NCBI GenBank assembly: GCA_041558875.1
Contig: JBFFEL010000005.1
Coordinates: forward strand, 8,771-72,770
Source of the DNA: Anaerolineales bacterium
GTDB taxonomy: Bacteria; Chloroflexota; Anaerolineae; Anaerolineales; UBA4823
Length of the DNA stretch: 64,000 nt
Direction: 5' to 3'
Below are positions 1 through 64,000 of this stretch, piece by piece. A program made the translations under genes and the position numbers. How positions within the stretch are numbered: position 1 is the stretch's first letter; each line of letters opens with the position of its first letter. Under the pieces are notes generated by a model. It searched no databases, was not told the origin of the DNA, and was given only the letters and a program-made list of their open reading frames with translations.

Positions 1-1
1 G

Positions 2-145
2 CACGAACCTGGCTCTACCAGGATGGATGTATATCAATTCTTTAGACCCGGAAAATGGCAATTTGAATGTGGAGATTTTCACCTGGTTGATACCTTAGAG
101 TTATTTCGTAAGATAAAAGGTAAAGTTCATCTGAATGGAGCTTGA
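2..145 (+). CDS. C-terminal fragment of an unidentified protein (gene starts upstream of the window)
   Basis: Frame 2 is open from the window edge to TGA at 143-145 (..KWQFECGDFHLVDTLELFRKIKGKVHLNGA*). The stop abuts the GTG start of the next gene. No family recognised. Confidence 0.35.
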   Translation, partial: HEPGSTRMDVYQFFRPGKWQFECGDFHLVDTLELFRKIKGKVHLNGA

Positions 146-967
146 GTGAGCACGTTATATCTTGTCGCCACCCCGATCGGAAATCTAGAGGACATCACTC
201 AGCGGGCCCTACGGATCCTAGGACAGGTCGAGCTGATCGCGGCTGAAGACACCCGTCATACTGCGAAGCTGCTGAACCACTACGAAATCGAGAGCCCTTT
301 GACCAGCTTCCATGAGCACAGCAAACCCGGCAAGCTGCAACGTCTGTTGAAACACCTTGATCAGGGTGACCTGGCCTTGGTTTCAGATGCAGGTACACCC
401 GTTCTCAATGATCCCGGGTACGAACTGGTGAGGGGAGCGATTGAGGCCGGGCATGAAGTAAGCCCCATCCCCGGTCCCAGCGCCCCGATCAGTGCCATAA
501 TCGCTTCTGGACTTCCTGCGGACAGATTCCTCTACCTGGGATACCTGCCGCGCAAATCCTCGGAAAGGCGCCAGGCTGTACGGGAAGTCGCTGCTTTACC
601 ATATACCTTGATATTCTTTGAGACACCTCACCGTCTTTTAGAATCGTTACAGGACTTGTTGGAGGAATTGGGAGACAGGGACCTGGTCATCGCCAGGGAG
701 ATATCTAAGCTGCACGAAGAATTTTATCGGGGCCAAATCTCCAGTGCACTGGCCCACTTTGCTGACCATCCTCCCCGGGGTGAAATCACCCTTGTTCTGG
801 CTGGAAGTCTTCCGGAGGTAAAAACCTGGTCGAAAGAAGAACTATTGGCGGGCATAAAAGAGCGCAGATCACAGAACATGCCTCCAGCCCAGATCGCCAG
901 CCAGCTGTCAGCCGAATCGAACTGGCCAAGACGAGAAATATACCAGCTAATTATTGAAATGGATTGA
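146..967 (+). CDS. rsmI: 16S rRNA (cytidine1402-2'-O)-methyltransferase RsmI
   Basis: N-terminus LYLVATPIGNLEDITQRALRIL..AEDTRHT and the tetrapyrrole-methylase-like fold motifs are typical of RsmI. 273 aa. Confidence 0.9.
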   Translation: MSTLYLVATPIGNLEDITQRALRILGQVELIAAEDTRHTAKLLNHYEIESPLTSFHEHSKPGKLQRLLKHLDQGDLALVSDAGTPVLNDPGYELVRGAIEAGHEVSPIPGPSAPISAIIASGLPADRFLYLGYLPRKSSERRQAVREVAALPYTLIFFETPHRLLESLQDLLEELGDRDLVIAREISKLHEEFYRGQISSALAHFADHPPRGEITLVLAGSLPEVKTWSKEELLAGIKERRSQNMPPAQIASQLSAESNWPRREIYQLIIEMD

Positions 968-976
968 GGAATTCAG

Positions 977-2038
977 ATGAATCTTGACGATCACGCCCTT
1001 TTTGCGAACATCGATCTACAGGACATGCACGCGCATATTGATGGTTTACCCAGCCAACTGGATGCTGCCTGGGATCTTGGAAACAGTCTACCACTTCCAA
1101 CCTGGGAGGGCATTGAAAAGGTCCTCGTGGCGGGCATGGGGGGATCAGCGATCGGCGCCGACCTGGTAGCAGCCTATATCTCCACGCAATGTCCCGTACC
1201 GGTTGCCGTGCATCGTAATTACTCTCTCCCTGCCTGGGCAGATGGCGAGAACACCTTAGTGATCGCCTCCTCACATTCGGGCAACACAGAGGAGACTATC
1301 TCCTCTTTCAATGCCGCTCAAGAGAGAAACTGCCGCGTACTCGCCCTGACGACTGGAGGGAAACTGGCGGAGTTAATCCAGGACTCTGGAGGTGTACTGT
1401 GGCAGTTCGAACACCACGGACAACCCCGGGCAGCGGTCGGTTTTTCTGCTGGACTTCTACTGGCAGCCTTTTCCTGTTTGGGATTAATCCCGAACCCTGA
1501 AAGTGAGATCAGGGACGCTGTTGACGCGATGCGCCACCAACAAGAGAATTTGCGACCCGAGGTGCCTGCCTCAGGAAACCTCGCCAAACGCCTGGCTGGC
1601 CAGATCTATGGTCGTTGGGTCGCGATCTTTGGTGCTGACATCCTTGAACCTGTCGCAAGACGCTGGAAATGCCAGATCAGCGAGATCGGCAAAGCATGGG
1701 GACAATTCGAAGGTCTCCCCGAAGTTGACCACAACACCCTGGCCGGATTGATGTTCCCCGAGGCTGCTTTGACCCAAACCATGGCGCTTTTCCTGCGTTC
1801 TCCTTCCTACCTTCCTCGCAACATGCTGCGCACCGATTTGACCAAATCGGCCTTCATGGTAGAAGGTCTCAATACAGATTTTATTGATGCGCAGGGAGAT
1901 ACGCTACTTGCCCAGCAATGGACCGCGCTCCATCTCGGGGATTACACGGCTTACTATTTAGCGATGGCCTATGAAGTCGATCCCACTGCAATCCCCACGA
2001 TCGACATGCTCAAAGGACAAATGTCCAGCAGCGCTTAA
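977..2038 (+). CDS. Bifunctional phosphoglucose/phosphomannose isomerase (SIS domain)
   Basis: GMGGSAIGADL and SHSGNTEET SIS motifs. The ~350 aa length is typical of the PGI/PMI family. GAGGAA lies upstream of the ATG. Confidence 0.8.
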   Translation: MNLDDHALFANIDLQDMHAHIDGLPSQLDAAWDLGNSLPLPTWEGIEKVLVAGMGGSAIGADLVAAYISTQCPVPVAVHRNYSLPAWADGENTLVIASSHSGNTEETISSFNAAQERNCRVLALTTGGKLAELIQDSGGVLWQFEHHGQPRAAVGFSAGLLLAAFSCLGLIPNPESEIRDAVDAMRHQQENLRPEVPASGNLAKRLAGQIYGRWVAIFGADILEPVARRWKCQISEIGKAWGQFEGLPEVDHNTLAGLMFPEAALTQTMALFLRSPSYLPRNMLRTDLTKSAFMVEGLNTDFIDAQGDTLLAQQWTALHLGDYTAYYLAMAYEVDPTAIPTIDMLKGQMSSSA

Positions 2039-2053
2039 TCACGGCACCCTAAT

Positions 2054-2563
2054 TTATACAAACAACACCACCAATACTCCGATTATCAAGCCCAACAGCA
2101 TCCCGGCCAGGATGTCTGAAGGATAATGCACACCCAGAATGATCCGTGCCAGGCCAACCAGTGGCGCCCAGATCAGCAATGCCAGACCCAGCCACAATGG
2201 GCCCAACCCAACTCCGATCACTGCCAGCATAGTGCTGCGAGCTGCATGTCCAGATGGAAAGGAATGTGGATCCGTGCTGCGGTAGATCTGCCCCCATTCA
2301 CCTTGCGGTCTGCTCCGCCGCACAGTGAACTTGATCACCATGACGACCACGGCAGTGATAACAATACCGATGATCATTACCAGCGCCAGCTGCTTCCACT
2401 CTTCAGCGCCCAGCCACCAAAGTAACCCTAATCCGAGTAGCCAAAACCATGAATCACCCGAGTGAGCCAGGACAATTGCTAAAGCGCGAATAAAACTGGT
2501 CTGTTCACTGGTTCTTGATGCGCCAGCAAAACGCTCATCCAGCTCTTGGATCCGTCGCAGCAT
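2054..2563 (-). CDS. PAP2-family (type 2 phosphatidic acid / undecaprenyl-PP-like) phosphatase, membrane protein
   Basis: PAP2 signature elements RRSRP..PSGHAA..GVHYPSDILAG, with several hydrophobic helices. Confidence 0.8.
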   Translation of the reverse strand: MLRRIQELDERFAGASRTSEQTSFIRALAIVLAHSGDSWFWLLGLGLLWWLGAEEWKQLALVMIIGIVITAVVVMVIKFTVRRSRPQGEWGQIYRSTDPHSFPSGHAARSTMLAVIGVGLGPLWLGLALLIWAPLVGLARIILGVHYPSDILAGMLLGLIIGVLVVLFV

Positions 2564-2572
2564 AGGGGGGAA

Positions 2573-3358
2573 TCAGGCGCTCGCAACCTGCTGTTGGTGC
2601 ATCAGTTCAGCCCGGACGATCTCAAGCTGGTGTGGTTTGTCAACATCCATGCCAACCTCGGCATACGGGCTGAATACTGCTTCTCCGGTAATATCCATTC
2701 GCTTGGTCACCCGTTTCACCGCTCCTTCTATCGTCAGCTGGCGAGAAAGTAATAGAAACAGGTTCCCGTAACCAAGCAAAGCGGCCTGTTTGAATACATT
2801 CTTTCGAGCGGCGATGATGCGATCCCATAATTCATCATTTGATCTAACTGTGTTTGCCCGGATCATGTTCATATCTCCCCCACAAACTTCTGCATCTTTC
2901 AACCGCGTGTATGATCGGTTGGAGTTGGGAAACCGCTCCTCCATCACCTTGCGCCTGATCACCGTGTAATAAAGATCGAGATCGGTCTCCTGGTTTTTTC
3001 TCACCATCCAGTCAACCATCTCGGAGTTGATCGTTGGGATATCAGAGGAGACGCCCAGCACATGCCGCGCCTGCGGATTAATTTCCAGGACTTTTTCGAT
3101 CCCCGCTCTCACGTTTTGGAGCATTCCTCCCTGATTGGGGACATAAGTGATCTCTTTCGCACACTCCAAACCATCACCTTCAGAGAGTCCGATCAATACT
3201 ACCCGAAGTATGGTCTCGGCTCCTCCTAAGGCATCCAAAACCCACTGCACCATGGGCTTACCAGCAATATCTAAGAGCGCTTTTGGTTGGCCTTGGGTGT
3301 ATTCGTATAATGGGTCGCCAGGCTCCGGTATCCCACCGGCAATTACAATCGCGTCCAT
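2573..3358 (-). CDS. MobA-like NTP transferase / nucleotidyltransferase family protein
   Basis: N-terminus AIVIAGGIPEPGDPLY...KALLDIAGKPMVQWVLDAL is a nucleotide-diphospho-sugar transferase G-loop. Its start lies 1 nt after the stop of the upstream gene. Confidence 0.7.
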   Translation of the reverse strand: MDAIVIAGGIPEPGDPLYEYTQGQPKALLDIAGKPMVQWVLDALGGAETILRVVLIGLSEGDGLECAKEITYVPNQGGMLQNVRAGIEKVLEINPQARHVLGVSSDIPTINSEMVDWMVRKNQETDLDLYYTVIRRKVMEERFPNSNRSYTRLKDAEVCGGDMNMIRANTVRSNDELWDRIIAARKNVFKQAALLGYGNLFLLLSRQLTIEGAVKRVTKRMDITGEAVFSPYAEVGMDVDKPHQLEIVRAELMHQQQVASA

Positions 3359-3359
3359 G

Positions 3360-4259
3360 TTAATTTAACTCCTGCAGTTGAGGTTCAAACCCCAGTTGGT
3401 CAAGCAGTTCTTTTAATTCATCGTTTCTAAGCACCCGTCCCTTACCCGATACTGCGATCAGGGCTGCTTCCAGCATATTCGCGCCAAACGATCGTCCATC
3501 CATCACCGGGCTTGTTGTAACCAGGTATTTTACGCCCGCCGTTCGGAACAATTCAACATCCTCGGGTGTAGTTGTGTTTGTGGCGATGATTTTCCCTTCC
3601 AGACGGTTTGGCATGTGCCGTTTGACATAATGGCAATCTCCAGCGATTACTGTACCCCAGAGATAATGCTCTTCCCACTTGGGATCACGGATTTCTTGCT
3701 TCTCACCTGTTGGGTAGATCCATTCAAATGGCAAACGTCCCGCGATCGGCATCAAAATTGAGGCCAGGGTTTTCAAACCGCTCGCTGAGCGAACGGCAAA
3801 GGGCAGACCTAAGCCAAACATCAAATCCCCAAATACACAATCATAACCAGCATCCAGGAACGAATTGGTCAAACCCCAGCGATCGGCTCCCAATGTAATG
3901 AACGCTTTTTTCTCTTGTATGTAATCGCCAATCTGGGTATCTATGAACGGTGCCAGATCGTTTTCAAGGGTGTTTTTAATGCCCACACCATCAACTAATG
4001 GGGTTTTCTTGACAAAGCGTACCATCGGTTGCACTGAATAGAGCGGGTACCATTTCTCTTCCACCAGCACGCCTAAATCCGCTCCCCCAACCCCAAAGGC
4101 GTCTACCTCTCCATCCAGATCTTTGTACAGCTGGGCAGCTTTCTCCATATCGCCATCTGTACCGATACGCTCGATCCGCACCTGTTCTCCAAGCAGTTCA
4201 ATTTCAATAGATTTGTCACGTTTGGATGAACCCAAGCTGATACTCACAGCGCGCTTCAT
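3360..4259 (-). CDS. Uncharacterised conserved protein (family often labelled 'quinate 5-dehydrogenase' in databases; function unproven)
   Basis: I place the start at ATG 4259 (MKRAVSISLGSSKRD..), preceded by AAGGAG 9 nt upstream. The longer track ORF (to 4379) lacks an RBS. The motif SISLGSSKRD..IERIGTDGD recalls that family from memory only. Confidence 0.6.
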   Translation of the reverse strand: MKRAVSISLGSSKRDKSIEIELLGEQVRIERIGTDGDMEKAAQLYKDLDGEVDAFGVGGADLGVLVEEKWYPLYSVQPMVRFVKKTPLVDGVGIKNTLENDLAPFIDTQIGDYIQEKKAFITLGADRWGLTNSFLDAGYDCVFGDLMFGLGLPFAVRSASGLKTLASILMPIAGRLPFEWIYPTGEKQEIRDPKWEEHYLWGTVIAGDCHYVKRHMPNRLEGKIIATNTTTPEDVELFRTAGVKYLVTTSPVMDGRSFGANMLEAALIAVSGKGRVLRNDELKELLDQLGFEPQLQELN

Positions 4260-4502
4260 AGTCTGTCTCTCCTTATTTTTTGAGGATCCTACGGGCGATT
4301 GAGTTCGACTGCCTTGCGTCTCTCTTTCCTTAGGTATATCCATGAGTATACACCGAACTTCTGGAAATAGAGAACCCATCGCGGGCTGACCAATGAGAAT
4401 TACTTTTCCTGAGATAATATATATCTTTCACCAAATTACCTGGGTTATAATCAATCTGCCAGAATCATAATCAGCTGATTTATAAATCAGGAGGCATGTC
4501 CA

Positions 4503-5450
4503 GTGAATCTTCCCAGGTTTGCATACTTTAAAGGTGAAATTGTCCCTTATTCGGAAGCCAAGGTTGGGGTTTTGACCCACGGTTTAAATTACGGCACTGG
4601 AGTATTTGCAGGTGTCCGGGCTTATTGGAATGAAGAACAGGAACAGCTTTACATCTTTCGACCAGTTGAGCACTTTCAACGGCTTTTACATTCAGCCAAA
4701 GTCATGCTCATGGATTTTGAGTATACGCCAGAAAGCCTGACTCAAATTACACTCGAATTGCTGCGAAAGGAAGATTATCGCCGTGACATTTACATCCGCC
4801 CGCTGGCTTATAAGGCTGATGAGATCGTAGGCGTCAAATTACACGGTTTGATCGACGAGTTAACCATTGCCGCGCTGCCCTTCGACAGCTATGTTGCCAA
4901 CGACACTGACGCGCACGTCACATTTTCCTCATGGCGGCGGCTGGACGATAACATGATCCCCGCCCGTGGAAAAGTGAGCGGCGCTTATGCCAACTCGGCT
5001 TTGATCAAGAGTGATGCGGTCCAATCAGGTTTCGATGAGGCGCTGGTTCTCACTCAGGACGGCCATGTCTCAGAAGGCAGTGCGATGAACATCTTCATGG
5101 TCCGCAACGGTGTATTGATCACTCCTACCATTACGGAGAATATCCTGGAAGGAATCACTCGCCGGACAGCTATCGAACTCGCCCGCCAGGAGATAGGGAT
5201 CGAAGTCATTGAACGCCCGATAGATCGAACCGAGATTTATCTGAGCGAAGAGCTTTTCATGACCGGCACAGCCGCCCAAATTGTGGCTATCACTAAAGTC
5301 GATCACCGCCAAATTGGGTCAGGAGATATGGGACCAATCGCCACTCGGTTGAGAGAACTTTACCAACAAGTTGTCCGGGGAAATCTGGCCAAATATCGTC
5401 ATTGGAACACCCCGGTCTACTCAACTGAAAAAATCACCGCCGCCGATTGA
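4503..5450 (+). CDS. ilvE: Branched-chain amino acid aminotransferase
   Basis: Class IV aminotransferase features (GLNYGTGVFAGVRAY, the EGSAMNIF region). GTG start with GGAGG 8 nt upstream. Confidence 0.9.
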   Translation: MNLPRFAYFKGEIVPYSEAKVGVLTHGLNYGTGVFAGVRAYWNEEQEQLYIFRPVEHFQRLLHSAKVMLMDFEYTPESLTQITLELLRKEDYRRDIYIRPLAYKADEIVGVKLHGLIDELTIAALPFDSYVANDTDAHVTFSSWRRLDDNMIPARGKVSGAYANSALIKSDAVQSGFDEALVLTQDGHVSEGSAMNIFMVRNGVLITPTITENILEGITRRTAIELARQEIGIEVIERPIDRTEIYLSEELFMTGTAAQIVAITKVDHRQIGSGDMGPIATRLRELYQQVVRGNLAKYRHWNTPVYSTEKITAAD

Positions 5451-5460
5451 TCGACCTTCA

Positions 5461-6807
5461 TCAGGATACAGGCCATACCTGAGATACCCTTTTCGGAAAC
5501 AGGATATCCAGGAGCACTGCCGCCTGGTCTTCTTTAGCCCAACAATCCGCGAAAGCATATCTCAGTTCGCTCAAATCGCGATAGCCAAACAATAACTGCA
5601 AAAAAGTCAGTTCTGGAAATCCCGCGTCTCCCGAATTCAGGATGGGCTCTGGTTTCCACTCTTCGACCTCAACCAGGCGACCGTTTTCGAACATCAGCCT
5701 TATACCCTCACCATAGAATGTGATTTTTAATTCGCCGCTGTGCCCAACCATCGGTGAATCCGCCAATCTCTTCTCGAGCTCGGGAGTAATAAGCTTGATG
5801 AAGCCGGGTAGATCCGGTACTCGCAAGTACCAGGCGTAAGGATGTCTAACCCTGGATAGCCTGTTAGGGATTACCTGGTATACCGGATGCTCACCTCCCA
5901 ACCAGAAGCCAAAAGCTTCAAAATCTACGTCTTTTCCATCCTCGGTGGAATATGCTTCTCCAGTTGATTGCAGATATCGGATCACAGAAGGGGTCACGGA
6001 TGCCCAAGATATACCTGGCTTGACTTCATAACTTATGGCCGGCATCATCGCCCCCCACCGATAGGGCGGATGGACTACATACCCTACAATGCCGTCAGAT
6101 TGAGATTCGATTATCCTGATCACCTCATAATTAACATTTTGTGGGCTCTTGCCATTTAATTCATAAGCCCACATCTCCTCGTCTCTGACACAGCTCACCA
6201 GGTAGCGTTTATTTGCTGACAAATCCAATTCTGCCAGAAAAGGAAGATCCGATTCCTCAGCTGGGCGCAGCTGATACGGTTCATCCCCTTTTAATTCGGG
6301 TATTTGTGGCTTAAATCCAGCCCGGCCTCCCCCCAGATTTAAAGCCATTTCGTATCCGAACAGACGATAGTAGTAAGGAATGCCGGTGATCCCCAGCACC
6401 ATCTCACCCCTATCAGCACTCCAGCGATGAACCACCTCGAACTGGGCGCGAATTAAACCCTGTCCCCGGAATTCTGGATCCGTTCCGACGAGCTCCGGGC
6501 GTCCGGCTTTGAAGTGAATGCCTGCATAGGACCAGGTTTGTGAGATCAATCCCAGAGATGATACGATCCTCTTGGTGTCAACCTCTTCCACCAAGGTAAA
6601 ATCACTTATCTTGAAAGTCGGGTGGGGGCGAGTCATCAAATCCCGGGTCCACATGCCTACCCGTTCGTCTGGTTCTTTTGAACCTTCATGCTGGTGTATG
6701 TGGGCGTTAAATGTTGAAAGCGCATCCGCATCAGCCAGGGTAGCCTGGCGCAAAACTAGCCCATCGCCCAATTCCGTGATCAATAGACTCTCTCCTTGAC
6801 TCATCAT
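5461..6807 (-). CDS. GNAT-family N-acetyltransferase, Eis-like multi-domain (GNAT + C-terminal SCP2-like region)
   Basis: The acetyl-CoA motif region FRGQGLIRAQF and the ~450 aa length resemble Eis-type enzymes. Convergent with ilvE, 10 nt apart. Confidence 0.7.
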   Translation of the reverse strand: MMSQGESLLITELGDGLVLRQATLADADALSTFNAHIHQHEGSKEPDERVGMWTRDLMTRPHPTFKISDFTLVEEVDTKRIVSSLGLISQTWSYAGIHFKAGRPELVGTDPEFRGQGLIRAQFEVVHRWSADRGEMVLGITGIPYYYRLFGYEMALNLGGGRAGFKPQIPELKGDEPYQLRPAEESDLPFLAELDLSANKRYLVSCVRDEEMWAYELNGKSPQNVNYEVIRIIESQSDGIVGYVVHPPYRWGAMMPAISYEVKPGISWASVTPSVIRYLQSTGEAYSTEDGKDVDFEAFGFWLGGEHPVYQVIPNRLSRVRHPYAWYLRVPDLPGFIKLITPELEKRLADSPMVGHSGELKITFYGEGIRLMFENGRLVEVEEWKPEPILNSGDAGFPELTFLQLLFGYRDLSELRYAFADCWAKEDQAAVLLDILFPKRVSQVWPVS

Positions 6808-7025
6808 CGAAGCCTCAATTAATCGTAATAATTTTATCGCGAACCGCGCATCCTTAGCATGTCCTCGCGGATTCGTGGCGATGATCTCTGCCGCTAGTTA
6901 TTTAGTTCAGAATAATCGTCCCAATCCATGGATAGAGATCTATCATCTCCTCCAACCCGCCCCTTGAGTCAGACCACAACTACGAACTAATTTGAAATTT
7001 CCGTATCTCGCAGGGAATAATACTT

Positions 7026-8603
7026 TTACGACAAAATGGGTAAAACGATGGTAAATGTTGTCCCCTGTCCTGGTTGGCTGTCAACCAATATCTGGCCCCC
7101 ATGTCTCGTGATGATCTGGTGGCATACCGCCAGGCCTAATCCGGTTCCATGACCAGGTTCCTTGGTCGTATAAAAAGGTTCAAAGATGTGCGAAATATCC
7201 TCAGGGGAGATGCCCACTCCATCATCAGCAATTGAAACCTGGATGGCTTCTCCCGTGTTTACCGTCTTGATCGAGATTTCCCCAGGACCATCTTCAATCG
7301 CATCAATGGCATTAATCAATAAGTTTAGCCAGACACCTTGCAGATGATCCTGGCTTGCGTTGACTTTTGGCAAATCCATTGCCGGGTCAAACTTTAAGGA
7401 GATCCTCCGCTTGCCCAGCTCATGCCCGATTAATCCTAATGTCCGGTGAATTGTCTCATTGAGATCAGTAGGAGCGAGCTCATACCGTTCACGCCTGGCG
7501 AAATCGAGCAGCTCGCGCACAGCCTGGGAAGCTCGTGCTGTTGCCTGGATGATTAACTCCGTCATTTCCAGCAGATCTTCATCTTGGGTAGGTAAGCTGC
7601 GTTGAAGAAGCTGCGCATTAGCAAGGATGATCGTCAGGGGATTGTTTATCTCATGGGCAACACCAGCAGCCAGCTGCCCTACCGAAGCCAATTTCTCGGA
7701 CTGGGCTAGAGTAGCCTGCATATGCTGGCGTTCGGTAACATCTTCCTCAAACAAAAATGCCTGCACCACTTGCCGCTCATTATCCCAGATCGGGAAAGTG
7801 CTGATCTCATGTTCAATTGGGCTAACTGCGCCCATTCCTCGCCGTTCAATCCTCCTGGTAATCTCCCCTGTCTGGAATGTCTTCCCGACCAGGCAACCTG
7901 GACAGGGGGTTTCTCGTTGGTGAAGTACAGAGAAGCACTGCCTCCCAACCAATTCCTGTGGCGCTTTGCCTGCCAGTTCAGCCCGTCTCATATTAATTGC
8001 CATCAGGTTATAAGCCGGATCGATGATATAGATTGAACTCGGGCTGCTATCGAAGAGTGCTCGCAGTGTGTTGCGGGAATTAAGCAATTGATCCTGAAAA
8101 GTTTGCATCGCCCGGATCTTTTCCTCCGTCCGGTAAGCGAGTTTAGACCTAGCAATATTATGGGCGATCCCTTCGCTGACCGCAGTTAATAATTCTGGAT
8201 CAAAAGTCTCCTCCTCAAATTCCAGCTCAATGACCCCGACGGTCTCTTCATACGCAACCATGGGGCTGTAAATGAGGCACTCCCCTGGAGATCTGAACTG
8301 AGTTCCTGTTTCCATCACTTCGCGGATCACCTGGTTGTCATCAAGGGGAATCAGCTGATGATTAAACTGCTTTCCTGAAGTCTGCGACAATTTGTCCACG
8401 AATTCAGGCCTGGAATCGTCATAAAAATACAAACACCCAGATTTAGCATCCAGCATTTGCAAAATGCTCTCTACCATCCAGGCCTGTACCTCTTCCATCT
8501 CGGTATCGAGAGAGGACAGTTTTGCGAGGAAGCTCAGTCCAGCAAGATTTCCACCCTTCTGCATACCACTCACTTTTTGTCCCTCTAAAGTGGGTGAAAT
8601 CAT
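7026..8603 (-). CDS. Sensor histidine kinase with GAF-like and PAS sensor domains
   Basis: H-box AHEINNPLT, N-box LNLLINAIDA, and G-boxes DDGVGI and GTGLGL. Start chosen at ATG 8603 (AAGGA upstream), downstream of the regulator stop at 8644. The track ORF extends to 8723. Confidence 0.85.
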   Translation of the reverse strand: MISPTLEGQKVSGMQKGGNLAGLSFLAKLSSLDTEMEEVQAWMVESILQMLDAKSGCLYFYDDSRPEFVDKLSQTSGKQFNHQLIPLDDNQVIREVMETGTQFRSPGECLIYSPMVAYEETVGVIELEFEEETFDPELLTAVSEGIAHNIARSKLAYRTEEKIRAMQTFQDQLLNSRNTLRALFDSSPSSIYIIDPAYNLMAINMRRAELAGKAPQELVGRQCFSVLHQRETPCPGCLVGKTFQTGEITRRIERRGMGAVSPIEHEISTFPIWDNERQVVQAFLFEEDVTERQHMQATLAQSEKLASVGQLAAGVAHEINNPLTIILANAQLLQRSLPTQDEDLLEMTELIIQATARASQAVRELLDFARRERYELAPTDLNETIHRTLGLIGHELGKRRISLKFDPAMDLPKVNASQDHLQGVWLNLLINAIDAIEDGPGEISIKTVNTGEAIQVSIADDGVGISPEDISHIFEPFYTTKEPGHGTGLGLAVCHQIITRHGGQILVDSQPGQGTTFTIVLPILS

Positions 8604-8643
8604 CGCCCGGAAATCCTTTCTTTGAATGCCAAACAGATCACTC

Positions 8644-9441
8644 CTATGGGGATTTATTGTCGATCGTATAACCGTAGCCAGGTACTGTGCGGATAAAATC
8701 TGGAGATTTTGGATCCGTCTCAACCTTATCCCTTAAGTTCTTGATATGTACCCGGACCAAATCTGGGCTGCCCGTATCGAGCGGATAATTCCATACTTCG
8801 TCCAGGAGCCGTCCGGGTGAATAGATCTTTCCAGAATTGCTCATCATATGGTGAACAAGATCGAATTGAATGGGGGTCAACCGCACCACACCTCGGCCTG
8901 GAGTATGCAGCTCGTAAGACTGGGTATCCAGGACAAAGTCACCTGTCACCAGCGTGAAACTGCCAGCCGGTGTGTTCTTTTGTGCTTGGAGTTCCTGCAA
9001 CGCTTTACGAGCGAGTGGAGAAGTGATCATTTCTGGAGAAGCTAGTGGCTGTTGTGTTTCTAGCTTACTCGTTCGTCTTAAGATCGCTCGCACGCGCAGA
9101 ATGAGTTCATCAATGTTGAAGGGCTTGGTGAGATAATCATCCGCACCAGCTAAAAATCCATTGACTCTATCTTCCTCCTTGATCTTAGCCGTCAAGAACA
9201 GAATTGGTATTTCAGCGAGCCGGGCATCGGCACGCATGGAACGGCAAACCTCATAGCCGTCCATTTCCGGCATGATCACATCCAGAATAACCAGATCTGG
9301 CGGTTGTTTGCGAGCTAAATTGAGCCCCTCTAAACCGTTATCTGCCAGGCTGATCTGGTATTCTCCGTTATTCAGGCTGCGTTCAACCGTCCGGGATACG
9401 AGATCATCATCCTCAATAATCAAAATTTGAGCTGGTCTCAT
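8644..9441 (-). CDS. OmpR/PhoB-family response regulator (REC + winged-helix), long interdomain linker
   Basis: The REC motifs are IIEDDD, DLVILDVIMPEMDG and LTAK. The C-terminal Trans_reg_C motif is LTPIQFDLVHHM..VWNY......VRVHIKNLRDK..IRTVPGYGY. Confidence 0.9.
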   Translation of the reverse strand: MRPAQILIIEDDDLVSRTVERSLNNGEYQISLADNGLEGLNLARKQPPDLVILDVIMPEMDGYEVCRSMRADARLAEIPILFLTAKIKEEDRVNGFLAGADDYLTKPFNIDELILRVRAILRRTSKLETQQPLASPEMITSPLARKALQELQAQKNTPAGSFTLVTGDFVLDTQSYELHTPGRGVVRLTPIQFDLVHHMMSNSGKIYSPGRLLDEVWNYPLDTGSPDLVRVHIKNLRDKVETDPKSPDFIRTVPGYGYTIDNKSP

Positions 9442-9619
9442 GCTCTTCCTTATTTCGCTTGCTCTCCCCTCCCAATAAGAATTAACGTCGCCGGGATTGT
9501 ATCATGCAGCACACCCAATTTACCTGACCCCCTTAAAAGGTGACCAGACAATCTTGTTAGGTCTTCTCTGCAGTTTTTTGTCAAGGTAGAAGGAAAATCG
9601 AGCTTTTCACCTTTGGAGA

Positions 9620-10096
9620 TCAATCAAGCTGTCTCTCAACATGACCATCCGGTGACATTTGGACTATGATTCCACCGGCCAGTTCGCTTTCCAGTGCCAG
9701 TTCGAGATGATCCAATCTGACGATCGTGATCGGTGAATGTTGGACGACCTGCACCCAATAATCCATCACCAGCCCGTACGACTGCAGATAAGCTCGCCTG
9801 TCTGGGGGAAAGTCTGCTTTAAACCTGACCACCTTCGCATGGGAGCCCGGGGGCACATCTGCCAACGTCATTTGCCCATTCTGGTCAATAGAATTGCTCG
9901 CCGATGAGCGTCTTCTGGATATAAATCGTGCCAGACGGATAAATTTCGATCTCCGTGGGTCAATAGTCTGGTAGCCACAATTCGGGCAGCAGACCAGGTC
10001 GCATCCTGAATGCATCGGACAATTTTGACAGGCAAGATGCAGGTCAGGATCATATTTCTGGCCGCACATTGAGCACCCAATTCCTTGCTTTTTCAT
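9620..10096 (-). CDS. feoA: FeoA-domain protein with N-terminal Cys-rich (zinc-ribbon-like) extension
   Basis: The C-terminal half (LADVPPGSHAKVVRF...LQSYGLVMDYWVQVV) is a FeoA/SH3-like domain. The N-terminal part is CSMCGQ..CQNCPMHSGCDLVCCPNCG. ATG 10096 overlaps the feoB stop (ATGA). Confidence 0.8.
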   Translation of the reverse strand: MKKQGIGCSMCGQKYDPDLHLACQNCPMHSGCDLVCCPNCGYQTIDPRRSKFIRLARFISRRRSSASNSIDQNGQMTLADVPPGSHAKVVRFKADFPPDRRAYLQSYGLVMDYWVQVVQHSPITIVRLDHLELALESELAGGIIVQMSPDGHVERQLD

Positions 10097-12072
10097 ATTC
10101 CCCACCCCACGAGTGCTAATAGCCGGTATAGCAGCCCGCCGATAAAAAATGCCAGTGGGATGATCAGGACCACTATGCTGAGCGCGGTTTTCCAGCTGCG
10201 CTCTTTGGCAATCATCAATACACTGGCAATGCAGGGGATGAACAAAGTAATCGTCACCATGGCCACAACTACCTGCAATGGCGAAAGCATACCTTGAGAT
10301 TCCATGATAAACAGGCCGGTTGCGCCGAAATCACGGCGCAGGAAGCCAACCAGGAATGCAGCGCTGGCTTCCGGTGGCAAACCCAACCATCCAGCAACCA
10401 AAGGTTCACCTAATTCGATGAGCTGGTTCAGGATACCTGTCCGATCAAGGAGGAAAAGCAATGCGGTTCCGAGCAGGAATAGTGGCACCACTTCCTTGAG
10501 ATACCACTCTATCCGGGCAACTGTCTTAATCACCACATTTGAAAGAACCGGCCAGCGCATCGGCGGCAGTTCCACCAGGAGCTGTGTGCGTTCTCCAGGG
10601 ATCAGGCGTGCTGCCAGCCAACCAATCGTGAGCAGGACCAACGCTACCACGCCGCTCCAAATCATCATCGCCGTAAAGGAGACCCCAGCCAGGATACCCA
10701 TCACCACGCCAAGTTGCGCGGAACATGGGATCGCCAAAGCCAGCAGCAGGATTACCAGCAGCCGCTCGCGTTTTGTTTCCAGCACCCGCGTGGTCAAAGT
10801 AGCCATGGTCACACAGCCCAGGCCAAGTACCATTGGCACGACAGCCTTTCCGTTCAGCCCCATGCGTTGGAACAGGCGGTTGCTCAAAGCGGCTAACCTG
10901 GGCAGATAACCCGAATCTTCCAGCACGCCAAACGCCAGGAAGAAAGTAGTCACGATAGGAAAGATCAAAGCCAAGGCATAGGTCATCCCCATTGTCCAAA
11001 GCCCATACTCCCCCACCAGTAAATCAACAACGATCGGCCAGGGCACAATTTGACTCACCCAAGACACAACCCAGGGGTTGATCACCTGTCCAAAGAGACC
11101 CTCCTCCATAAACCCGACCAGAATGCCAGCCCCAAAAACGCCCACAAACCAGTAGAGACCGTATAGCACCAACGCCAGTATCACCCAACCCCAGATCGGA
11201 TGCGTGGTCAGACGGCTCAAGGAGCTGGAAATTCCCCGCCAACCCCCGCCTGCCTCCTGCACGACCATGGACACGATCCGATCAACGTATTCCAAACGGG
11301 CTCCCTGGATCACGATTGAGAGCGGTTCAACGAAGGATAGCTGCAATGATTGGCGCGTAGCAACTAGTTGCTGGAATGAATTCACGCTCAGGTGCTCTCG
11401 CAGCCAGCTTTCCGAAACAGGATCACCGCTCAGCCAGAGCAAAGCCAGCGACCTGTGAGATATTGGGATCTCCATCCCGCTGAAATGCGTGCAGACGCTG
11501 GCAATAGTGGTTTCGATTTCAACCGGATAAGTCAGGCGGAAATTCGTGGGTTGACTCACATTCAGCGCGGCGGTCAGGTCTTTCAATCCGCGTCCACGAA
11601 CCGCAGTGGTCGGAATAACAGGGATAGACAGGTATTCTCCTAATAATGCATGATTGAGGCTGACCCCTCTCGAGTGTGCTTCGTCCATCATATTCAATGC
11701 CAGCACCAGGGGCAATCCCATCTCAGCCAGCTGGACCGTGAGAGTCAGTGTGCGTCGCAAATTTTTTGCATCCCCAACCTGCAGGATAGCTTTTAGCGGC
11801 TCATAGAGCAGAACGCGCCCCGTAACCTGCTCATCCTCGGAATGAGGCGGAAATGCGATTACTCCCGGAGTATCAACCAGGGTGATATCCGGCAGGTCGC
11901 GCAGGTTGCCGCGCACCAATTCGACCGTCGTGCCAGGGTAATTTGCTACAATCACCCGCTGGCCAGTTAGTTTTTGGAACAAGACTGATTTGCCGACGTT
12001 TGGATGGCCAACCAGGGCGATGCTTCCATCCCGGCTTTCGATCTGATCTGGGATTGCGGCATGACATTCCAT
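10093..12072 (-). CDS. feoB: Ferrous iron transporter FeoB
   Basis: N-terminal G-domain GHPNVGKS, DTPG and NMMD, followed by a polytopic membrane domain. I prefer ATG 12072 (GGAGGT 9 nt upstream) over the track's TTG 12078. Confidence 0.92.
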   Translation of the reverse strand: MECHAAIPDQIESRDGSIALVGHPNVGKSVLFQKLTGQRVIVANYPGTTVELVRGNLRDLPDITLVDTPGVIAFPPHSEDEQVTGRVLLYEPLKAILQVGDAKNLRRTLTLTVQLAEMGLPLVLALNMMDEAHSRGVSLNHALLGEYLSIPVIPTTAVRGRGLKDLTAALNVSQPTNFRLTYPVEIETTIASVCTHFSGMEIPISHRSLALLWLSGDPVSESWLREHLSVNSFQQLVATRQSLQLSFVEPLSIVIQGARLEYVDRIVSMVVQEAGGGWRGISSSLSRLTTHPIWGWVILALVLYGLYWFVGVFGAGILVGFMEEGLFGQVINPWVVSWVSQIVPWPIVVDLLVGEYGLWTMGMTYALALIFPIVTTFFLAFGVLEDSGYLPRLAALSNRLFQRMGLNGKAVVPMVLGLGCVTMATLTTRVLETKRERLLVILLLALAIPCSAQLGVVMGILAGVSFTAMMIWSGVVALVLLTIGWLAARLIPGERTQLLVELPPMRWPVLSNVVIKTVARIEWYLKEVVPLFLLGTALLFLLDRTGILNQLIELGEPLVAGWLGLPPEASAAFLVGFLRRDFGATGLFIMESQGMLSPLQVVVAMVTITLFIPCIASVLMIAKERSWKTALSIVVLIIPLAFFIGGLLYRLLALVGWGI

Positions 12073-12074
12073 GC

Positions 12075-12542
12075 TCAACCAACCTCCATGCTAGTCTCTT
12101 GCACAATTGATCTCTGGCGACAGTCTGGACACAATCCGTACAGCTCAATTGAACCAGTATCAACGCTAGCCCCACTCGAATCCTGAAATTGAGTTTTTAT
12201 TTCATCCAACAGATCGGTGTCAAACTCAATCACATTTTTGCATCTGGTGCACATGAAGTGGTGATGTTCGCTCGGTAAGGCCGCGTCGAACCGTTCCTGG
12301 CGACGACCTTCAGCAAACAGGCGGGTACTGACCAGGTTCTCAGCTTCCAACCAGCGCAATGTACGGTAGACGGTTGAAAGGTTTAAATCCGGGTCTTGTT
12401 TGCGAGCGATGAGCAGCAATTCTTCAGCGGTAGGGTGCTCCCCAAGAGAATCCAGGATCGATAACAGCAAGCGACGCTGGGATGTCATCCGTCCACCTTG
12501 AGAACGCAGCCTTTCGGATGCCTGGCTGACTAACTCATTCAT
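12075..12542 (-). CDS. fur: Fur-family metalloregulator
   Basis: MTSQRRLLLSIL..HPTAEELL..STVYRTLRWLE, the HHHF.C..C motif and a C-terminal CPDC. First gene of the fur-feoB-feoA string. Confidence 0.85.
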   Translation of the reverse strand: MNELVSQASERLRSQGGRMTSQRRLLLSILDSLGEHPTAEELLLIARKQDPDLNLSTVYRTLRWLEAENLVSTRLFAEGRRQERFDAALPSEHHHFMCTRCKNVIEFDTDLLDEIKTQFQDSSGASVDTGSIELYGLCPDCRQRSIVQETSMEVG

Positions 12543-12556
12543 GAAGCTTGCCCTTA

Positions 12557-12573
12557 TTGCAAATCATTTGCAA
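12557..12573 (-). promoter_or_regulatory. Putative Fur box (perfect 8-1-8 palindrome TTGCAAAT-N-ATTTGCAA) just downstream of a TATAAT -10
   Basis: The palindrome is read directly from the sequence. On the minus strand it follows TATAAT (12581-12576) by 2 nt and lies 15-31 nt upstream of the fur ATG. The AAT-N-ATT core resembles Fur 7-1-7 sites. Confidence 0.6.
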
Positions 12574-12701
12574 TAATTATAGGAAGAAGCTTTTTCCTTA
12601 TACAGTGACATACTTCACATTCCCCCACGACATTCATACCATTTCTTTTCCGGTCAGATATGATCAGAATTCCGAATTCGGTTCGATCACCACCCACTAA
12701 G

Positions 12702-13214
12702 TCAAGGGTAGAACTCGAGAACTTGCCTCAGCGCCTGTTCCGCATGAGGCTTATCAACAGCCAACCAGACTACCAGGCCGTTCGAGCGGAAGTAAAAATG
12801 CTGCTGTCCCATCCCTTGCAGCTCATATACTATTCGTCCCCCATATTCTCCCTCCGCGATCGGAGTAAAAGGTGTCTCCGATCGAGCAATTTTGTCATGC
12901 ATAGCTGCCACCAAGCGGCCCGCTATAAAACTTATCGGTGTCCCAGCCACGTAGAGGGTTATCTCATTCTCCTCACCATAGGTGCCCACCGCACCTTTAT
13001 TTAACTGGAATTCCTGGTCATGCAGCCAGGAAAGCTCATCCAGGGCAGATCTGCCCAAAACATTCCTTTTTATGGAAAAGCTCGCCAATGCCTTCGGCAG
13101 GGGTGCAGCGCTTATCCGGGCTGCGACTTGCTGGTAGTACCCGAAACCCAGAGCGATAATGATGATGACAAGTCCGAACCCAATCAGGAAACGCGCCAGC
13201 CGCAATTTGTACAT
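12702..13214 (-). CDS. Hypothetical membrane-anchored protein (single N-terminal TM)
   Basis: 170-aa ORF with an N-terminal hydrophobic helix (FLIGFGLVIIIIALGFGYY). No family recognised. Confidence 0.5.
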   Translation of the reverse strand: MYKLRLARFLIGFGLVIIIIALGFGYYQQVAARISAAPLPKALASFSIKRNVLGRSALDELSWLHDQEFQLNKGAVGTYGEENEITLYVAGTPISFIAGRLVAAMHDKIARSETPFTPIAEGEYGGRIVYELQGMGQQHFYFRSNGLVVWLAVDKPHAEQALRQVLEFYP

Positions 13215-13432
13215 GCTATTATTATCTTACATTCGAAATTGATGATCAAGGCGGGGGACATCTCAAACTAAGCTATTTCAAGTGATTTGGTGACAAAGCC
13301 CAGCAATATCGAATAGGTAAACCAAAAAGGTTAATCAGCAAATTTCTGTTAAAATCATCAATACAAATCCCGTTTACATGCGATTTGCAGGTTTTATAAG
13401 TATCCCTCAAAGCAGTGAAAGGAGCAATTTCA

Positions 13433-13615
13433 ATGGCAATTGATCCAGTTTGTAAAATGGAAGTTGACGAAAAGACCGCCCAATGGACTTCTGAGTACAA
13501 GGGCACGACTTATTATTTCTGCGCCCCTGGGTGCAAAGCATCCTTCGATAAGGACCCTGAGAAATATCTCCATGGCGACCATCACGAACACCGTGAGCAC
13601 CACGATCATCATTAA
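13433..13615 (+). CDS. YHS/TRASH-domain metal-binding protein with His-rich tail
   Basis: DPVCKMEV....YYFCAPGCKASF is the YHS motif. The C-terminus is HGDHHEHREHHDHH. ATG 13433 has AAAGGAG 8 nt upstream; the track's GTG 13415 has no RBS. Confidence 0.8.
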   Translation: MAIDPVCKMEVDEKTAQWTSEYKGTTYYFCAPGCKASFDKDPEKYLHGDHHEHREHHDHH

Positions 13616-13639
13616 ACTAATACCCGTCGCTTGATTAGG

Positions 13640-13670
13640 AGATGGAGTCTTATGACTTCATCTTTTTTCT
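13640..13670 (+). terminator. Rho-independent terminator after the YHS gene
   Basis: AGATGGAGTC-ttat-GACTTCATCT (10 bp including one G.U pair) followed by TTTTTTCTT. Confidence 0.65.
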
Positions 13671-14133
13671 TATATCGGGAACTACACCACTGTTTTCCAA
13701 GAAAATGGCCCTCAGTTTCCTTCATCTTAGTTGAGAGCGATAGCCCTTTTCTCAAGAGAATTCAATAGGGGAATGTTATCAACCGCGCGATCATTGAACC
13801 GCTGAAACACTGAGTCTGCTGATAACACTGAACGGCACTCTGAATGACTGAGATTCACCTCGAAGTTAGATAGCAACATTGAATCTCTCAGTGTAATCTG
13901 TGCAATCAGAAATTCAGCAGTTCAATCTCCCTTCCGTTCCAACGCCTGATTTGAAACACACTCTTTTATCATTCCAAAGATCCTGGTTTGCTTGTTCCAA
14001 TGTCCAAATTTTTCTCGTACCAATGCCTATATTTTTCCTGTACCACCGCTCCGCGTTGGTACAGACTCTTGAGACACTGTCTTTCTATCAACCTTCACCC
14101 TGAGCCTGACACACACATGAGTCTCCTCTGCTC

Positions 14134-14161
14134 TTGACAGGATTATCAAAACCGCTATAAT
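14134..14161 (+). promoter_or_regulatory. Sigma-70-type promoter for the arsR / P1B-ATPase operon
   Basis: TTGACA (14134-14139), a 16-nt spacer, then TATAAT (14156-14161). Confidence 0.55.
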
Positions 14162-14167
14162 AAAATC

Positions 14168-14189
14168 TGAATATCTGCTCATATATTGA
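14168..14189 (+). promoter_or_regulatory. Candidate ArsR/SmtB operator (imperfect inverted repeat TGAATATCT-N4-ATATATTGA)
   Basis: 7 of 9 arm positions are complementary. It sits immediately after the -10 box and overlaps the expected TSS. The TGAA/ATATTCA-like half sites resemble SmtB/CzrA operators. Confidence 0.35.
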
Positions 14190-14521
14190 AGGATAAAGTT
14201 GTGGATATCACCAATAAAACCATCGATACCACCCAGCTGAGCGACCTGGAGGCGCAACGCGTAGCTGAATTGTTTAGCGTACTGGGTGATGCCAGCCGGG
14301 TAAAAATTATCGCCGCTTTACTGAACGGCCCTATGAACGTCCAGGCTCTGGCAGACGCGGTAGGAATCTCCCCTTCAGCCGTCTCCCACCACATGCGCAG
14401 CCTGCGCCAGATGCAACTGGTCCGCTCACTTAAACAAGGCCGCCAGGTCTTTTATTCTCTTGATGACCAGCACGTTGAAGAGCTTTTCCTGCGTGGTATA
14501 GACCACGTTCTGCATGGTTGA
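14186..14521 (+). CDS. ArsR/SmtB-family metal-sensing repressor
   Basis: The wHTH region is FSVLGDASRVKIIAALLNGPMNVQALADAVGISPSAVSHHMRSLR. The true start may be GTG 14201 (GAAGGA upstream) rather than TTG 14186. Confidence 0.85.
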   Translation: MKDKVVDITNKTIDTTQLSDLEAQRVAELFSVLGDASRVKIIAALLNGPMNVQALADAVGISPSAVSHHMRSLRQMQLVRSLKQGRQVFYSLDDQHVEELFLRGIDHVLHG

Positions 14522-14524
14522 AAT

Positions 14525-16864
14525 TTGATAGAAGAGAAAACTCTCGAACTTGAAATTCCTTTGTTGATCCCCGGATTGGTCAACCACGAGGATAACTGTC
14601 TGGATAAGCTTGAAAATACTCTCCAAAACCAGAGAGGCATCCTGCGCGCCCACGTCGAACACCAAAATGACCCGCTCGTATTATGCCTGCACTACAATCC
14701 TTCCCTTATCTCCATCGATGATGTGCGCCGCATCGCCAGGCGCACCGGCAGCGAGATAAGTCGTCGATATCGGCATGAAGTAATTCAAATCCAGGATATG
14801 GATTGCTCAGATTGTGTCCTCGTTCTCGAGCACAGTCTTAAACGCATCGATGGTGTTTTAGAGGTTAATGCCAGCTATACCGCCCAGAAAGTCTTCATTG
14901 AATTTGACTCAAAGAAGACCAGCCGGAGTGCCATTGAGCGTCGCATAAAGGGCCTTGGTTATCACCTCCCGCAAGAAGGTGCCCGGCAGTGGTACCAGGA
15001 AAACCGCTCCATACTTTTCAGCATGCTGGCCGGTGTTGCATTACTCATCGGTTGGGTGGGTGAAAGGTTTCTCGGATTCCCTTTCCAGGTCAGCCTGGTT
15101 CTGTACCTGGCTGCTTATGTCTTAGCGGGTTGGGATACTGCAATTCATGCCTGGTATACCGTCAAGGCGCGCAAATTCGATACCGATTTATTGATGATTG
15201 CAGCTGCCCTGGGTGCTGCCTTCCTTGGTGAGTATGCTGAGGGGGCTTTACTGCTGTTCTTATTCAGCCTGGGACATGCCATGGAGGGACGCATTCTCGA
15301 TCAGGCTCGGCATGCGATAAGCGCCATGGCTGACCTGACGCCAAAAACCGCCTTGGTCAAAAGAGGGGCCCACCAGGTTGAAATTTCTGTCGAAGAACTC
15401 ATCCTGAACGATGTGGTCGTCGTCCGGCCTGGCACCCGGATCCCCGTTGACGGTCAAATCATCGCTGGAACATCCAGTGTTGACGAATCGCCTGTCACCG
15501 GAGAATCATTACCTGTCGACAAGACCATCTCCGACCGGGTCTTCGCCGGATCCCTGAATGGTGAAAGAGCCCTCGAGGTCGAGGTAACCCGCCTGGCCAA
15601 AGACAGCACTCTGGCTCGCATCACACAGATGGTTGAGCAAGCTCAGGCTGGCAAGTCACCCACTCAACAGTTTACTGAGCGCTTTATGCAGTGGTTTGTG
15701 CCGATCGTATTAATTGGCGACCTGTTGCTGATAATCATCCCTCCATTACTTGGAGTCCCCTTTCAAGAATCTTTCGCCCGGGCGATGGTACTTCTCGTCG
15801 CAGCATCTCCCTGCGCACTAGCCTTGGGTACGCCAGCTGCAATTATGGCCGGCGTAGCCCAGGCAGCCCGCAATGGCGTCCTGGTCAAAGGAGGGGTGTA
15901 CCTGGAAAACCTTGGTCAGATAAAAGCCATGGCCTTTGATAAAACTGGCACGATAACCAAAGGTAATTTACAGCTTACAGATATTTTCCCCACCAACTCG
16001 ATGAATGAATCCGAGTTGCTTTCCCTGGCTGCGGCCATTGAACGCCAATCTGCTCACCCAATCGCGAACGCCATCGTCCAGGAAGCGAACGAGCGACAGC
16101 TGACTTTTCCCAAAGTCAGTCAAGTTGAATCCCTGACCGGTAGCGGGATGCGTGCCCGTTTCCAGGATGAGCGGGTCTGGATCAGCAATATTGGCATGCT
16201 AAAAGATGCGCACATCCACCTCCCCCCAGACGTCATTGCCCAAAACGGGCTGCTATCAGCACAAGGAAAAACCACGATGGCCATTGGACGTGGAGAGGAG
16301 CTGCTGGGGTTATTCGCGGTCGCAGATACAATCCGCCCGGATATCAAATCTACGGTTGAATCCATGCATAACCTGGGCTTGCAGCATACGGTGATGTTGA
16401 CAGGAGATAACCAGCAGGCCGCGTCTTACATTGCCGGACAGGCGGGTATAGACGAATTCCAGGCCGAGTTGATGCCGGAGGACAAGGTGACGGCAGTCGA
16501 TTCCCTGGTTGATCGTTATCAAGAGATCGGGATGGTGGGAGACGGCGTCAATGATGCGCCCGCCCTGGCCAGGGCAACAGTTGGCATTGCCCTTGGAGGC
16601 GCCAGCACGGATGTAGCCCTGGAGACCGCCGACGTTGTACTGATGTCCGACCAGCTTGCCAGGCTACCTTTTGCCGTCGGCTTGGGTCGCGCCACTCTCA
16701 GCTTAATCAAGCAGAACCTGGCGATCGCTTTGGGGGTGATTTTCTTCCTGATGATTTCCGCGCTACTTGGATGGGCTGGGCTGGGGTTAACAGTCATCAT
16801 TCACGAAGGCAGCACGATAGTCGTCGCCTTGAACGCCATGCGTTTGCTCAAGTTTGACAGTTGA
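14525..16864 (+). CDS. Heavy-metal P1B-type ATPase with P1B-4-like transmembrane signature and N-terminal HMA domain
   Basis: DKTGTIT, GDGVNDAPAL and TGES motifs. The TM motif is SPC (AASPCAL) and the final-helix motif is HEGST. An HMA-like domain carries MDCSDC, preceded by a degenerate HMA-like repeat. TTG start; no in-frame ATG is nearby. Confidence 0.92.
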   Translation: MIEEKTLELEIPLLIPGLVNHEDNCLDKLENTLQNQRGILRAHVEHQNDPLVLCLHYNPSLISIDDVRRIARRTGSEISRRYRHEVIQIQDMDCSDCVLVLEHSLKRIDGVLEVNASYTAQKVFIEFDSKKTSRSAIERRIKGLGYHLPQEGARQWYQENRSILFSMLAGVALLIGWVGERFLGFPFQVSLVLYLAAYVLAGWDTAIHAWYTVKARKFDTDLLMIAAALGAAFLGEYAEGALLLFLFSLGHAMEGRILDQARHAISAMADLTPKTALVKRGAHQVEISVEELILNDVVVVRPGTRIPVDGQIIAGTSSVDESPVTGESLPVDKTISDRVFAGSLNGERALEVEVTRLAKDSTLARITQMVEQAQAGKSPTQQFTERFMQWFVPIVLIGDLLLIIIPPLLGVPFQESFARAMVLLVAASPCALALGTPAAIMAGVAQAARNGVLVKGGVYLENLGQIKAMAFDKTGTITKGNLQLTDIFPTNSMNESELLSLAAAIERQSAHPIANAIVQEANERQLTFPKVSQVESLTGSGMRARFQDERVWISNIGMLKDAHIHLPPDVIAQNGLLSAQGKTTMAIGRGEELLGLFAVADTIRPDIKSTVESMHNLGLQHTVMLTGDNQQAASYIAGQAGIDEFQAELMPEDKVTAVDSLVDRYQEIGMVGDGVNDAPALARATVGIALGGASTDVALETADVVLMSDQLARLPFAVGLGRATLSLIKQNLAIALGVIFFLMISALLGWAGLGLTVIIHEGSTIVVALNAMRLLKFDS

Positions 16865-16870
16865 GCCAGA

Positions 16871-17400
16871 TTATTCCTGGAGCAGGTTCTTATTATCGAG
16901 TACCTGCACTGGCCATTCCCAAATTTCGTTATCCAGTTGGATCTCTTCGTAATTCCCCATGCAGTATTTGTCGATCACGGAGTCCCCAATACCTGCCCAT
17001 TGTGATTGTCGCTTACCTGAGCGACCTCCCAACGACCGGGAAACCGATGAAAAAGCTGCGCAACGACATTGGTTCCAATGCCTTGCCGGCGGTATTTTTC
17101 CATCACGAGAAACTAAGCGATAAGCATCCCTTTTGTGGATTCACCATCTGAACGCGGAAAATATGAGCCCTTTCTTACCATCGCAAAGCCGGCTAATTTG
17201 CCTTTGGTTCGCACGATGAATGGTTATCGATCCGACTCAGCCCAGTAGCGATCCAGATATGGATAAACGAACATACCTGTATCATCATCTTATATCCTCT
17301 CCTCGCCATCAATGGTGCTGAACTCATAAAGATAGTACTGCAGCAAGTTTCGCGGGATGATTTTCTCTTTAAGGGACGCGAGGGCAACTTCAATTTCCAT
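16871..17400 (-). pseudogene. Decayed GNAT-family acetyltransferase gene (three in-frame stops plus one frameshift)
   Basis: The minus-strand reading gives MEIEVALASLKEKIIPRNLLQYYLYEFSTIDGEERI*DDDTGMFVYPYLDRYWAESDR*PFIVRTKGKLAGFAMV...MLIA*FLVMEKYRRQGIGTNVVAQLFHRFPGRWEVAQVSDN, then a frame change to ..DSVIDKYCMGNYEEIQL...*. The stops are at 17290-17292, 17224-17226 and 17113-17115. The 530-nt length is not a multiple of 3. Confidence 0.7.
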
Positions 17401-17411
17401 AAAAGAGATGC

Positions 17412-18803
17412 TTACTGTGATAAATCCGGCCGTCGTTTATGCCAATCAGTCGCCCTTTCAAATGCATAAGCAGCCCGCAGCAGCGCAGCCTCTCCCCATG
17501 GTCGGGTGACAATCTGTAATCCCACCGGTAAACCCTGAAAAGTAAAACCGCAGGGTATGGAAATGGCCGGCAGCCCTGTCAAGTTAAAAGGCGCCGTGAA
17601 ACGAGTCAGTTTAGCTGCTTGTTCGACCGCATCTGGACCTGCCAAATATGGAGCCGTGATTGGCGTCGTAGGAGTTAATAGCAGATCGTAATCATTGAAA
17701 AAATTCTCGAATTTCCGGCGCGACACAGACTGGTTTCTGCGAGCCAGGCTGTATTCACTGGAGGTATATGCTGCTCCTGCCTCTAACCGCTGACGAATAT
17801 CATCGCCAAACATTTCAGGTTGCTCTGCACGGCGTTCCTTGTGAAAGGCGGCCGCATCGCTGGTGACCAACAACCCGTTGTCTCGCGCAGCTTCATAAGC
17901 ACCAGGGAATTCCACTACGCTGATTTGTGCACCCAGGCTGGCAAACACCTCTGCCGCATTTCGTACCAGGGACAATATTTCGGCTTCCCCCTTGCTGAAG
18001 AACTGGTCCTCGGCTAGTGCAATCTGCCAACCGCGCACACCTCCGGTCAACTGCACCAGATAATCCGGCACAGGCATATCCACACAGGCCGGATCTTGCG
18101 GATCATACCCAGCAACCTCCTGCAGGAGCATGGCGACATCATTTACCCTGCGCGCCATTGGGCCAGGGTGATCCAGGTTCCAGCTCAAGGGCACCACCCC
18201 TCGCAGGCTGATTCGCCCATACGTGGGTTTGAGTCCGACAATTCCACATAATGAGGCCGGGATGCGGATTGAGCCGCCAGTGTCGCTGCCCATCGAGCCC
18301 ATGCACAAGCCAGCCGCCAATGCCGACCCGCTGCCTCCAGAGGAGCCTCCTGGTGATCGGTCTAAATCCCAGGGATTACGGCAAGGTCCGAAATGCGGGT
18401 TATTATTGGTCACCCCTAGGGCGATTTCGTGCATGTTGAGTTTTCCCAGGTTAACAGCACCAGCAGCCTCCAAACGCTCAACAACGACTCCATTCTCCTC
18501 CGGAATCCTGTCCCTAAAAAATAGCGATCCAGCGGTCGTGGTGACGCCTCTTGTCTCGAAAAGATCTTTCAACGCGATCGGGATGCCGTGCAGCGGGCCG
18601 CGAACCTCACCGCTCCGGATCTCTGCGTCTGCCTGCCTGGCTCGTTCAAGTGCCAGTTCCGGAGTTTGGGTTATGAAGCAGTTCAGCTCAGGTTCAAGTC
18701 TGGAGATACGGTCGAGGTGGGCCTGAGTCAGCTCCTTAGATGATACCTCCTGGTTGGCAATCAAGTCGGAAGTTTCAGTCAGAGTAAGGTCAGTGAGGTT
18801 CAT
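17412..18803 (-). CDS. Amidase (amidase-signature family, GatA-like)
   Basis: GGSSGGSGSALAAG amidase signature and the Ser-cisSer-Lys context. GGAGGAA RBS. Confidence 0.88.
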   Translation of the reverse strand: MNLTDLTLTETSDLIANQEVSSKELTQAHLDRISRLEPELNCFITQTPELALERARQADAEIRSGEVRGPLHGIPIALKDLFETRGVTTTAGSLFFRDRIPEENGVVVERLEAAGAVNLGKLNMHEIALGVTNNNPHFGPCRNPWDLDRSPGGSSGGSGSALAAGLCMGSMGSDTGGSIRIPASLCGIVGLKPTYGRISLRGVVPLSWNLDHPGPMARRVNDVAMLLQEVAGYDPQDPACVDMPVPDYLVQLTGGVRGWQIALAEDQFFSKGEAEILSLVRNAAEVFASLGAQISVVEFPGAYEAARDNGLLVTSDAAAFHKERRAEQPEMFGDDIRQRLEAGAAYTSSEYSLARRNQSVSRRKFENFFNDYDLLLTPTTPITAPYLAGPDAVEQAAKLTRFTAPFNLTGLPAISIPCGFTFQGLPVGLQIVTRPWGEAALLRAAYAFERATDWHKRRPDLSQ

Positions 18804-18886
18804 TGGACGTTTCCTCCAGCTTGTTTACAAAATAAACCAAGGACGGAAAATATCGCCAATTTCCGTCCTTGATAATTGAGAAGTTA

Positions 18887-19492
18887 TTATCCATTAAGCA
18901 ACCTCTCCAGGTCTTGCAGGGCTTGTTCTGGAGAGAAAAACTGAATCGCTTTTAAACCCACCGCCTTAGCACCAGCAACGTTCTCTGGAAAATCATCCAC
19001 GAAAACCGCCTCTGCAGGTTTTACTTCCAACTCCGAGAGAACTCGCTCATAGATCTTGCGATCAGGTTTTACCAGACCGACTTCCGCCGAGATCACCATT
19101 CGATCGAAGGCATTATCGAATCCCCAAACTTCCTCGATCATCTGGCGCAGATCATCCCAGGCATTGCTTAACAGGGCGGTTTTATACCGCGGGCGAAGGT
19201 CGCGGAGGTAATTAACCAGATTTTCATCCAATCTATCACCCCCCCAGAATTCCAATGGCACCCGGGGAAATTCCTCTTTGCGCAGGCCAAGTTTCTTGCG
19301 CACTTCATCCCAGTGTTCTTCAGTAGTGATCTCGCCTCTGGTCGCCTGGAGGGCACTCTGGCTGTCGAAGACCAGCGCGCTGAGTTCATCATAAGTGAGC
19401 CCCACCCGCTCTGCCAGCTTGTTGCGCGCAGTGCGATCCTCAGTGCGGACCAACACGCCACCCAGATCAAAAATAACCGCTCGAATCGGCAT
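18887..19492 (-). CDS. HAD-superfamily hydrolase (subfamily IA)
   Basis: Motif I is VIFDLGGVL, the motif with SN is LLSNA, and motif IV is FVDD. Confidence 0.85.
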   Translation of the reverse strand: MPIRAVIFDLGGVLVRTEDRTARNKLAERVGLTYDELSALVFDSQSALQATRGEITTEEHWDEVRKKLGLRKEEFPRVPLEFWGGDRLDENLVNYLRDLRPRYKTALLSNAWDDLRQMIEEVWGFDNAFDRMVISAEVGLVKPDRKIYERVLSELEVKPAEAVFVDDFPENVAGAKAVGLKAIQFFSPEQALQDLERLLNG

Positions 19493-19552
19493 ACCTTCTC
19501 CTTGGATCAGGATTTAACACCAAGCATGATTGTAAACGATCTGGACACCCTG

Positions 19553-20587
19553 CTATAAATCCTTCCAATAGGTGGTGTGCAGCTTCTCTACGACAAAACC
19601 AACGCTCTCGTAAAGATTCAGGGCACCGTTTGTATTCTGCGTGTCGACACCCAAAGCGGCGTGATCCATACCCATATCCTTGAACATCTGCATGCTGCGT
19701 GTCAGCAGTGACCGAGCCAGGCCCTGCCGCCGCCAGGGTTTGCGAACGCTTATATCTTCCGTCCAACCGCGCAGTCGATTATATTCCTTGTTTTCCTCTT
19801 CGTGCAATAAATTTAACACCATGCCGGCGACCTCATCGCCATCCCAGGCAACTCTCCATAATTCAGGATCGTTGAGCGGGTCCTTTAGCCAGCGCTGGTA
19901 ATCCACCTCTGTACCCTCGACGTACCCCCAGTGATCCTTGAAAGCCTCCTGGTCCGCTTCCCATACCTGTCGAAATTGTTCCGGTTTTACAGTGCGAATC
20001 TCAAGACCTTCCGGCATTGGGGTGATGTTTATCGGCTCAGATAAAGGCCGCACCATCGAGTAAGCGAAGCGCACTGGTTCGTAACCTGCCTGATTCAGCA
20101 ACCGCTCCTTATCTGTCTCCGTATCGGAGGTAAATGTCTCCAGATATCGAGGTATATCTTCATTGATCACGCCCTCGTCCAGGAGCTCAAGAGATTTATC
20201 CCGCAGGTGTTTCTCCATATAGCGCAGCATGGCAGTGCCAATGCCCTTCCTGCGCCAATCCGGGTGCGAAAACGCGATGTGAAAGCCCAACCAGCGATCT
20301 TCCTCATCCACAACCCATTCACCGCGACCATAGGCGATCGTTTGACCATCAACTTCGGCGAAGATCATATCCTGGTATGGATCACAATTATTGAGATGTT
20401 CGTAATAACGGGCGATATCTTCCAGCGAATCAGTCCGGTCGACCTGGTCGGCTTGTTTGCTGGCGTTGATCATGTCCAGGATATTTTGATAATCAGATTT
20501 TCCCCGGAAGTGGCGAAAGATCAAGCCTTGTAGATCCGGGGCATAAGGCAAATCTATTCTTTCCACTTTCACTGCTTCTGTAACCAT
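19553..20587 (-). CDS. Two-domain GNAT N-acetyltransferase (MshD-like architecture)
   Basis: Two acetyl-CoA loops, WRRKGIGTAML and VRKPWRRQGLARSLL. ~340 aa. GAGGAA RBS. Confidence 0.8.
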   Translation of the reverse strand: MVTEAVKVERIDLPYAPDLQGLIFRHFRGKSDYQNILDMINASKQADQVDRTDSLEDIARYYEHLNNCDPYQDMIFAEVDGQTIAYGRGEWVVDEEDRWLGFHIAFSHPDWRRKGIGTAMLRYMEKHLRDKSLELLDEGVINEDIPRYLETFTSDTETDKERLLNQAGYEPVRFAYSMVRPLSEPINITPMPEGLEIRTVKPEQFRQVWEADQEAFKDHWGYVEGTEVDYQRWLKDPLNDPELWRVAWDGDEVAGMVLNLLHEEENKEYNRLRGWTEDISVRKPWRRQGLARSLLTRSMQMFKDMGMDHAALGVDTQNTNGALNLYESVGFVVEKLHTTYWKDL

Positions 20588-20620
20588 TTTATCTTCCTCT
20601 CAACCCAATAACTTCGTATA

Positions 20621-21901
20621 TTATTGATTCGTTTCGGTTTGCTCATCATTCTCCGGCAGTCTAAACTTAAACCATACCGGGATAATTGACAGCAAGCCCA
20701 GCCAGGCAGTTAGTGAAAAGGTGAAGCGTGGGCTCACCCGTTCCCACAATTGAGCACCTATCCAGGGGGCAGGCAGAGAGATCACTCCCAGGCTGGTTTG
20801 AAATAATCCGAATGCTGTTCCCCGCATCTTCTCCGGAACAGCTTTGCTGATCAGGGATTGGTAAGCCGGTGACATCAAGCCGACCCCCAACCCAAACAAA
20901 GCCCAGGCGATCACGTATCCGGTAAAATCAGCCACCCGGATGAAGGTCATCATGGCGATGAACTCAAACAGAAATCCTAGCACAATCGGCACCCGGTCCC
21001 CCTTCTTGTCCGCCAGCCAACCTGCCGGCATGGTGGTCAACATCATGAAGATGCCAAAGATCGACTCGAGCCACCCGATTTGTTGGATTGACATACCACC
21101 GAGGTCTTGCAGGTAAACCGGGATCAGCGTAAACGACATTGAGAATGCCACGTCCCGCACACCATCAGTGAGCAGAATCCAGGTAACCAGTCCTCCAGCC
21201 ATGATCATGCCGAACATCAATCCCAGATCCCGTTTCAAACTGACCATGGATAGTTTTTGGGGATCCGATTCCACGGTCCTGGCGGCACTGCGCGCCATCC
21301 CAATACGGATTATGGTTGCGATGAAGTACAAGCCGCCAGCAACTCCCAGCATGATTCGGAAACCGTAAGTATCCGCCAACCACCCACCCAGGGGTGGTCC
21401 AATCACTGCCACAATCATGAAGATGGTCTCAGTGATCCCAAAAACACGTGCCCGGCTCTCTTCAGCTGATTCTTCCGCAATGAAGGCGCTAAAGCTGGGA
21501 CCGACCAATGAACGCGTGATTGACGACAGACCTTCTCCGACCAACACCCACTGCCAGGTTGGCGCCAGGATCAACCCTACATAGGAGAAGACTCCTGCCA
21601 CGCTGCCCATGGCGATGCTGCGTAAGCGCCCCAAAGAGTCTGAAATCCAACCCCCCAATATTTGCAGCGCCAGCGGGATGATTTGAACCAGGGTGAAGAA
21701 CAGCCCTATTTGGACCACACTGGCGTTCAGCTCCTTCAAATAGAGCGGCAGCAGCGGACCATACATGCTGCCACCGGTGTTGGCCAGCACCATGGCTACC
21801 ATGAACAAGAGCAGCTTTCTGGATATCAGCGGCGCTGCTTTTGCACGAGCGGGACTGGTCCCCTCGACCAATTTTGACTTCCCGGACATCTCTGTCGCCA
21901 T
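20621..21901 (-). CDS. MFS transporter
   Basis: About 12 predicted hydrophobic helices and an MFS-type loop (GWISDSLGRLR). The ATG directly follows the TAA of the upstream GNAT (TAAATG). Confidence 0.88.
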   Translation of the reverse strand: MATEMSGKSKLVEGTSPARAKAAPLISRKLLLFMVAMVLANTGGSMYGPLLPLYLKELNASVVQIGLFFTLVQIIPLALQILGGWISDSLGRLRSIAMGSVAGVFSYVGLILAPTWQWVLVGEGLSSITRSLVGPSFSAFIAEESAEESRARVFGITETIFMIVAVIGPPLGGWLADTYGFRIMLGVAGGLYFIATIIRIGMARSAARTVESDPQKLSMVSLKRDLGLMFGMIMAGGLVTWILLTDGVRDVAFSMSFTLIPVYLQDLGGMSIQQIGWLESIFGIFMMLTTMPAGWLADKKGDRVPIVLGFLFEFIAMMTFIRVADFTGYVIAWALFGLGVGLMSPAYQSLISKAVPEKMRGTAFGLFQTSLGVISLPAPWIGAQLWERVSPRFTFSLTAWLGLLSIIPVWFKFRLPENDEQTETNQ

Positions 21902-22927
21902 TTAGGCTCGCGCCTCCTCAACTTGCTGGGTTCTCATATCTATGCCTGGACGCAGTTCTTTCTCATAAGCTGCATTAGTACGGTTGGGATCAGAATGCAT
22001 CCCAGCTCGTTCGTACAGGCGTAAAGCACCAGTGATATTCTCGGCGTCTACCCCTAAACCAACCCTCATTTTTTCTCGCTGGAGGAACACACCAAATGCA
22101 TAGGACAAGAGTGCTAATCCCAGCCCTCGTTTTCGCCACGGACGGCGCACACAGAGCACATCCACCCAGCCCATATCAGGATCCTCATCCGACTTGGGCC
22201 AGCACAGCACTGCCCCAGCTACCTGGTCACCATCCCAGGCCAGGAAATACAGTGCTGGATCGAAATCATCATTATTCTTGATATGATGCATCCAGCGTTC
22301 ATACTCCTCTTCAATAGGCCTATCAACATGCCCCCAGTGATCTTTGAATGCTTCAACTACCGCCTCAGTCATCGACCACTCATCCTTACCAAGCACAATC
22401 GGGCGGATTTCAATCCCTTCCGGCCATTGTGGTTCAGGGGGAAGATTATCCAAATCAATTACCATGCGGAAGAAGTATCTAACCCTCTGCATGCCAGCCT
22501 CTTCAAACAATTCCTCAGCAGCCTGGTTTAAGGTAATTGTCGAGTATTCCATTACTACCCTAGCTTCTGGAGGTGCTTTGGGTATGGCCTGCCTTGCCCT
22601 ATTTTGCGCCCATTGCACCAGGTAGGATCCGATCCCCAGGTTTGTATGATCTGGGTGCACCCTGCCCCAACAGTCGATCGAGATATGAGGTTTCATATCC
22701 CAAACATCACAGTAGCCAACTACCTGACCTTGCGGGGAGATGACAATCCTGGAATCTGTTACTTGGTTAAACCCTGGTGTGCTCCATTCAGTAGCCATCT
22801 CGTTCAGGATGAATGTCTCCACTCCTACAAAATGCCTGGCATCTGCATTGAACATCTCAACTGCTGCCTCTACATCACCCTTGTTCGCCGGGCGTGAAGA
22901 GTACCCTTCTGGTAGTAGATTTTCCAT
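21902..22927 (-). CDS. Two-domain GNAT N-acetyltransferase (MshD-like architecture), paralog of 19553-20587
   Basis: VRRPWRKRGLGLALL acetyl-CoA loop. Its length and layout match the GNAT on the other side of the MFS gene. Confidence 0.8.
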   Translation of the reverse strand: MENLLPEGYSSRPANKGDVEAAVEMFNADARHFVGVETFILNEMATEWSTPGFNQVTDSRIVISPQGQVVGYCDVWDMKPHISIDCWGRVHPDHTNLGIGSYLVQWAQNRARQAIPKAPPEARVVMEYSTITLNQAAEELFEEAGMQRVRYFFRMVIDLDNLPPEPQWPEGIEIRPIVLGKDEWSMTEAVVEAFKDHWGHVDRPIEEEYERWMHHIKNNDDFDPALYFLAWDGDQVAGAVLCWPKSDEDPDMGWVDVLCVRRPWRKRGLGLALLSYAFGVFLQREKMRVGLGVDAENITGALRLYERAGMHSDPNRTNAAYEKELRPGIDMRTQQVEEARA

Positions 22928-22974
22928 CTCAATGCTCCATTTTCAACAACTTAGTTCTCATTGCTCAATTCTTC

Positions 22975-23799
22975 TCAACCATTCCGGTGCAGCTTGCCAG
23001 CCCTCTTCGCGTAGCGCTCTGCTATTCCAAAGATCCATAAGCCCAGGGGGATCGCAAGCAGCCCCAGAATCAATGTGGGCCAGATAAAAGGCCACAGCTC
23101 GCGAGTTGAGGCACCATCCAGTAGGGCCAGGCGGGTGCCATCCAACACATACGTAGCCGGACTGAACACTGCCAATTTCTGCAGGAATTCCGGCAGCACA
23201 CTGACCGGGTAGTAGACACCCGATACCAACAGCAGCACCGCAATGATCACGTGGGTCATCTGTGAGCCTCGCTCTGGGAAAAGCAGCGGCAGGACAGAAC
23301 CCATGATACCCACACCGATGAACGACAGGCTGCCTACGAGAAGCATCATCAGCCCACCAAATAAGTTCGCACCGGTCATGTCAAGATCAAACAAGAATAC
23401 GGTCACAACCAGGATGATGCTTGAGAAGATCAAGCTGTAAAAAACCGCAAAAAATGTCTGTCCGGCCATATGGGTGACGCGCCGGACTGGTGCCATCAGG
23501 GTGTATTCGATCGTACCTTCCCAGCGTTCCATCCCGATAATGTCTGTGATCCAGTAGAAAATTATGGAGAGGTACCGCCAGACTAACGTGCCGATCACCA
23601 GGAAAAGCACCATGTACTGGCCATCAATACTGTTCCCACTGAGCTGCTCCATACCAATGCCGATGAAACTGACTGAGAGGCTGTTGGCTATAGAGTAAGC
23701 CAACCAGACCACCTCCCAGGACAGGTAGCGCTTCACCAGGTTGGCGTTGCGTTCCACAAACGCATAAGTTGCTCTAAATTCATGCATTAAAGTCGCCAT
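22975..23799 (-). CDS. ABC-2-type exporter permease
   Basis: Six hydrophobic helices. The ~270 aa size and position directly after the ATPase are typical of the DrrB/ABC-2 family. Confidence 0.85.
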   Translation of the reverse strand: MATLMHEFRATYAFVERNANLVKRYLSWEVVWLAYSIANSLSVSFIGIGMEQLSGNSIDGQYMVLFLVIGTLVWRYLSIIFYWITDIIGMERWEGTIEYTLMAPVRRVTHMAGQTFFAVFYSLIFSSIILVVTVFLFDLDMTGANLFGGLMMLLVGSLSFIGVGIMGSVLPLLFPERGSQMTHVIIAVLLLVSGVYYPVSVLPEFLQKLAVFSPATYVLDGTRLALLDGASTRELWPFIWPTLILGLLAIPLGLWIFGIAERYAKRAGKLHRNG

Positions 23800-23845
23800 A
23801 ATCTTCTACCTCTCGTTCATTTGCCCGAATTTATTGGGCCTGGTT

Positions 23846-24673
23846 TCAGTCAGTTTCCTCGCTCACCAGTTCTTTGCCGGTCAGTTCAAGGAATACGTCT
23901 TCAAGGGTCGGTTCATGCCCGTTCGGCGAGATGATCTTTTTCAAACCTCCGGGATTATCCAATGCCACGATCTTGCCGCTGTCGATGATCGCGATCCGGT
24001 CGCACAGGTTATCTGCTTCCACCATGTCGTGAGTAGTGAGCAGGATAGTGGTGCCCGATTCCTCGTTGAGTTCATTGATCACCGCCTGGACTTCCCTTTT
24101 TGAACGGGGGTCTAGCCCGGTCGTCGGCTCATCCATCAACAACAACTGCGGACGAGAGAGCAATGCTCTAGCGATCGCGACTTTCTGCTGCATACCGCGT
24201 GACATCTCCTCCATGGGCTTGTAAATCGATCGCTTCTTCAACCCCAGGCGGAGCAGGATTTCTTCAACACGCATCCTGGTTTCTTTCCCGCTCATGCCGT
24301 ATAAGCGTGCCCCATACAGCAAGTTTTCCATTGGGGATAGCTTCTTGAAAAAGCTGGCTTCCACAGAAACACGGTTGATCAGCCTTTGCACTTCCACCGG
24401 CTGCTTGACAACATCGTAGCCAAACACCTTGATATGGCCCTCATCTGGCAGCAGTAGAGTGGCAATGAGCCGGATCAGAGTCGATTTTCCCGACCCATTG
24501 GGGCCAAGCACCCCAAAGATCTCACCCTGCTCAACCTCGAATGAGACCCTATCGACAGCAATGATCAGGGGCTTGTGGCCATTTTCCCCTGGCTTCAGGA
24601 ACTGCTTCCAGAGAGATCCACCAGGTTTTCCAAATTTTTTGACGATGTTTTCGATGATTATTGCTTGTGTCAT
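23846..24673 (-). CDS. ABC transporter ATP-binding protein (DrrA-like, ABC-2 subfamily)
   Basis: Walker A GPNGSGKST, signature SRGMQQK, Walker B LLLMDEPTTGLD. ATG 24673 lies 6 nt after GGAAGGAG. Confidence 0.9.
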   Translation of the reverse strand: MTQAIIIENIVKKFGKPGGSLWKQFLKPGENGHKPLIIAVDRVSFEVEQGEIFGVLGPNGSGKSTLIRLIATLLLPDEGHIKVFGYDVVKQPVEVQRLINRVSVEASFFKKLSPMENLLYGARLYGMSGKETRMRVEEILLRLGLKKRSIYKPMEEMSRGMQQKVAIARALLSRPQLLLMDEPTTGLDPRSKREVQAVINELNEESGTTILLTTHDMVEADNLCDRIAIIDSGKIVALDNPGGLKKIISPNGHEPTLEDVFLELTGKELVSEETD

Positions 24674-24690
24674 CACGAACTCCTTCCACT

Positions 24691-24722
24691 GACGACAAAA
24701 AAGCCACGGTATTTCCCGTGGC
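24691..24722 (-). terminator. Leader hairpin B: terminator-like stem-loop plus U-tract immediately before the ABC ATPase RBS
   Basis: On the minus strand: GCCACGG-gaaata-CCGTGGC followed by UUUUUUGU. The U-tract ends 3 nt before GGAAGGAG. Confidence 0.55.
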
Positions 24723-24740
24723 AGGCGATGGCATATTGAT

Positions 24741-24774
24741 ATAAAAAGCCACGGGAGTGGAGTACACCCGTGGC
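24741..24774 (-). terminator. Leader hairpin A: terminator-like stem-loop plus U-tract
   Basis: On the minus strand: GCCACGGG-tgtactccact-CCCGTGGC followed by UUUUUAU. It has the same arm sequence as hairpin B. Confidence 0.6.
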
Positions 24775-24807
24775 TGTCAAATTCCTAAAATCCAGTTGAC
24801 CGTTTGA

Positions 24808-24897
24808 TCAGTAGGCGCACTCCGAGAAGGAAAAAGCCTTACCGCTAACGGACGCGGCACGGCGAATTCGGGTAATGTAAGCAAGTGCTTTGAACAT
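24808..24897 (-). CDS. Candidate 29-aa leader/small peptide ORF (MFKALAYITRIRRAASVSGKAFSFSECAY)
   Basis: The ATG is preceded by AAAGGAG 10 nt upstream and lies ~25 nt downstream of a near-consensus promoter. It is below the size cutoff of the ORF track. No homology was recognised, so coding status is unproven. Confidence 0.45.
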   Translation of the reverse strand: MFKALAYITRIRRAASVSGKAFSFSECAY

Positions 24898-24932
24898 TAA
24901 ACTGCGACTCCTTTTCAATCTACAATGGCGGA

Positions 24933-24962
24933 AGTCTACCATGGAGCCAGGAATTGTGTCAA
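24933..24962 (-). promoter_or_regulatory. Sigma-70-type promoter driving the smORF / ABC-2 operon
   Basis: On the minus strand: TTGACA (24962-24957), an 18-nt spacer, then TAGACT (24938-24933). Confidence 0.55.
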
Positions 24963-25185
24963 GGCATTAAGAGAAGATTAATAGAATTTCTCGTTTCCTG
25001 GCCTTCTTTTAATTAAGAAATGCGTAGTCTTGCCCACTTGGACAAGCTCGGTGCAGGCCCTCGTAGGCGTTATTTGCCTTGTAACCAATCTCTTGGTTTT
25101 TCAATATAGATAATTTCCAAGGACTTCATGAAAATCCGCGTTTTCAGCGTTCATCCGCGTCTAATAAACTTTCAGGTTTCACAGT

Positions 25186-26238
25186 CTACCTTGTGATCTC
25201 AAATGTATCGATCACCTCGTTCAGCCGGTTGACAAACTGGAATTGGATAGTGCTCTCACTGGCCTCGACCTGCATCGCCCCATAATCACGATTGTATCTC
25301 ACCTGGCTGCCATCGACAGGCACAATAAATGTGTAGCGCGACATGCCTCCCAAGCCATTAACAAAGTAGGTTATCCCACCCCTTGAGATGCGTTCGTAAG
25401 TGTGATCATGCCCCGACAGGACCACATCAGCCCCCCATTCAGCAAACGGCCACTGCATCCAATCAACGTTGCCGTGAAAGCCGGATGAGTATGCCGCATG
25501 ATGGAAATAAACGATTTTCCAGGGACTCGTCGATTCTTCCAGCCGGGATTGCAACCACAGCGCCTGTACAGATGACCTGCCCACGCCATCTGGCTCGCGC
25601 GAATCGCTGTCTATGGCGAAAAAATGGACTGGTCCCCAGATGAAATCATAGTATCGTTCATTGCCCGGCAGGGTGAAATATTCCAGGTACGGTCCTGCTT
25701 GATCGGTATTCCAGTCATGATTGCCCAGGCTGGGAAAGAAACGATTCTCCTGCCCTCCTGCTCCATAACTGCCTTGGTAGGGAGCTATATACTCATGGTA
25801 GAACTGACCAATATTTTCATCAATTGTACTGGACGCGCCATCAGGATAATTATTATCTCCCGTGGTGATGATCAAATCTGGATCCCAGCTTTTCACCAGG
25901 TCCGCCACGTCCCTCTCGTCCTGGTTTCCGCTGCCGTAATCACCAATTACTGCAAAACGCAATATCTGGGGAGGTTTTGTCTCAGTTGGTGTGGGGGGAA
26001 TATCTGTTTGTGTGGGAGTTCCTGTTGCTGGATAGGTGGTTGTCGGTTTAACTGGAGTCAGTGTCGGGGGGACTGGTGTTGGAGCTGGTAGATCGCTGGG
26101 AAGCGGTGAAGGCCGCTGAGTGTCAGTTGGCAGCGGGAGTGGAGGTGAAAAGCTGCAGCTTGCCAGCAAGAAGGCCAACAACGAGAGAATTATCCTGAGG
26201 CCGACTCTGGGGTAGGTTATTACGTTATTAAACAGCAT
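25186..26238 (-). CDS. Secreted/lipoprotein metallophosphoesterase (calcineurin-like), copy 1 of 3
   Basis: Lipobox LLASCS and a PT-rich linker, then GDYG, GDNNY, GNHDW and GHDHTYER metallophosphoesterase motifs. Confidence 0.85.
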   Translation of the reverse strand: MLFNNVITYPRVGLRIILSLLAFLLASCSFSPPLPLPTDTQRPSPLPSDLPAPTPVPPTLTPVKPTTTYPATGTPTQTDIPPTPTETKPPQILRFAVIGDYGSGNQDERDVADLVKSWDPDLIITTGDNNYPDGASSTIDENIGQFYHEYIAPYQGSYGAGGQENRFFPSLGNHDWNTDQAGPYLEYFTLPGNERYYDFIWGPVHFFAIDSDSREPDGVGRSSVQALWLQSRLEESTSPWKIVYFHHAAYSSGFHGNVDWMQWPFAEWGADVVLSGHDHTYERISRGGITYFVNGLGGMSRYTFIVPVDGSQVRYNRDYGAMQVEASESTIQFQFVNRLNEVIDTFEITR

Positions 26239-26299
26239 GTACCAAAAGTTTATAAACCATTTTTCAATGGTCTCTCGATCGGATTTTTAGGCACAAAGC

Positions 26300-27331
26300 T
26301 TACGACTCAGATTTCGCCAGTTGGACATCATCAATCACTTCACCTGCCCGGTTGATAAATTGAATATGCATGATCTGTTCATTCACCTCAACCAGCATGG
26401 CGCCATGATCTTCGTTGTAGCGCACCTGGCTACCCTCGATAATAACGTTGAAATCATAAATACTTGCGCCTCCCAACCCATTGACAAAATAATAAATGCC
26501 GTCTTTGAAGATACGTTCATAAGTATGGTCGTGTCCAGCGAAGACCACATCTGCTCCCCATTCCGCGAACGGCCATTGGGTTCTTTCCCTGGGACCGTGT
26601 CTGGCAGATGAATATGGTGCATGGTGCAGGTAAACCACCTTCCAGATGCTATCAGATTCAGCCAAGCCCACTTCCAGCCAGTTCGCTTGAATAGATCTGC
26701 TGTTAGCGCCATCTGGCTCATCCGAATCGCTATCTAACGCGAAAAAGTGTATAGGCCCCCAGGTAAAGTCATAGTAGCGTTCATTGCCCGGCAGGGTGAA
26801 ATAATCCAGATAGGGCTGGGCATCTTTGGCATGCCAATCGTGGTTGCCCAGGCTGGGGAAGAAGCGATTTTCCTGCCCACCCTCCCCGTAGCTGCCGTAA
26901 TAAGGTGCAATGAATTCGGAGTAGAATTGGCCGACGTGTTCGTCGATCGTTTCCGCCTCACCATCAGGATAGTTATTATCCCCTGTGGTGATGATCAGAT
27001 CTGGATTCCAGCTGTTTATCAATGCGGCCACATCCGCCTCATTCTTATTTCCGGATCCGTAATCCCCAATTACCGCGAAGCGTACACTTTCTCCAACCGG
27101 CTCTTCAGTTGGTGTTGGCGTAGCGGGCGTCTCGGTAGGAGTGCTCGTTGCAGAAGCGGTTGCAGTCGGTTTGATTGGAGTCGGCGTAGAAGTCTGACTG
27201 GGCAACGGAGACGGAACCAGTGTTTCCGTCGGCTGCGGAGCGGCAGTACAGGCGGCAAGCAAAACATTGAAAGCTGCTGAGAATACAATCGCCCAAATCG
27301 TCAATCGCAAGAGTCTTCTGGTGTTGATCAT
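26300..27331 (-). CDS. Secreted/lipoprotein metallophosphoesterase, copy 2 of 3
   Basis: Lipobox LLAACT and a PT-rich linker, with the same GDYG/GDNNY/GNHDW/GHDHTYER motifs. Confidence 0.85.
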   Translation of the reverse strand: MINTRRLLRLTIWAIVFSAAFNVLLAACTAAPQPTETLVPSPLPSQTSTPTPIKPTATASATSTPTETPATPTPTEEPVGESVRFAVIGDYGSGNKNEADVAALINSWNPDLIITTGDNNYPDGEAETIDEHVGQFYSEFIAPYYGSYGEGGQENRFFPSLGNHDWHAKDAQPYLDYFTLPGNERYYDFTWGPIHFFALDSDSDEPDGANSRSIQANWLEVGLAESDSIWKVVYLHHAPYSSARHGPRERTQWPFAEWGADVVFAGHDHTYERIFKDGIYYFVNGLGGASIYDFNVIIEGSQVRYNEDHGAMLVEVNEQIMHIQFINRAGEVIDDVQLAKSES

Positions 27332-27378
27332 AGTCCTGGTTAATTCACCTCGTTAGTAAAAATTAAATTGGTTTTGAC

Positions 27379-28395
27379 TCATGGATCAGCTTGGGAGACT
27401 TGGGGATTAGAAATCGTCGCAGATTGGTGGAGTTCAAAATCATCAATCACCACTCCCTGACGGTTGATGAATTTGAAGCGCATCAACTCCCTGCCCACTT
27501 CAACCAGCATGGCGCCATAATCTTCGTTGTAGCGCACCTGGCTGCCGTCGATAATACCGTTGAAATCATAAATACCTGCGCCCCCTAACCCATTGACAAA
27601 ATAATAAATGCCGTCTTTGGAGATGCGTTCGTAAGTATGGTCATGCCCGGAAATAACCACATCTGCACCCCATTGAGCAAACGGCCACTGCATTCTCTCG
27701 ATTGGCCCATGCATGCCTGATGAGTAAGGTGAATGGTGAAAGTAGACGATCTTCCAGGGGCTGTTTGAAGCAACCAACTGCGATTGCAGCCAGGCTGCCT
27801 GTACCGAGCTGCTGTCCGATCCATCTGGTTCATCCGAATCGCTGTCCAACACAAAAAAGTGTACCGCACCCCAGGAGAAGTCATAGTAGCGTTCATTGCC
27901 CGGTAGGGTGAAATAGTCCAGGTACGGCTGGACATCTATGGCATGCCAATCATGATTGCCTAGGCTGGGGAAAAAGCGATTTTCCTGTCCACTTTCACCG
28001 TAGCTGCCTTTATAAGGCGCGATAAATTCGTGGAAGAACTGCCCAATATTTTCGTCGATCGTGCTGGCAGCACCATCTGGATAATTATTATCCCCGGTGG
28101 TGATGATGAAGTCAGGATTCCAGCTTTTTATCAAGGCCGCCACGTCCGCTTCTTTCTGATTTCCGGTGCCATAATCCCCGATCACCGCGAAGCGAAGATA
28201 GACAGTTCTTTCAATTCCCTCGATTACTATTGGAAGAAAAGATGTTTGTTTTGATGAAGTGTTGAGACCGGGGAGACCCAGTTGTGAATCGCTCACTTGA
28301 AAACTGGCAGAGGCTGTGCTCTCAGTGCGCGTGGTAAAAATTAATCCCGCCAGGCAGCCAGCAAATAACGAAAAAATTGCAATTTTTTTGTACAT
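27379..28395 (-). CDS. Secreted metallophosphoesterase, copy 3 of 3
   Basis: Signal peptide (IAIFSLFAGCLAG), no long PT linker, and the same catalytic motifs. Long nucleotide-identical runs are shared with copy 2. Confidence 0.85.
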   Translation of the reverse strand: MYKKIAIFSLFAGCLAGLIFTTRTESTASASFQVSDSQLGLPGLNTSSKQTSFLPIVIEGIERTVYLRFAVIGDYGTGNQKEADVAALIKSWNPDFIITTGDNNYPDGAASTIDENIGQFFHEFIAPYKGSYGESGQENRFFPSLGNHDWHAIDVQPYLDYFTLPGNERYYDFSWGAVHFFVLDSDSDEPDGSDSSSVQAAWLQSQLVASNSPWKIVYFHHSPYSSGMHGPIERMQWPFAQWGADVVISGHDHTYERISKDGIYYFVNGLGGAGIYDFNGIIDGSQVRYNEDYGAMLVEVGRELMRFKFINRQGVVIDDFELHQSATISNPQVSQADP

Positions 28396-28416
28396 TTGGA
28401 AATTCTCAATAATTTT

Positions 28417-29751
28417 CTACTGATTAATAAGTTGGTATATCCCACCTTGATAACTTACAAAATAAACTTCCCCGCTTTCATCCTCTCCAAAGGAGGTAAT
28501 GCTGGCGCCAGTCTCAAACAGTACCCTGTTCTGCCAGGATCCATCTTCTGTACGCAGCAAGCCCCAGATCAACCCCGAGCCATAATCCCCAAAAAAGTAT
28601 ATTCCCTGCCAATCGGGCAGCTGAACTCCCCGGTAAACCACACCCCCGGTTACCGAATAGCCCTGATCGCGACCGTATACTGCCACCGGATCAGTAAGCT
28701 CAATTTCTTGCGGGACGGTTGAAGAGCCATATGGTTGGGCTCCTTCCCTGTAGTTCCAACCAAAGTTTACCCCACCAGGATCACCGGCCGGTAGATAATC
28801 GATCTCCTCCCATGAACCCTGACCGACATCTCCAAGCAGAAGATCTCCTGTCAGCTGGTCAAAGGAGAAACGCCAGGGATTGCGTAATCCATAAGCCCAT
28901 ACTTCCGGGGCTCCGCCGCCTTGGGCATAAGGGTTGTCGGAAGGAATGGCATAAGGATCACTTTGATCCACATCCAGGCGTAATAATTTACCCAGGAGGA
29001 CGTCCCTGTTTTGTGCATTCCCGAGTGGATCACCCCCGCTACCGCCATCCCCCAATCCGATATACAGGTAACCATCAGGTCCAAATGCCAGCCCCCCACC
29101 ATTATGATTGGGATAAGGTTGTTCCACAACCAGTTGTTTGACTTCACTATCAGGGTCAGCCTGGTCAATTTGCTCGGTTACCTGAAACCGGGCGATCACC
29201 GTATCTCCATTTAGATCGGTGTAATTAACCAAGAAAAACCCATTTACACTATATTGTGGGTGGAAAGCCAGGCCCAATAAGCCGCGCTCTCCGCAGCACC
29301 CCACCCGGTCGGTGATATCCAGGAAGGGTTCCGCGAGCAGCTGATTCTCCTTGAGGATGCGGATTATCCCGGCTTGTTCCAGGATAAACAATCGCCCTGA
29401 GTCATCACCCGCGTTAGCTAAACCGATAGGCCGATTCAAACCGCTGACGATTAGACTCCATTGATAAGAATCCGGATTGGGGAATTCTGCAGCGCTGGTT
29501 ATGGTTTCTGTTGGGGTTGGCTCGGGAATATCGGTTAGAGCTATTGTTTCAGTTGCCGTAGGTTCAGGCACATTTGGTTCAGGGGATTGCGGGTTACTGG
29601 CTGTAGCAGTGCGCGATATTTCAACTGTGGGTGTGTCAGCATGGGCTGTTGAGGGCGAAGTTTGTGTTATTGCCTCAAGAGAACCCCCACAAGCGCTGAT
29701 CACCAAAACCGATAATAAACACAGGATGAACTTTAAATAAAAGCGAATCAA
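28417..29751 (-). CDS. PQQ-dependent sugar (glucose/sorbosone) dehydrogenase-family lipoprotein
   Basis: Lipobox VISACGG. The motifs HNGGGLAFGPDGYLYIGLGDGGSGGDP and WAYGLRNPWRFSFD are typical of soluble GSDH beta-propellers. Confidence 0.85.
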   Translation of the reverse strand: MIRFYLKFILCLLSVLVISACGGSLEAITQTSPSTAHADTPTVEISRTATASNPQSPEPNVPEPTATETIALTDIPEPTPTETITSAAEFPNPDSYQWSLIVSGLNRPIGLANAGDDSGRLFILEQAGIIRILKENQLLAEPFLDITDRVGCCGERGLLGLAFHPQYSVNGFFLVNYTDLNGDTVIARFQVTEQIDQADPDSEVKQLVVEQPYPNHNGGGLAFGPDGYLYIGLGDGGSGGDPLGNAQNRDVLLGKLLRLDVDQSDPYAIPSDNPYAQGGGAPEVWAYGLRNPWRFSFDQLTGDLLLGDVGQGSWEEIDYLPAGDPGGVNFGWNYREGAQPYGSSTVPQEIELTDPVAVYGRDQGYSVTGGVVYRGVQLPDWQGIYFFGDYGSGLIWGLLRTEDGSWQNRVLFETGASITSFGEDESGEVYFVSYQGGIYQLINQ

Positions 29752-29776
29752 TTATTCCTCTGAGCCTGCCGGATAC

Positions 29777-30136
29777 TTAATCTTCCTCGGCGAATTCGGC
29801 ATCCACGATATCATCATCGTCAATACCTTGCGGGTCCCTCCATTCACCCGGGATGGTACCAGCCAGGGCAGCCCTGTGTTCTTCGACAACATCCTGGGGA
29901 CAGAGTTCAACGAAGATGAAAAGTCCGAACCCAATAATGGCTGCATCATCGATCGGACCAATGATCAAATCTGGGATTACCAGATAAAATAACGTTGCTA
30001 TCGGGATCAGCTTCAAGAAAAGATTGACCCGTGGATCGCGAATCAAACGAAATACAAGCTTAAAATGATTTGATATTTCGTTGAATACCCCACCCCCTCC
30101 GGAATTTACTACCGAACGTTTATTCTTGTCAGACAT
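29777..30136 (-). CDS. DUF1232 (YkvA-like) small membrane protein
   Basis: The segment RLIRDPRV..KLIPIATLFYLVIPDLIIGPIDDAAI matches the DUF1232 core as I remember it. Confidence 0.7.
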   Translation of the reverse strand: MSDKNKRSVVNSGGGGVFNEISNHFKLVFRLIRDPRVNLFLKLIPIATLFYLVIPDLIIGPIDDAAIIGFGLFIFVELCPQDVVEEHRAALAGTIPGEWRDPQGIDDDDIVDAEFAEED

Positions 30137-30305
30137 GATTACCTCGATGGTTATCTAAACAAACCCATATCCTAACTCGGTTAAGCTTACCACGCCTGAT
30201 CCCAGGATGTTGCCATTGGTAAACCCAATCACATCTCCGCAGATACCAGTATAAACTTTCACCTATCCATGATAGAAGGGGAAATTAGTCCCAGTTGAAA
30301 GGGCC

Positions 30306-33300
30306 TCAGTCGGTGATTTCGAAAATATCACCTGTGCTGTTACCTTGCACTTCCGGGAAATAATTCTGGTATGCGCGGGCTGGCATCACCCTGTATTCTC
30401 CCGGCAGCACCGGTACAAATTGATAGGTGAATTCATAAGTTCCCGCAGGCAGCCAATCAACTGACCAGGAGATGCGATCATCAAACACCTGAGGAGCGTT
30501 AAAATACCACCATCCCCAGCCCTGTTCAAAGGGTGCCTGAGGATTGAATTGCGTATCTACCTCAGATTGGGTTGTCTTCAGGCTAACATCTAAGACTTCC
30601 GCTCCCGCAGGGAAATAATCTTCGACCAGCAGGTAGTAAGTTGTCTCTGGTATGGTTAGTGTCAACCGTACGGTCACCAGTTCTCCAGTCTGTGCTGACC
30701 CGATAGACGGGCATGCATCTTCATTACATTCGCCCCCAGCAGGGTAATATGCGCGGGTTATGTTGATCCCTTTATCAAGGGGAGATATTTCTTCCACGGG
30801 TTGAAAAACATTGAGATGAGCATTGTAATACAACCTACCCACGCCTTGACTGCGTTGCAACGATAAACTGTTCGGCGCATCCGCATACATATTTTGAACA
30901 GGAACCTCGGCTTCAACCGGGGTCAGCTGCGATATTCCACTAGCTTCTCCGGCAACCAGGGGAGAATCATTGAATACAGCCGAAAAATCAAATTCGCCGC
31001 TCAGCTCTCCAGTCCCTTGCATTACCGCTGCCAGAGCCATTAAAGTCCATGCGGTTTCATAGGAGGAAGTCCAGGCGCCAGATGCAGCACGGTGAGCCAT
31101 CAGGTATCGCGTCGCCTCTGCAACCAAGGGTGAAGCCGGATCTTGACTGGCAAGCGCGTAAAGCACTACCGCCGTAGATTGAAGCGTTGTGCTCATATTC
31201 TCCCAGCTAGGTTCCTGATTCTCCCAATGTGCGCCGGTTGCAGAGCGGACCGCGTCTCCAGCCAATTCTGATTGTAGGGTTTGCACCCGCTCATCTCCGG
31301 GGGAGACGGTTTCAATTGATAGCGCCAGCAGTGCCTGCGCCCAGGGGTTTAAGCGGAAGCGCTCTTCATATAAGGTGGCTATGCCGACCATATCACCTTC
31401 GCCTGCCTGGGAGAGGACAAAATGCACGAATGCCAGACGATCATACTGCCAGGTTTCAGCCAGCATTTCTGGCAGCGGGAGTGAGGCAGTCAGGTAATCT
31501 ATCGCAGCAGCAATAACGCCCGACTCTACCTCTACACCCGCTTCTTGAGCCCGGATTAAACCGAAGAGCACATAAGCAGTAATATAGGTGTCACTCGGAT
31601 TGCCCTGCCACCAGCCCCAACCACCATCAGAGTTCTGCTGAACTTGCAAATGCTCGAGAGAATCCTCCAGCAGCTGGTCTAACCGTGATTGAAGCCCCGG
31701 CTCGTCCAATCCGAAGTCCTGGATCACCCGGAAGGTCTCTAAATTTGGCAGGAAGCGCGATACAGCTTGCTCGGTGTTGGCATGCGGATAAAAATCAACC
31801 ACTTCCAGCGCGCTCAACATGGCGGCACCTAGAGAAGGCGCCATCTCCAGATTCAGTGCCCCGCCCTCTGGGTCAAACGAGCGCGGCAGGCTCACTAATT
31901 CGAGCAACTCACCGCCATCTTCAAGGATTCCCGAGGTGCCAAAAGTTTGTGGGGCGTTATATCGTAAAACCGGTATGTTTCCCCAGGGTGGTCGGGTGGC
32001 ATCTTGTAATTCGCCAGCGCTGGCATTAAATACCAGATCAATTTCCTCCACCTCTCCTGGGGTCCCCCACCACTCAATCCGTTCTCTGCCATCTGAGGGG
32101 ATGTTGATATTCTGTATCGCCAGGCTTGGGTCGTCCAGATCGAATCCGGCTGCCTGCAAAGAAACTTCAACTTGCAGATCATTTGGGGTGTTATTGTGAA
32201 CAACAGCAGCTAACCGCGCATGATCACCAACCACCAAGAAGCGCGGTGTCACCGGTCGCACCAGCAAATCCTTCGTGCTGATAACCAGTCCATCATCCTG
32301 ACCAACTTTTGTCTCTGCAGTCACACCGCGAGTATCGAGCTGCCAAGAGGTCAGATTATCTGGCAAGGTCACAATCACGAATGCCTTACCTTCCGCATCC
32401 GTCATGACATCGGCATTCCAATATGCGGTATCCAGAAATTCCTCTCTTACCTGGATTGGTGGGGCAAGTTCGCCGCCGCCACCCCCACCGATCCCCTCAA
32501 CCATCGATGGGCGAAGGTGGGTCGCAGCTGCCAGACTGAGACTCGTGTTAACCCCCAGCGGCTGCTCACCGTAAAACGCAGAGACGATTTCTGGGGTATT
32601 CGGCTCTGCCAGGGCGAGAACAGCCAGGTCGACTACCGAGAGCGAGAATTCCCCTTGGACTGGATTCCCCTGAGCATCGCTTACCTGCAGGTTCAAGGCA
32701 ATTTTCCCGCCAGGCTCCACCACCACCGGATCACTGGTCAACGATACATTCAATGATTGCTCAACCGGGTCCACCGGCAGCACAAGATAGCCCTGGCGAA
32801 AATCAGCTGCACCCTCCCTATCCGGCTTGATTAACGTCACAGAAACATAGACGTTCGGCGCCTGCTCATCCCCTAATTGCACTGGAATATCGATCCCAGC
32901 GCCATTTACCGGCACTACTAAATGTTCAAAGAGGATTCCACGTTCTATGGAGACCAGGGCCATCGCACCGTCACCAAAAGGATTCGGTACAAACACCTGC
33001 GCAGTTTCTCCTGGCTGGTAAGAATCTTTATCCGCCGTCAGTCGCAAGCGTTGGTTGGGCAAATTGGGCCACACCGCCTGCCCGGGACCTCCCACCCATA
33101 ATATTATCTGCGTGACCGCGTTATCGCCGGGACTACCCCGGCCGCTGACCTGCAGCTCATATGTACCTGGTTCAGGAGGAATAAAAGCAATCCGGGCTTT
33201 ACCATCCACGCCGGTGACAAAATCGGTGCTGCCCACCGGTGTATAGCGAGTTTCATAAGTCGGGAAGCCGTGCAAATCACCAGGTTCTGGTTCAATTCGT

Positions 33301-36224
33301 TCCCAAACAACTTTGTTGAACTCGGCCGATAAGACTTGTTCCCCAGCCGGTTCTTTTTCCCAATCCACGACCTGCACCTCGAAACCGGTTTCCCTCCCCA
33401 CCTGGCTGGACCAGGAATCTGGCCGCAGGCCGATAAAAAACTCGTCGGGATTTACCAATAAGTCCGCGCGTGAGCTGATTGGAATTCCACTTTCATCTGT
33501 GGCAATCACCTCAAGCGTATAACGGTAGCGCTCATCAGCATTCGGGATCTCCAGCGCGAGGGTCAAATTCCCTGCTGCATCAGTCTCCCCTTCACCTTCA
33601 GCGACCTGCTCCTGGAATCCGGGCAAGAAAAATCCTGGAAAGCCGGATAACCAGCGTGTGTCTGATTTACCAACTTCGTAACCAGGCAAGAAAAACGCTT
33701 CTGGAGAACGGAACAGAACCCAGCTGACCGGGATATTCCCAGCCGGCGCGCCAAAGAAATAATTCGCCTCAACCGTGGCATCAATTTTCTGTCCAGCTAG
33801 CGCCTGATCAACCGGGAAAGTAATGCTCAAATCGATCTCTGGTTTCCGGTATTCTGCCACCTGGAAGGTCACACTGGAGAAGTGCGCATCTTCGATGGTA
33901 AAGCGGTAGGTACCCGGCTCAATATCCTCTGGCAAAGTGTACAATCCATACGTGGTCCCCAATTCTGAAAGGGGTAAGTTTAAGGTGGCGATTTGTTCAC
34001 CAAAATCATTGATCAGAGTAAGAATCAGGTTGGATTGATCGGGCAGTTCATATCGCCCATTGTAAACCTGACGCAGGATGGCTCTAAAGTTAACTTTTTG
34101 TCCTGGGCGATAGATGGGGCGGTCTGTATAAAGATATGCTTCAAGGTGAGGTGGGGTGTAATCAACCCGGTAACCAAAACTACCACCATCAATACCCTGC
34201 CCCCAGTTAGAAAGCGCGGCAGAAAAATTCTCTTGGCCCGGTTCTCCGAGAATTGCATAAGAAACCCCAAAAACATCTTCCATCTCCCGAATTGGAATCT
34301 CGGTATGGAGCACCCCTTCCGAATCGGTCAGCCCTTGAGCCAGCAGCTCACCACTTTCAGAATAAACTGATACAGGAGCACTTTCAACAAGACTGCCGTC
34401 ATTTAGATTTACTGCCCACACAAGGACATCGGTGGCGCTTAGTTTAAGGGTTGTATTGATGTCGCTGACCACTAAGAAGTAAGGTCCGGGATAGATATTG
34501 TCGATCCCAACATTGAAGCGCAGTGAATAAATTCCCGCAGCGAGAGGGCCGCCGTCCAAAGTGAGCGGAATTTCGACCGGGGTGCTCTGGTTGGGTGGGA
34601 TTTCCAATTCATGCAGCAAGGTGAGTTCACGTTCGGGTCGATAAGCCTGGCGGGCCTCATAATTCCCAGGGGCCAAAACCTCCTGGAAATCTTCTAAGGG
34701 CACTACGCCAAGTGAGTAGGTCAAATCAGGCAGGTTGGTAACTTGAACCATGATGCTTGACTGCTCCGGTGTCAAGAACACCACCTCTGAACCAGTTGTC
34801 ACCGTGAGTGAGGGGTCGATGGATCGAGTGCGGAAATTGAGAACATACTCCTGACCAAGACGACCATTCCACTTGTCCGGCAGGTTCGGTGAGATAGTCA
34901 GCGTATAGGCTGTATCAGGTTCATAGAAACCACCTAACCAAATCGTTCGTTCTTCTTCATCCGCAAATGCTTCCAGGTCCAGCACAGGTGGGCTGATTGT
35001 AATGAACTTAATTGCGTCCTTGGGTTTAATTGGCGAATTAAATTCAATCGCCACGCTGCTGTAAACATCTTTTTGACCATTATTGGCAGGATCGCTGCCG
35101 ATCACCCTAAGTTCAGAAACCGTCTCTAGAGTTGCCTGGTACTCCATACCAGTTTGTGTCCCCCCTTTGGATGAAACCTCTTTACCTAAGATAATTGTAT
35201 AAACCCGGTCGCGTTTCAGTAAATTATCGGGGGTAAATACAAACTCGGTAGCTTCCTCATTCCAACTGAACTTTCCCCGAACGCGATCTTTTTCAGCATC
35301 CAGCATGGTGAACTCGCTTGCAATGCTGTCTGGATCCATGGGCTGGTTGAAGGTGAATCGAATTTCAGAGTCCAGATTGACATTCCCGGATCCATCACCA
35401 GGCTCAATTGACAAGATATTTGGTTCTGTTGTTGTAAACGACCAGGACAGGCGATTTTCTAAGGGGCTGCCATCCAATCCAGTCAAATCGCTGCTTAGCT
35501 GGACAGTGTATTCTGTTCCACCTGCCAGGGGAGGTTCTGGATAAAATGCATACGTACTGGTATTAATCCATTCCCCACGACCTTCGGCTACGGGTTCTAC
35601 AGAGAATGCTGCCGGAACATTTGATTGGTCTGCACCTAATGGAACTACCGGTCGGTTGAAGGTCGCCACGATTGCCGCGGATGGATCGACCTCAGTGGTG
35701 CCATCTTCCGGCAAGTTTTGAGCAAGGTTCAAGAAACCTGCCGCATGGTAAACCAGGCTTATCGGTTCAACCAGAGCTAATCCGTTAGCAGCTTGGGCTT
35801 GTGTGTCAAATTGCAGATTGATTTGGCTGGTTGGAGTGAGTGGCTCATCCGGGGTAAAGACCAGGGTTGATTCATCCAACCATTCAAACCGACCCGAGAG
35901 TCCTGAGAAAGCTCGCTCCACCGAGTCAAGATCCATAGATTGGTTGAAGTAAAAGATTACCGGACCATCCAGCCCTACCTCAGAGTTTGGAGGTGGATCA
36001 CTCTCGACCAATCCTGGCGGCAGGACTTGCGGAGTAGGAGTCGGTTCGACTGGAAATGTGGCAGTAGGTTGTTCTTCAATCTCCAGGAATGGTGACGGGG
36101 TTGGAGTTTCCGCTTCCGGGCTGGGAAATGAGCAGGCAGAAGAGATCAATAAGACCATAAACACCGCTATATATGGCCAATAATGCCTTTTGATTTCCAA
36201 CCCTTGCTCAAATCTTAATGGCAT
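30306..36224 (-). CDS. Giant alpha-2-macroglobulin-family lipoprotein with N-terminal Ig-like (SbsA/Big) repeats; thioester Cys absent
   Basis: The start is at ATG 36224 (AGGAGA 7 nt upstream), giving MPLRF..LLISSACS, a lipobox. The protein has MG-domain-sized repeats and a thioester-domain region, YPHANTEQAVS, where CxEQ is expected. The C-terminal part resembles an A2M receptor-like domain. Confidence 0.85.
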   Translation of the reverse strand: MPLRFEQGLEIKRHYWPYIAVFMVLLISSACSFPSPEAETPTPSPFLEIEEQPTATFPVEPTPTPQVLPPGLVESDPPPNSEVGLDGPVIFYFNQSMDLDSVERAFSGLSGRFEWLDESTLVFTPDEPLTPTSQINLQFDTQAQAANGLALVEPISLVYHAAGFLNLAQNLPEDGTTEVDPSAAIVATFNRPVVPLGADQSNVPAAFSVEPVAEGRGEWINTSTYAFYPEPPLAGGTEYTVQLSSDLTGLDGSPLENRLSWSFTTTEPNILSIEPGDGSGNVNLDSEIRFTFNQPMDPDSIASEFTMLDAEKDRVRGKFSWNEEATEFVFTPDNLLKRDRVYTIILGKEVSSKGGTQTGMEYQATLETVSELRVIGSDPANNGQKDVYSSVAIEFNSPIKPKDAIKFITISPPVLDLEAFADEEERTIWLGGFYEPDTAYTLTISPNLPDKWNGRLGQEYVLNFRTRSIDPSLTVTTGSEVVFLTPEQSSIMVQVTNLPDLTYSLGVVPLEDFQEVLAPGNYEARQAYRPERELTLLHELEIPPNQSTPVEIPLTLDGGPLAAGIYSLRFNVGIDNIYPGPYFLVVSDINTTLKLSATDVLVWAVNLNDGSLVESAPVSVYSESGELLAQGLTDSEGVLHTEIPIREMEDVFGVSYAILGEPGQENFSAALSNWGQGIDGGSFGYRVDYTPPHLEAYLYTDRPIYRPGQKVNFRAILRQVYNGRYELPDQSNLILTLINDFGEQIATLNLPLSELGTTYGLYTLPEDIEPGTYRFTIEDAHFSSVTFQVAEYRKPEIDLSITFPVDQALAGQKIDATVEANYFFGAPAGNIPVSWVLFRSPEAFFLPGYEVGKSDTRWLSGFPGFFLPGFQEQVAEGEGETDAAGNLTLALEIPNADERYRYTLEVIATDESGIPISSRADLLVNPDEFFIGLRPDSWSSQVGRETGFEVQVVDWEKEPAGEQVLSAEFNKVVWERIEPEPGDLHGFPTYETRYTPVGSTDFVTGVDGKARIAFIPPEPGTYELQVSGRGSPGDNAVTQIILWVGGPGQAVWPNLPNQRLRLTADKDSYQPGETAQVFVPNPFGDGAMALVSIERGILFEHLVVPVNGAGIDIPVQLGDEQAPNVYVSVTLIKPDREGAADFRQGYLVLPVDPVEQSLNVSLTSDPVVVEPGGKIALNLQVSDAQGNPVQGEFSLSVVDLAVLALAEPNTPEIVSAFYGEQPLGVNTSLSLAAATHLRPSMVEGIGGGGGGELAPPIQVREEFLDTAYWNADVMTDAEGKAFVIVTLPDNLTSWQLDTRGVTAETKVGQDDGLVISTKDLLVRPVTPRFLVVGDHARLAAVVHNNTPNDLQVEVSLQAAGFDLDDPSLAIQNINIPSDGRERIEWWGTPGEVEEIDLVFNASAGELQDATRPPWGNIPVLRYNAPQTFGTSGILEDGGELLELVSLPRSFDPEGGALNLEMAPSLGAAMLSALEVVDFYPHANTEQAVSRFLPNLETFRVIQDFGLDEPGLQSRLDQLLEDSLEHLQVQQNSDGGWGWWQGNPSDTYITAYVLFGLIRAQEAGVEVESGVIAAAIDYLTASLPLPEMLAETWQYDRLAFVHFVLSQAGEGDMVGIATLYEERFRLNPWAQALLALSIETVSPGDERVQTLQSELAGDAVRSATGAHWENQEPSWENMSTTLQSTAVVLYALASQDPASPLVAEATRYLMAHRAASGAWTSSYETAWTLMALAAVMQGTGELSGEFDFSAVFNDSPLVAGEASGISQLTPVEAEVPVQNMYADAPNSLSLQRSQGVGRLYYNAHLNVFQPVEEISPLDKGINITRAYYPAGGECNEDACPSIGSAQTGELVTVRLTLTIPETTYYLLVEDYFPAGAEVLDVSLKTTQSEVDTQFNPQAPFEQGWGWWYFNAPQVFDDRISWSVDWLPAGTYEFTYQFVPVLPGEYRVMPARAYQNYFPEVQGNSTGDIFEITD

Positions 36225-36498
36225 AAATATTCTCCTAATGAAGGAGACGGTCGAACATAGAACAAAGTTCCTCAAGGTAGCGAGATTATACTAGATGGAG
36301 CACAAAACAAATTATTAGGAACTGGTAAGTTTTATTTTACTGGTGGATGGCTCTCATAGGACCCATCATAAATCGCCGAACCATTCACGTTGTCCTGAAA
36401 TCTGAACCGGGATGCCAGGTAAATTGGCATAACATGTGCATGATAATGATGTTAGCCCTCAGCATATTGGTTTGCTAGGGCGCTCAGGCGTCTTTGTG

Positions 36499-36525
36499 AT
36501 GAATGAATACCGAGTATTCGCTCAT
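36499..36525. promoter_or_regulatory. 27-bp imperfect palindrome ATGA-nn-GAATAC-cga-GTATTC-nn-TCAT in the A2M/VanW divergent intergenic region
   Basis: Read directly from the sequence. It has 6-3-6 perfect core arms and matching outer ATGA/TCAT, and lies ~105 nt upstream of the VanW-family ATG. Confidence 0.3.
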
Positions 36526-36631
36526 TTTTCTGAACAAATCCGTTTCAAATTATACGTCAAGGGCTCTTTGGTACAATTAACATTTCCTAAATAGGGAACA
36601 CGCACCTTTCTTTTGTCGTTAAAATAATGGT

Positions 36632-38521
36632 ATGAGAGATACAACCACCGCAGAGCAGGCATTTTCACGGCCAATCGATCTGATCCCAAAGGTACTAGCT
36701 GCCCTGGTTGGGGGATTGATCGTTTTTGGTTTGCTTTTGGTGGCTGTGGTGATTGGATACAACATCTCTTTCAGCGGCAAAATCTATCCTGGGGTATCAG
36801 TGGCAGGCATTGATTTATCCGGCCTGGAACCTGCTCAAGCAGCTGCCCTCCTGGAAAGTGAAATCCACTTCCCCAACCACGGCAAGATCCTCTTCCGGGA
36901 TGGGGAAAAAATCTGGCTATCAACGCCGTCCGCTGTTGGATTTTATCTCGATCCGCAATCTACGGCTTCTGCCGCCGTTCAATATGGGCGCGTTGGTGAT
37001 CCAACTTCCCAGATAATCGCTCAGTTCAAATCCTGGTACCAGGGTACATCCCTGCCTCCCCAGTATGTATTCGACGAGAATAGTGCCCAGCTCTTCCTTC
37101 AGAGTATCGCCATCCAAACGGATATAGAGATGGTTGAAGCCTCCCTTAGCGTGGAAGGCGTGGATGTGGTCGTCCGCCCGGGTCAGACAGGCCGGCACTT
37201 GAACGTACCCGCCACACTTGAAGAGTTGAGAACCAATCTCCAGGATATGCACGATACAGAAGTCCAGCTGGTGATTGATGAAGACGCTCCCGTGATTTTA
37301 AATGCGGAAGAACAGGCCCAAATCGCCCGCCAGATTCTGAGTGAACCGCTGAAACTCACCGTTCCCGGCGCCAAAGAAGGTGACCCGGGACCATGGACTT
37401 TTGAACCCGATGCCCTGGCCCAAATGATAACCATCACGAGAATTAAAGACCAGGATGGGGAACTCTACCAGGTTGGTCTGGAAACTACCGGTTTGAACTC
37501 GTTCCTCGAGGGTATCAGCCCCCAACTGGAACTCAGCCGCAAAAACGCCCGCTTTATTTTCAATGATGAAACCCGCCAGCTGGAGGTGATTGAACCGGCT
37601 ATCATCGGCCGTTCATTAAATGTGGCTGGTTCGGTTGAAAATATCAATCAGAAACTCCTGGCTGGAGATCATAAAATTGCACTTGATCTGGAGCACACCC
37701 AACCGGAAGTTGGCGATGATGCTACCGCTGAACAGCTGGGCGTCACCGAGCTGGTCAGCTCGCATACTTCCTATTTTTATGGCTCGAGCGCAGAACGAAT
37801 TCAGAATATCACCACCGCAGCCAGCCAGTATCATGGCCTGTTGGTGCCCCCCGGAGCAACATTTTCAATGGGCGAGGCTCTGGGTGATGTAAGCCTGGAT
37901 AATGGATACGCCGAGGCTCTAATAATTTTCGGCAATCGCACCATACAGGGAGTCGGCGGCGGTGTCTGCCAGGTGAGCACAACCCTGTTTCGCACGGTCT
38001 TTTTCGGCGGATATCCAGTAATCGAGCGCTACCCACATGCTTACCGGGTTGGCTATTATGAGCTCAAAGCAGATGGCGGGTACAATACCAGCCTGGCCGG
38101 ATTGGATGCCACCGTTTATACTCCTCTGGTAGACTTCAAATTTGCCAACGATACCCCACACTGGCTGCTGATGGAAACTTATGTCAATCCATCTGCGAGA
38201 ACCCTTACCTGGAAGTTCTATTCAACTTCCGATGGACGCACAGTTGATTGGCAAACAACCGGCCTCAAAAACAAAGTCGATCCTCCGGATCCGCTCTACG
38301 AAGAGAATCAGGATCTGGTCAAAGGAGAGATCATCCAGGTGGATTGGGCAGTCGAAGGCGCGGATGTGACCGTCAATCGAACAGTGTACCGCGACGGTCA
38401 AACACTACATGAGGATGTTTTCACTACCCATTACATGCCGTGGCGTGCCGTGCACCAGTATGGGCCTGGCACAAAGGGTATGCCGCCAAAAGAGGGGAAA
38501 AAGAAGGACATTGAAGGTTAG
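36632..38521 (+). CDS. VanW-family protein (N-terminal TM anchor, peptidoglycan-binding-like region, VanW domain)
   Basis: The VanW core is GGGVCQVSTTLFRTVFFGGYPVIERYPHAYRVGYY, with an N-terminal hydrophobic anchor. Confidence 0.85.
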   Translation: MRDTTTAEQAFSRPIDLIPKVLAALVGGLIVFGLLLVAVVIGYNISFSGKIYPGVSVAGIDLSGLEPAQAAALLESEIHFPNHGKILFRDGEKIWLSTPSAVGFYLDPQSTASAAVQYGRVGDPTSQIIAQFKSWYQGTSLPPQYVFDENSAQLFLQSIAIQTDIEMVEASLSVEGVDVVVRPGQTGRHLNVPATLEELRTNLQDMHDTEVQLVIDEDAPVILNAEEQAQIARQILSEPLKLTVPGAKEGDPGPWTFEPDALAQMITITRIKDQDGELYQVGLETTGLNSFLEGISPQLELSRKNARFIFNDETRQLEVIEPAIIGRSLNVAGSVENINQKLLAGDHKIALDLEHTQPEVGDDATAEQLGVTELVSSHTSYFYGSSAERIQNITTAASQYHGLLVPPGATFSMGEALGDVSLDNGYAEALIIFGNRTIQGVGGGVCQVSTTLFRTVFFGGYPVIERYPHAYRVGYYELKADGGYNTSLAGLDATVYTPLVDFKFANDTPHWLLMETYVNPSARTLTWKFYSTSDGRTVDWQTTGLKNKVDPPDPLYEENQDLVKGEIIQVDWAVEGADVTVNRTVYRDGQTLHEDVFTTHYMPWRAVHQYGPGTKGMPPKEGKKKDIEG

Positions 38522-38559
38522 AAGCACCTCATTCAAGATGCTTCCATGAGGAGATCAAC

Positions 38560-38775
38560 ATGGTCAGTCAGGAACTACTGGACATCCTCCGCTGTCCAAA
38601 TTGCGTCAGAGAAACAGAAGGTTTGCTTGAATACTATAAGGAGACCTGGTTGATCTGCCAGGATTGCGATCGCAAGTACCCGATCCGCGATGATATCCCG
38701 GTCATGTTAATTGACGAGGGCGATAAATGGCGGTCCACCCCCAAAGAGGAACTTCCCATCCCGCCACCTGAATAA
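38560..38775 (+). CDS. Trm112/UPF0434-family small zinc-ribbon protein
   Basis: LLDILRCPNC...LICQDCDRKYPIRDDIPVMLIDE is the characteristic motif. Confidence 0.75.
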   Translation: MVSQELLDILRCPNCVRETEGLLEYYKETWLICQDCDRKYPIRDDIPVMLIDEGDKWRSTPKEELPIPPPE

Positions 38776-38781
38776 AGGCTG

Positions 38782-39363
38782 ATGAGCGGGCTAAATAAAA
38801 CAGATCTGGTAGCCGAATTCACCTGTGATTCTGATTCGCGGGCGGAGTTGGCGGCTTTGCAGTTATCCGCGACAGGCCCAGAGAGCTTAGAAATTCTCGG
38901 CGAGCTGCTCGAAGATCTAAATCCGGAGGTGCGCTGGTGGGCTGCCCGCTCCCTGGCGGATATTCGCAGCACCGGCGCAGTTCCTCTCCTGCTGATTGCT
39001 TTGCAAGATTCGGATTCAGGGGTGCAGCAGTGCTCGGCCTTAGCCCTGCGGTGCCAACCGGATTCACGCGCCATCCCGCAGCTGGTCGCCCTGCTGGGTG
39101 CCGAAGACCGGCTGCTTTCACGCCTGGCTGGAGATGCGCTTATCGCTATTGGAGAGGATGCAGTTCCCGCGTTGATCGCCGTAATGGATGATGGATCGCA
39201 GCCATCTAGATTAGAATCTGTTCGGGCACTGGCATTAATCGGTGACACCCGCGCTATACCAATCCTGATCAAGGCGCTCGATCAAGATTCAGCTGTCATG
39301 GAACACTGGGCTGAACAAGGATTGGAGAAAATGGGTGTCGGAATGGTATTTTTCGAACCTTAG
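38782..39363 (+). CDS. HEAT-repeat (PBS-lyase-type) protein
   Basis: Repeated ~30-aa units of the form ..VRWWAARSLADI....AVPLLLIALQD.D..V.. Confidence 0.75.
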   Translation: MSGLNKTDLVAEFTCDSDSRAELAALQLSATGPESLEILGELLEDLNPEVRWWAARSLADIRSTGAVPLLLIALQDSDSGVQQCSALALRCQPDSRAIPQLVALLGAEDRLLSRLAGDALIAIGEDAVPALIAVMDDGSQPSRLESVRALALIGDTRAIPILIKALDQDSAVMEHWAEQGLEKMGVGMVFFEP

Positions 39364-39376
39364 CGATTTACCCTGT

Positions 39377-39877
39377 TCAAAACTGGCTGAAAGCCCAGAT
39401 CAACCAGGCCGCGATCATCACCAAACCAATCCCAAACCGCACCAAAAAAGATAAGCCCCACCCGAGAGCCATGCCGCGCGTCGCCCGCCAGGCGCTTCGC
39501 CATTCTCGATTGCGCAGGAGTTCCAGCAGAAATATCGCGATGGGTATGGCGATGAAACCGCCAATGGGGGGAAAAATTATCGTACCGGCAATACCGGCAA
39601 CGAGGGCGACGATGATCGTCAACCACGATGCGCCGCCCTTGAGGGCGCCTGCCCCCATGAGGACATTATCCGCACTTATCCCTGCTATCATTCCCAGGGT
39701 GATAAATACGATCATGATAATTCCCAAGGTATCAAATCCGGCTACAAACCCATAAATCACGGCTGCCAACCAGATGACTGTGATCCCTGGGAAGATTGGC
39801 ACGATCAACAAAGCCAATCCCCCCAGCATGATCAGCAGCGTCAACCAAAAGCTGAGTGCGTTAGCCCAGTCAGGCAA
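39377..39877 (-). CDS. DUF456-family membrane protein
   Basis: The [24 protein letters not shown] motif and four hydrophobic helices. I favour TTG 39877 as the start because it puts the FPG motif at the usual distance. The track's start at 39952 would overlap serS by 83 nt. Confidence 0.6.
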
Positions 39878-41156
39878 ATTGTCCCTCGGGTTCAATGACT
39901 TCGATCCCGCCCATCCAGGGATGGAGGATGGGAGGCACAACAACTGAACCATCCGCTTGTTGGTTATTTTCCATCACCGCGATCAGCGTGCGGGGTAACC
40001 CTAACCCCGAGCCGTTCAAAGTATGCACGAAGCGAGTCCGCCCACCCGCCTCCGGTCGATACCTAATATTGGCTCGTCTGGCCTGAAAGCTGCCCACATT
40101 CGAAATTGACGAAACCTCTAGCCATTCACCGACTCCTGGCGCCCAAACTTCAATATCATAGGTAATATGGGCTCCAAAACCTAAATCTCCGGTGCACAGC
40201 TGGTTGATCCGGTAAGTTAAGCCCAGATCGGCACAAACTTGCTCCGCGTCGGCGACCATCTTTTCAAACTCGGTCAGTGAATCTTCCGGCTTGCAGAATT
40301 TGTACATTTCAACTTTGTCAAACTGGTGGCCGCGTTTTATCCCGCGCACATCCCGACCGGCGCTCATTTTCTCCCTTCGAAAGCATGGTGTGTAAGCCGT
40401 GTAATGCAGCGGCAATGCGGCCTCATCCAGGATTTCATCCATATGCAGGCCAGTCAGCGGTACCTCAGCCGTTGGCACAAACCACAAATCCTCTTCATGG
40501 TCCTTATACAGGTTGTCGGCGAACTTTGGCAGCTGCCCGGCACCATAAACCACCTCGCTTTTGACCATGAAGGGAGTGTACTTTTCGGTGTAGCCCTGCT
40601 TTATATGCACATCCAGCATCCAGGCGATCAACGCCCTTTGCAGGCGCGCCCCTGCTCCGCTGAGTACATAAAACCGTGACCCGGTGATATTTACTCCTTG
40701 CTCAAAATTGATCATCCCCAGAGCAGGCCCCAAATCCCAATGCGGCTGTGGCTCGAAATCATATTCTGGAATTTCACCAACCTCCTTGATGATCACATTT
40801 TCGCTTTCATCCACACCCAGGGGAACATCGGGATCAGGAAGGTTAGGAATCTCCGACATCAGCGCTTTCAAATTGCTCTCGACCTCGCGGAGTTCGTTAT
40901 CCAAGCCATCGATGCGGTCGCCAACCTGGCGCATCTGGTCAATTTTCGGCTGGCGCTCATCCTGGTCTTTTATCTTGCCGATCTCTTTTGAAACCACGTT
41001 TCGTTCCGCTTTGAGTTTCTCGACCTGTTGGATCAGGCTTCTGCGCTGCTCATCCAGCGCCAGGACCTGGTCAACAGGTTCAGGATCCATTTGGCGTTTC
41101 CGCAACGCATCCCTCACCAGGTCAGGTTGTTCACGGAACAGGTTGATATCTAACAT
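39870..41156 (-). CDS. serS: Serine--tRNA ligase
   Basis: An N-terminal coiled-coil arm ([21 protein letters not shown]), class II motifs (FRRE, GSGL..R) and a GGAGGTG RBS. Confidence 0.95.
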
Positions 41157-41189
41157 AGCTGCACCTCCAAAAACATAAACAGTTTCTAG

Positions 41190-41445
41190 AATAAATAAGC
41201 CCCCTCGTTTGCAGGACGAGGGGGCGCTCGTGGTGCCACCTGCTTTCGCCGATCAGATCGGCCTCTTCAACGCGCTAACGGGCGAACCCGGCCTCCTTAC
41301 GAAAGAATCCCTGCGGAAGCAATTGACCTCATTAGGGTCGGCGGAGGGGATTTCACTGCTACACCTGCTGCCTCGCAGCCTCCGGCAGTTCTCTGGGAGG
41401 ATTTGCAGCTACTTGGCTCCGCGCACATCTTTTTTGACTATATTG
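41190..41445 (-). promoter_or_regulatory. T-box riboswitch leader of serS
   Basis: The minus strand shows Stem I elements (AGUAG, AGAGAA and GAAAUCC with a UCC Ser codon at 41350-41348). It also shows a T-box sequence, AGCAGGUGGCACCACGAG (41242-41225), with bulge UGGC. A terminator follows: GCCCCCUCGU-ccugcaa-ACGAGGGGGC plus UUAUUUAUU (41225-41190). Confidence 0.8.
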
Positions 41446-41450
41446 GTTGG

Positions 41451-41478
41451 ATTATACCTGAGGATGAAGCACTGTCAA
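41451..41478 (-). promoter_or_regulatory. Sigma-70-type promoter of the serS T-box leader
   Basis: On the minus strand: TTGACA (41478-41473), a 16-nt spacer, then TATAAT (41456-41451). Confidence 0.6.
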
Positions 41479-41606
41479 GTACAATACAATGAATAACAAG
41501 AAATATGTAGTGACGACTACAGTAGTTTATCTCTTAACCTGCAAATGAAGCAGAATTAGTGGCATCATTAATGCTCAATCAGAATCCTTCCGCTGCGAGG
41601 TCAAAA

Positions 41607-42440
41607 ATGAGATTCGGTTTCGTGCTGCCTAAAGGCGACGCCCGGACCGCTGCCCGGTTCGCTCACCTGGCCGAGAAATCCGGTTGGGATGGCTTCTTCG
41701 TCTGGGAGCCAGTCTGGGGGATAGACGCCTGGGTGTGCCTGGCTGCCGCGGCCATGGTTACCGAACGTATCCGACTTGGCACCATGCTTACCCCGCTCTC
41801 TCGCATGCGCCCCTGGAAGCTGGCCAGCGAAACCGCCACCCTTGATAACCTCTCCAATGGCAGGCTTATCTTATCCATCGGATTAGGTGCGGTTGATACC
41901 GGCTTCGCGGAATTCGGAGAGGTTACCAGCCGGACAGAACGCGCTGAACTGTTGGACGAAGGTTTGCAGATCCTGACCGGTCTCTGGTCTGGGGTGCCTT
42001 TTCATTACTTCGGAAAACATTACCAGGTTGAGTTGGCTGAAGATTTCTTCCTGCCACCGCCCCCACCTGTCCAAAAACCGCGCATTCCTATTTGGGTAGT
42101 CGGCGCTTGGCCGCGCCCGAAATCGATGCAGCGTGCCCTGCATTACGATGGTTTGCTGCCCAATGTCATGGGCGAAGCTGGAAAAGTTCGCCTGGACCCG
42201 CCTGCTCCGGATGAAATTCGCGCGATGCAAGAATACATAACTGTACATCGCGAACAAGACACGCCTTTCGATATCGTGGTCGAAGGTGAAACCCCTGGAA
42301 ATGATCTGCAAAAGGCTGGCTCGATCGTGAATCCCTATCGTGATGCGGGTGCTACCTGGTGGATCGAAACCCTGTGGACCATCCAGGATGAGGGTAAAGT
42401 GCTCACCCGCATCCAGCAAGGCCCTCCCCGCTTAGCATAA
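41607..42440 (+). CDS. Luciferase-like (LLM-class) flavin/F420-dependent oxidoreductase
   Basis: MRFGFVLP...AE..GWDG.FVWE and LGLGAV are typical of LLM proteins. ATG 41607 has GAGG 6-7 nt upstream; the track's GTG 41559 is an alternative start. Confidence 0.8.
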   Translation: MRFGFVLPKGDARTAARFAHLAEKSGWDGFFVWEPVWGIDAWVCLAAAAMVTERIRLGTMLTPLSRMRPWKLASETATLDNLSNGRLILSIGLGAVDTGFAEFGEVTSRTERAELLDEGLQILTGLWSGVPFHYFGKHYQVELAEDFFLPPPPPVQKPRIPIWVVGAWPRPKSMQRALHYDGLLPNVMGEAGKVRLDPPAPDEIRAMQEYITVHREQDTPFDIVVEGETPGNDLQKAGSIVNPYRDAGATWWIETLWTIQDEGKVLTRIQQGPPRLA

Positions 42441-42658
42441 TCCCTTAAAGATTAACCGCTCCAGATTTCCAAGCCAATCTGGCCTCCCAAAAATACTCTT
42501 GCAGGATTTGTAATCCTGCCCATGGCTTAGGAGAGGGATTGCAAATCCCTTTGGAGCGAAGAGAGAAATCTCCTCCAATGCACCAGACGACGTCCTCGTC
42601 GCTGCGGAAGGCGGGCTGAACGTCTTCAGAAATGAATTGGTCGTCGAAGTAAAAATAG

Positions 42659-44179
42659 CTATTCCCGCTCGCGCAGGTGCGGAAACAGGATCACTTCCCG
42701 GATATTTGGAGTATCGGTGAAGAGCATCGTCAACCGGTCGATCCCCATGCCGAAGCCCCCGTTAGGCGGCATGCCATAACGCATCGCCCGCAGGTAATCT
42801 TCATCCATCGGGTGGCGTTCCTCATCATCGGCCGCATAATCACGGCCCATCTCCTGGAAGCGCGCTTCTTGATCGAGCGGATCGTTCAATTCGCTGAAGG
42901 CGTTGCAAATCTCCATCCCGGCCATAAATGCCTCGAATCGCTCTACGGTATTGGGGTCATCAGGCTTGCTCTTTGTCAATGGAGAGATATCACGCGGGTA
43001 ATCATATAAAAAGGTTGGTTGGAGCAGGTTGGGCTCCAGAAAATTGCCGATCAGCCCGTCGATTAATTTTCCACGCGTTGCCTTCGGGTCAGGCTCCAAA
43101 TCTTTCGCCCGCATAGCCTGCGCCAGGCTCTCTGCCGTACTGTGCTCCTCGATATCGATGCCGACCATCTCTACCAGCCCATCACTTAGCTTCATCCGCA
43201 TCCAGGGCGGCTCAAGGTTGATCACCTGACCCTGATAGGAAATCTCTCGACTTCCCGCCACCTGGTCTGCAACATGGACAACCATCTGCTCGGTAAGTTC
43301 CATCACCTGCTGGTAATCCGCATAGGCCATATAAAACTCGAGCATGGTAAACTCCGGGTTATGTGTACGGTCGACCCCTTCATTGCGAAAATCACGACCG
43401 ATCTCGTAGACCCGTTCGATGTCCCCCACCAATAATCGTTTCAAATAGAGTTCAAATGAGATCCGCAAGTAAAGATCTTGTTTGAGCTGGTTGTGATAAG
43501 TTACAAACGGACGGGCTGCTGCACCGCCGTAGATCGGCTGCAATATGGGAGTCTCGACCTCCAGGAATTCATGGCCGTCCAGAAATTCTCTCAGGCTGCG
43601 AATAATGGCCGCCCGGGTGCGGAAGATCTGGCGCACATCTGGGTTGACCGCCAGGTCTGCGTAGCGCTGCCTGTAACGCACTTCGGGTTCCGCCAGGGTT
43701 GCATGCTGCACGACTTCACCATCCACCACTTCATCTTTTGCCGCTGGTAAGGGCGTGATCGATTTTGCCAGCATGTGGAATTCTTTTACCCGCAGGGTCG
43801 CCTCACCCGTGCGTGTGCGGAACATTTCACCCTTCGCCTGGATGAAATCTCCTAGATCAAAATACCGGTTGAAGAACTCCACCTGATCTTGCCCGATATC
43901 GTTCGCCCTTAGAAAGATCTGCACCCTTCCAGCGCCATCTTCGATATGGGCAAAAGTAATCTTTCCCATGGCACGCAGGGACCGGATGCGTCCAACCACG
44001 GTCGCCTGAACTGCAGTCTCTCCACCCTTGGCCTCGACCACCTCAAACGCGGCAATCGCTTCTTGGGTGGAATGCGACCTCTCGGATTGTGCGGGATAAG
44101 GCTCTATACCTTGTTCACGCAGCTGCTCCACCTTCTCCAGGCGAATCTTTTCCAAATTCGAGTATTCCCTCGTCATCAA
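42659..44179 (-). CDS. lysS: Lysine--tRNA ligase (class II)
   Basis: An N-terminal OB anticodon-binding region, the class II motifs FRNEG and GMGIDRL, and the conserved greA-lysS neighbourhood. Confidence 0.95.
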
Positions 44180-44190
44180 CCTTCTCCCTA

Positions 44191-44230
44191 TTTATATAAA
44201 AGCCCCACGCAGAGGTTGCTCGCGTGGGGC
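44191..44230 (-). terminator. Rho-independent terminator between greA and lysS
   Basis: On the minus strand: GCCCCACGC-(11 nt)-GCGUGGGGC followed by UUUUAUAUAAA. Confidence 0.65.
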
Positions 44231-44251
44231 TATTAATCGGTCTGCCCGGTG

Positions 44252-44722
44252 CTACTCAACCTTAACTATTTGAACTTCATATGCGCCATCGGGAGCTTCA
44301 ACTTTGACCTTATCACCAGCTTTGCGATCGATGATCGCTCGTCCGAGAGGGGACTCGTTTGAAATCCGCCCATCGCGGGGACTTGCTTCCGCCCGGCCGA
44401 CCAGCGTGTATACTTCCGGCGCGCCTCTGCCTTCCTTTATCGTCACCGTAGCGCCAATATCGACAACTTCCCGTTTTCCGGAATTTTCAATAACGCGCGC
44501 GTTGGCAAGCAGCATCTCCAGCTCTTGGATGCGACCTTCAACGAAGGCCTGTTCATTTTTTGCAGCTTCATACTCAGCGTCCAAATCGACGCCCATATCT
44601 CCGCCATCTTCCATGGCTTCCCTCAAGCGTTCGGCCACTTCCTGGCGTTTTACCGTTCTTAGTTGTTCTAATTCATCCTGTAGCTTTTGGTAACCCGTTG
44701 GGGTCAGAAAAGATGGAGGCAT
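44252..44722 (-). CDS. greA: Transcription elongation factor GreA
   Basis: LT..GY..L..EL..L......V...I..A...GD..EN.EY coiled-coil region and the C-terminal S.SP.G.AL.G...GD.V motif. Confidence 0.92.
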   Translation of the reverse strand: MPPSFLTPTGYQKLQDELEQLRTVKRQEVAERLREAMEDGGDMGVDLDAEYEAAKNEQAFVEGRIQELEMLLANARVIENSGKREVVDIGATVTIKEGRGAPEVYTLVGRAEASPRDGRISNESPLGRAIIDRKAGDKVKVEAPDGAYEVQIVKVE

Positions 44723-44844
44723 TGTTTCACCCGTGAAATAAAAATTTGTTTTGTAACCTAATCCCCGACAATCCCTGGTCCTACTGATGAAAAGGAGATG
44801 CGGCGTCTTGGAAGTGCGTTATGCTCTTCCGCCGCCGCGCACGG

Positions 44845-44873
44845 ATTTTAACACAATCCTTTTTGATTTGCAA
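44845..44873 (-). promoter_or_regulatory. Candidate sigma-70-type promoter of greA
   Basis: On the minus strand: TTGCAA (44873-44868), a 17-nt spacer, then TAAAAT (44850-44845), about 120 nt upstream of the ATG. Confidence 0.5.
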
Positions 44874-44896
44874 GAGAATATTCAAATACGTATGTT

Positions 44897-45622
44897 CTAA
44901 GAATAATGCCAGAGTCTGACACCTTTTATGGGCTGCCAATAGGCTCGGATGGCTTCCCGCATCTCCTTTGAGCTCGCCCAGAATGTGCTTATCTGGGAGT
45001 TATGCGCCGCGACAGCATCCTGCCAGATTTTAAGCCCGGCTTCTGACACTGGAAATACATCCTGGTGAATCCCCCGGTCATGAACATCCTCATCTGGATT
45101 AACTGTATAGGGATAGTCAGCGTAGTACCACAATTGTTTACCCAGTTTTTCCGCTGCCGATCTCGTCAGGCGGTGATCAACATGTCCCCCCAATGCAAGC
45201 GGGCAAACCAGTTTACATTCTTGAGGTAAAGCCTGCTCAAGATCAATCCGCAAAGATTCAACCAGGTAGTCTTCTTCACGATTCAGCTCTGTAAATAGGT
45301 CTGCATCAGCCGTATACAAAGACCTACCATCCACTCTTGAACTCCGGTAGATTGCATCTGGGATGGGAAAATTGCGCGATGAGGCGCCCATCAGCCGGCT
45401 TGACTTTAAGTCTTCAGCTCTCCTGGCAGCAACTGCTTCTGGTCCGGTTTCCCAGCGTTTGTGCAGACTTTGGGCGTACTCGGAAATCGATCCCGGTGGT
45501 GGTTCACCTGCGCAGATCGTCCAGATCGAAACCCTTTCCCCCAATCCAGTTTGCTCCCAGATCAGACCTCCACAGGAAAAAGCGACATCATCAAAATGCG
45601 GGGACAGATAAATCCATTCCAT
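44897..45622 (-). CDS. PIG-L/LmbE-family N-acetylglucosaminyl deacetylase
   Basis: LSPHFDDVAFSCGG and a later GGHVDH motif. Confidence 0.8.
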   Translation of the reverse strand: MEWIYLSPHFDDVAFSCGGLIWEQTGLGERVSIWTICAGEPPPGSISEYAQSLHKRWETGPEAVAARRAEDLKSSRLMGASSRNFPIPDAIYRSSRVDGRSLYTADADLFTELNREEDYLVESLRIDLEQALPQECKLVCPLALGGHVDHRLTRSAAEKLGKQLWYYADYPYTVNPDEDVHDRGIHQDVFPVSEAGLKIWQDAVAAHNSQISTFWASSKEMREAIRAYWQPIKGVRLWHYS

Positions 45623-45721
45623 AAAAGTTTCCGCTCCTCTGCCAGTGAATTTTACCTAATCTCCCATCGCCTTGCCACTCATGCAGGCCGGTGTTATCAT
45701 CTATGAGTGTGAAGCGCATAT

Positions 45722-46237
45722 ATGCTTTCAAATCTTCCTGAATTTACTCGACTGCGCTTGGTCTTTATCGCCATTATCCTGGCGACCCTGCCATGCTATT
45801 GCCTTGGATTGATAGCAGTTGCTTTGGCCCCGGAAAATGAAACCATGCCCGCTTCGAACCCAACCATCACCTTGACTGCCACATCCACGCTCCCACCGAC
45901 GCTCACCGCCATTCCAACCTTACCACCCACCAACACTCCCACTCAAACGCTGAGTCCATCTCCCACCGCGACAATGACAATTTCACCCTCACCGACCAGC
46001 ACCCTGAGCCCGACTCCCACTCCTACCCCGACTGAGACGATCCAACCCAGTCCCACAAACACTGAGACTCTGATCCCTTCGCCGACCCAGACTGACACCC
46101 AGCCCGTTACACCCACTGAAACGAGCACCATCACCCCAACCATCACTCCCACTGAGGAGCTCACCCTCACTCCTTCCCCAACGGCCAGTGAAACCCCAAT
46201 CACATCAGAAACAGAATCCCCCTCAAATCAACCATAG
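45722..46237 (+). CDS. Membrane-anchored Pro/Thr-rich low-complexity protein
   Basis: An N-terminal TM helix followed by ~120 aa of (T/S)P(T/S)xT repeats and no recognisable domain. The gene ends 6 nt before the first M42 peptidase gene. Confidence 0.5.
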   Translation: MLSNLPEFTRLRLVFIAIILATLPCYCLGLIAVALAPENETMPASNPTITLTATSTLPPTLTAIPTLPPTNTPTQTLSPSPTATMTISPSPTSTLSPTPTPTPTETIQPSPTNTETLIPSPTQTDTQPVTPTETSTITPTITPTEELTLTPSPTASETPITSETESPSNQP

Positions 46238-46243
46238 GAAACC

Positions 46244-47308
46244 ATGACCGAATTACTTCCCTTTCTAAAATCCCTGATCTCGACCTCTGGTCTCTCTGGT
46301 CATGAAGCACCAGTCCGAGAGCTGATCGAATCTACCTGGCAGCCGCTTACCGATGAATTGAGCGTCAGCCGTCTTGGAAGCCTACACGGATTAAAAAAAG
46401 GCTCTTCCGCTGACCCTCGGCCAACCATCTTGATCGCAGCCCACATGGATGCCATCGGCTTGATGGTCACCAGCATTCAGGATGGGTTTTTGAGGGTGAC
46501 CGAAATCGGGGGATTGGATGCTCGCGTCCTACCAGGGCAGCTGGTAACTGTTCACGGCCGGCGGGACCTGCCAGGAGTGATCGTCCAACCTCCAGCCCAC
46601 CTGCTGCCCCCCGGAGCCAAGGACGGCCCGGTACCGCTCAACCATTTGCTGGTTGACGTTGGATTGAGACCAAGACAGGTTAATCAGCAAGTTCGTAATG
46701 GAGATTTGATCTCCTTCGCCCAAGAGCCAGTCCAAATGCAAGGCGAGACCCTGGCCGGGCGTTCTTTGGATAACCGGGCTTCGGTTGCTGCATTAACCCT
46801 TTGTCTCGACGAACTCCAAACACGCAACCATGCCTGGGATGTTTGGGTAGTGGCCACTTCCCAGGAGGAAGTGACAATGGGCGGTGCAAGAACCTCCGCC
46901 TTCCACCTCCGCCCAGAACTTGCAGTTGCCGTAGACGTTACCTGGGGAAAAAGCCCCAGCACTCCCGATCATAAGACATTCCCCCTGGGCAGAGGCCTCA
47001 CCCTCGGTTGGGGCCCGAACATTCATCCTGGGCTACACGCGTCGTTCAAAAAAGTGGCCGACCAATTCGAGATTCCTTATGCAACAGAAGTGATGCCGCG
47101 TCACTCAGGCACAGATGCCTTTGCACTGCAAGTCGCTGCACACGGGGTCCCAACTATGGTCGTCAGCATCCCACTTCGCTACATGCATACCCCGGTAGAG
47201 ATGGTTGCCTTGAAGGATATCCGCCGCACTGCCCACTTATTGAGCGAGTTCATCTCTCAACTGGATATTGATTACATGGATAAATTAACTTTGGATGAGT
47301 TATCATGA
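46244..47308 (+). CDS. M42-family (TET/FrvX-like) aminopeptidase, paralog 1
   Basis: SGHE..VR near the N-terminus, AHMD.IG and QEEV..GGA metal-ligand motifs, and a C-terminal P.RYMHTP.E. Confidence 0.88.
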   Translation: MTELLPFLKSLISTSGLSGHEAPVRELIESTWQPLTDELSVSRLGSLHGLKKGSSADPRPTILIAAHMDAIGLMVTSIQDGFLRVTEIGGLDARVLPGQLVTVHGRRDLPGVIVQPPAHLLPPGAKDGPVPLNHLLVDVGLRPRQVNQQVRNGDLISFAQEPVQMQGETLAGRSLDNRASVAALTLCLDELQTRNHAWDVWVVATSQEEVTMGGARTSAFHLRPELAVAVDVTWGKSPSTPDHKTFPLGRGLTLGWGPNIHPGLHASFKKVADQFEIPYATEVMPRHSGTDAFALQVAAHGVPTMVVSIPLRYMHTPVEMVALKDIRRTAHLLSEFISQLDIDYMDKLTLDELS

Positions 47309-48408
47309 GCGCTGATTCCACCACAAAGAATCCTGCCCCTAAGATTCGCGCAGCCCAGACCAGGCTGCTCAGACGACTCTGCGAGGCCTGTGCTGTCTCT
47401 GGTGACGAAAGCGAGGTAAGGGCTATCGTGTTGGCGCAGGTGCGCCCGCACGCGGACGATATTCAAGTTGACGCCCTCGGCAATGTGCTCGTCACCAGGC
47501 CTGGACGGGGAAGAAAGAAACGCCTGCGGGTGATGCTCGCGGCCCACATGGACGAAATTGGCTTCATGCTGACCCACCATGATGGGGATGGAATCTTCCG
47601 CTTCGATACTGTTGGTGGTATTGATCCTCGCCAGCTGCCTGGTAAGCCGGTCTGGGTGGGACATGATCACATCCCTGGTGTGATCGGAGCCAAACCTATC
47701 CATCTGACCACCAGCAATGAGCGCAAGAGCACCATCTCAATCGATTCACTCCGCATAGACATTGGCCTTGGCAGCAACACCAAGGTAAAAGTTGGCGATC
47801 GGGCGACTTTTGCCACGAAATTCTCCCGGGTTGGTCCGAGTATCAGGGCAAAAGCCCTGGATGATCGCCTGGGAGTTGCTACCCTGATCGAGTTAGTCAA
47901 ACACGCTCCTGAAAACATAGACCTGTTAGCCGCCTTCACCGTTCAGGAAGAAGTCGGCTTGCGTGGAGCCCAAGTCGCGGCTTATGCATTTAACCCCGAT
48001 GTAGGTATCGCCGTGGATTCGACCCCCGCCATGGATCTACCCACCTGGGAAGGAGCAGGTGAGGGGGGTGAGAACAGCCGCTACAACACTCGCCTGGATG
48101 CTGGTCCTGCAATTTACCTCGCTGACAGTGCTACATTGGCAGATCCGAGGTTGGTACGTCACCTCGTTGATACCGCTGAATCAGCAAACATTCCCTATCA
48201 AATCCGGCAGCCTGGCGGAGGAGGTACGGATGCTGGCGCGATCAGCCGCTCCCGATCTGGGGTGCCCAGTATCTCAGTTTCCATTCCCGGCCGCTACATT
48301 CATACCGCGGCTGGTATCGCTCGTGTTTCCGATTGGAGGAATACCCTGGCCTTATTGCATACCGCTCTATCAACAATGACACCAGATTTACTGGCGATAG
48401 ACAGATAA
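47305..48408 (+). CDS. M42-family aminopeptidase, paralog 2
   Basis: AHMDEIGFM, QEEVGLRGA and IPGRYIHT motifs. The ATG overlaps the stop of paralog 1 (ATGA). Confidence 0.88.
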   Translation: MSADSTTKNPAPKIRAAQTRLLRRLCEACAVSGDESEVRAIVLAQVRPHADDIQVDALGNVLVTRPGRGRKKRLRVMLAAHMDEIGFMLTHHDGDGIFRFDTVGGIDPRQLPGKPVWVGHDHIPGVIGAKPIHLTTSNERKSTISIDSLRIDIGLGSNTKVKVGDRATFATKFSRVGPSIRAKALDDRLGVATLIELVKHAPENIDLLAAFTVQEEVGLRGAQVAAYAFNPDVGIAVDSTPAMDLPTWEGAGEGGENSRYNTRLDAGPAIYLADSATLADPRLVRHLVDTAESANIPYQIRQPGGGGTDAGAISRSRSGVPSISVSIPGRYIHTAAGIARVSDWRNTLALLHTALSTMTPDLLAIDR

Positions 48409-48449
48409 CCGCCTTTTCACACATTTAATAATCCATAATCATTGGAGAT

Positions 48450-49451
48450 ATGATGAAATCCTTAATCCAAGAACTCGTCGAAACAATCAGCCCCTCCGGA
48501 TATGAAGCAAAAGTCCGGGAATTGATCCGAACAAAAATCGAGGCCCTTGCGGACGAAGTCCAGGTTGATGCCCTTGGAAACCTGATTGCTGTAAAAGGAG
48601 GTCACGAATCGAGTGCGAAAAGGATCATGCTGGCAGCCCACATGGATGAGATCGGAATCATCGCCACGCATATCGATGAAGCTGGTTTTGTGCGCTTCAC
48701 CACCATCGGCGGTGTATCCCGGCATACTTGCATAGGTGGTCGGGTGCGTTTCCTTGATGGTACCCAGGGTGTCATCTATTACGAAAAACTGGAGAACACC
48801 AGTTCGCTGCCAACTTTCAGTCAAATGTACATTGATGTCGGAGCCGCCAGCCGTAAAGACTGCCCGGTGCGTGTTGGTGATGTGGCCGCCTTCGATCGTG
48901 ATTTCTCTGCCTATGGGGACCGGTTAGTTTCCAAAGCCATGGATGACCGCATTGGGGTCGCGGTGTTGATCGAGACACTTCGAAAACTCAAAAAATCGCC
49001 CAACCAGGTTTATTTCGTTTTCAGTGTCCAGGAAGAGGTTGGGCTGCGTGGCGCTACTACTGCCGCCTTTGGTCTGGACCCAGATATTGGTATAGCGGTC
49101 GATGTCACCCGTTCTGGCGATACCCCCAAGGGACATAAGATGGATGTCTCCTTGGGTTCAGGCCCGGCCATAAAGGTGCGCGACAGCGGCATGCTCTCCG
49201 ATCCGAAGGTGGTAGATTGGATGGTCAATACGGCCGATGATGCTAAAATACCCTATCAGCTGGAAGTTCTCGAAGGCGGTACGACCGACGCCCGTGCCAT
49301 CCAGCTCACCAGGGCTGGTGTTCCAGCCGGGTGCATCTCGATCCCCTGTCGTTATATCCATGCCCCTTCCGAAATGGTCGATTTCAATGACGTCAAGAAC
49401 GCCATCGAGCTGCTGCTGGAATTGATTTCCCAAGAGGTGAAACTGGGATAA
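48450..49451 (+). CDS. M42-family aminopeptidase, paralog 3
   Basis: SGYE..VR, AHMDEIGII, QEEVGLRGA and IPCRYIHAPSE motifs. Confidence 0.88.
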   Translation: MMKSLIQELVETISPSGYEAKVRELIRTKIEALADEVQVDALGNLIAVKGGHESSAKRIMLAAHMDEIGIIATHIDEAGFVRFTTIGGVSRHTCIGGRVRFLDGTQGVIYYEKLENTSSLPTFSQMYIDVGAASRKDCPVRVGDVAAFDRDFSAYGDRLVSKAMDDRIGVAVLIETLRKLKKSPNQVYFVFSVQEEVGLRGATTAAFGLDPDIGIAVDVTRSGDTPKGHKMDVSLGSGPAIKVRDSGMLSDPKVVDWMVNTADDAKIPYQLEVLEGGTTDARAIQLTRAGVPAGCISIPCRYIHAPSEMVDFNDVKNAIELLLELISQEVKLG

Positions 49452-49484
49452 GCCTCTTCACCAACGTCTCAAGGTTCTAACCCG

Positions 49485-50762
49485 ATGAAACAAATCCTGG
49501 TCGGCTTAGTATTAATAGCCATTGCCCTGGCAAGCTGCACTCCCGCACCTGTCTTGGACGAGGATTCAACACCTTTACCCCCTCAAACGCCCACCTCAAC
49601 CCCCATATCGACATCAGAAAGCACACCCCCTGCTTCCGGACCAACCGTGTTGCGCATCTGGGTTCCACCGCAGTTTGATCCCGAAGGTGATTCACCCGCC
49701 AGTGACCTGCTCAAACAGCGTCTTGACTCTTACACTGCCGAGAGACCTGACCTGCGCATCGAGACCCGGGTCAAGGCCTCCAGCGGGACTGGCGGTTTGC
49801 TCGATTCGCTGAGTTCTGCCAATGCCGCCGCCCCATTGGCAGTGCCGGATCTGATTCTTCTTCCCCGCGCCAGCCTGGAGATCGCCGCGCTCAAAGGATT
49901 GCTTTTTCCCTTTGACGGGTTAACCGACCCCCTCGATGATAGCGATTGGTACCCCTACGCGCAAGAATTAGGCCAGATCCAGACCAGCACCTTCGGGTTG
50001 CCTTTCGCTGGTGATGCTCTGGTTTCTCTTTACCGGCCCTCAGAAATTGAAATTCATCCTGCTGATTGGTCCATTGCGCTTGAAGCAGGTCACCCAATCG
50101 CTTTTCCAGCTGCTGAGCCTAGTGCGATATTCCCTCTGGCACAATACCTGTCCACCGGTGGCCAAATCCAGGATGCTGATGGACGTCCTTTGTTGGAAAG
50201 CACGCCATTAACCGAAATGCTCAGCTTCTTCAGAGATGCAGAAGCAGCTGGGGTGATGCCCTTCTGGTTGACCCAATTCACGGATGATGGACAATCCTGG
50301 GAGGCATATACTGAAAACCAGGTTAATTCTGTCGTCACCTGGATCAACCGCTATCTGAGCACGCTTCCAGGTGATACTGCGGCTGCTCCCATAATTACCC
50401 AAACCGGGACACCGTTAACTCTGGCTGATGGTTGGGTATGGGCGCTATCCAATCCTCAGACCGAAAGACATGCGCTGAGTGTGGATTTAGCCGAATACCT
50501 CACCGATGGCGAATTCCTCTCCGAATGGTCACAGGCCGCTGGTTATCTTCCCCCACGCCAATCGGCCTTGGAAGGGTGGACCAATGTTGCCCTGCGCGAA
50601 CTCGTAGAAAGGATCATCCTTTCTGCCCAGATAATCCCTCCCAATGATGTTATGGCAGCGATTGGCCCGGCGCTCAGCCAGGCCACTATCGATGTTTTAA
50701 AGCAGCAATCCTCCCCAGTCTCGGCGGCCAACGATGCCATCGCAAGCCTGGAAAGCCCCTAA
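49485..50762 (+). CDS. Extracellular solute-binding lipoprotein (ABC-transporter SBP family 1-like)
   Basis: Lipobox IALASCTP and a PT/S-rich linker. The ~400 aa size and periplasmic-binding-protein-like composition fit an SBP. No adjacent permease genes. Confidence 0.7.
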   Translation: MKQILVGLVLIAIALASCTPAPVLDEDSTPLPPQTPTSTPISTSESTPPASGPTVLRIWVPPQFDPEGDSPASDLLKQRLDSYTAERPDLRIETRVKASSGTGGLLDSLSSANAAAPLAVPDLILLPRASLEIAALKGLLFPFDGLTDPLDDSDWYPYAQELGQIQTSTFGLPFAGDALVSLYRPSEIEIHPADWSIALEAGHPIAFPAAEPSAIFPLAQYLSTGGQIQDADGRPLLESTPLTEMLSFFRDAEAAGVMPFWLTQFTDDGQSWEAYTENQVNSVVTWINRYLSTLPGDTAAAPIITQTGTPLTLADGWVWALSNPQTERHALSVDLAEYLTDGEFLSEWSQAAGYLPPRQSALEGWTNVALRELVERIILSAQIIPPNDVMAAIGPALSQATIDVLKQQSSPVSAANDAIASLESP

Positions 50763-50863
50763 TCCCCCTTATTTGAGAGCCCATTTCACACTTAACTACC
50801 ATTAATCAGAACTGTTGACGAATTAGGTGGGGAGTGTTATTATGCGGTCCGGAGACATTTTGC

Positions 50864-52117
50864 ATGGATGATGATTCACTCCCTGAAGAGCTCCAGGACC
50901 CTTCCGAGGAGCTCTTTCCGACAAACGAAGACAAAAACCTTGATACGGCCCCACAAGTAGAGCCTGAATCAGAATCTACCCAAGAGAGCCGTTTTTTCAT
51001 GCTGGTGGAGAATCTTTCTCAACTAGGTATCGCCGATTCTGTGCTCCGCCTGGGGACCCACATGCTCTTTATCGCCCTTGCGCTGCTGGTCGTATGGGCG
51101 ATGCGGGTGTATTATTTGAATATCCAGATGCCGGAAACACCCCAACAAGCCGCTCAGGCAGCAGTTCTGTCCACCCCTACTCCTACCTATATAATGCCAG
51201 ATCTGCCACCTTTATCCATTGATGGTGATATTTATCAGGCTGGTATCCCCCGCCTGGCGCAAGTGCACACAACCATCCCAACCCGGCCAAGGACGGAAGT
51301 GATCACATATGTCGTTGAGGCTGGCGATACGGTGTTTGGCATTGCAGAAATGTTCGGATTAAAACCGGAGACCATTCTCTGGGGCAACTACCTGATCCTT
51401 GCTGATAACCCCCATGCTCTTGTCGAGGGCCAGGAATTAAACATCTTGCCTATTGATGGAACATATCACAGGTGGTCGGCAGGTGAAGGTTTGAACGGGG
51501 TCTCTCAAGGCTATAGTGTCATCCCGGAGGATATCATCAATTGGGAGGGCAATAATTTAAGTCTGGAAACCCTCGGTGATTTTGCGAACCCAAATATTGA
51601 GCCTGGGACTTTTTTAGTTGTTCCCGGTGGTTCAAGGCAATTTGTCACCTGGAGTGCGCCTAAGATCACCAGGTCAAATCCTGGAGTTGCTAAATTTATC
51701 GGTCCTGGCGCCTGCGGCACTATCGTGGATGGAGCTGTAGGTACAGGTGCATTCGTCTGGCCAAGCGGAAACCATTTCCTCTCCGGATATGATTACTCAC
51801 CTTCGACAAACCATTTCGCTATAGACATTGATGGCGATCTCGGTGAGCCCATGTGGGCTTCAGACAGTGGTGTTGTGGTCTATGCAGGGTGGAACAATTT
51901 CGGCTATGGGAATATGGTTGTCATCGATCATGGAAATGGCTGGCAGACTGCCTACGCCCACATGCAGGTGATCACCGTCGGCTGCGGTCAGAGTGTTTTC
52001 CAGGGCACCCCGATCGGGACGATCGGCAGTACCGGTAAATCAAGCGGTCCACACATCCATTATGAGATGCTGCATGACAACTACGGCAAGGTCAATCCCT
52101 GGGATTTCCTGCCATAG
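50864..52117 (+). CDS. LysM-domain M23 metallopeptidase (membrane-anchored)
   Basis: LysM domain: YVVEAGDTVFGIAEMFGLKPETILWGN. M23 domain: HFAIDIDG...VVIDHGNGWQTAYAHM...GSTGKSSGPHIHYE. ATG 50864 has GGAGA 9 nt upstream. Confidence 0.85.
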   Translation: MDDDSLPEELQDPSEELFPTNEDKNLDTAPQVEPESESTQESRFFMLVENLSQLGIADSVLRLGTHMLFIALALLVVWAMRVYYLNIQMPETPQQAAQAAVLSTPTPTYIMPDLPPLSIDGDIYQAGIPRLAQVHTTIPTRPRTEVITYVVEAGDTVFGIAEMFGLKPETILWGNYLILADNPHALVEGQELNILPIDGTYHRWSAGEGLNGVSQGYSVIPEDIINWEGNNLSLETLGDFANPNIEPGTFLVVPGGSRQFVTWSAPKITRSNPGVAKFIGPGACGTIVDGAVGTGAFVWPSGNHFLSGYDYSPSTNHFAIDIDGDLGEPMWASDSGVVVYAGWNNFGYGNMVVIDHGNGWQTAYAHMQVITVGCGQSVFQGTPIGTIGSTGKSSGPHIHYEMLHDNYGKVNPWDFLP

Positions 52118-52320
52118 CCCATTTTGCCCCAAGAAGAATATTCTGCAGTCTAGCCTTGTCCCGCCAGGTTTTTGGTCGGGACCCCTTGTGGGCGTTCAAA
52201 CCTCAATTCTATGTGTGCTCACCCCCTCGCAAATCCATCAGTCGTAGAGGCGAACCTTCTGGTATTTTTCAATCAGGATGGAATCAACTTCTGGGGTGCG
52301 TCGTTCAATGCGACCCTGAA

Positions 52321-53604
52321 TCACAACCCCGCCGCCAGGAATGGGACCAGCATCTCGTCTGCTGACAACCCACCATGCCGCCCCTCTAAATGATCCCTTC
52401 CCTTCGACCACCACCAATATGCATTCCCACGCGCGACCACGATCAGATCACCCATTCGATCAAATAATCGCGGATGGGGTTCACCAATCCCGAATAAACC
52501 CGCTTCGACTGCAAGTACTGGATCCAAAAAGGCGAATTGTCCCGGCCAGGTCCTTTCAATATACTCCCGAGCTGCTTCCCCTTGTCCGGGGCGCAGATAT
52601 AGAAACGCCAGCCGGTTTTCCCCGGTTGGCATGATATGAAGGCGGCGGGTGAGACCTGGATGATTGCTTAAATCGTAGTGTGGATCTGGCTGGGTATTGA
52701 TCTGGCCGTGGTCCGCCATCAGGATCAGCAATGTATCGGTCCGGATTGCTGGATTCAGCTGATCCAGGAACAAAGATCCAAGTTGATCCGAGAAATTGAC
52801 CAGCTCGTTCATTGTTCGTTCGTCATCCGGCCCGTAATTATGAGAAAAATAATCCACCTCCCCCCAATAAACCCAAACAAATTTCTGTTCATCAGGGTTG
52901 TTTTTCAAAAGACTCCTCAGGTTTGACCACAAATCAGATTGTGAACGGAAGGGACTCACATTTACGTCCTGGAGCAGCATGCGTGATAATCCTGAACGGG
53001 CGATGCTCTGATGCTGAAATCCATGCGATTCAATGCCGTGCTTGGACAAATGAGTGCCCAGCAAGGTTGGTCGGATAAATGATTCTGGTTCAAATCCAGT
53101 TTTTTCCAGGCTTCCCGCCCCTCCCCGAAAACTCATCGGCGCCTGGAGGATGGAGTTAACTACCATCCCATATTCCTTCATCCACATCTCGTAACCGACA
53201 ATACCGTGTTCGATCGCCCCAGTACCAGTCCACAAGCTGGTGAGCGCTGCAGCCGTTGTGCTGGGTGTAATTGAAGTGAGTGGTGCCAGGATTCCACCTT
53301 CGATCAGCTTTTCCCAAACCGGGATTTTGCCAGTGTTCAACAATTTGGTAAACAGATTTAGTGAGAGTGCATCCATCAAGATCAAGATCACATTTTGGTA
53401 TTGTCCCTGCAGAGATGTGGTAAGTTGCGCTGCTAGGGGAGGCGCACCGATGGTAGGAACCCCTAACCAGAGACAAATGCTGGCAGGCACATTTACCAGC
53501 GAGCGACCCTCATAATCTGGATAAACATAATCTCCGCCCAGGTTAAAGCCGGGCAGCCTGTGCGCTCGCATGTCAGGTAGTAACTGTTCAGTTAGATCTG
53601 GCAT
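52321..53604 (-). CDS. Alkaline-phosphatase-superfamily protein (type I phosphodiesterase/nucleotide pyrophosphatase-like)
   Basis: ILMDALS...PSTTAAALTSLWTG (metal/nucleophile region) and a later ADHG motif. Confidence 0.75.
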   Translation of the reverse strand: MPDLTEQLLPDMRAHRLPGFNLGGDYVYPDYEGRSLVNVPASICLWLGVPTIGAPPLAAQLTTSLQGQYQNVILILMDALSLNLFTKLLNTGKIPVWEKLIEGGILAPLTSITPSTTAAALTSLWTGTGAIEHGIVGYEMWMKEYGMVVNSILQAPMSFRGGAGSLEKTGFEPESFIRPTLLGTHLSKHGIESHGFQHQSIARSGLSRMLLQDVNVSPFRSQSDLWSNLRSLLKNNPDEQKFVWVYWGEVDYFSHNYGPDDERTMNELVNFSDQLGSLFLDQLNPAIRTDTLLILMADHGQINTQPDPHYDLSNHPGLTRRLHIMPTGENRLAFLYLRPGQGEAAREYIERTWPGQFAFLDPVLAVEAGLFGIGEPHPRLFDRMGDLIVVARGNAYWWWSKGRDHLEGRHGGLSADEMLVPFLAAGL

Positions 53605-53682
53605 ATTGACTATTCAGGGAATCTTATCAGGACAGCTTTGATATAATCGCATGGCGCACCTGGTCTTCAAAATATGCTCTAG

Positions 53683-55224
53683 ATGAAGTGTACATGGTTC
53701 GTAAAGGTGATTTTGGTGAATATCGCAATATTGACGCAGTCTATACAAACCACCAGGGATTATATTACCTCATTAAAGTGGGGCTCACTTAACTGCTCGG
53801 TCCGCTTGCTGGTAATTTCTGTTTCGATAATCTTCTTGGCAGCCTGCAGTAGTGAACCACCCCCGACACTAACCGAGGTGATCGAAACCCTGGAAATAAC
53901 GCCGAGTCCCACCAGCACGGCCACCCAAATCCCACCGACACCCACAGTTACCCCCCAACCAACTTCGTCGTTGGGGTTAAAGCCCTCTGATTTAAATGGC
54001 GTCAAGGTAACTTTTTGGCACCCCTGGTCTGGTGAAACCGAAAAAGCTGTCCAGGAGTCAATAGCTGAGTTTAACGCTTCAAATGAATTTGGCCTGACTG
54101 TCGAGGGCATTTCTAAGGGGACGATCGATGCCCTATATGAGATGATTGACTCTGCCGAAGCAGCCTCCGTTCTCCCGAACCTCGCCCTCGGTGCGAATTA
54201 CCAGATCCAATCCTGGATCAGCGCGGGAGAACCAGTAACCAGTTTGAACACCTTTGTTGATGATCCAGAGTGGGGTCTGAGCGCGGAGGAGCTGTCGGAT
54301 TTTTATCCCGTCTTCCTCGAACAAGATGTCAATGAACAAATTCGTTTCGGATTCCCGGCCATCCGCACGGCTCCGCTGATATTCTACAACTCTAGCTGGG
54401 GGAAAGAATTAGGGTTTTCCTCACCACCCAGTAGCACGGATGAATTCATGGAACAGGCTTGTGCTGCTGCTCTTGCCAACAACCGCAATGATCTTCCAGA
54501 AGATGATGGTACCGGCGGTTGGTTGATCGACACGACTCCATCGGGTGTACTGAGCTGGATCTATGCCTTTGGCAGTTCCGTCACCCTTCCGGATGGCAGC
54601 GGCTACCAATTCGACTCGCCCCAAACCGCTGATTCCTTCCAATTTCTCAAGGATCTTTTCGATCAGGGCTGTGCCTGGGAGCTGCTTGAATCCTCTGCTG
54701 AAGTCGAATTTGCGAATCGAAGAGCGCTGTTCATTACCAACTCCCTGGGGGATGTAGATGATCAGCGAGAAGAACTGGAGCTCGCGGACAACAATGATCT
54801 CTGGACCGTGATGGGCTTCCCCACCCCATCCGGAGAGGCAGTCATTGATGTCTATGGCCCATCATTTGTCATCTTCGCTGGCACACCAGAAGAAAATTTG
54901 GCCTCCTGGTTGGTTATCAAATGGCTTAGCACTCCGGAACAGGCAGCGAAAATCGCAGCTGCCCGGGGCACCTTCCCAACTCGGGCTTCCGCGCTGGAAT
55001 CCCTTGATTCTTTTGCCCGTGGAAATCCCCAATGGGCTGCCGCTCAGGAATTGCTGGCCGTCGCCCAGCCAGAACCAGGGTTTGAATCATGGAACGCGGT
55101 TCGCTGGATCTTAGGCGATGTCGGTACACAGCTCTTCCGCTATTACTTTACTCCCGAAAGAATTCCCGCCACCTTAGAGCTGATGGATGAAACGGCCATA
55201 GAGCTGCACGAGCTCACCAACTAA
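53683..55224 (+). CDS. Extracellular solute-binding lipoprotein (ABC-transporter SBP)
   Basis: Lipobox IFLAACSS followed by a PT-rich linker and an SBP-like body. The true start is probably downstream of 53683 (no RBS there) but cannot be fixed by eye. Confidence 0.7.
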   Translation: MKCTWFVKVILVNIAILTQSIQTTRDYITSLKWGSLNCSVRLLVISVSIIFLAACSSEPPPTLTEVIETLEITPSPTSTATQIPPTPTVTPQPTSSLGLKPSDLNGVKVTFWHPWSGETEKAVQESIAEFNASNEFGLTVEGISKGTIDALYEMIDSAEAASVLPNLALGANYQIQSWISAGEPVTSLNTFVDDPEWGLSAEELSDFYPVFLEQDVNEQIRFGFPAIRTAPLIFYNSSWGKELGFSSPPSSTDEFMEQACAAALANNRNDLPEDDGTGGWLIDTTPSGVLSWIYAFGSSVTLPDGSGYQFDSPQTADSFQFLKDLFDQGCAWELLESSAEVEFANRRALFITNSLGDVDDQREELELADNNDLWTVMGFPTPSGEAVIDVYGPSFVIFAGTPEENLASWLVIKWLSTPEQAAKIAAARGTFPTRASALESLDSFARGNPQWAAAQELLAVAQPEPGFESWNAVRWILGDVGTQLFRYYFTPERIPATLELMDETAIELHELTN

Positions 55225-55298
55225 TCTAGGACACTAACTGGGTCTCTAAAAAATGAGAGAGCAGCCACAAAATTCAGAGAGGTGAAAGAAGATTAATC

Positions 55299-55736
55299 AT
55301 GACAGAAAGGCAGCAGGTGACAATTTATACGGATGGCGCCTGCGACCCCAATCCTGGACCGGGAGGTTGGGCGGCTTTGTTGATCTACGCCAGCCAGGAA
55401 GTTATTCTCTCAGGTTCTGAATCCGACACGACCAACAATCGCATGGAATTGACCGCTGCCATCCAGGCCTTGGGAGGCCTGAAAGAATCCAGCCAGGTCG
55501 ATTTCTATACCGATTCGCAATATTTAAAAATGGGCATCACAGAGTGGATCCCGAATTGGAAAGCCCGTAATTGGCGTCGAAAAGGGGGCAAATTGGCTAA
55601 TGTCGACCTGTGGCAGGCGCTCGATAAAGCCATTCAGGCCCATGAAATTAATTGGCATTGGGTCAAGGGTCATGCTGGTGACCGCAATAACCAGCGCGTG
55701 GATTATCTCGCCCGCCAATCCATCCAAAGCAATTAA
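55299..55736 (+). CDS. rnhA: Ribonuclease HI
   Basis: The motifs are IYTDGAC..NPGPGGW, TNNRMEL, TDSQY and W.WVKGHAGD..N...D.LA. Confidence 0.92.
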   Translation: MTERQQVTIYTDGACDPNPGPGGWAALLIYASQEVILSGSESDTTNNRMELTAAIQALGGLKESSQVDFYTDSQYLKMGITEWIPNWKARNWRRKGGKLANVDLWQALDKAIQAHEINWHWVKGHAGDRNNQRVDYLARQSIQSN

Positions 55737-55872
55737 CAATCTTGCTAGGGGGACTTTTTTCCTATTGCTCCTTTAATAAATACTTAGCATACTTTAATCG
55801 CTGAGATCGTCGTTTTAGAGCATAATACGGCGGTTTTTGTAATTATCTTGTGTGTTGGTGAATAAGGGAAAT

Positions 55873-56868
55873 ATGAAAAATATCTTTACTAGCATTGGCT
55901 TCTTCCTGCTCATCTTGAGCTTATTCAGTTCTGCGCAGCCCGCTTCGGCTGATAGCGGTGTGATCGGAACACCGCCAGAACTACCAGATCCGGCAGTCCC
56001 TACCCCTTTGTATTCAGGTTGTGATTGTCAGACAGTGAATACTTCCAATTTGGGGTTCGAACAGCAGGTCATCGATTTAGTCAACCAGGAACGAACGAGT
56101 CGCGGCCTCAACCCACTGATCCGCTCTGAGGGACTTACTAGTGCCGCTCGCTACCAGGCTGCGGACATGAGTCAGGACAATTATTTCAGTCATGACACCT
56201 TCGATCGAGAGGGTGATAATTTGGTCAAGAAGTGCGGACCTTGGGAAAGAATCGCCAACTATTATTCCGGCGCCAATGGTGAGAATGCTGCCGCTGGCTA
56301 TAGTTCTCCGCAGGCAGTTATGAATGCCTGGATGAACAGCAGTGGGCATCGCTCAAATATCCTTAACCCCAGTACTGTGTCAATCGGGGTCGGATTCTAT
56401 CAGGGTAGCGGAGATTATCGATACTATTGGGTGCAGGACTTTGGGACAAATGTCGAAACTACCTCTGTCATAGCCTCGGGCTTTCTTCCTGAGAATCTGA
56501 CCTTCATGTACAGCATCCCTGACCAAAAGCTCTACCCCTCACACAAGGAAATCTTAACCCCCAGTTTCAACAACGCGGATTCATTATCCTGGCAGGTCTC
56601 ACAAAGCGGGTCTTTCTTCTCAGTCGTTCCAGGAAATGGGACCGCACCGACACAAATTCATGTAACACCAGAAGATTTCAACAACTACCAGGCAGATACT
56701 TACACAGGTTCTCTCACCCTCGATTTCAACGAACCGGAACTGCTTGCTGATTCGACCCAAACCATCCAAATCAACTTGCAGGTAGTAAATTCATCAGTGC
56801 ATCAAGTTTTTCTGCCTGGGATTCTTAAACTGGATAACTCACAGCTGAAGGCATGTCCTTCACCCTAA
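55873..56868 (+). CDS. Secreted CAP/SCP/PR1-like domain protein with C-terminal Ig-like extension
   Basis: Signal peptide MKNIFTSIGFFLLILSLFSSAQPASA. CAP core: LVNQERTSRGL..L.....L..AAR..A.DM....YFSH......GEN.A.G..S...V...WMNS.GHR.NIL. Confidence 0.8.
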   Translation: MKNIFTSIGFFLLILSLFSSAQPASADSGVIGTPPELPDPAVPTPLYSGCDCQTVNTSNLGFEQQVIDLVNQERTSRGLNPLIRSEGLTSAARYQAADMSQDNYFSHDTFDREGDNLVKKCGPWERIANYYSGANGENAAAGYSSPQAVMNAWMNSSGHRSNILNPSTVSIGVGFYQGSGDYRYYWVQDFGTNVETTSVIASGFLPENLTFMYSIPDQKLYPSHKEILTPSFNNADSLSWQVSQSGSFFSVVPGNGTAPTQIHVTPEDFNNYQADTYTGSLTLDFNEPELLADSTQTIQINLQVVNSSVHQVFLPGILKLDNSQLKACPSP

Positions 56869-56897
56869 GTTTGGGTTGTTCCTTATAACCTTTTTAA

Positions 56898-56958
56898 GGG
56901 CGAAGCACTCCAAGATTCAAATCCAACCTGATTGAAAATCTTCTTGGGTGCTGCGCCC
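56898..56958. terminator. Long imperfect hairpin between convergent genes (possible bidirectional terminator)
   Basis: GGGCGAAGCACTCCAAGATT ... AATCTTCTTGGGTGCTGCGCCC. The arms pair imperfectly and there is no clean U-tract. Confidence 0.3.
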
Positions 56959-56999
56959 CTAATTTCCTGAGAATAACCGCGGAAATTGAGCAAAAATCC

Positions 57000-58223
57000 T
57001 CAATCCATGTAAGGATCGATTTTCTCTTTAATCGCCTGGATAACAATCGGATCATCGTTCCAGGCGCCGAGATTTATGATCGGGAAACCTTCAGGATAAT
57101 CAGCCTCGTGTACCAATTCAGGGATATCATATTGGCTATGCATGGCATCGGCACTCATGGCTGCAGAGAAGAAGAGCAATTTTTCAATGCCATTCTGTAG
57201 GAATTGTTCAAACATTTGCGCCGGCTTCGGTTCTTTAAATGACATCCAGGCCAGGCTCAGATTATCCGGCTGATAACCATCGGCGGCTAACATATCCAGT
57301 ACTTCATACCGAAAACCAAGTTCCTGCTCGGTTTCAGTAGGCCACTCGATATCCCATTCATCTGGTTGGCCATGACCAACAAGCAAAATCCCCACCTTGG
57401 ACTTATCTGTATCGCCAATATTCGCATTGGCACGATTTACAAACATACTCATCAAAGTCTCGGAGTTATATAAAGGACCGGTATATTCTACAGGAATATC
57501 AAAGGTTTCTTCAATATTTAATTCCTCGATTTGGTGCTCCCCCTCCGCAGTGTGATTTGATATGGTTAGAAAAACTTCACTGACAACGATCTTGCTGGCC
57601 CCTTCATTGAGGGCTTGAATAGCGGCGGCATCTGGTCTGGGATTGTCATCCAAAAAGGAGAGATAGAATTTTGTGGTCGTATCTCCTTCAGCTCTGTACG
57701 CTTCTTCAAGGCTGGCGATCATCTGTTCATGCATCTTCCTATGATTACTTGTGCCAACCTCCAGATATTTATTCCGGAGTTCATTAAAGAAAAAAGGACG
57801 GGCGAATAATGGAATAAAACCAATGCCCTGTTCATCAAACTCGTTGAACTGGTTTATCCAGCCGATCGGATTGTACGTTTCGGGCTCCCCGTGTGTGAAA
57901 TATACGACCGCAGTGTGACCCAGACCTGGATCACCCGGTGCTCTAGTCAACTCCGGCACGGGTCTTGGATCCTCTCTCGCCAGGATGATCCTTGTCATCG
58001 TTATATGACCAACAACAAATAAGCCTAGGGTGAGAAGAACTGCAATTAAAAGCGATGTTCGTTTGAAAGCAACCGCCAAAACCACTACCAGAATAAAAAG
58101 AACTACAAGTGAAGCGAATAAATAAGCACTCATTTGCAGTGGATGGACAGATAGGTATTGAACAAATAACATCCCCAATAAACCTGCGAGGAGTGCAATA
58201 ACCAACCACCTTAAGTACTTCAT
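57000..58223 (-). CDS. Membrane-anchored ferrochelatase-like (class II chelatase fold) protein
   Basis: Three N-terminal TM helices, then two halves resembling HemH/CbiX (VVYFTHGEP....; ILLVGHGQP ... SADAMHSQYDIPE, compared with ferrochelatase F.SDH.ETL.E.D). The assignment is from memory of the family and is tentative. Confidence 0.45.
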   Translation of the reverse strand: MKYLRWLVIALLAGLLGMLFVQYLSVHPLQMSAYLFASLVVLFILVVVLAVAFKRTSLLIAVLLTLGLFVVGHITMTRIILAREDPRPVPELTRAPGDPGLGHTAVVYFTHGEPETYNPIGWINQFNEFDEQGIGFIPLFARPFFFNELRNKYLEVGTSNHRKMHEQMIASLEEAYRAEGDTTTKFYLSFLDDNPRPDAAAIQALNEGASKIVVSEVFLTISNHTAEGEHQIEELNIEETFDIPVEYTGPLYNSETLMSMFVNRANANIGDTDKSKVGILLVGHGQPDEWDIEWPTETEQELGFRYEVLDMLAADGYQPDNLSLAWMSFKEPKPAQMFEQFLQNGIEKLLFFSAAMSADAMHSQYDIPELVHEADYPEGFPIINLGAWNDDPIVIQAIKEKIDPYMD

Positions 58224-58547
58224 TTTTTCATCCCTCCAAGTATTTTGCCCCGAGTTATTATGAAAATAATGCTCAAGATTTTAACACCCTGTGCAAGATA
58301 ACAAATATCCATTTAGAAATTATTAATACAATTCCAATCTTTAAATGTGAGAAAACGAGCAGGTTAAGGGCGTTGCCCCAATAATTTACACTTCTATTAG
58401 TTTACCTCTCAAATTTCAGGTCCTATGACCTTCTTAAATACAATCCTTAGAGTATGCCTCCTTAACAGGTGGTACAATTTTTTCCTCAAATCAGAACATG
58501 CACTTATCTGTATAATTTCTCGGTTGCGAGATCACATGGAGGAGGAG

Positions 58548-60680
58548 ATGAAATCCAGAAATCGCTTATTGGTAATTCTGATATTAGGATCAATATCTGT
58601 GGTCCTTTATGGCTGCAGTATCCTTGACAACCTCGGCAATTCTGCAATGGAAGAAGAACCTTGTGAACCAGGTGAGCTCTGTGTAACTTTAACTGCCGAC
58701 GAGACCACAGGGAAAGAGTTTCGTCTGATGCTGTATGAAGCGGTAGAGGATGATTGGCCGCTGCAGTTCCGCGACCTGCCTACGCCAAGCTGGGTCGTGT
58801 CGCAGTACCCGCCTGTACCGGACAGATACCCCGTGCGCATCCGCATACCCATGACCGAAAACCTGTTTGCCATCTCCAGCAACGAGCTGGGCGGAGCAAG
58901 ACTGGGGCTGGCAATTGCCACCGGGGTAGATTCGATCATGGTCGTGGAGCCCACTGATGCAAGAGGGTTCTCAGAATCGACTCTCGTTTATGAAGAGGGT
59001 ATGGCCATGGATTATGGCACTGTCAAACTGGAGCTGCCCAAGGGAGAAACCTGCGAGTTAAATCCCTTCCACCCCAGCTGCCTGACGGGCACCATGTTTT
59101 GGCAGGAGCATGTGCTCGGCGAGGAGGGCTTTGTCCCCGGAGCGGTTTATATTGACTTGGCCGATATTGATGGCGATGGAAACGAGGATATCGTCACCGT
59201 AGGCGAGCCCCATTTTGAAGAACCGGACTTACCGCTCAATGCGCTGAAGCTGGGTGTTTACTACCTCAATCCGGACCTCACAGTCCGTGAGACAGAAATC
59301 ATCGATGCCTGGTCAGAATCAAACCAGGAGTTCTACAGTCCCTGGGGTGTCAAGGTGATCGAGCACAGTGGTGAGCCAATGATTATCGTGGGTACCAATA
59401 TTCCTGGATTGGCTCCACTTGAAGAAGGCGCTGGCAATGTCTTCTCATACCACAAACAGGACGGAGATTGGGTGCGCTCAGAAGTCAGGGCAAATCCGCA
59501 GCCTACAGATACCAACTACAACGCCATGATCGTGGTGATCTGTGACATCGACCAGGATGGAGATGAAGACCTCGCTCTCAGTGGTGCCTTTAATTCTTCA
59601 TCGGTCGGCAGCTGGATGGAAAACACCGGTCAGGATGATCCCCAATGGATCCCCCATTTACAGCCGATGGCGCCCGGTACCGATCCCTATATTCGCGGAA
59701 CGCTCGCCTATAAGTGTACTGATCTGAATCACGATGGATATCCTGAGGTGATCTACAACGGCATGTTCGACATCGCCAATACAGACCCACCTCGTTATCG
59801 CGGCGAGATCTGGCTCGCGGTTAACCCCGGTCCATCCGGCTGGGAAGATCCCTGGCAGATGGTGGTCATCGATGATGACAACTGGGCTTCCGCGGATATG
59901 TGGTTTCATGATTTCGATGGGGACGGCAACCAGGATCTGGTGGCCAACCAGATCTTCAGCTCCACGGTCACCCGCTATATGCATCCGGGTGAAGATCTGA
60001 ATGACACATGGGAGTCAGAGATAATCATTTCAGGTCTGACCTCCCCCAGTGATATGTGGTTGACGGATATGGACGGTGATGGATTAGTAGATGTGGTCAG
60101 CGCCGATCACACCGCCCACCGGGGTGTCTGGCATAAGAACCCAGGCCTGGATAGCAGTGAACCCTGGCGACAGAGTACGATCTTCCGCAACGTCCGCATG
60201 CCCGGCGACTTTGAATTGTCCGACTTGGACCAGGATGGCGATCTGGATTGGGTGGGAACCTCCATGACCTGGGGGCAGGCCTTCATCGTGGAACAGGTAG
60301 AGCCCCCTTCCAGCCTGGTGGCGACAATTTCCCTCCCGGAGGATTTCGACGCCAAGATCTCCAAGCTGGTGATAATCCTCTCCCGTGAGGTTCCATTAAG
60401 TGGTATTCCCACGCAAATACCGGTGACGATAAACAACAGTGATAATGACGGCGATGGGGAGTTAGATGTAGATCAATTATTAAGCCCCACCCGTGATCTG
60501 GTCCTTCCCCTGGAAGATGCCGGGGTGACCGGGGAATACCATGTCGTTGCGGTTTTGTATGTGGAAGGAGGGGGCCGCTTTCAACCAAAATCAGGGGTTG
60601 ATTACATGGGCTACAGCGAGCTACTCACCTTCGGGGAGGGCCCGGTTGAAGCGAAAATGAAGCTTGAGCTTGCTCCATAA
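58548..60680 (+). CDS. FG-GAP/VCBS-repeat beta-propeller lipoprotein
   Basis: ATG 58548 follows GGAGGAGGAG and gives MKSRNRLLVILILGSISVVLYGCS, a lipobox. There are at least six Ca-binding-like repeats: DIDGDGNEDIV, DIDQDGDEDLA, DLNHDGYPEV, DFDGDGNQDLV, DMDGDGLVDVV and DLDQDGDLDWV. Confidence 0.8.
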   Translation: MKSRNRLLVILILGSISVVLYGCSILDNLGNSAMEEEPCEPGELCVTLTADETTGKEFRLMLYEAVEDDWPLQFRDLPTPSWVVSQYPPVPDRYPVRIRIPMTENLFAISSNELGGARLGLAIATGVDSIMVVEPTDARGFSESTLVYEEGMAMDYGTVKLELPKGETCELNPFHPSCLTGTMFWQEHVLGEEGFVPGAVYIDLADIDGDGNEDIVTVGEPHFEEPDLPLNALKLGVYYLNPDLTVRETEIIDAWSESNQEFYSPWGVKVIEHSGEPMIIVGTNIPGLAPLEEGAGNVFSYHKQDGDWVRSEVRANPQPTDTNYNAMIVVICDIDQDGDEDLALSGAFNSSSVGSWMENTGQDDPQWIPHLQPMAPGTDPYIRGTLAYKCTDLNHDGYPEVIYNGMFDIANTDPPRYRGEIWLAVNPGPSGWEDPWQMVVIDDDNWASADMWFHDFDGDGNQDLVANQIFSSTVTRYMHPGEDLNDTWESEIIISGLTSPSDMWLTDMDGDGLVDVVSADHTAHRGVWHKNPGLDSSEPWRQSTIFRNVRMPGDFELSDLDQDGDLDWVGTSMTWGQAFIVEQVEPPSSLVATISLPEDFDAKISKLVIILSREVPLSGIPTQIPVTINNSDNDGDGELDVDQLLSPTRDLVLPLEDAGVTGEYHVVAVLYVEGGGRFQPKSGVDYMGYSELLTFGEGPVEAKMKLELAP

Positions 60681-60714
60681 GTATAGAAGAATTGATCTTT
60701 TGTTAAAAATATTA

Positions 60715-60744
60715 GTGGAGCGGACTGGCAGCTGCTCCACTTTT
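60715..60744 (+). terminator. Rho-independent terminator after the FG-GAP gene
   Basis: GTGGAGC-(12 nt)-GCTCCAC followed by TTTT. Confidence 0.55.
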
Positions 60745-60827
60745 GCAATCCGGGAGAGAGTTTACTACCAATAAGGAGAAATACCCGGTTGCACACTAAA
60801 GGAGGAGTGTATAGAGTAGCTATCCAA

Positions 60828-61383
60828 TTAGGGCACTAGCACAGCATCAATAACGTGTTTTACGCCATTGGAAGCCTCAATGTCTGGGATAATTACCTGT
60901 ACATCGTTGATCTTGACTGCTTTACCATCGATCATGACGAGGGCATTATCACCAGAAAGCGTTTCGACTTCTTGTCCGTCAAATTCAATTACCTGGGCAG
61001 CCATCACCTTGTCATCAACCACGTGTTAGAGCAGCACCTGGATAAGTGCATCAGTTTCGGCGAGTAAACTTTCCAGTGTGCCTTCAGGCAAAGCAGGGAA
61101 TCCATCATCAGGGGGGTGCGAAGACTGTGAAAGGACCCTCACCTTGAAGCACTTCCACCAGTCCCGCTGCTTCAAAATCGGCGACCAATGTGATGAGGCA
61201 ACCATCTTGGATTGCAATGTCAATGATCGACTGAGCAGCTTCAGGCTCAGGTGCTTCTGCCTGTTCTTCCATCTCTTCTTCCATGGGCTCCTCCGTCTGT
61301 TCGGGGAGAGATGGGGCCTGGATGGATTCCTGTGTCGCTTGCGCAGTGCAAACAGCCAATACAAATGAAAAAACAATAAACAA
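60828..61383 (-). pseudogene. Disrupted fasciclin (FAS1) domain secreted-protein gene
   Basis: The three track ORFs are consecutive pieces of one FAS1 protein. The reading is ..[40 protein letters not shown], then a frameshift in a C6 run (forward G6 at 61111-61116), then DDGFPALPEGTLESLLAETDALIQVLL. A TAA at 61026-61028, where L-Y-HVV is expected, precedes HVVDDKV...DIEASNGVKHVIDAVLVP. Confidence 0.75.
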
Positions 61384-61766
61384 CGAAAGGATTGTAAACT
61401 TTGTGCAAAGGTTAACTTGGGTAGACGAAAAATCTAATATTTTTTAATTTAGTTGAGGCCATAATCATGGACAGTGTCATTTCTGGTTAGCTCATCGACT
61501 ATTCAAAAGATACAGGCATGGAGCAGTCTACGAAGGTGATCATTAATAGAAACAAGCTTGAACCTAATCTATCCGCGAATCTTCCAGATTGGTCAACTAG
61601 AACAATCCAACTTTTACTTTTTGTGAAAATGGTATACTTTTGAATCAGTTCCAACCCAGAAACTTGTGCTTGTTTTGATTTTCCGAATACACCATTATTC
61701 CATCCCAAGGAAGACAGAAATTCTCTTCATTTCAGTCATCAAGAAAAAAACACAAAGGAGACCTCG

Positions 61767-61943
61767 ATGGACAAATTCTTCAGAAGTAAAACGCCAGTAC
61801 TTATAGCAGCTGGTCTATCCTTCTTGTTATCAGTTTATTTATGGTTCACCGGCTTCAAAGACGAAGGCATTTTTGTCGGTCTATGGGTGCCCACCATACT
61901 CGCGTTGGGAGCTTTCGTGTATGCTGGAAGAGGTTCAGCATGA
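61767..61943 (+). CDS. Candidate 58-aa two-TM small membrane protein
   Basis: The ATG is preceded by AAAGGAG 6 nt upstream. The product is MDKFFRSKTPVLIAAGLSFLLSVYLWFTGFKDEGIFVGLWVPTILALGAFVYAGRGSA, below the track's size cutoff. Confidence 0.5.
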   Translation: MDKFFRSKTPVLIAAGLSFLLSVYLWFTGFKDEGIFVGLWVPTILALGAFVYAGRGSA

Positions 61944-62041
61944 ATGAAGCATTTCTTCTTATTTTCGGGCTTTTTGTAACGATCCTGGCAGTTGGACCTC
62001 TGGTTTATGCTGCGTACCTGGATTCGAAGGACAAAGAATAA
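61940..62041 (+). CDS. Candidate 33-aa single-TM small membrane protein, translationally coupled to the preceding smORF
   Basis: The ATG overlaps the upstream TGA (ATGA). The product is MNEAFLLIFGLFVTILAVGPLVYAAYLDSKDKE. The N-terminal 33 codons of the longer track ORF (61841-62041) overlap the previous smORF in another frame. Confidence 0.45.
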   Translation: MNEAFLLIFGLFVTILAVGPLVYAAYLDSKDKE

Positions 62042-62227
62042 TTGTTCCAACCAGGCAATTTGACAAAATAAAAACCGTCTCATTGGCAGGATATCAACAG
62101 CGTCATATTCGTGTAGCGCTCATAGTCTAGGTTTTCCCATCTGATAAATGATTTCGCTCCTTGTTCGCAGATCAGGTTACTATGCGATTATTAACAATGG
62201 TGACATTTTCCGGTCTGGAAGAATGAA

Positions 62228-62650
62228 TTGAGATATAAACTAAGCAATAACCACAATCCGGCTGTAACTCTCGGACTAACTTCCTCAGCGTGGTACGGGA
62301 TTCTCGAGCTGGCTGAAGAAAATGGGTGGAATCCGATGGGTACCATTCCATCCAATCCCGAGCAATCCGGAATGATTTTGGCAGGCTTGGGATTCAGCGA
62401 TGCTCATAACTCGGGCGGAGATTATTGGAGTGAGAAGGAGGGTTTGGTATTACTTGAAGACGCTCTAAACTTAGCCGATGCCTTGGAGCGCGCCATCCTA
62501 AATTACGAACCGCGATACATACCCTCTTTGTATTACTACACGATATTTGGTGACAATAACGGTGCCAAAGGGAATCAACCAAGCCTAGGGGCGATCCAGG
62601 GTGTGATTGATTTATGCTATCTTGGCATATTTAAGATCGAAAAAGCTTAA
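62228..62650 (+). CDS. Hypothetical protein
   Basis: 140-aa ORF with a TTG start and GGAAGA 5 nt upstream. No family recognised. Confidence 0.4.
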   Translation: MRYKLSNNHNPAVTLGLTSSAWYGILELAEENGWNPMGTIPSNPEQSGMILAGLGFSDAHNSGGDYWSEKEGLVLLEDALNLADALERAILNYEPRYIPSLYYYTIFGDNNGAKGNQPSLGAIQGVIDLCYLGIFKIEKA

Positions 62651-62833
62651 CATCGAAAGGTAACAACGCTTTTGCAAGGAATCCAATCTAATAGGAGATG
62701 TTCCGTATTATTGAAGCAACTTGAAACATACTTCTTAATCATTCCCGGTCAGTCAAGTGAGGGGAAAGAGTTTTTTCAATACAACTAGCCAGTTTAACTT
62801 CGTGTTCGGAGAAACATTACAGAATACACAATA

Positions 62834-63298
62834 TCACGGGCAAATCTTTCCCGAAGGATACTCTGTGCTAATATCTCCCATCCGATCTGAAAAATCCCAG
62901 GTGAAAACTTGCACGGGATCGAGAACGATTGCCACTTCCTTGTCGCTATTAGCAAGCAATCTTTTGGCTAAAGTGCTTTGGGTACCGCCGAGGTAACGGA
63001 TCAAAAGCCTTTCGAGAATGTCGATCCCCAAGCTATCGTCAATCTTGGCCCTGGCCTGTCCACGTATTCCACAATAGGGTGGACGGTCTTCGGCAATTTC
63101 AAATCCACAGCGGTCATCACGTTGAAGATAATTGATAAGTTTAGCTGATTTCTGTGTGGCACAGTATAAAAGCCCTCCTTGGTGCAAATACCACAATGAG
63201 ACCACCACTGGCCAGCCAGTCATCGATTTGCAGGCTAGGCGAATTGGAATCCGCACTTCGTTGAGAAATTCTTGCGCTCCAACTAGCGTATCATTCAT
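62834..63298 (-). CDS. Pyridoxamine 5'-phosphate oxidase-family (split-barrel flavin/F420-binding) protein
   Basis: The ~150 aa size and the pattern ..IRLA.....G.P.VVSLWY......LYC.T...SAK...L..D.R..FEI resemble PPOX-class proteins. Confidence 0.7.
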   Translation of the reverse strand: MNDTLVGAQEFLNEVRIPIRLACKSMTGWPVVVSLWYLHQGGLLYCATQKSAKLINYLQRDDRCGFEIAEDRPPYCGIRGQARAKIDDSLGIDILERLLIRYLGGTQSTLAKRLLANSDKEVAIVLDPVQVFTWDFSDRMGDISTEYPSGKICP

Positions 63299-63325
63299 GA
63301 TTGACCTCCAGTTAGGTTCTTGATA

Positions 63326-64000
63326 TCACTCAGCTACCTCTACCAACTCCTTTACTTTCCTCAATAATCCAGAAAAAATCATACTGTGCATGGGATAAAG
63401 CCCATACCAATACATAAAACCAAATAATCCTTTCGGTGCAAAGAAAGTAGTTTGAATTAGCTGCGAAGTATTTTTTTGATGAGGTTTAACTTCAAATTGT
63501 AGCCAAGCGTTCCCAGGTAATTTCATTTCAGCCCTTAAACGCATTAATTTCTTGGGTTCAACAACTTCTACACGCCAAAAATCAATCGCGTCACCTGCTC
63601 GCACTTCAACTGGGTGGCGCCTACCCCGCCGAAAGCCGACTCCACCTACCAAGCGATCTATCATCCCGAGCATTTTCCATGCAGAATTAAAATAAAGCCA
63701 ACCTTGCTCTCCTCCTAGTCGAGTAAAAGTGTTGAAAACTTTCTCCTGCGTGGCGTTGACCACTTCCATTCGACGCACGATGATCATGCCTTCTTGGGTT
63801 TTCATTATCATAGGAGTTTGATCTCCTACGCTAGAGGCAAGCGCATCTGTCCAACGAGTTTCTACCTCATCCATATCCAATTTAGCAAGAGCACGCCTTA
63901 CTGCAGTGGAATAATCCACAGGTTGAATGTCCGGAAAAAGTATTTTAGCTGCATTGTCGCGAACAACAACTTCGTTACGTAATCCCAGGATTAATGGTCG
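63326..64000 (-). CDS. DUF2867-containing protein, probably the C-terminal part of an NAD(P)-binding/DUF2867 fusion; 5' end beyond the window
   Basis: DFWRVEVVEPKKLMRLRAEMKLPGNAWLQFEV is the DUF2867 core. The reading frame stays open upstream of the track's GTG at 63919, all the way to position 64000. Confidence 0.7.
   Translation of the reverse strand, partial: RPLILGLRNEVVVRDNAAKILFPDIQPVDYSTAVRRALAKLDMDEVETRWTDALASSVGDQTPMIMKTQEGMIIVRRMEVVNATQEKVFNTFTRLGGEQGWLYFNSAWKMLGMIDRLVGGVGFRRGRRHPVEVRAGDAIDFWRVEVVEPKKLMRLRAEMKLPGNAWLQFEVKPHQKNTSQLIQTTFFAPKGLFGFMYWYGLYPMHSMIFSGLLRKVKELVEVAE

Follow-up and report, generated by a model that had tools for sequence, protein, structure and literature searches.

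A putative ribosome-dependent transcription attenuator with same-stem terminators, in front of an ABC-2/GNAT/MFS operon and conserved in Anaerolineae

On the minus strand of the window (the whole 64 kb stretch of Anaerolineales DNA that was analysed), a promoter, a Shine-Dalgarno (SD) sequence, an ORF of 29 codons and two U-tailed hairpins built on one and the same stem follow one another in this order, and the hairpins end 26 nt 5' of the gene for a DrrA-like ABC ATPase. Judging from comparison of the sequences, this unit probably controls the ABC-2/GNAT/MFS operon behind it by ribosome-dependent attenuation of transcription. At the sequence level, the comparison demonstrated a conserved ORF, covarying helices, a common geometry and the reuse of the module in front of several operons. 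In all likelihood the module is a switch by which slowed translation would raise the expression of these genes; the kind of mechanism, ribosome-mediated attenuation, is known, and it is the module itself that most likely has not been described.

The promoter consists of the -35 hexamer TTGACA (24957-24962) and the -10 hexamer TAGACT (24933-24938), which are separated by an 18-nt spacer. A TG upstream of the latter completes an extended -10 element (TGGTAGACT), for which the consensus of the relatives is TGnTA[AG]ACT, and transcription would start near 24926. This was the sole 10-of-12 promoter match within 22000-27000. The SD sequence AAAGGAG (24908-24914) lies 10 nt upstream of ATG 24897, which opens an ORF of 29 codons plus TGA (MFKALAYITRIRRAASVSGKAFSFSECAY, 24808-24897, stop codon at 24810-24808). 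The mechanically called ORF is longer, with 44 codons from ATG 24942; since that ATG sits within the conserved extended -10 element and stop codons follow it in the relatives, ATG 24897 is the true leader start. A preliminary description of this DNA had named the near-consensus promoter, the AAAGGAG site, the 29-codon ORF and, 33 nt past its stop codon, two terminator-like hairpins built from the same arms, and all of these were confirmed at their minus-strand coordinates. It had also placed the second U-tract 3 nt before the ribosome-binding site of the ATPase gene, but the U-tract actually ends 9 nt before that site, GGAAGGAG (24687-24680).

The ATPase gene, together with its ribosome-binding site, occupies 23846-24687 on the minus strand. 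ATG 24673 is the likelier start codon, rather than GTG 24676, because its spacing to the SD sequence is better and the related proteins begin with MTQAIII. An exact look-up of the ATPase sequence returned no record. The rest of the probable operon (18887-23799) continues on the same strand with gaps of 60 nt or less and encodes an ABC-2 permease (22975-23799), a double-GNAT protein (21902-22927), an MFS transporter (20621-21901), a second double-GNAT protein (19553-20587) and a HAD hydrolase (18887-19492). We saw no strong terminator inside the probable operon, and no other promoter-like site between the leader and the operon in the window. Among 80 related loci, the downstream genes included GNAT genes in 40-43, MFS genes in 16 and HAD genes in 10.

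We then compared the leader across orthologous loci of the Anaerolineae. The unit was recovered in at least 56 of the 80 loci, and 53 of those 56 carry the promoter, as TTGACN-N16-19-TANNNT 5' of the leader ATG. An SD-like site precedes the leader ORF in 55 of the 56, and in all 56 an SD-led ORF, beginning with ATG in 54 and GTG in two, runs across a conserved 10-mer, segment A (GGAGUGCGCC, 24814-24823 on the minus strand), whose columns are near-invariant; shuffled sequences gave such an ORF in a mean of 6.8 and a maximum of 15 of the 56. The other two frames of the leader are open in just 18 and 11 loci. Depending on the lineage, translation passes through segment A in any of the three frames, and each time a stop codon follows soon after it, within 0-21 nt overall, 3 nt in the window and 3-13 nt in most relatives. 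In every one of the 56 loci the stop codon lies 15-33 nt 5' of the first terminator. Frameshifts or stops in orthologous leaders had been named in advance as evidence against the proposed ORF; among the loci with the common RNA geometry, all 56 have kept it. The codon-level comparison of the peptide, proposed along with tblastn, came out differently for the two objects, with the ORF conserved but the peptide not, as the three frames and the N-terminal codons show, where entropy is about 1.7 bits at each of the three codon positions. By these comparisons it is translation of the leader that is conserved, and not the peptide sequence. We found no second copy of the unit in the window or in the 130 loci examined.

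Between the start codon and segment A, single-sequence folding of the window leader predicts an imperfect mid-ORF hairpin, P2 (24830-24869 on the minus strand, CGA..GCC.UGCCGC[loop]GCGGUA.GGC..UUC). Over the 56 loci, the mean fold z-score was -2.07 for the 50 nt 5' of A, where P2 lies, and +0.14 for the N-terminal part of the ORF. RNAalifold on the MAFFT alignment yielded no consensus helix for P2, and A1 is 61-76% paired in the alignment. The single-sequence z-scores support a predicted hairpin in each leader, with a register that is not alignable. A short leader variant has no P2.

The two hairpins have the properties of intrinsic terminators. Terminator 1 (T1, 24743-24775 on the minus strand) has the stem AGCCACGGG/CCCGUGGCU (24775-24747), with the core arms GCCACGGG/CCCGTGGC at 24774-24748 and then UUUUUAU, and terminator 2 (T2, 24697-24722) has the stem GCCACGG/CCGUGGC (24722-24703) and a run of six U residues (24702-24697). 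The arrangement GCCACGG-N3-20-CCGTGGC occurs exactly twice in the window, against 0.01 times in shuffles. In the window the folds have -19.1 kcal/mol (z -6.1) for T1 and -15.0 kcal/mol (z -5.5) for T2, and over the 56 sequences the stems are paired in 96.2% and 96.7% of cells, respectively. The relatives carry two, sometimes three, copies of the same stem.

Two alternative helices connect these elements. Segment B (GGUGUACUCC, 24759-24768), which comprises the T1 loop and the two 5'-arm bases of T1 next to it, is complementary to segment A, as backed by covariation and folding, and the C:D helix (24714-24756) joins the T1 3' arm UCCCGUGGC (24756-24748) to the T2 5' arm GCCACGGGA (24722-24714). 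A:B is paired in 90.2% of cells, with both sides changed at seven of ten pairs, and C:D in 97.1%, with both sides changed at four of eight; slid registers reached 36-51%, and none of 500 shuffles matched the observed values of either helix. Compensatory variants of A and B include GGAGTGTGCC/GGTACACTCC, GTAGTGCGCC/GGTGCGCTAC and AAGTGCGTCC/GGACGCACTT. A switch between the pairings 1:2/3:4 and 2:3 had been proposed from the window alone, and its 2:3 helix (T1 3' arm with T2 5' arm) is C:D, which is retained in 97% of cells and has both sides changed at four of its eight pairs. The pairing between the 3' end of the ORF and T1, also proposed there, exists and covaries, but the one-bulge register CGGAGUG:CACUCCCG has to be replaced by a bulge-free one of 10-11 bp, in which GGAGUGCGCC(U) at 24823-24813 pairs with (G)GGUGUACUCC at 24769-24759. 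In the window, the energies of the ON helices (A:B, -23.3 kcal/mol, z -3.0; C:D, -16.6 kcal/mol, z -4.0) are close to those of the OFF hairpins. The same stem in T1 and T2 could instead stem from duplication or from a common binding partner, and not from C:D pairing.

On these elements we propose the following mechanism. Transcription would begin at the conserved promoter, and a ribosome would load at the SD sequence and ATG and translate the short leader ORF, whose peptide sequence would be irrelevant. Segment A lies within the last codons, and a ribosome that keeps in step with RNA polymerase would thus cover A when it stands at the stop codon, so that T1 and T2 fold and transcription terminates (OFF). 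If the ribosome is late or has stalled earlier in the ORF, A would be unoccupied as B emerges, and the 10-11 bp A:B helix would form first and block T1. A:B shares only two bases with the T1 stem, and the exclusion of T1 is therefore a steric argument and not one of strand competition: since the loop that separates B from the T1 3' arm is just 1-4 nt, the A:B helix and the T1 stem should be unable to coexist as a pseudoknot. The freed T1 3' arm would then pair with the T2 5' arm of the identical stem (C:D), which disables T2. The ON state would accordingly be a shift by one register along the series of hairpins, with A:B and C:D in place of T1 and T2, and the polymerase would enter the operon. 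We infer this direction of regulation, and the inducing signal would be slowed elongation, as caused by ribosome-targeting antibiotics or similar translation stress, because the controlled genes encode exporters, acetyltransferases, a thiol-transferase, a RIO-type kinase and RsgA.

We evaluated the switch with folds at the decision point, as full-length equilibrium folding cannot decide kinetic control. For RNA ending just past B, the minimum-free-energy fold was A:B in 43 of the 56 leaders when no ribosome was present, and in 54 when one was placed mid-ORF. When a ribosome footprint was masked at the stop codon, T1 and T2 were predicted in about 52 of 56. Full-length equilibrium folds, with the ribosome at successive codons, gave mostly T1 and T2 even with A free, so the ON state would depend on kinetic, co-transcriptional control.

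Most relatives possess a further element, segment 0 (AGGCGCAC), between the SD sequence and the ATG, which the window's clade lacks. Its complementarity to A is enriched (mean run 5.25, against about 3.4-3.5 in controls) with compensatory variants, and in untranslated RNA it would pair with A as an anti-antiterminator, like 1:2 of the trp leader. This element admits a switch of opposite sign, a positive sensor of translation, in which 0:A locks untranslated RNA in the OFF state, translation opens 0:A, and A:B forms after the ribosome has left and allows read-through. The enriched and covarying complementarity would fit such a sensor, as would the nascent-RNA folds, 33 of 56 of which have A bound to the SD/segment 0 region, and the ribosome-free full-length folds, which are OFF in 49 of 56. 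We nevertheless consider it improbable: the stop codon is held about 0-21 nt past A in all frames and 15-33 nt before T1, a placement that is understandable only if the ribosome, while terminating, has to sit on A and stay clear of T1; the window's clade keeps everything else without segment 0; and 43 of 56 RNAs ending past B have A:B as their minimum-free-energy fold even with no ribosome. A similarly small chance goes to the reading that A, the T1 loop and the motif UGCCUUCGC are the target of a factor acting in trans, be it a protein, a small molecule or the 16S anti-SD of free 30S subunits, with the ORF an accessory. By comparison across operons, the conservation of A, B and UGCCUUCGC exceeds what a pure leader-peptide attenuator would need: A, B and the terminator stems are almost invariant across the class and in front of unrelated operons, a UGCCUUCGC-like motif is repeated immediately 5' of A and 5' of T2, and A (GGAGUG) resembles an SD sequence as the T1 loop (CACUCC) resembles an anti-SD. 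Yet Rfam gave no match even at permissive thresholds, the short variant, entirely without P2, leaves scant room for an aptamer, and the interlocking pairings, A with segment 0 and B and C with the T1 5' arm and D, would alone freeze the sequence; an ORF kept through changes of frame is hard to square with dispensable translation. Should a trans partner exist, free 30S subunits, a protein or a metabolite could fill the role, and a still broader proposal, which we regard as rather unlikely, joins it to the attenuator: a class-wide translation-surveillance regulon of the Anaerolineae, in which the frozen elements (the SD-like A, the anti-SD-like T1 loop and UGCCUUCGC) are also read in trans and the chain of same-stem terminators is a distinct design that lets one pairing decision disable several terminators.

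Two further explanations separate the leader from control of the operon. The transcript from the promoter to T1, of about 185 nt and with a strong predicted terminator, could be an independent gene for a trans-acting small RNA or small protein, with the operon expressed by leakage only, and attenuator-derived small RNAs and trans-acting leader peptides have been described in other bacteria (PMC7298713). Such a gene would hardly account for the unit being always co-oriented directly 5' of an operon, with no other promoter-like site between them in the window, and the covarying A:B and C:D alternatives would have no role in a plain small RNA, so we judge this reading very unlikely as the sole function, though it would be compatible with the attenuator as a secondary one. 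Of the two readings offered in the preliminary description, ribosome-mediated attenuation of an exporter operon is supported by the ORF in 56 of 56 loci, the 2:3 helix kept in 97% of cells and the covarying pairing of the ORF 3' end with T1. The other, a secreted or modified peptide (a RiPP or bacteriocin precursor) followed by leaky terminators that set the peptide-to-exporter ratio, now seems scarcely credible. The small ORF does adjoin an ABC exporter, and in a tblastn search of the related loci with the peptide a C-terminal ...SECA[YC] seems conserved in close relatives, but the same nucleotides read ..PSRSAP.. or ..GVR.. in other lineages, so that no peptide is conserved over the three frames; the N-terminus is unconserved at about 1.7 bits, no RiPP maturation enzymes or peptidase-domain transporter are encoded nearby, and the leader also heads operons that have no transporter.

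The attenuator reading can be set against known systems. As in leader-peptide attenuators generally, we found a conserved SD-led ORF (56/56, with SD-like sites in 55/56), predicted intrinsic terminators between the ORF and the first gene (the GC-rich T1 and T2 with their U-tracts) and, in the last codons, an antiterminator strand that a ribosome could mask, A, with a covarying A:B helix. The ermDL class of leaders uses an R/K-x-R/K arrest motif. The window leader encodes R-I-R-R, and 24 of 56 leaders have the motif where 10.8 would be expected, at a fixed position 14-15 codons before A, at which it is confounded with pairing of the P2 base; the other 32 leaders and the short variant do not have it. 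The 56 leaders showed neither conserved stall codons nor an arrest peptide. Attenuation by arginine codons was considered and rejected (three Arg in the 29 codons of the window leader, Arg at 8.3% of residues, R-x-R in 21 of 56 and overlapping the P2 base), as was an amino-acid sensor in general, with no codon run and with exporters and GNATs downstream. Rfam 15 at gathering thresholds matched neither the window nor any of 16 related loci, and permissive thresholds gave only chance-level matches in the leader region. The highest-scoring of them, STnc480 with 24 bits (cut-off 72 bits), is just the terminator pair on the opposite strand.

The closest likeness in logic is to bmrB-bmrCD of Bacillus subtilis, in which efficient translation of the leader leads to termination and slowed translation to read-through (PMC4191407). 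Both have a translated leader ORF 5' of an ABC exporter, together with a terminator, an antiterminator and an anti-antiterminator, the last in most of the Anaerolineae relatives. No sequence relationship between them is evident from Rfam and Pfam, in which no family matched, and the designs differ: the bmrB terminator lies within the ORF, whereas the present ORF stops 15-33 nt before T1, and the present antiterminator would pair with a terminator loop, is followed by two or at times three terminators of one stem that a register shift would connect, and belongs to an RNA module that is conserved in sequence throughout the class and stands before at least six operon types. The trp/his/leu/phe attenuators of enterobacteria share the logic too, with segment 0:A corresponding to 1:2, A:B to 2:3 and T1 to 3:4; in both, a ribosome at the leader stop codon would cover the 5' strand of the antiterminator, and untranslated RNA terminates, here by prediction where segment 0 exists. 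Unlike them, the present leader contains no series of regulatory codons and is not tied to the biosynthesis of amino acids, it has an extra terminator and the C:D relay, and its anti-antiterminator lies beside the SD sequence and not inside the ORF. Three reports describe short leader ORFs that respond to ribosomes slowed by a drug and activate genes for resistance or ribosome rescue (PMC6310831, PMC9226507, PMC6851288), and the regulon proposed here, with exporters, GNATs and RsgA, has a flavour like that of the ermDL-type, Listeria hflXr and B. subtilis vmlR/yxjB leaders. The erm leaders mainly control translation of the downstream gene and need a specific nascent peptide, whereas the present peptide is unconserved, the short variant is free of the motif and control would act through predicted intrinsic terminators.

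Finally, we asked where else the module occurs with a motif-only scan of metagenomes, which returned 50 matches. Nine of these were false positives: L083, L092, L105, L108, L119 and L130 are palindromic repeat hairpins that share the 10-mer, and L094, L097 and L113 have no leader features. The scan placed the unit before at least five other operon types, always co-oriented and immediately 5' of the operon, as in the orthologous loci. One of these types is a BmrCD-like heterodimeric ABC exporter, and others are free of exporters, among them GNAT-only operons and operons for the GTPase RsgA and a RIO-domain kinase.

In sludge, sediments and soils the Anaerolineae are a plentiful group that is hard to culture, and to our knowledge no gene-regulatory RNAs have been described in them. 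The module thus offers a recognisable and searchable regulatory element for the class, and it marks a putative stress or resistance regulon, comprising DrrAB-like and BmrCD-like ABC exporters, MFS pumps, many GNATs, a DinB/MST thiol-transferase, a RIO-type kinase and RsgA, which provides functional hints for anonymous genes. Its design would be unusual in that the antiterminator captures the loop of a terminator rather than its stem, and in that a register shift relays the decision from one terminator to the next in a series of two or three with the same stem; furthermore, an RNA motif translated in three frames, depending on lineage, makes conservation of translation cleanly separable from conservation of the peptide. 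The unit is also present in a cultured organism, Anaerolinea thermolimosa IMO-1, at about 360.9-361.3 kb of NZ_DF967965.1 (3700-3990 of locus L039), in which the attenuator model is directly testable.

On the minus strand of the window, we found every element listed in the preliminary description: a promoter with TTGACA (24962-24957), an 18-nt spacer and TAGACT preceded by TG (24938-24933), a Shine-Dalgarno (SD) sequence AAAGGAG (24914-24908) 10 nt before ATG 24897, a 29-codon ORF ending at TGA 24810-24808, and two same-stem hairpins. The first terminator, T1 (24774-24748), lies 33 nt past the ORF stop with the stem GCCACGGG/CCCGTGGC followed by U5AU, and the second, T2 (24722-24703), has the stem GCCACGG/CCGTGGC followed by U6. 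The promoter was the sole 10-of-12 match within 22000-27000, and the same-stem hairpin pattern occurred exactly twice in the 64 kb, versus 0.01 expected. The ATPase RBS begins 9 nt after the end of the second U-tract, not the 3 nt first reported, and ATG 24673 is the better start for this gene. A mechanically called 44-codon ORF, starting at ATG 24942 within the -10 region, was not conserved. This ATG (24939-24942, minus strand) belongs to a conserved ATGGTA[AG]ACT, an extended -10 element, and since stops come 3-7 codons after it in relatives (e.g. MVDFRH*), it is a promoter feature rather than a start codon.

Downstream of the leader, genes on the same strand, separated by short gaps, encode a DrrA-like ABC ATPase (TIGR01188 at 266 bits, below its cut-off), an ABC-2 permease, a double-GNAT protein, an MFS transporter, a second double-GNAT protein and a HAD hydrolase. 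The upstream stretch (25186-29751, minus strand) holds a glucose/sorbosone dehydrogenase gene and, after it, a tandem array of three paralogous calcineurin-like metallophosphoesterases (350, 343 and 338 aa). Between these and the promoter lie ~220 nt of non-coding DNA (24963-25185), in which no terminator was detected.

Relatives of the ATPase (62-85% identity) were present in 80 genomes. Nearly all of these belong to Anaerolineae (Anaerolineales, Caldilineales, Thermoflexales), and the cultured Anaerolinea thermolimosa is among them. In about half of these orthologous loci, the permease match lies ~2.0 kb past the ATPase start, versus ~0.9 kb elsewhere, which implies an extra gene between the two. 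The upstream regions keep the same order of promoter, SD, ATG, ORF, segment A (a 10-mer in the last ORF codons), linker, T1, spacer and T2. At least 56 of the 80 loci passed strict geometric criteria, and the others were mostly truncated contigs or failed the hairpin thresholds alone. The promoter (TTGACN-N16-19-TANNNT) was recognized in 53 of the 56, followed by a strong SD, an ATG and an ORF of 28-35 codons. Segment A, GGAGUGCGCC, is near-invariant, the A-T1 linker spans 28-40 nt and the T1-T2 spacer 15-55 nt, and T1 and T2 share one core stem.

Pairs were counted in the alignment of these 56 leaders (A1). In the OFF state, T1 and T2 were paired in 96.2% and 96.7% of cells, with double changes at 5/9 and 6/7 pairs, respectively. 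In the ON state, A pairs with segment B, consisting of the T1 loop and the two 5'-arm bases of T1 next to it (90.2%; double changes at 7/10 pairs), and the T1 3' arm pairs with the T2 5' arm (C:D, 97.1%; 4/8 pairs), the latter as the preliminary description had anticipated. Slid controls gave 36-51% pairing per state (helices and the mid-ORF hairpin P2 together), and none of 500 shuffles reached the observed values. Compensatory A/B pairs included GGAGTGTGCC / GGTACACTCC, GTAGTGCGCC / GGTGCGCTAC, AAGTGCGTCC / GGACGCACTT and GGAGTACGCC / GGTGTATTCC; furthermore, the T1 and T2 stems shift jointly, with CCACGG in some lineages replaced by CCGTGG or CCGCGG in others. B and the T1 3' arm are just 1-4 nt apart, so that, by known loop-length requirements, a pseudoknot combining the 10-bp A:B helix with the T1 stem should not be able to form. 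In the window, the ON pieces reach -23.3 (A:B, 11 bp) and -16.6 kcal/mol (C:D, 9 bp), and the OFF pieces -19.1 (T1, z -6.1) and -15.0 kcal/mol (T2, z -5.5); folded without constraints, the complete leader adopts A:B plus C:D.

The 56 loci were chosen on RNA geometry alone, and the presence of an ORF was asked afterwards. An SD-led ORF running through A and stopping 15-33 nt before T1 was found in all 56 (54 ATG, 2 GTG), whereas shuffled sequences gave 6.8 on average and at most 15; this conservation had been singled out for checking and held. The remaining two frames were open in just 18 and 11 loci. A secreted or modified peptide of the RiPP type, the second reading offered initially, would require the peptide sequence itself to be maintained. 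However, A is read as ...S-E-C-A-[YC]-stop in the window's clade (TGA 3 nt after A), as ...P-S-R-S-A-P-...-stop in other lineages (TAG or TAA 7-13 nt after A), and as G-V-R in a short variant with 20 codons and no P2 (loci L114, 792-1000; L124, 1769-1940; L115, 6973-7150). A 1-nt indel in the stretch joining P2 to A accounts for the frame difference and is compensated each time by a different stop codon, and entropy in the first dozen codons is ~1.7 bits at each of the three codon positions. With unconserved N-terminal codons and A read in different frames, the act of translation rather than the peptide is conserved, and the peptide reading was thus ruled out. Translating across A and stopping just past it is the conserved feature, a regulatory leader ORF signature. 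R-x-R codons are enriched at a fixed position (21/56 leaders versus 6.2 expected); they overlap the P2 base, so that an amino-acid role is ambiguous.

Ribosome-mediated attenuation, the other initial reading, is instead supported by the universal ORF, the A:B and C:D pairings and the stop placement, which in all three frames is just past A and well ahead of T1. When the footprint of a ribosome at the stop codon masked A, ~52/56 leaders folded into T1 plus T2. For RNA ending just after B, A:B was the best fold in 43/56 leaders without a ribosome and in 54/56 with a ribosome mid-ORF. Together with the stop placement, these modelled folds support a trp/bmrB-type logic, in which a ribosome promptly reaching the stop codon would lead to termination, and a lagging or stalled one would allow A:B, hence C:D and read-through. 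We thus regard ribosome-dependent transcription attenuation as the probable mechanism class. Since equilibrium folds of full-length leaders mostly prefer the terminators, such a switch would have to be kinetic.

In most relatives, segment 0 (AGGCGCAC), between SD and ATG, is complementary to GUGCGCCU in A, with a mean longest Watson-Crick run of 5.25 versus ~3.4-3.5 in controls and compensatory variants (GGACGCAC with GTGCGTCC; AGACGCACT with AGTGCGTCT). Nascent-RNA folds paired A with this region in 33/56 leaders, and segment 0 behaves in these models as a putative anti-antiterminator; the window's clade lacks it. P2 was predicted in nearly all long leaders (mean z -2.07 versus +0.14 for the N-terminal part), in a register not alignable across leaders. 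A UGCCUUCGC-like motif, UGCCUUCGC itself in many relatives, lies directly 5' of A (UUCCUUCUC, 24824-24832, minus strand) and of the T2 5' arm (UGCCAUCGCCU, 24723-24733, minus strand; A1 columns ~125-133 and ~265-273); the former copy partially pairs with the P2 base.

No Rfam family matched the leader in the window and 16 related loci, including a permissive scan of the leader region. A resemblance to the enterobacterial sRNA STnc480 (24692-24760, plus strand; 24 bits versus a 72-bit cut-off) was dismissed as chance, on the opposite strand, arising because that model includes a AAAAAAGCCACGG..CCGUGGC terminator. Literature searches returned no account of a leader of this kind in Anaerolineae. 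In function, its nearest counterpart is bmrB-bmrCD of B. subtilis (PMC4191407), from which the Anaerolineae leader differs in its loop-capturing antiterminator with a multi-terminator register shift, its SD-adjacent anti-antiterminator, and an RNA sequence conserved across the class and operons.

A scan of metagenomes with the motif alone (A followed, after N25-45, by the 5' arm and loop of T1) returned 50 loci, nine of them unrelated (six palindromic repeats, three without leader features). In the others, the complete leader stood before one of six gene sets: the DrrA-like ATPase; a second ABC ATPase (~50% identical) that lacks a permease and has two Acetyltransf_3 GNATs and an MFS or HAD gene behind it; BmrCD-like heterodimeric ABC exporters; GNAT-only operons; a RIO1-domain kinase, DinB_2/MST, GNAT and RsgA GTPase, or an MFS transporter, behind the short variant with three tandem same-stem terminators (L114 and L124); and a 142-150 aa protein of unknown kind. 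Taken together, these genes resemble a regulon for detoxification and translation stress, from which we much more tentatively infer that slowed translation, e.g. by ribosome-targeting antibiotics, might be the inducing signal. In one sample, two leaders, one before a GNAT operon and one before an ABC exporter, were near-identical from A through T1, even in the otherwise variable linker, which points to paralogues in a single genome or population. The window's leader has a near-identical counterpart (TACATTACCCGAATT...) at L101 (6218-7193; also L102, L103, L106 and L118), where it stands before a different ABC ATPase (~52% identical) that has no permease next to it. Two RimJ/RimL-type GNATs and an MFS transporter come after this ATPase; a single-domain ABC ATPase without permease is unusual in this context. 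The palindromic repeats are perfect hairpins of ~55 nt (GGAGTGCGCCCGTGAGGGCG...CGCCCTCACGGGCGCACTCC), recurrent in JAABUM/JAABUN metagenome assembly contigs (L083, 942-996; L092, 354-407; L105, L108, L119 and L130), which contain the 10-mer of segment A, lack leader features and have the look of REP-like repeats from another organism.
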